DNA of 19,419 nt from Candidatus Cryosericum sp. (GTDB lineage Bacteria; Caldisericota; Caldisericia; Cryosericales; Cryosericaceae): positions 1 to 19,419 of the forward strand of contig JBNAWM010000013.1 of NCBI GenBank assembly GCA_049699855.1. Direction: 5' to 3'. The position numbers and the translations under genes are program-made. Below the pieces are notes generated by a model. That model had not been told where the DNA came from. It saw only the letters and a program-made list of their open reading frames with translations, and ran no database searches. This document shows positions 1-19,419 of the stretch, in pieces. The stretch's first letter is position 1. Each line of letters opens with the position of its first letter.

Positions 1-2
1 GA

Positions 3-536
3 TCTGCGCCGCAGCAAGTAACCTACGTTGAGGTCGCAGCGTTGGCGGCTGACCCCACTGACGGCCGGCACTTCCTTGCCATCGTCAGCGGAGACGGTTT
101 GTGGGAATCAACCAATGGTGGGCTCCTGTGGAAGAGCGTCCAGCTCACAGACCGCCCGATGCTGGGCAGTTCTGCCGACCTCAGCTGGCTGTCCAGTGTG
201 CTCGTCGAGTCGTCATCAAGAATGTACGTCGGTTCATTGGCTCGGGGCATCTGGACCGGTGCACCAGGTGATACCTGGACGCCCATCAACAAGGGACTGT
301 CCCGGATCGGTGTCTACTACGGTTCTGTCCAGGCGCTGGCAAAGGATGGGAGGGGGTGCCTGTTTGCTGGCACGTCGAGCGGAGGTGTCTTTGTGTTGTT
401 GCCGGGCGAGACTCGCTGGCTGCGGATGAACCAAGGGTTATCGTCGCTTGGCGGACAGACGTTGACGGTAAGCACGGATCCAGGGGTGCTGTACTGCGCC
501 ATGGATAGCATGGTGTACCGGTGCAGGATTCCGTGA
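3..536 (+). CDS. 3' part of a BNR/Asp-box beta-propeller repeat protein (sialidase-like/VPS10-like fold); 5' end outside window
   Basis: Frame open from position 3 to TGA 534-536. Repeated blade motifs GLWESTNGGLLW, GIWTGAPGDTWTPINKGL, GGVFVLLPGETRWLRMNQGL. Confidence 0.7.
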   Translation, partial: SAPQQVTYVEVAALAADPTDGRHFLAIVSGDGLWESTNGGLLWKSVQLTDRPMLGSSADLSWLSSVLVESSSRMYVGSLARGIWTGAPGDTWTPINKGLSRIGVYYGSVQALAKDGRGCLFAGTSSGGVFVLLPGETRWLRMNQGLSSLGGQTLTVSTDPGVLYCAMDSMVYRCRIP

Positions 537-555
537 AGAGGGTGACAGCGTGCGC

Positions 556-1254
556 CTAGTCCTGCTGTGGCTCCTTTACAGGTGGCCGCAGGATGCCATA
601 GCCCCGCCCCCGTTCCGTCGTGATGAGGGGAACGTGCGGATCAGTGTCCACTTTCGCACGGACGTACCGAACGTGTGTCCGCAGGGTGTCGGACCACAGT
701 GAGGTCTGCTCACCCCACAGGTGATCCTCAAGTTCCTCGCGGGGGACGATGCGTCCCTGATTGCGCAGGAGGTACTCCAGCAGTTGCTCTTCCTTGGGAC
801 TCAGGACTACCGGCTGTCCCGCCACCATGCAGAGATGCGACGCCACATCCAGCACGACCCTCCCCGCAGTAAGAACAGTCGTCTTTGCGTCGTTGCGTCG
901 CCGAAGCAACGCGCGCACACGCGCCAGCAGTTCACTCAGATCGAACGGCTTGGTAAGGTAGTCATCGGCGCCGGTGTCGAGGCCCGTCACCTTGTCCCTG
1001 GTCATGTCACGTGCCGTCAGGATCAGGACCGGCATGGCGTACCCTTCGGAGCGGATAGTCCGCAGGAACGTCAGCCCGTCCATATGCGGCATCATCAGAT
1101 CCAGCAGAATCAGGTCATATGCTTGTTCGACGTGTACCTTTCCCAATGCATCCCGTCCATCAGCGGCGGTGTCGACAGTCAGTCGCTCATGTGTCAGGGC
1201 ATCGGACAGAGCGGACAACATCGTCGGCTCGTCTTCAACGATCAGTACTCGCAC
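556..1254 (-). CDS. OmpR/PhoB-family DNA-binding response regulator (orphan; divergent from peptide operon 1)
   Basis: Receiver motifs LIVEDE, DLILLDLMMP, LILTAR, GADDYLTKPF. Winged-helix end ITTERGRGY. GTG start with AGGAGG just upstream on the minus strand. Confidence 0.95.
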   Translation of the reverse strand: MRVLIVEDEPTMLSALSDALTHERLTVDTAADGRDALGKVHVEQAYDLILLDLMMPHMDGLTFLRTIRSEGYAMPVLILTARDMTRDKVTGLDTGADDYLTKPFDLSELLARVRALLRRRNDAKTTVLTAGRVVLDVASHLCMVAGQPVVLSPKEEQLLEYLLRNQGRIVPREELEDHLWGEQTSLWSDTLRTHVRYVRAKVDTDPHVPLITTERGRGYGILRPPVKEPQQD

Positions 1255-1286
1255 GCATTCCCTCCTGGATGGCCTTTTTCAATTTA

Positions 1287-1295
1287 AGTATACCA
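1287..1295 (-). promoter_or_regulatory. Candidate extended -10 (TG-G-TATACT) for the response regulator gene
   Basis: Reverse complement of agtatacca (1287-1295) is TGGTATACT, about 30 nt upstream of the start codon in an AT-rich patch. Confidence 0.5.
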
Positions 1296-1333
1296 TACAT
1301 TTCGTGCTTACAGATACGGCGGACAGGCATCCC

Positions 1334-1365
1334 TTAACGCTCAGTTAACATTGGAGGTGTATGGT
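1334..1365 (+). promoter_or_regulatory. OmpR-type direct-repeat operator plus -10 box of peptide operon 1
   Basis: TTAACG(1334-1339)-ctcag-TTAACA(1345-1350)-TTGGAGGTG-TATGGT(1360-1365). 26/32 identical to the element at 13259-13290 on the minus strand. Confidence 0.75.
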
Positions 1366-1406
1366 TCCTGTACAGCCGCGTGGCTGAATCGGGTAAGGAC
1401 GCACAT

Positions 1407-1655
1407 ATGAAGAAGCGAAGGACCGTACTCCTGTGGACCATTGGTCTCATTGTGCTGCTTCTGGTCTCAATCGTTGTCCCTGGTGTTCATGCGGTGTCTG
1501 CCGATTGTTATTACAACTGTTACTGGGAGACCGCCTGTATCGTCAACCACCAGACGGGATGTGAACAGATCTTTGGCGTGATAACGTTGATCAACGGTGA
1601 ATGGGTTTGTCTCGAACAGTGCGCTAATCCTTGCTCTACTAACTATCTGAAGTAA
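1407..1655 (+). CDS. Secreted cysteine-rich small peptide A (82 aa; about 50-aa mature region with 7 Cys)
   Basis: ATG 1407 after AAGGA. Basic n-region MKKRR, hydrophobic h-region, VHA/VSA signal peptidase I-type site. Mature DCYYNCYWETAC...CLEQCANPCSTNYLK. First gene after the conserved promoter. Confidence 0.8.
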   Translation: MKKRRTVLLWTIGLIVLLLVSIVVPGVHAVSADCYYNCYWETACIVNHQTGCEQIFGVITLINGEWVCLEQCANPCSTNYLK

Positions 1656-1685
1656 CTGAAGATGACAAAGGGAGGGCATGATGCC

Positions 1686-4259
1686 ATGAATTACAGAATC
1701 TCACGACGCATGATCGTAGTGTTCGTCGTGCTCCTGCTCACCAGCATCATCGCCACCTCGGTCGCCGCCATGGGCCTCGCGCTGCGCTCAGCTCAACGGG
1801 AGAGCAAGGAGGAAGAGCTGCGCAAGATGGGGTGCGACGTCGTCGATGTCCTGTGTGCCAGTCGAGTAATCACGGAGGCAGGGGCGAAAACCAGTCTTGC
1901 CATGTACCGATCAGTGGGGCTGAGCCCTTCATTCACAGCGGGTACGTCCCCGACGGGCATGATGGACATCATGATGAAGGGGTTCCTTCAGGCAAAAGAG
2001 TTTTCGTTTACGATAACTGCTCCCGTCAACGATCCTGCCAACAAAGGGGTTGGCGGGACAACGTCGGTGTTCTCTGCGATGGACTTCGCAGCTATGCGGC
2101 GCATCCCCGGCGTACGCGACTTGTGGCTCAAGACCTTCGGAACCTCGCTCCTGACGCTTTCCGTCAGTGGCAGACAGCAGATGGTCCCCAGTCTTCCCAT
2201 GTCACCCGGTCAGCTGACTCTCTGGAACTTCACCATCGAGCGCAGGAGGGACTTCACCGTGTCTGATGGGCAGAATGATGTCATTATCGGCAGCACGCTG
2301 GCCGTCCTCCTGTTTTCCAGCGGGGACCCGGTAGGCCAGACCATCTCTGATGGGATTCGGACATATCGTGTCATCGGTGTCCTGGCCAAGAAAGAGGAGG
2401 GCTTGGCTTCATCGAGTGGCTACCTCTCCCCATACAGTGACCCAAACTCTACCATCTTCCGCTACGCTCCTGCCACCCCTGTCGGCCAGGAAAAGGACAC
2501 GCCGATGATCCAGATCCTAACGGAACCCGGTACCAACCCTGACATTGCCGGGGCGGGGTCCTCCACATGTTCCGCTTCAAAGAGAATGCGGATACCACTT
2601 TGCAGGCCAGTTCGCGCAACAACATGGTCCCCAGCGTGGTTGGGATCACCGTGCGGACCAGAACTCTGTCCCTGCTGACCGGGTACGCCCTCCTCACGCT
2701 TGTTGGCTGCCTCCTGGCTGTGGCAGTCTCCCTGTACACCGAGTTCGCCACCCGGGTCCGGTCCGTTGCCGTCCGGCGCGCACTGGGCACTTCGCGTCGT
2801 TCAGTGACCCTGGGGTTAATAGCAGAGGCATGTTTAATGGCTATAGCCGCCTGGGGGTTTTCCAGCCCTATTCTCCTTACCTTGACAACGAATACTGCAG
2901 ACCCTGCTTCAGAGTGGCGCCGTCGATGTCATCAACGAGAGTCGCTCTGCAGCGGTCACCAGTATAGGACCTGGCTACCTGGATCTCTCCCTGCGCCTTT
3001 CTCCACTTGCCTTCCTGGCATCCCTCGTGCTGCTTCTGGTCATTGCTATCCTGTCCGCTCTCATCCCTGCATGGGGCATCTTCCACATTAACCCCGGTAC
3101 CGGCATCCGGTTCCGCGGCGGGGTCCACTCACGCTTCGACGTCCTGAAGCTGGACCTGTGGGGCTCGCTGGCGGTTGCTCTGTGCCTACTGTTCGCCTTG
3201 CTCCCTCTGTCTGAGCTGTCTCTCGGGCTTCAGCGCGACCGCGAGTTCGCGCTACTCCTCGGACGCAATGTGGCCCGCATCAGCACATCCTCTAGCACGC
3301 CGGTCACTCCCGAACAGCTGCAGCAGATCAAGGATTGCCTGGGGCAAGCCGGCTATCCGATAGCCGAGCTCAAGAATACACAGATCTTCTGGACCAGCGC
3401 CGAAGGGGACCCCCATCAGTGGATCAGGGTTGTGTCCGGCGATACCGCCTTGCCCACCTTCTACGGACTTACACTTACGCAGGGGACCAGAATGGGGATG
3501 TCACCGGAGGTCTCTGGTCTCGAAGCGGTTGTGGGTCCTGACGTCTGGAAGATGCTCCACGAGACCCCCAACCAGGGAGAAGGCAGCCTGGGTTCCACCT
3601 TGCTGAGCAGCGGCGCGGTCCGGATCGTGGGCCAGTTTGACGTTACCGACAGTTCTACCATGAACCGTACCCTCTTCACGACCCTCGATACACGGACCAG
3701 CATGTGGGTAGGAAGCAGCAAGAGCACCACTCTGCTCGTTGCAGGGGTCCAGCCAGGCGTGCTGCAGATTGTTGAGGACATAGTGCGTTCCTGTGTCTCC
3801 CCCGCTGTAGTTGCCTCTCTGGGATTCCTCGACGGAGGCGCCCTGGTAAACGCCATCGATGCATCGACTCAGGCGCTCGCCGGCTTCCTCATGCTGTTCG
3901 CTGCCTTTGGGCTCCTGGAGGGCTTTGTCGTCTTCGCCAATCAACTCTACCTGTATGCCCAGCTCAAGGGACGGGACACGGCCGTCCGCAAGGCCCTGGG
4001 GACATCTCAGGCGCAGCTCACACGGCTCCACCTGACCCACAACGTCCTGGTCGCTGGCATCTCGGTCGTCATCGGGACGCTCCTGATGGTGCTGGTAGCG
4101 GTCGCGACCGAGCGGCCATCGTATGCCATCACGTCGACGTCGTTCCCATGGTTGGTCGTCGCCTGCCTGCTTGCCTTCATCGTGTCACTCGTCGCTGCTC
4201 GGAGCCAGGCCCGGCGTTCAGGGAATGTCCTTCCTTCCCGTGAACTGAGGAACCTGTAA
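1686..4259 (+). pseudogene. Duplicated MacB/FtsX-type ABC permease, broken by two frameshifts (about 2550-2558 and about 2885-2891)
   Basis: Three ORF pieces join into one reading frame of about 857 codons. MacB periplasmic motifs VIIGSTLA..LF..GDPVGQTI..YRVIGVL. Two FtsX signatures, VAVRRALGTS and TAVRKALGTS. Colinear with the intact paralog at 9245-11686. GGAGG at 1671-1675. Confidence 0.8.
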
Positions 4260-4280
4260 CTACACCTAGGAGGAGCAACT

Positions 4281-4949
4281 ATGATCCGGCCGACCAACAT
4301 TCAGAAGGTGTACGATGGTGTGCGCGTTCAGGTACGGGCATTGCAGGGGGTAGATCTGACGCTCGAGAACGGTGACTACGTCTCTATTCGAGGACGATCG
4401 GGATCGGGCAAGACGACCCTGCTCAACGTTGTGGGAACATTGGACACGCCTACGGACGGCAAGGTCCTGTATGATGCGATCGACCCGTTCAAGTTCGACG
4501 ATGCGGAGTTGTCCCGATTCCGCAATCACAGGATCGGTTTCGTGTTTCAGGAGTTCGAACTGCTGCCGGAGTTGTCGGTCTTGGACAATGTGGCGCTCGT
4601 CCCCCGTATCGGAGGCGTGAAGAGGAAGGAGGCCCAGCGGATGGCTGCAGCCGTCCTGGAACGTGTCGGCATGACCGATCGCATGCAGCACTATCCATCC
4701 GAACTCTCCGGTGGTGAGAAGCAGCGAGTCGCTGTAGCGCGTGCCATCGTCAACGACCCAGAAATCATCCTGTGTGACGAACCCACCGACGAACTGGACG
4801 AAGCAAATGTGACTGCCGTCATGCAGGTGCTGGATGACCTCAACCACTCGGGCAAGACTCTCCTGGTGGTTACGCACTCCGACGAGGTGGCGGAAAATGC
4901 GCACCGACGCATGTACATGGTGGATGGAGCCCTGAATGAGGCCTCGTAG
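4281..4949 (+). CDS. ABC transporter ATP-binding protein, LolD/MacB family
   Basis: Walker A GRSGSGKT, Q-loop IGFVFQ, signature LSGGEKQRVA, Walker B IILCDEPT, H-loop VTH. RBS AGGAGG. Confidence 0.95.
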   Translation: MIRPTNIQKVYDGVRVQVRALQGVDLTLENGDYVSIRGRSGSGKTTLLNVVGTLDTPTDGKVLYDAIDPFKFDDAELSRFRNHRIGFVFQEFELLPELSVLDNVALVPRIGGVKRKEAQRMAAAVLERVGMTDRMQHYPSELSGGEKQRVAVARAIVNDPEIILCDEPTDELDEANVTAVMQVLDDLNHSGKTLLVVTHSDEVAENAHRRMYMVDGALNEAS

Positions 4950-6057
4950 ACGAGGGATCGTCCTGATCGCGGCAGCCGTTGTGGGCGTGGCAGCCATGAT
5001 CGCCGTCATCCTGATGGCTCGCTCATCGGGGGCGCAACGGTCTGCACTGGCAACGGCCCGCTCGCAGCTTGAGCAGGAACAGGCAGCTGCCCTGAACCCG
5101 GGTGATTTATTCCCCCTCGACAGCCTTCCGACCACAGCAAATGGAGCTGCGATCCAGTTGCGTGGCACTCAAACGTGCTGCATCATTGCCGCCCCGGGTT
5201 GTGCTTCGTGCTCGGAGTATGCAGGGGTGGCCGAAGGACTGGGTGTGGCATACCCGGGTATTCAGTTTGTCCTCCTGATGGTGGGGACAGATGGAAGTGG
5301 TGTCGTTGCTGGGCCGCACATGCGGCTGGCAGTCGACCAGGAGAGGAAAGCCGCCAGCAAGTTGAGCGGCCACGACGCTGTTGCCACGGCGGTCTTTCTC
5401 ATCAGGGAGAATGGTACGATTGCGTGGAAGGCAATAGGCGTCAAGCTGCAACTGGTATGGAACGAGTTGAACGAGGCGTTGGGCCAGTTCAGTCACTCTC
5501 AATCAGGGGTGCTCTCGGGCAGCGAGGTAACGCCGAAGGTGGGCGAGAAGCTGGTGTCCCCCTTGTGCGCCGGGACCCCTGTGGCCCCAGTCTCCACGGA
5601 CAGAGATACTGTCTTCCTGCTGTCTCATTCAACCTATCTGAGTACAGACAGCATGAAGCTGCAGGCAGACTTGCTTGCACAGCTGAGCGATGTGGCTGAC
5701 CCCGTCCTTGTTGTGTCTATCTATGACGAAGCGCGCTGGCGTGCCGCACTTGACTATCACGACCTGTACAGCTCGAAGTCTACCCAGACATCAGCGCAGA
5801 ATATGCGCCTAGTTCCCTCCATCAACCGGGGTGAGGTGGCCAAGGTCGAGGAGTATGTCGATCAACACCATCTCGGCGTCACGGTCATCGCCGATACGTG
5901 CTGGTCCTATGTGTTGACATACGGACAGTCATCCTCCACGAGTCTGATCGTCGTGGCTCCGGACCGCACCGTGAAAGCAGTGGTCCCGTACAGCCTTACG
6001 GGTTCATCCGCAGACAGAACGCTCGCCCGCTACGTGAGGAGCATCGTCCGTCATTGA
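4936..6057 (+). CDS. Membrane-anchored tandem thioredoxin-fold (TlpA/ResA/redoxin-like) protein, CASC in domain 1
   Basis: N-terminal TM helix; LNPGDLFP, APGCASC, VFLIRENGTIAWK. Second redoxin-like domain (PKVGEK...VTVIAD...LIVVAPDRTVK) lacks CxxC. Overlaps the ATPase stop. Homologous to 12009-13124. Confidence 0.7.
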   Translation: MRPRRRGIVLIAAAVVGVAAMIAVILMARSSGAQRSALATARSQLEQEQAAALNPGDLFPLDSLPTTANGAAIQLRGTQTCCIIAAPGCASCSEYAGVAEGLGVAYPGIQFVLLMVGTDGSGVVAGPHMRLAVDQERKAASKLSGHDAVATAVFLIRENGTIAWKAIGVKLQLVWNELNEALGQFSHSQSGVLSGSEVTPKVGEKLVSPLCAGTPVAPVSTDRDTVFLLSHSTYLSTDSMKLQADLLAQLSDVADPVLVVSIYDEARWRAALDYHDLYSSKSTQTSAQNMRLVPSINRGEVAKVEEYVDQHHLGVTVIADTCWSYVLTYGQSSSTSLIVVAPDRTVKAVVPYSLTGSSADRTLARYVRSIVRH

Positions 6058-6146
6058 TGAAGAGGAGCGGGCTGAGGGGGAATGATGTGGTGGAGGTTTG
6101 TCTCCAGCGTGAGACTGGACACGAGAACTTACAGTGGAGGTACAAC

Positions 6147-7325
6147 ATGAGCACAAGAGCACGTCTTGCAGTGGTATTGGTCATACTCATCGGCGTCGTT
6201 GCCGGGTGTGCACCAAAGATCCCGGTGACTGAGAATAACGGCACGAGCATTGAAATCAGCGCGATGGTGAAGGCCAATGCCGAATCGCCGGGATACGACG
6301 TCTACGATGCAGTCCTATTGTCGTGGAACGTGAGTCAGAACAGACTGGCGAGCACCAGTGCCCCCGTCCTTCACGTGAACGACAAGAATATTGGGTATGG
6401 ACTGCATTGGTCTGCTGGGACACCTCTCCTTGCCGTCTAGCACTGGGGTCGGGAAGGAACATCAACGGAGGCGACGGCGCTTCTCACGGTGACGTCAGAC
6501 GATGCCCAGCTCCTCGTGCCACCGGAGGAGATATGGTATTCCCAGCAAGCAGGAGGCTCTGTTTGCCGATGGTACGCGCCGGAAGAGCATGCCTTCGTCG
6601 CGGCTCCAAGGGAGCTCAATGCGGCTCCACAGAAGACATTGAACGGCAAAGCCATCACGGTAACACAATATCCTCTTGCATCGGGATTCACCATGCAGAC
6701 TCTGAGCGTTCCGATTCCATCCGGCCTGATGCAAGTCATGGTCGTCTATGGTAGTGGAAGCCTCGATAGCGGATTTGTCCTTGCTGACGTGCCCAGCGCT
6801 GCCGCCACCAATGACGCAGGATTCGATCTCTGGCTTATTCGTATGAGCGGTGGGAAGGGGACATGGATGAAATGCAGCAATGCATCAGGCTTTGATGGCA
6901 ATCTTGTGACGGACGCTGATGCAAGTTTCGCCCGCATCGGATCACTGCTCTATTTCACCCATGGACATGGAAAAGTCTACTGCATCGATACAGTAGCGGC
7001 CGTTCCCGCGGTGACTGTGCCCGAGAAGGTCAACGTGCTTCTGGATCAGCTCTATCAACAGGGTCCGACGGATGCCGAGCGACCGCTCCAGGCTTCGTTG
7101 GCAAGCGAAGGTGACCTGCTGATCATCGGGTATCCGGACGCCGGATGGAACGAGCTGTACTACGCGCTGGATTCCTCTGGCAAGGTTCTGGGGCGCCTCC
7201 GTGCAACCGAGGCGTCGGTGACGAGTTTCGATGCTCAGGATCGGCAGGGTTTCTCCTTGCCGCTCAGGGGTATGCAGTGGACAGTTCTGTTCCCGTCGGT
7301 GGACCTGTTTAAGGGCACCCTATAG
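6147..7325 (+). pseudogene. Lipoprotein of unknown function (about 392 codons) interrupted by in-frame TAG at 6438-6440
   Basis: GGAGG 6136-6140, ATG 6147, lipobox VVAG-C. After the TAG the same frame continues without a stop (HWGREGTSTEATALLTVTSDD...) to TAG 7323-7325. Confidence 0.65.
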
Positions 7326-7357
7326 GCGAGCAAGATGGTTTCATGGGACGGTTGACC

Positions 7358-8629
7358 ATGAGAAGGGCCGGTGTCGTACTTGTTGCAATGGTCTGCCTCG
7401 CCTTCCTTCTTCCTGGCTGTGCCGAGAAGACCACCGGAGTCTCTGACAATACCTCTGCTACTCCTGTCCCGATCGCCGTCTTCCTTTCTGAAATCTGTGG
7501 CGAGTGCCGGGAGGTTGCTGTCTATCTTGACCAGCTGACTGCCTCTGGCATCCCCGTTGAGGTCCATCGGTACAGCTTTGGGGATCTCACCAGCGCATCC
7601 CTTCGCCACAACCTGGACCTCCTCTACAACGTTCCTGAGGAAGACTGGTATGTGATCCCGATTGTTTTCATCGGCAGGACTGTCCTCATCCGTGCAGACG
7701 ACATCCAATCTCGCCTCCCTTCTCTCCTTGTCACTGTAACTGCCCAGGATACTGCCTTTCTCCTCAGTCATCTGACAACAACAACGACAGCACCAGATAC
7801 TTCGCAGTCAGCCTCCACTCTTTCCATCGGTACGGTCCTTGGTGCCGGTCTGATCGACGGCATCAATCCCTGTGCCTTTGCCACCCTCCTCTTCTTCCTC
7901 TCCTACATCATTCTCCGCAGTGGTTCCCGCAGACAGATCCTCCTGACAGGCTGCTCCTTTGCTGCTGGTATCTTCTGTGCCTACTTCCTTGCCGGTCTTG
8001 GTCTGGAGCGGGTCGTCACCAGTACCAGCTGGTTCAGTACCATCGCCCGCTGGTTCTACGGGGTCCCTGGTCTCCTGTCCGCCTTCCTTGCTGCCCTTTC
8101 CTTCCGTGATGCAGTCCGTTCTGCTCATGGACATGCTCAGGAGATGACCCTGCAGCTCCCCGGAGAGGAGAAGAGCAGGATCCGTTCCCTGATCCGTGCC
8201 GTCGCAGGCAGCCGCCTGATGCCAGTCTGAGCATTCCTCGTCGCATTCCCGGTAGCTCTTCTGGAGTTCCTCTGCACGGGCCAGACCTACCTGCCGACCA
8301 TCGGACTCATCATTGCCAACCAGGGTCTTCACAGCCATGCTGTCCTCCTGCTTCTCCTGTACAACCTCCTGTTTATCCTCCCCCTTCTTGTCATCACCGT
8401 CCTTGCAGCAGCAGGGGTCTCCTCCGAGCGTCTGCGCTCCTGGTTCACCCGCCATCTTCCTGCCTCCAAGCTGCTCGACGGTCTCCTCTTCACCCTCTTT
8501 GCCGTCCTGTTCCTGTCCAGGTGGTGGAAAGGAAGGTACGTAGGCGTATCGTTGCTCTTCGATCCGACCGTCGACCAAATGGATACATCTCGTGGCCCTG
8601 TCTGCGATCTCAAGATTGTGGGTCACTAG
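7358..8629 (+). pseudogene. Lipoprotein thioredoxin/glutaredoxin-like domain (CGEC) fused to CcdA/DsbD-type transmembrane domain; in-frame TGA at 8228-8230; natural 3' end apparently missing
   Basis: Lipobox-like LLPG-C, SEICGEC, VIPIVFIG, then GLIDGINPCAF. Past the TGA the same frame gives LLEFLCTGQTYLP and YNLLFILPL, the second Cys-containing half of CcdA/DsbD-like proteins. Frame runs into the convergent ATPase gene until TAG 8627-8629. Confidence 0.8.
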
Positions 8630-9220
8630 GACGAGACTCACTCCTTCCGTGGCGTAGATGTCCTCAAACAGGGCGATAATTTCATCGGTTGCGCGCGTAT
8701 CCAGGTTGCCGGTCGGCTCATCGGCCAGGATGACGGTCGGATGATTGATCAATGCGCGTGCAATAGCCACTCTCTGTTCTTCTCCTCCTGACAGTTCTGA
8801 AGGGAGGTGAGTTGCTCGTTCCCACAGATTGACGCGCTCCAGCAGTTTCATCGCCCGCTTCTTGCGTTCATTCTTGTCCCGAAGCCCGTCATAGTACAGG
8901 GGAAGCGCAACGTTCTCCCACGCCATCAAGTCCGGCAGGAGATTGTACGTCTGGAATACAAAGCCGATCGCCTTTCTCCTGAGCCGTGACGCGCTCGTGT
9001 CGTTCAGGTCTGTGATGTTCCTGTCCTCGAAGTACACCGCTCCCCGTGTCGGTGTATCAATAGTTCCCATGATGTTGAGGAGTGTTGTCTTGCCCGACCC
9101 AGACGTGCCGGTGACAGAGACGTACTCGTGCTCTGCAAGTTCAAGTGACACTCCCTGCAGCGCATTGACCTCAACTCCTTTCTTCTCATAGACTTTCCAG
9201 ACATCTTCCAGGCGTATCAC
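7808..9220 (-). CDS. ABC transporter ATP-binding protein, LolD/MacB family (real domain about 8555-9220; remainder is run-on antisense to the ccdA-like gene)
   Basis: GTSGSGKT, IGFVFQ, LSGGEEQRVAIARAL, ILADEPTGNLD, VTH, ending IHLVDGRIEE at about aa 222. GGAGG upstream of GTG 9220. No stop at the expected position. Confidence 0.9.
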   Translation of the reverse strand: MIRLEDVWKVYEKKGVEVNALQGVSLELAEHEYVSVTGTSGSGKTTLLNIMGTIDTPTRGAVYFEDRNITDLNDTSASRLRRKAIGFVFQTYNLLPDLMAWENVALPLYYDGLRDKNERKKRAMKLLERVNLWERATHLPSELSGGEEQRVAIARALINHPTVILADEPTGNLDTRATDEIIALFEDIYATEGVSLVLVTHNLEIADRATRCIHLVDGRIEEQRYAYVPSFPPPGQEQDGKEGEEETVEQLGGRKMAGEPGAQTLGGDPCCCKDGDDKKGEDKQEVVQEKQEDSMAVKTLVGNDESDGRQVGLARAEELQKSYRECDEECSDWHQAAACDGTDQGTDPALLLSGELQGHLLSMSMSRTDCITEGKGSKEGGQETRDPVEPAGDGTEPAGTGDDPLQTKTGKEVGTEDTSSKGAACQEDLSAGTTAENDVGEEEEEGGKGTGIDAVDQTGTKDRTDGKSGG

Positions 9221-9244
9221 GGTTCCTCCCTATGAAGCAAGTAG

Positions 9245-11686
9245 CTATTCCCTGTGCAGCGCCTCTACCGGTGTGATGCTGGAGGCATACCGTGCCGGGA
9301 TGTACGAGGCGAGCAGGAGACACGCACAACAACTCACGACAAAGCCGAGCAGGAGGCCGGGTTGCAGAGAGAACGTCATTCCTTCGCTCTTGGCCAGGAC
9401 AAAACTTGCCAGAGCACCCCCGCCAACCCCGATACCCAACGCTGTCAGACCGATCCTTAGTCCCTTCCACAGGAACTCCTGCTGAATCATCCGTCGCTCT
9501 GCCCCGACAGCCCGCTTGATCCCAATCTCTCTGGTCTTCTGGACCCCTTCGATCAGGAACATGGCTGTAAGATAGAGCAATGCCGACAGGAACGAACAGA
9601 GGGTGAAGACCAACAACAGGCCATACGCCCCTTCTCGAGAACGGATAATGGCACCGATGGTTTCGCGCACGTCGATGGCGCTTCCCCGAGAATATCCTGG
9701 GTGTCTGCTCTCGAGGAGACTGAGGATGGTTTCTGTGATCCCCTCGTTATCCTGTCTGTCAATAGGCTTCACCAGCAGGAGGACTGACAACTCTTGAGGA
9801 CTCAGAATCGTATAGGAATCTGCCAGAGGAACGTATACAGTGTCGTCTATCAAGGAGGAATGAGCTTGGAGAATGCCTATGACGTCGTCTCCCATGAGAG
9901 TGTCACCGATTTTCAGATTCATGGACTCTGCAACATCAGTGCCTATGACGCATCTTGCAGCGTCAGCATCGGTGAGGAATCTGCCCGCCTCCATCGTCAT
10001 GCCATAGATCGCAGGAAAATCCTCGGTGGCACCGGAGATGCGTAGGCTGAAGTCTCCTCCCGACGGCAGCGGAATGGTCGCACTCATTGGGGTGACTATC
10101 CTGCATCCAACCAACGCCCGGCCCGCTAGGGCTTCGCGGATAGCGCGGTAGTCGTCAAGGGAGTACTTGGCCCCCACGTCAGCGTAGGGAATCGTAGATT
10201 GTACTGGGCTGATCCAGAAGGCCTCTTCGGGAACGTCAAGGAGGAGGTCTTGAGTTGTCTGCTGTATAGTGTTCATCTGAGAAACCGAGATGAACATGGC
10301 GCCAACGGTGACGATCATCACGAGAGCCAGGGCAACGATGAATCGTGTCTGCCTCTGTGCCATATTGGCAGACGGCGACAGGAGACGGGAGGGACCCCCT
10401 TGCAGCGCCCGGAGAGTGACCGCGGCGGAAACTGTGACAACAAGGACGGCCAGCAACCCGAATGCGGCCACAACGGCGGTAGTGTCGATGCGAAGAGGGA
10501 GAACATCCGCGGCGGATCGATAAGGGCTGACATACTCTCCCAAGGCATTGTACTTGGTGAACAGAGGGAGAAGCAGTTGGAGCGTTACAACCGCGATCGG
10601 GAAGATCATGCAGAGCAAGCTCAGAAGGACAGCAGCGTGTTCACGCGTGACCTGCACCTTCGTTGCGCCGATGGACATCCTGATCCCCTGTTCGCGTTGT
10701 CTCGATGACATGTTGAAATATATGAGACTGCCGATGGTCATGATTCCAATGAGAAGGGTGAGGGCGGACGATGCGGAAAGAGTCTTGACACGCTCTCTCC
10801 GCACTTGGACGCCAAGGGAATTCTCAAATTCCCACGTTGAGGATGAGGTCACCGCATTGTACTTCTCGTTACCAAGGATTTCCCGGATCTTCGCCAGCAG
10901 CCTTTGTTCATGTCCTTCTTGTGGGATGATCCACAATTGAGGTCTTGCTGGCAGAGGGATGATCTGACCGTCGCCCCGCACATAGGACGTCATACGTGTT
11001 CCTGGCCGATACGGTATCACGACGGAGGCTGGCAGGCTTGTGCTTCCGAGGTACGAAGAGGGTATACGGGCGAGGACTCCGATGACCGTGAACTGTTCCT
11101 TCCCCGTATTGGTATACACCGTGACGCTCTTACCAAGTATGTCGGGTTCCGTGACGATGTTCTTTGCATAGTCTTCTTGTATCAGAAGAACGTTGAGGGG
11201 GTCGCTTTTCTGGAAGTACCTCCCCTCCTTGAGAGGCGGGTGGAGTGCCGAGAGATAATCAGCTGTCATCGGACAGACTACGTCGCCGAGTCCAACGGGG
11301 GCTTCCACCGTCCAACGAATGATGGAATCCATTTGATCGAATTCAAAAACGGCTGCGATGTCACTCAGACGTCGGATACGGGCAACCTCCATGTTGGTGA
11401 GGGCGGGAGGGGGGGTGTCATGCTGGGACAGGAATGATGAGGCAGTGATTTCGGCGGCGGAGTAGTAGACAAGATTGTTCAGCTTGTTCATCCCCTCGGA
11501 GACTCCCATGATCAGTCTCGAGAAGTATCCCAGCTCACCAACTCTGATGGTAGAAGCGTAGGGGGTTCTCCGCATGTAATCGTCCAGTTCCCTGTCGAGG
11601 CTCGTGATGTTGACGCAGACGTAGAGAGTGCAGAAAGACGCCATGAACATCACAATGGCAACAATAGCGTTGATCATCTTTCTCAT
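9245..11686 (-). CDS. Duplicated MacB/FtsX-type ABC permease (intact; start ATG 11686 or GTG 11701)
   Basis: Two periplasmic domains (LKEGRYF...FTVIGVL; MEAGRFL...CVIG...VIGIL). Two FtsX signatures REQGIRMSIGAT and REIGIKRAVGAE. C-terminal YIPARYASSITPVEALHRE. Confidence 0.92.
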   Translation of the reverse strand: MRKMINAIVAIVMFMASFCTLYVCVNITSLDRELDDYMRRTPYASTIRVGELGYFSRLIMGVSEGMNKLNNLVYYSAAEITASSFLSQHDTPPPALTNMEVARIRRLSDIAAVFEFDQMDSIIRWTVEAPVGLGDVVCPMTADYLSALHPPLKEGRYFQKSDPLNVLLIQEDYAKNIVTEPDILGKSVTVYTNTGKEQFTVIGVLARIPSSYLGSTSLPASVVIPYRPGTRMTSYVRGDGQIIPLPARPQLWIIPQEGHEQRLLAKIREILGNEKYNAVTSSSTWEFENSLGVQVRRERVKTLSASSALTLLIGIMTIGSLIYFNMSSRQREQGIRMSIGATKVQVTREHAAVLLSLLCMIFPIAVVTLQLLLPLFTKYNALGEYVSPYRSAADVLPLRIDTTAVVAAFGLLAVLVVTVSAAVTLRALQGGPSRLLSPSANMAQRQTRFIVALALVMIVTVGAMFISVSQMNTIQQTTQDLLLDVPEEAFWISPVQSTIPYADVGAKYSLDDYRAIREALAGRALVGCRIVTPMSATIPLPSGGDFSLRISGATEDFPAIYGMTMEAGRFLTDADAARCVIGTDVAESMNLKIGDTLMGDDVIGILQAHSSLIDDTVYVPLADSYTILSPQELSVLLLVKPIDRQDNEGITETILSLLESRHPGYSRGSAIDVRETIGAIIRSREGAYGLLLVFTLCSFLSALLYLTAMFLIEGVQKTREIGIKRAVGAERRMIQQEFLWKGLRIGLTALGIGVGGGALASFVLAKSEGMTFSLQPGLLLGFVVSCCACLLLASYIPARYASSITPVEALHRE

Positions 11687-11717
11687 GTCGGGAAACCCCA
11701 CGAGTCAGTTTGCGTTG

Positions 11718-12002
11718 TCAAGGGCAGTAATTCTGGCACCCAAGAATGAGATAGCCAGTGCAAATACCGGAATAGGGATAGTGGGTTGGTGTTGTGCACA
11801 CTCCTTCATAGACATTCCAGTATCTGATTCCGTTGAGGGAACAGTCGAAAAGACACCCGATACAGTACGCTCCGGGTACGTAGCACTCCGCTGGCCAGTC
11901 TTCCGCAAGAACGGTTCTGCCCAAGGGGCTCAGAAGACCTGCCAGCAAGATAGCGCAGAGTAGGAATAGAACGGTCATCCGACAGCGTCTCACGTTTGTC
12001 AT
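11718..12002 (-). CDS. Secreted cysteine-rich small peptide B (94 aa; about 61-aa mature region with 8 Cys)
   Basis: Strong RBS AAGGAGGT 8 nt before the ATG. Signal peptide ending V-L-A. Mature EDWPAECYVPGAYCIGCLFDC...CQNYCP. Fits between the thioredoxin gene and the permease. Confidence 0.85.
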   Translation of the reverse strand: MTNVRRCRMTVLFLLCAILLAGLLSPLGRTVLAEDWPAECYVPGAYCIGCLFDCSLNGIRYWNVYEGVCTTPTHYPYSGICTGYLILGCQNYCP

Positions 12003-12008
12003 ATAGTA

Positions 12009-13124
12009 TTACCTCCTTTCTTCTAGGACCTTCTTGCACTCTCTGAAGAGATTGGCACACTTGTCTGGCGTATCGAACTTGACCGCATTGATGTTCAATA
12101 CCTGTCCCTCGGCATCCAGCATGCACATGAAGGGACCGCCTACCAAGGCAATTCTGTTGGAGATCTCGAAGAAATCATCTTCGATCACAGCCGCGCTCTT
12201 GAAGTCCTTTGTCTCTTGCAGCACGTACGCTAAGTCGATTTGCCTGGACAATTCCGCCTCTTTGGCCTCATACTCAAGTTGTTTCAGGGAAAAGCGTTCC
12301 GCAAAATCCAGGTTGCGTTGGACAGTATCCTCCGTGATGCCTGCGAAAACGATTACTTTGTTGACGGCAACATCATTTGCCAAGGCAGATGCCGACAGGG
12401 TCTCCACAAGATCCTTGCTTGCCTTGCTGGAAGAGTACAGGAAGAGCATGAGAGTCGGTTTTCCCAGATAATCGGTTGGCAAGTTGATCGCTGTTCCTCT
12501 GTCGCTGTAAGTGATCTTAGGAAAAGGTTTCCCGATGTCGATGTTATCCTGGTAGCCATCAAAGACCGTCTTGCCGAGGGAGAAATCTCTGATCCTCTCT
12601 TCGTATTTCTTGCAGTCTGTTATCAAGAAGCCCGTGTTCTTCCACACAACTCGATTGCTGTCATCGACAAAGAAGATGCTCGGGGTGCTGGGTTCTCCAA
12701 AGGTTTTATAAAGATGACTGGTATGATCGGCGATGATGTGGAAATTGGGGTCAGATTTCAGCTCGGCATAGATCAGGGGGATCTGGTCACTCTTCTCTAT
12801 ATAGCAGAAAGAAACATCTCTGAACTCCCGCACCCATTCGATCAACGGAAATGTGAGATAGGTACAACTGCCGCACGCTTTGTTACTAAAGATCAGTATT
12901 TTGCGTCCCTCAAGAACAATGCTGTTGTTGTTGATATCACGTGCTTGTTTCTCAATGACCGGGACGCTTCCTACAGGAAGCGATTGCTTGGGGACAAACG
13001 CTGTGCTTGTCAGGATGTTTGTCGGTCTCTTGCCGGAGAACAGGAACAGTACCGCTAGTAAGAGCGCTGCACATAGTGACACCGCAACGACGATCCTCGT
13101 CACGACCGTTCGAGGTCTTGTCAT
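12009..13124 (-). CDS. Membrane-anchored tandem thioredoxin-fold (TlpA/ResA/redoxin-like) protein, CGSC in domain 1 (371 aa)
   Basis: ATG 13124 after GGGAGGGAGAG. TM helix; KILIFSNKACGSC, FHIIAD, STPSIFFVD..RVVWK. Second domain IGKPFP...GKPTLMLFLYSSSKAS has Ser where CxxC would be. Confidence 0.8.
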   Translation of the reverse strand: MTRPRTVVTRIVVAVSLCAALLLAVLFLFSGKRPTNILTSTAFVPKQSLPVGSVPVIEKQARDINNNSIVLEGRKILIFSNKACGSCTYLTFPLIEWVREFRDVSFCYIEKSDQIPLIYAELKSDPNFHIIADHTSHLYKTFGEPSTPSIFFVDDSNRVVWKNTGFLITDCKKYEERIRDFSLGKTVFDGYQDNIDIGKPFPKITYSDRGTAINLPTDYLGKPTLMLFLYSSSKASKDLVETLSASALANDVAVNKVIVFAGITEDTVQRNLDFAERFSLKQLEYEAKEAELSRQIDLAYVLQETKDFKSAAVIEDDFFEISNRIALVGGPFMCMLDAEGQVLNINAVKFDTPDKCANLFRECKKVLEERR

Positions 13125-13258
13125 CTCTCCCTCCCCACATGTCCTTCTTGCAGGTTCTTCGTCTCGACCAATTGCCATGTAGAACAACTCACTCAGTCGA
13201 TTGACAATGTTTCCATTCCTTTTCTGACAAGATCGGTCCCTTGCTCTTTGTCGCACGT

Positions 13259-13290
13259 ATCATACTCCTCCAACGTTAAAGGAACGTTAA
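13259..13290 (-). promoter_or_regulatory. OmpR-type direct-repeat operator plus -10 box of peptide operon 2
   Basis: Minus strand reads TTAACG-ttcct-TTAACG-TTGGAGGAG-TATGAT, with the same spacing as 1334-1365. Confidence 0.75.
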
Positions 13291-13729
13291 AATCTCGACC
13301 AACAGGGGTGCGCTCTGATTGACACTGATATCTCTCCCCGTTCCCTCTTTCTGCAAGACAGGAACAGCATGTATTTGTCACCGTCGCCTGCCCTCTTCGC
13401 CCTACGTAGCTAGGATCTCGCCAAGAGTAAAGAATCCCCTCACGCCATTCTCGTCTGCTGCACCACCGACCCTGTCACTCGCGGTCTGGTGCTGTCGGCA
13501 GAGGACAAGCAGTCTAGCCACGATGCTGCAGGACTAACCGATGGTTCGATGGTGATCTGACGCGTCGTTTGTACAGTGTTCTGGGGTGTGGGTTGCGCTT
13601 CCACGACAAGGGAGCACAATACTCGCATGGAAAACGTGGGACCTGGGAACCGACTGATACTCGGCTGTGCCGATTGGAGTGTGAAGACCTTGGTGCCTGA
13701 CACCAAAGGGATTCACAATTGGTGAGGTT

Positions 13730-14446
13730 ATGGGGGTGAGGAAGCCGGAAGGGGAGCAGCGTACGAGTCCGGTCGCGGGCGCGTATGTGCTGGTGCGGTC
13801 GCGCCGGCGCTCCATCGGACTGGAGGTACGGCCGGATGCGACGCTGGTGGTGCGGGCGCCCACGCGTGTGCCGGTATGGTTTGTGGAATCCGTGCTGCGG
13901 GACAAGGCGGGTTGGATCGAGGACAAGCTGGCCAAGGCTCGCAGTCGCGCGTCGCTTGTGCCGAAGCATGACTTCCTGACGGGCGAGCGCTTTACCTACC
14001 TGGGGCGGGAGTGGCCGTTCGCAGTCGCTGCATTCCAGAAGGAGCCGCTGCTCTTTGACGAGAAAACGGGGTTCAGTCTGGATATGGTGGTATTCGACCG
14101 AGGAGAAGTGGTCTTCGAGGAGTGGTATCGCGCCCGGGCGCGTGAGCTGCTTGCTGAGCGTGTCCAGCACTACGCCCCGCTGGTTGGTGTACCGGTCCCC
14201 CCGCTGCGCATCACCGGCGCCAGGCGGCGCTGGGGCTCGTGCAGTTCGACCGGTACGGTCAGCTTTGCCTGGCGCCTTGTCATGGCTCCGATGGAGGTCG
14301 TGGATTATGTCGTCGTGCATGAACTGGCGCACCTGCGGGAGATGAACCACTCGGCACGCTTCTGGGCGGTCGTCGCGTCGGTCCTGCCAGACTACAGGGA
14401 GCGCAGGCGCTGGCTCAAGGACCACGGGGGTGCGCTGACCATCTGA
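13730..14446 (+). CDS. YgjP/DUF45-like (M48/SprT-type) zinc metalloprotein
   Basis: VRSRRRSIGLEV, VVRAP, RRRWGSCS, DYVVVHELAHLREMNHSARFW (HExxH). Confidence 0.92.
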   Translation: MGVRKPEGEQRTSPVAGAYVLVRSRRRSIGLEVRPDATLVVRAPTRVPVWFVESVLRDKAGWIEDKLAKARSRASLVPKHDFLTGERFTYLGREWPFAVAAFQKEPLLFDEKTGFSLDMVVFDRGEVVFEEWYRARARELLAERVQHYAPLVGVPVPPLRITGARRRWGSCSSTGTVSFAWRLVMAPMEVVDYVVVHELAHLREMNHSARFWAVVASVLPDYRERRRWLKDHGGALTI

Positions 14447-14587
14447 CCGGTTTTGGAAAGCAGCTTCACGTGGAATGGACGGGATCGGCCATCGCCATCA
14501 TTGTGGCGGGTTTCACCTTGACGAGGGCGGAATCAGGAGTACAACATCAGTGCTTGTGAAATAAAACCGAAAAAGAGGTGGTTCATC

Positions 14588-14821
14588 ATGAAAAGAACAA
14601 CAAGTCTCCTGATTGCGGTCTTGCTGATGGGCACGGTCATCATTGCCGCTGGTTGTGGCGGGGCCTCAGCCGCTCCTGCTCCATCGGAGACGACTCCCAC
14701 TGCCACACCGTCGCAGACGCTCAGCGAGAACCCGACCGTCACGGGAACCGAGAACCCGAGCGCGAGCTCCACGCAGACGGGCGACACGAAGGTCACCCCG
14801 CAGGGCACGGTCGGCCAGTAG
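14588..14821 (+). CDS. Small Thr/Pro/Ser-rich lipoprotein (77 aa)
   Basis: GAGGTG RBS, MKR n-region, hydrophobic stretch, lipobox IAAG-C, low-complexity tail, followed by a terminator hairpin. Confidence 0.75.
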   Translation: MKRTTSLLIAVLLMGTVIIAAGCGGASAAPAPSETTPTATPSQTLSENPTVTGTENPSASSTQTGDTKVTPQGTVGQ

Positions 14822-14844
14822 CATAGCGCTTTCTGTATGCAAGG

Positions 14845-14867
14845 AAGCCCCGCCTGGCGGGGCTTTT
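14845..14867. terminator. Intrinsic terminator between convergent genes
   Basis: AAGCCCCGC-ctg-GCGGGGCTT followed by TT, between stops at 14821 and 14869. Confidence 0.75.
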
Positions 14868-14868
14868 G

Positions 14869-15687
14869 CTATCGGTGCAAGACCCACCAGACGTCGCGGC
14901 CGGTAAAGCCACAGCGTCGGAGCAGGTGTTCGGGCTGATACGGGTTTTTCACGCGGAATGTAACGGTCGTGAAGGCAACCTTCTGTTCAAGGCGATAAAC
15001 CAGCTCCTGCACCAGCATAGTGCCCAGCCCGAGTCCTCGATAGGCGGGCAGAACCTGGATCCATTCAAGGGATGCCTCGCCGGTGATGGTGTCTGTCTCC
15101 GCAATGCCCAGTGCGGCAGGGCGCCTGGTCTTTCGGTCGATGACCCACAGCCAGCCGCCTCGGTCGAACACCGGACGCCTGGTCCAAGCTGCGATCTCGT
15201 CTGTCCCGGGCGTGGGGGTGTCATAGCAGGCGTGCAGGATGGTGGCCACCAGCGGCAGTTCAGTGGCTGTGTCGACCTCGCCGATGGCATACCCGGGGAC
15301 AGTCGCGTGCAATGGCAGCTCGTCTTCGGAGTGGATCAGGCGCAGGAAGGCCTCTCTGTGCTCGAACCAGGGGGCAAGCGGAGCGACAAAGTCATTGTGG
15401 ATCCACACGGTGGGGACGCCGTCCAGTTTCACTGACGCGGCCATCAGAGGATTTTGCGTTCGCGTGCCATAGATGAGCGTTTTGCCGGGTTCGCGCAATT
15501 CGACACCCGTTGTCTGCGCCTCGTTCGCAATGAACCTGCATTCCAGCGACGCGAGGCGTTGAACGGTCTTCCACAGGGGGTTTGGCAGGATGCGTGTCGG
15601 ATCGGCGCGGTAAAGGGCGCGAAGAGCCGCCTCATCAGAGGACGTGTTTCTCGGGGGTGCTATGACTGCTGCTTTTCGTCGGGGCAT
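14869..15687 (-). CDS. GNAT-family N-acetyltransferase (C-terminal GNAT domain)
   Basis: Acetyl-CoA motif A LEWIQVLPAYRGLGLGTML, and NPYQPEHLLRRCGF matching the motif B region. Confidence 0.85.
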   Translation of the reverse strand: MPRRKAAVIAPPRNTSSDEAALRALYRADPTRILPNPLWKTVQRLASLECRFIANEAQTTGVELREPGKTLIYGTRTQNPLMAASVKLDGVPTVWIHNDFVAPLAPWFEHREAFLRLIHSEDELPLHATVPGYAIGEVDTATELPLVATILHACYDTPTPGTDEIAAWTRRPVFDRGGWLWVIDRKTRRPAALGIAETDTITGEASLEWIQVLPAYRGLGLGTMLVQELVYRLEQKVAFTTVTFRVKNPYQPEHLLRRCGFTGRDVWWVLHR

Positions 15688-15810
15688 AGATGCAGGATAG
15701 CGCGTGCGCCGCCGGCGTCAACCAAGCTGGCGCGCAGGCATGGACATGTACCCGCTTCTGATGCGGTCTGGCGCAGTCGTGAAGGCGGATTCTCAATGTG
15801 CCGGGCTTTC

Positions 15811-15843
15811 TTTACGGCTTCTTCACGGGAGGGGCTGTACAGT
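15811..15843 (+). promoter_or_regulatory. Related OmpR-type direct repeat plus -10 upstream of the PepSY gene
   Basis: TTTACG(15811-15816)-gcttc-TTCACG(15822-15827)-GGAGGGGCTG-TACAGT(15838-15843). Same 11-bp period; 10-nt rather than 9-nt spacer to the -10. Confidence 0.55.
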
Positions 15844-15899
15844 TACGCCAGGAAGTTCAAAAAGAGCTTCCAATAATCTTGGCACACAGGAGGTGCTGG

Positions 15900-16442
15900 A
15901 TGAAACAGAGAATCGTAGTGAGTGTAGCACTGGCAGGTTTGATGGTCGCAAGCGCAGTCCTTCTTGTTGGAAGCCATAAGGTGTTTGCGGCAGGAACCGC
16001 GGCTGTTCCTACGCAGGCGACCGTCGCGGCAACTGCAGGCGATACAGAGACCGCCGACAGCAACATTCAGGAGCCGAGCTACACCGGAAGCATCAAGGTG
16101 GCTGACACCACTGCGGCGAACGAAGCAGACGAGAGTGCCGCTCTTCAGGGAAGCGCGAAGATTGCACAAGCCGACGCTGAGAAGGCTGCGCTGGCAAAGC
16201 TCCCCGGAACGGTCGTCAAGACGGGACTTGAGAATGAGAATGGGTATCTCGTCTACAGCGTCACCATCAAGGATGCTCAGGGCGCACTGAGCGAGGTCAA
16301 GGTCGATGCTGGAACTGGTTCGGTTCTCACGATGCAGGCAGCGGACGGAGCCGAGGAAAAGAGCACGGAAGCTGGTGGCGAGAAGGCCTCGACCACTGCT
16401 GACACAGACAGCGTCCAGGAGGAAGTTCAATCCGGGAACTAG
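15900..16442 (+). CDS. Secreted PepSY-domain protein (180 aa)
   Basis: AGGAGGT RBS, ATG 15900, signal peptide ending VFA. PepSY motif AKIAQADAEKAAL..PGTVVKTGLENENGYLVYSV...EVKVDAGTGSVL with acidic flanks. Confidence 0.9.
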   Translation: MKQRIVVSVALAGLMVASAVLLVGSHKVFAAGTAAVPTQATVAATAGDTETADSNIQEPSYTGSIKVADTTAANEADESAALQGSAKIAQADAEKAALAKLPGTVVKTGLENENGYLVYSVTIKDAQGALSEVKVDAGTGSVLTMQAADGAEEKSTEAGGEKASTTADTDSVQEEVQSGN

Positions 16443-16462
16443 CTTGTCTGCCTGTTTCACAG

Positions 16463-16491
16463 AAAACTCCGGGGACACCCCCGGAGTTTTT
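16463..16491. terminator. Intrinsic terminator after the PepSY gene
   Basis: AAAACTCCGGGG-acac-CCCCGGAGTTTT(T): perfect 12-bp stem ending in a U-tract. Confidence 0.85.
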
Positions 16492-16582
16492 CTCATCGCA
16501 CAACGGGACTTTTAGCATACAATGGCTTGCAGCAGCGTGTCCATAGAGACCAAGGGGTCCAGCCGCTGGAAAGAGGAGAACC

Positions 16583-17257
16583 GTGCGTATACTAGTGGTT
16601 GAAGACGAGCGTTCCCTGTCCGATGCAATTTGCGAGGGTTTGAGAGACAATTTCTTTGCGGTGGACCAGGCATTTGACGGCCGGGAGGCCTTGAGCAAGA
16701 TCGAGGTCGAATTGGCCTATGATCTCATCATTCTGGATATCATGCTTCCGAAGCTTGATGGCATGACCGTGCTGCGCGAGCTCCGCGCGCGCGGACACAA
16801 GATGGCCGTGCTCATGCTGACAGCGCGAAGCGGCGTTGACGACAAAATCGAGAGTTTTGTGGGAGGCGCGGATGATTATCTCACCAAGCCTTTTGACTTC
16901 CGCGAGTTGCTTGCCCGCGTCCATGCTCTGCTCAGGCGTGAGAAGAGCGAGAAGACATCCGTCATCAGGATCGGCGATTTGACAATCAACACCGCAACAA
17001 ACGTTGTCATGCGAGGTGGCAGAGCCATCGAGCTGACCAGGAAAGAATATCAGATCCTCGTCTACCTGTCTCTCAACAGGGGCAGAGTCGTTCCAAAGGA
17101 GGAACTCGAGAATCATCTCTGGGATGAGCACGCGAGCCTCTGGTCTGACACGCTCAGGACCCATGTCAAGAACTTGCGCAAGAAGATCGAGGGGGACGGC
17201 AGGATGGAACTCATCAAAACGTTGCGGGGCATTGGCTATGAAATCGACGCAGATTGA
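16583..17257 (+). CDS. OmpR/PhoB-family response regulator
   Basis: LVVEDE, DLIILDIMLP, LMLTAR, GADDYLTKPF, IKTLRGIGY. GAGGAG RBS before GTG. Overlaps the kinase gene. Confidence 0.96.
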   Translation: MRILVVEDERSLSDAICEGLRDNFFAVDQAFDGREALSKIEVELAYDLIILDIMLPKLDGMTVLRELRARGHKMAVLMLTARSGVDDKIESFVGGADDYLTKPFDFRELLARVHALLRREKSEKTSVIRIGDLTINTATNVVMRGGRAIELTRKEYQILVYLSLNRGRVVPKEELENHLWDEHASLWSDTLRTHVKNLRKKIEGDGRMELIKTLRGIGYEIDAD

Positions 17258-18539
17258 CCGGAAAATCCGAAGGGAGAAGACCAAGCTGTCGGTGCAGTAT
17301 GCGATGGTCACACTCGTCATCGTCGTGCTGCTGATGGTCTCGTTCTACGTGATCTACGCCAGGAATCTCTATGCCAGCTTTGACGCCAGTATCGCTCAAC
17401 GGGCAGCGTCACTTGCCGCAGTCCTGTCCAGCCGGGAAGAGCTGACCCCTGAGACATTGAAGTCGATGAACCTTTCCCAGAACCCTTTTCAAGCCAGCAA
17501 CGAAGTGATTGAGATCACCGATGCAAAGGGGACGATCCTCTTCTCATCTGCTGAGACAGCTGCCGTCAAGATTGTCATCACACCGGGGTCATTTTCGTCT
17601 GGGACATATCCTGAGGATGTAAACAACCAGACAACGCTGGTCAAGATGAGAGCTTATACATCTCCCGTTGAACAGCATACGTACTACGTCAGCGTCGCAC
17701 GAACGTATGATGAGATCGACGCCGCTCTTGGAGGCATCGCCTCCTCGTTCCTGATGACGATTCCTTTTGTGGTCCTCTTGACAGGCCTCGTTTCATACAA
17801 GCTGGCCGGGCTGGCTATCCGCCCGATCGAGGAATCGTACAGGGAGTTGAAGCAGTTCACGGAAGATGCGTCTCATGAGCTGAAGACGCCACTTGCCGCC
17901 ATCAAGGCAAACATTGATGTGGCACTGTCCAAGAATGTCGTTGAGATGGAGTACTATCGAAAGAAACTGTCTGTCATCAACGAGTCCGTTGGCAGGATGG
18001 TGCATATCACCGAGAGCCTGCTGTACCTGTCGCGACTGGACAACCAGGGTGTCGAGAACAGGAGAGAGAGCATAGACGTCCATGCACTGCTTGAAGAAAG
18101 CAGAGAGCACTTTGTGGACGCGGCCCGCCAGCGGGCGGTTGCTCTTGAGGTCGCGGATTTTGGGAGGCTGGAAGCCCAAACCAACCGGGAGGTGCTGGAA
18201 GAGATCGTCGCCATCCTCGTCGAGAATGCGGTGAACTTCAACAGGCCCGGAGGGAAAGTGACGCTGGCCGCCCGTTCAGCCAGGGATGCCATCGAACTAT
18301 CCATTGCGGACACGGGTATTGGCATTGCGCGAGAAGATCTGCCTCGCATCTTCGACCGCTTCTACCGAGCCGAGAAGTCACGTTCGCGAGCAACAGGCGG
18401 AACAGGGCTCGGGTTGGCCATCACTCGCGACCTTGCCGAACTGATTGGCGCGCACATTCAGGTGGAAAGTCAGGAAGGAGTGGGCTCAGTCTTCACCGTG
18501 GTTATCAGCCAAAGCGCACGAAAGAGCGGCGGAAAGTAA
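17238..18539 (+). CDS. Membrane sensor histidine kinase (two TM helices, HisKA, HATPase)
   Basis: H-box FTEDASHELKTPL, N-box LVENAVNF, G1 IADTGIGI, F-box IFDRFYR, G2 GGTGLGL. ATG 17238 overlaps the regulator 3' end. Confidence 0.96.
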   Translation: MKSTQIDRKIRREKTKLSVQYAMVTLVIVVLLMVSFYVIYARNLYASFDASIAQRAASLAAVLSSREELTPETLKSMNLSQNPFQASNEVIEITDAKGTILFSSAETAAVKIVITPGSFSSGTYPEDVNNQTTLVKMRAYTSPVEQHTYYVSVARTYDEIDAALGGIASSFLMTIPFVVLLTGLVSYKLAGLAIRPIEESYRELKQFTEDASHELKTPLAAIKANIDVALSKNVVEMEYYRKKLSVINESVGRMVHITESLLYLSRLDNQGVENRRESIDVHALLEESREHFVDAARQRAVALEVADFGRLEAQTNREVLEEIVAILVENAVNFNRPGGKVTLAARSARDAIELSIADTGIGIAREDLPRIFDRFYRAEKSRSRATGGTGLGLAITRDLAELIGAHIQVESQEGVGSVFTVVISQSARKSGGK

Positions 18540-18607
18540 AGGGTTCTCTACGGGCATCCCATCTTGCTGGCCCGGCGGGAACGACGGCTCAGAGGTTCTG
18601 TGGAATG

Positions 18608-19093
18608 TCAGCCGTCCAGCAGGTCCCTGGCCCAGCGGACGAGATCACTGACACACTGCTCCTTGTCCAACCTCAGGGGCGTCTTGAACCCAATGTGTCC
18701 GGCGACGTTGGCGCCCGGAACGAGTGAGGCCAGGATCTTCTGCGTCTTGACGTCATTGTCTCCATAGCAGGTGAAGAAGGCCACGCGCTTCCCCTTGAGA
18801 TCGGCGTCCTTCAGGAACGAGCGAACGGCCGGCGTCGGTCGGCTGTTCCAGACAGGCGTACCTACGAAGATCAGGTCATAGTGGCCTGCATCATGCGCGA
18901 GAGGGCGCAGCGGGGGTGTCGCGCCTGTGGCAGCGAGGAAGCCTCCCACCATGTACTTCATGAAGCCGCGCGTCGGATGAGGCTTGACCAGCTCCAGCTC
19001 CATGCTGTCCAGCTGCAGTTCCTTGGCCAGCGACCTGGCCAGGTAACGGACGTCGCCATCCAACGAGTAGAAAACGATCAGTGCATTCGCCAT
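18608..19093 (-). CDS. Flavodoxin-family protein
   Basis: ALIVFYSLDGDVRYLA, YDLIFVGTPVW, GKRVAFFTCYG. GGAGG RBS. Confidence 0.9.
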   Translation of the reverse strand: MANALIVFYSLDGDVRYLARSLAKELQLDSMELELVKPHPTRGFMKYMVGGFLAATGATPPLRPLAHDAGHYDLIFVGTPVWNSRPTPAVRSFLKDADLKGKRVAFFTCYGDNDVKTQKILASLVPGANVAGHIGFKTPLRLDKEQCVSDLVRWARDLLDG

Positions 19094-19174
19094 GCGTACC
19101 TCCTATGTGTTCTAAGACTAGGCGGGGGTGCGGATATGTCAAGCGGCCGCCTGCGGAGAGTTTCTGCCGCGTCC

Positions 19175-19419
19175 TCAGGGATGAGCTGAGGTCAGCTTTC
19201 GCCCCAGCGAGGCGCAGTAGATGACAAATTGCTTTGCGGGATCGAATCCAAGGTAGGCGTTGAACTCATCGTCGAAGAAGGCATTGATGGCGCAGACGCC
19301 GCAATCGATGGGCTCGGCGGCCAGATACAGGTTCTGGCAGACATGCCCGGCGTCCAGGAAGAGTCCTCGGTACGCACGCTGGTTGTAGCGCCAGATCATG
19401 CGATAGGGCACGGCGGTCC
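19175..19419 (-). CDS. 3' part of a SagB/ThcOx-type nitroreductase-family protein; 5' end outside window
   Basis: WRY..RAYR..FLDAGHVCQNLYLAAE..GVCAINAFFDD. Frame open to the window edge. Confidence 0.85.
   Translation of the reverse strand, partial: TAVPYRMIWRYNQRAYRGLFLDAGHVCQNLYLAAEPIDCGVCAINAFFDDEFNAYLGFDPAKQFVIYCASLGRKLTSAHP

Follow-up and report, generated by a model that had tools for sequence, protein, structure and literature searches.

The window, the whole stretch of 19,419 nucleotides analysed here, comes from a Cryosericum-like genome (Caldisericota) and encodes the same gene set twice, on opposite strands. Its features are given below by coordinates, strand and description.

559..1254, minus strand: response regulator of the OmpR family, transcribed away from the left module
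1334..1349, plus strand: TTAAC-N6-TTAAC direct repeat, 11-bp period; -10-like TATGGT at 1360-1365
1407..1655, plus strand: left peptide, 82 aa, signal-like N-terminus, 7 core Cys
1686..4259, plus strand: permease of the left module, a fused double MacB_PCD/FtsX protein broken by one frameshift near 2550 and another at 2888
4281..4949, plus strand: left ABC ATPase, MacB/LolD type, 222 aa
4936..6057, plus strand: left tandem thioredoxin-fold protein with a hydrophobic segment at its N-terminus; domain 1 has CASC, domain 2 lacks CxxC
6147..7325, plus strand: accessory gene for a lipoprotein whose family is multicopy in Cryosericum; TAG at 6438
7343..8540, plus strand: fusion of a glutaredoxin-like domain (CGEC) and a CcdA-like membrane domain, two invariant Cys, TGA at 8228
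8530..9220, minus strand: right ABC ATPase, stop codon lost, frame continuing to 7808
9245..11701, minus strand: intact permease of the right module, a fused double MacB_PCD/FtsX protein of 818 aa
11718..12002, minus strand: peptide of the right module, 94 aa, with a signal-like N-terminus and a core of ~61 aa that contains 8 Cys
12009..13124, minus strand: right tandem thioredoxin, ResA/TlpA-like, with an N-terminal helix; domain 1 has CGSC, domain 2 SKAS
13275..13290, minus strand: second TTAAC-N6-TTAAC repeat; -10-like TATGAT at 13264-13259

The left module runs in the order peptide, permease, ATPase and tandem thioredoxin, and the right one in the order thioredoxin, peptide, permease and ATPase; coordinates and family searches confirm the four-part module, present twice on opposite strands with differing gene order, that an earlier note on this DNA had described. 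The machinery is homologous between the modules, as also stated there: the ATPases are 46% identical, and the thioredoxins, which gave no significant match to each other by BLAST, align by profile over 303 columns (P 90.6, E 1.3e-6). The two peptides are indeed not alignable (P 0.6, peptide against peptide). Between the modules a single thioredoxin-CcdA gene had been reported; that gene is present, but the neighbouring lipoprotein gene had been overlooked. The twin convergent pair lies on a single contig only in G000 and G014; G010 and G021 carry the left module alone at the corresponding site, the right module at L045 is co-oriented instead of convergent, and the f2 and f3 loci hold one module each. 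The convergent layout was therefore rejected as a functional unit, and the arrangement is incidental.

Two PF12704 and two PF02687 domains were identified in the permease and PF00005 in the ATPase, and a structure search of the permease against the PDB matched MacB, YknZ and LolE/F; the transporter is thus, as judged from its domains, of type VII (MacB/FtsX). The permeases scored 114.8 and 76.4 bits against the ADOP model TIGR03434 (cut-off 622.3) and 21 bits were obtained against the darobactin DarB model (cut-off 700). No match to the Omp85 (PF01103) or TolC (PF02321) families was found in G000 (98% complete) and no adaptor protein family among the module genes, so that the locus does not constitute a MacAB-TolC tripartite pump and efflux across an outer membrane does not explain the module genes. 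Since no outer-membrane or TolC genes were found in the genome, the transporter is better read as acting in release or immunity at the outer face than as an STII-type exporter, to which the earlier note had pointed.

The tandem thioredoxins have invariant C84/C87 and T147-P148 residues (7 sequences), and the nearest folds to the thioredoxin model (pLDDT 88) are ResA, DsbE, DsbF and StoA; by predicted fold, CxxC motif, cis-Pro loop and N-terminal anchor, these proteins are ResA/TlpA/DsbE-like. Domain 2 of the right protein has SKAS here and CxxC in other families. Scoring below the Pfam cut-offs and being doubled, the tandem thioredoxins would form a separate family. The CcdA-like domain contains two invariant membrane Cys and matches CcdA-named ESM Atlas clusters at 0.95-0.96, with no match to PF02683 (DsbD_TM), and the glutaredoxin-CcdA gene, which is linked to the cluster, has a paralogue that is common in three Caldisericota families. 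CcdA normally supplies reducing power. No DsbB or VKOR scored over the cut-off in 93 genomes and no match to Thioredoxin_4 (DsbA-like) was obtained in G000, where the 155 exported-like proteins, as delimited by a crude gene caller, show no even bias (44 even-Cys, 70 odd-Cys); these results, like the usual direction of CcdA, count against the disulfide reading. Cytochrome c maturation system II (CcdA-ResA-ResBC) was rejected, because the cytochrome c assembly protein (CcsA/ResC) PF01578 has no match in G000, and heme attachment therefore does not explain the module genes. The lipoprotein gene is absent from the G008, G010 and G021 clusters.

Both peptide ORFs are under purifying selection and evolve as genes (dN/dS 0.12-0.42 in the 14 of 21 pairs where it was computable). 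The putative Sec-type signal has a basic n-region and a hydrophobic h-region in 17 of 17 peptides; some signal regions have no obvious cleavage site. A strict signal-plus-6-Cys filter, devised after the peptides had been seen, retained exactly two ORFs in 1.63 Mb, both of them module peptides, and a looser signal and Cys filter retained 22. The cores mostly contain 6, 8 or 10 Cys, the number being even in 26 of 30 distinct cores, and Cys are gained or shifted pairwise; the 7 Cys of the other four cores count against the disulfide reading. In the left family the Cys scaffold is fixed and the segment between Cys4 and Cys5 is variable. With net charges from -5 to +2 (-4 in the right core, predicted all-beta), the cores range from acidic to about neutral; they have many aromatic residues, and their Cys are widely spaced across the predicted beta-sheet. 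They belong to four types, unrelated or barely related to each other, and matched no family or fold in sequence family and fold searches. The best of five structure models is all-beta (pLDDT 89; 47-79 for the remaining four); it gave no Foldseek match at E 0.001 and a best VIA Z of 3.1, and the ESM Atlas search with the peptide gave no usable match, results that do not by themselves establish a new fold. Mature defensin-like bacteriocins are cationic, and the defensin- or knottin-like nature suggested in the earlier note is unsupported by these neutral to acidic cores, which matched neither fold. Against TIGR04117 (CxxxC radical SAM target) the left peptide reached 19.2 bits (cut-off 50), with no match among the scanned orthologues. 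RNA-library contigs from relatives extend over both peptides (the left in X16 and X17, the right in X17), a weak hint of transcription, as they come from one study, with strand unassigned and DNA possible.

The bait search proposed in the earlier note succeeded: a small Cys-rich ORF recurs beside thioredoxin and permease in three Caldisericota families. The peptide is directly 5' of the fused permease at 15 loci (10 of 93 Caldisericota genomes) and comes after the thioredoxin at all 8 metagenome loci examined; two peptide loci (G024:C11 and G045:C183) are without upstream thioredoxin, and the counts leave aside seven weak matches (E above 1e-3) from the profile search with the peptides. At thirty more distant permease loci from other phyla no peptide was found. 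The weak thioredoxin matches of f2 (E above 1e-16) correspond to a single-thioredoxin gene beside the housekeeping glutaredoxin-CcdA gene, and five such regions (12-20 kb) gave no peptide when scanned. Distant full-length tandem thioredoxins exist outside the phylum (P0012, P0014, P0015, P0019 and P0156), and a genome scan with four distant tandem thioredoxins confirmed no locus. No description of the module was found in the literature searched, which contained few subscription papers; the earlier statement that no named system has this composition agrees with the literature and family searches, in which none matched.

The window's copy of the module is decaying and partly pseudogenised. The left permease, unbroken at ~860 aa in G014, G008, G010 and G021, has gained 2 nt near 2550 and lost 11 nt at 2888; the TAG of the lipoprotein gene is in frame, and the CcdA-like gene, besides its TGA, has lost its own stop codon. 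The left peptide has 7 Cys compared with 8 in its orthologues, the last Cys being replaced by Tyr, and the right ATPase extends to 470 aa compared with 223 aa in G014. Every one of these damaged genes is intact in G014:C2. Selenocysteine or a recoded TGA at 8228 was rejected, since orthologues have Trp (TGG) and several further lesions are present at the locus. Of the two modules in the window's genome, the left is probably non-functional and the right probably impaired; the lesions are known from the assembly alone, none of the sequencing runs searched having covered half of the stretch (best share 0.13).

A promoter motif common to both modules, already noticed earlier, corresponds to the TTAAC-N6-TTAAC repeat just 5' of the -10-like hexamer. 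The genome contains 4 copies of this repeat, where 0.02 would be expected, and none with any of 15 alternative spacings. In relatives, the OmpR-family regulator clusters with the genes for an 815-aa histidine kinase and a beta-propeller protein, and in Cryosericum the repeat precedes both of these genes as well as both modules; it is likely the binding site of the adjoining regulator, whose second-best NCBIfam model is of heavy-metal type, below cut-off. Beside the modules of G043, G060, G061 and G024 no two-component genes are annotated, and no matching repeat was seen upstream of them.

MacB-type proteins have been described to act from the outer side and to protect against self-made SDP and AS-48 (PMC5985334). 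In 10 pairs of left modules, peptide core identity (37-88%) tracks permease outer-domain identity (49-81%), while the regulator stays 83-96% identical, and the permease tree groups by peptide type. Most of the spread in this co-variation comes from G011, and, since the peptide gene adjoins outer domain 1, a single recombination tract could yield it without selection. Comparison of G008 with the window counts against matching, as the right cores are 95% identical and the outer domains only 69% and 55%. A peptide-less permease of G024 is 95% identical to the peptide-linked permease of G060, and a search of G024 (99% complete) did not find the G060 peptide; another, in G047, is 74% identical to the G061 permease, and G024 contains three intact ones in a row. 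These could equally be orphan receptors or orphan immunity genes. A complex of the right permease with the peptide core, when modelled, scored 0.43, 0.01 and 0.01 and is given no weight in either direction.

We propose, with about even confidence, that the module provides release plus immunity for a narrow-spectrum, bacteriocin-like disulfide peptide; support comes from linkage in three families, purifying selection, Cys parity, machinery assignments, co-variation and peptide-less permeases. The peptide would be exported by Sec and its signal cleaved, as suggested by the hydrophobic N-terminus, and the membrane-anchored tandem thioredoxin would form and shuffle its three to five predicted disulfides, with the glutaredoxin-CcdA protein feeding electrons to the isomerase step. 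The two outer domains of the fused permease would bind the folded peptide on the outer face of the membrane, and its ATP-driven removal from membrane or target would lead to release and producer protection. In Cryosericum, the adjacent two-component system would jointly control both modules via the TTAAC repeat, and the peptide would be antibacterial toward relatives without the matching permease.

The peptide could instead be a secreted disulfide-stabilised pheromone, with the permease as receptor or flux sensor acting via the adjacent kinase and OmpR regulator, similarly to BceAB-type MacB homologues, described to sense peptides (PMC5985334). In Cryosericum, the presence of the repeat ahead of the two modules and also ahead of the kinase and beta-propeller genes suggests an autoregulated loop, and acidic cores with type-matched permeases fit specificity groups; nevertheless, the four modules without two-component genes or repeat, and a regulator still 96% identical where the peptide drops to 37%, make this unlikely. 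The cores, of 50-65 aa, are also large for a pheromone. CcdA-ResA chains are reductive, and a CcdA-thioredoxin chain that kept the Cys reduced would turn the peptide into an exported metal or sulfur chelator, recovered or cleared by the permease. The DsbB/VKOR result, the acidic cores and the heavy-metal model of the regulator agree with such a role, which seems improbable given the long Cys spacings over the predicted beta-sheet, the pairwise changes of Cys that flank a variable segment, the aromatic-rich cores and the four peptide types with matched permeases, unexpected for a metal ligand.

A variable surface protein (adhesin, phage decoy or enzyme inhibitor), extracted or placed by the permease as lipoproteins are by LolCDE, would explain the resemblance of the fused two-half permease to the LolC-LolE pair, the scaffold with a variable loop and the signal regions without obvious cleavage site; however, the peptide-less permeases, three of them consecutive in G024, would have nothing to place, and the spread is patchy (10 of 93 genomes), so we consider it rather improbable. 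Very improbable is a precursor peptide that receives thioether or other modifications from an enzyme whose gene lies elsewhere, for instance one of the 19 radical SAM proteins of the genome, to which the weak TIGR04117 match could point: the orthologues do not share that match, no radical SAM maturase is annotated at module loci or among the window's scanned genes, and the Sec-type signal and outer-face thioredoxin imply extracellular chemistry.

A further-reaching claim, which we regard as doubtful, is that the peptides represent a new class of bacterial multi-disulfide miniproteins whose beta fold is unclassified. If true, these strict anaerobes without DsbB/VKOR would fold them oxidatively by an undescribed route, made up of the tandem thioredoxin together with the atypical glutaredoxin-CcdA fusion; every peptide type would have a fused type VII transporter that reads it, and arrays of orphan transporters would serve as a memory of rivals' peptides. 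Around 30 natural disulfide-rich scaffolds without family or fold match come from this deep-branching phylum, Caldisericota, for which no bacteriocin reports were found in the literature searched. Matched and mismatched peptide-transporter pairs (such as G060 versus G024) make substrate recognition by MacB-type proteins directly testable, and several extracellular disulfides in a strict anaerobe without DsbB or VKOR pose a clean test. G014 suits such work better than the window's genome.

Among known systems, sublancin is encoded with the thiol-disulfide oxidoreductases BdbA/BdbB, and has a DsbB-type oxidant and a glycosyltransferase, neither of which was found for the module. The thermophilin 13 cluster is described as also encoding such oxidoreductases with a disulfide-bonded peptide (PMC10059821), but both systems have double-glycine leaders and peptidase-ABC exporters. 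ADOP (TIGR03434) and darobactin DarB share the duplicated MacB_PCD/FtsX architecture, whereas the module permeases are far under their cut-offs and no radical SAM maturase is present in the module. Actifensin and laterosporulin are small multi-Cys bacterial peptides beside ABC transporter genes (PMC6989792, PMC3293901); actifensin has a GA-type leader, its paper, as available, mentioning no thioredoxin, and the available laterosporulin text mentions no signal peptide, while the module cores are not cationic and fold searches matched them to neither. In AS-48EFGH and YknWXYZ, a MacB-like permease and ATPase protect a monoderm from its own peptide (PMC5985334); these differ by a MacA-like adaptor, a single-unit permease and peptides that are not multi-disulfide beta proteins. 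E. coli STII, with DsbA and MacAB-TolC, resembles the module in Sec export, extracytoplasmic disulfides and an outer-side MacB-type transporter (PMC5985334), but the module genome has no TolC/Omp85 match, no module adaptor and no DsbA/DsbB found, and the module machinery is dedicated and gene-linked whereas that of STII is housekeeping. Lactococcin 972 (class IId) is described as a Sec-secreted unmodified peptide that targets close relatives, with an ABC transporter proposed for immunity (PMC4786598); it has no sequence or Pfam match to the module peptides, and, compared with it, the module has 3-5 predicted disulfides, a dedicated thioredoxin, a CcdA-like protein and a fused double MacB permease.

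Gene calls and family assignments in the window bore out the two modules proposed in the earlier note, which lie in the genome G000 (1.63 Mb, 98% complete), whose contig C13 is the whole window. Both permeases are fused doubles (MacB_PCD plus FtsX), the two ATPases are 46% identical, and the tandem thioredoxins show full-length homology to each other, seen by profile comparison only; the two peptides do not align, in agreement with the impression from the sequence that they are unalignable. The thioredoxin's nearest homologue bears a Candidatus Cryosericum label. The shared upstream motif noticed at the same time proved to be TTAAC-N6-TTAAC, ~10 bp ahead of a -10-like hexamer, present in four copies in G000 against 0.02 expected: one ahead of each module and, on contig C6, a divergent pair flanked by genes for a histidine kinase and a beta-propeller protein. 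The repeat is kept across Cryosericum loci, and in four other genomes (G014, G008, G021 and G011) the kinase and beta-propeller genes sit next to the OmpR-family regulator gene that borders the left module. From this position, and from the shape of OmpR-family boxes, we infer that the repeat is this regulator's site. Further along the window (15897-18539), genes for a secreted PepSY-domain protein, another OmpR regulator (52% identity to the one above) and a histidine kinase come in succession, with no TTAAC repeat ahead. On contig C1 of G000, an identical 126-aa frame at 83243-83623 and 106837-107217 points to a duplicated stretch.

Judged by their conservation, the small ORFs are genes: dN/dS lay at 0.12-0.28 among right peptides and at 0.27-0.42 among left ones (computable in 14 of 21 pairs, the remaining seven being saturated at synonymous sites), and the ribosome-binding sites are conserved. 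Only these two ORFs of G000 passed a strict filter; a looser one passed 22, many apparently shadow frames. Contigs of three sequencing runs (X15, X16 and X17) match the left-peptide signal region and the permease start (window 1508-1677 and 1558-1671) and differ in core letters, which suggests further peptide alleles.

The peptide cores (50-68 aa, net charge -5 to +2) are enriched in aromatic residues, Gly and Pro. Six, eight or ten Cys occur in 26 of the 30 distinct cores, and the other four, with seven, are each one Cys short of their nearest relative (counting by eye gave eight for the G008 left peptide, confirmed by computation, and seven for the homologue P0160). Six Cys are invariant in the right family, where the remaining ones shift or arise in pairs; in the left family the scaffold is fixed and variation falls in a segment between Cys4 and Cys5. 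For the right core, a small all-beta protein is predicted (pLDDT 89 in the best model, 47-79 in the others), its model had no clear match in structure searches, and the peptides had no Pfam or NCBIfam match over the cut-off.

A peptide profile search of 93 genomes of the phylum returned 14 sites with E of 1.3e-7 or lower, spread over 10 genomes, and one further weaker true match; all 15 loci immediately precede a permease of this fused family and are confined to three of the seven families of the phylum. The earlier note had asked whether a Cys-rich ORF recurs beside thioredoxin and permease baits, and it does: the peptide shares the operon at 12 of 15 strong tandem-thioredoxin matches (11 genomes) and stands right behind the thioredoxin in 8/8 metagenome loci, counts that are non-independent because the genomes are kin. 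The other three matches are the G011 left module, split across two contigs, that of G017, cut by a contig end, and that of G021, without the peptide; two peptide loci are without an upstream thioredoxin. Neither filter found such an ORF in the 284 kb of 30 permease loci that are more distant and come from other phyla. The tandem-thioredoxin family is a narrow one, with 17 representatives reaching E 1e-10 out of 1.84 billion. Five distant full-length tandem thioredoxins (P0012, P0014, P0015, P0019 and P0156), of which some have an N-terminus like that of a lipoprotein, may be signs that this system also exists in other phyla.

The window copy of the cluster carries the following lesions.

Lesions in the window, judged against G014 and G017
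near 2550, + strand: insertion of 2 nt in the left permease gene
2888, + strand: deletion of 11 nt in the left permease gene
6438, + strand: CAG to TAG in the lipoprotein gene
8228, + strand: TGG to TGA in the CcdA-like gene

Moreover, the stop codon of the right ATPase gene is lost, and the eighth Cys of the left peptide, retained in the near-identical P0168, is replaced by Tyr. Several independent lesions suggest that this copy is truly decaying; the entire cluster is intact on contig C2 of G014, and a search of G000 for another copy of the CcdA-like gene found none. At 4780-4800 the left ATPase has DEPTDELD, against DEPTGELD in orthologues, possibly another lesion. Decay of this locus is common within the genus; in G008 (contig C17, L015:2404-3364) the right thioredoxin is broken into 262- and 80-aa pieces. 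At another locus (L045:3048-4335) a deletion joins the broken left permease gene with the 3' portion of the CcdA-like one, and the left peptide is gone, at the same position as in G021. The earlier gene inventory held for the modules and overlooked the lipoprotein gene (6147-7325), whose family, with no Pfam match, occurs in 15 of the 22 other genomes of Cryosericum in up to seven copies, often clustered and several with stops, and resembles a variable family of surface or immunity type.

The thioredoxin model (pLDDT 88) comprises two ResA/TlpA-like domains behind an N-terminal helix; CxxC and the Thr-Pro loop are invariant in domain 1, whereas the CxxC of domain 2 is present in two other families (f2 and f3) and absent in Cryosericum. 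The middle gene encodes a fusion of a glutaredoxin-like domain and a CcdA-like membrane domain, the latter with two invariant Cys. Its distribution (9/9 f2, 25/26 f3 and 11/22 other Cryosericum genomes, with none found in the other four families) indicates mostly a housekeeping gene, of which G010 and G014 have a second, cluster-linked copy. A housekeeping pair of a single ResA-like thioredoxin and this fusion (L017:8972-11157 and equivalents) is near-universal in f2 and f3. No DsbB or VKOR was found over the cut-off among the 93 genomes, no cytochrome c assembly protein in G000, and, in a crude analysis, no even-Cys bias among exported-like G000 proteins. These negative results have two sides: they would explain the peptide's need for a dedicated catalyst, and among the enzymes looked for they leave no oxidant for its predicted disulfides; a clostridial DsbA, recycled by small-molecule disulfides, offers a precedent (PMC12453122, in excerpt).

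According to excerpts of PMC5985334, substrates reach MacB-type proteins from the outer side, and homologues in monoderms guard the cell against peptides of its own making. Omp85 and TolC had no match in G000, and the excerpted part of PMC10356935 holds nothing on the cell envelope. In a quick tree, permeases group by peptide type. Both peptides and their adjoining outer domains have diverged in G011 (left: core 37%, outer domain 51% and regulator 96% identical; right: peptide 68%, outer domains 68% and 58%, thioredoxin 93% and last membrane unit 97%), a joint divergence that adjacency alone could explain and to which G008 is a counter-case. Permeases without a peptide occur in G021, where it was deleted, on contig C108 of G017, in G047 (two) and in G024 (three in a row). 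The G024 trio (contig C1, L032:8063-15824), ~44% identical mutually, stands in tandem behind a 940-aa beta-propeller protein, with no ATPase adjoining.

The reading we favour, to which we give about an even chance, is a narrow-spectrum antibacterial miniprotein: the peptide would be exported via Sec and folded through disulfides by the tandem thioredoxin, with isomerisation fed by CcdA, and a cognate type VII transporter would release it and shield the producer. One peptide-less G024 permease is 95% identical to a peptide-linked permease of G060, whose peptide was not found in G024; a permease kept for another's peptide is expected under immunity, or eavesdropping. That the peptide is a pheromone with its sensor seems unlikely; a peptide serving as a reduced metal chelator is less probable again, a surface protein slightly less probable still, and a radical SAM precursor very improbable. 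The role of CcdA-ResA is reductive. As for the antibacterial miniprotein, its acidic cores are compatible with that reading, since the net charge of bacteriocins is generally below that of other antimicrobial peptides (PMC12648112, in excerpt).

The literature searched held no description of the module. The peptide system is real, apparently undescribed and, as far as found, restricted to Caldisericota; its parts are of known kinds and its peptide and thioredoxin families are new, and it seems unlikely to be a new class that has an oxidative folding route to itself. Sublancin with BdbAB is one comparison; actifensin and laterosporulin, as excerpts describe them, differ in leader and redox partner. 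Membership tests placed the module in none of lactococcin 972, the STII route and AS-48EFGH/YknXYZ. As a working parallel, it appears most like a combination of the three, as far as excerpts of the sources describe them: lactococcin 972, with a Sec peptide and ABC immunity (PMC4786598), the STII route, which combines Sec, Dsb and MacB, and the transporter-based protection of AS-48EFGH/YknXYZ (PMC5985334).
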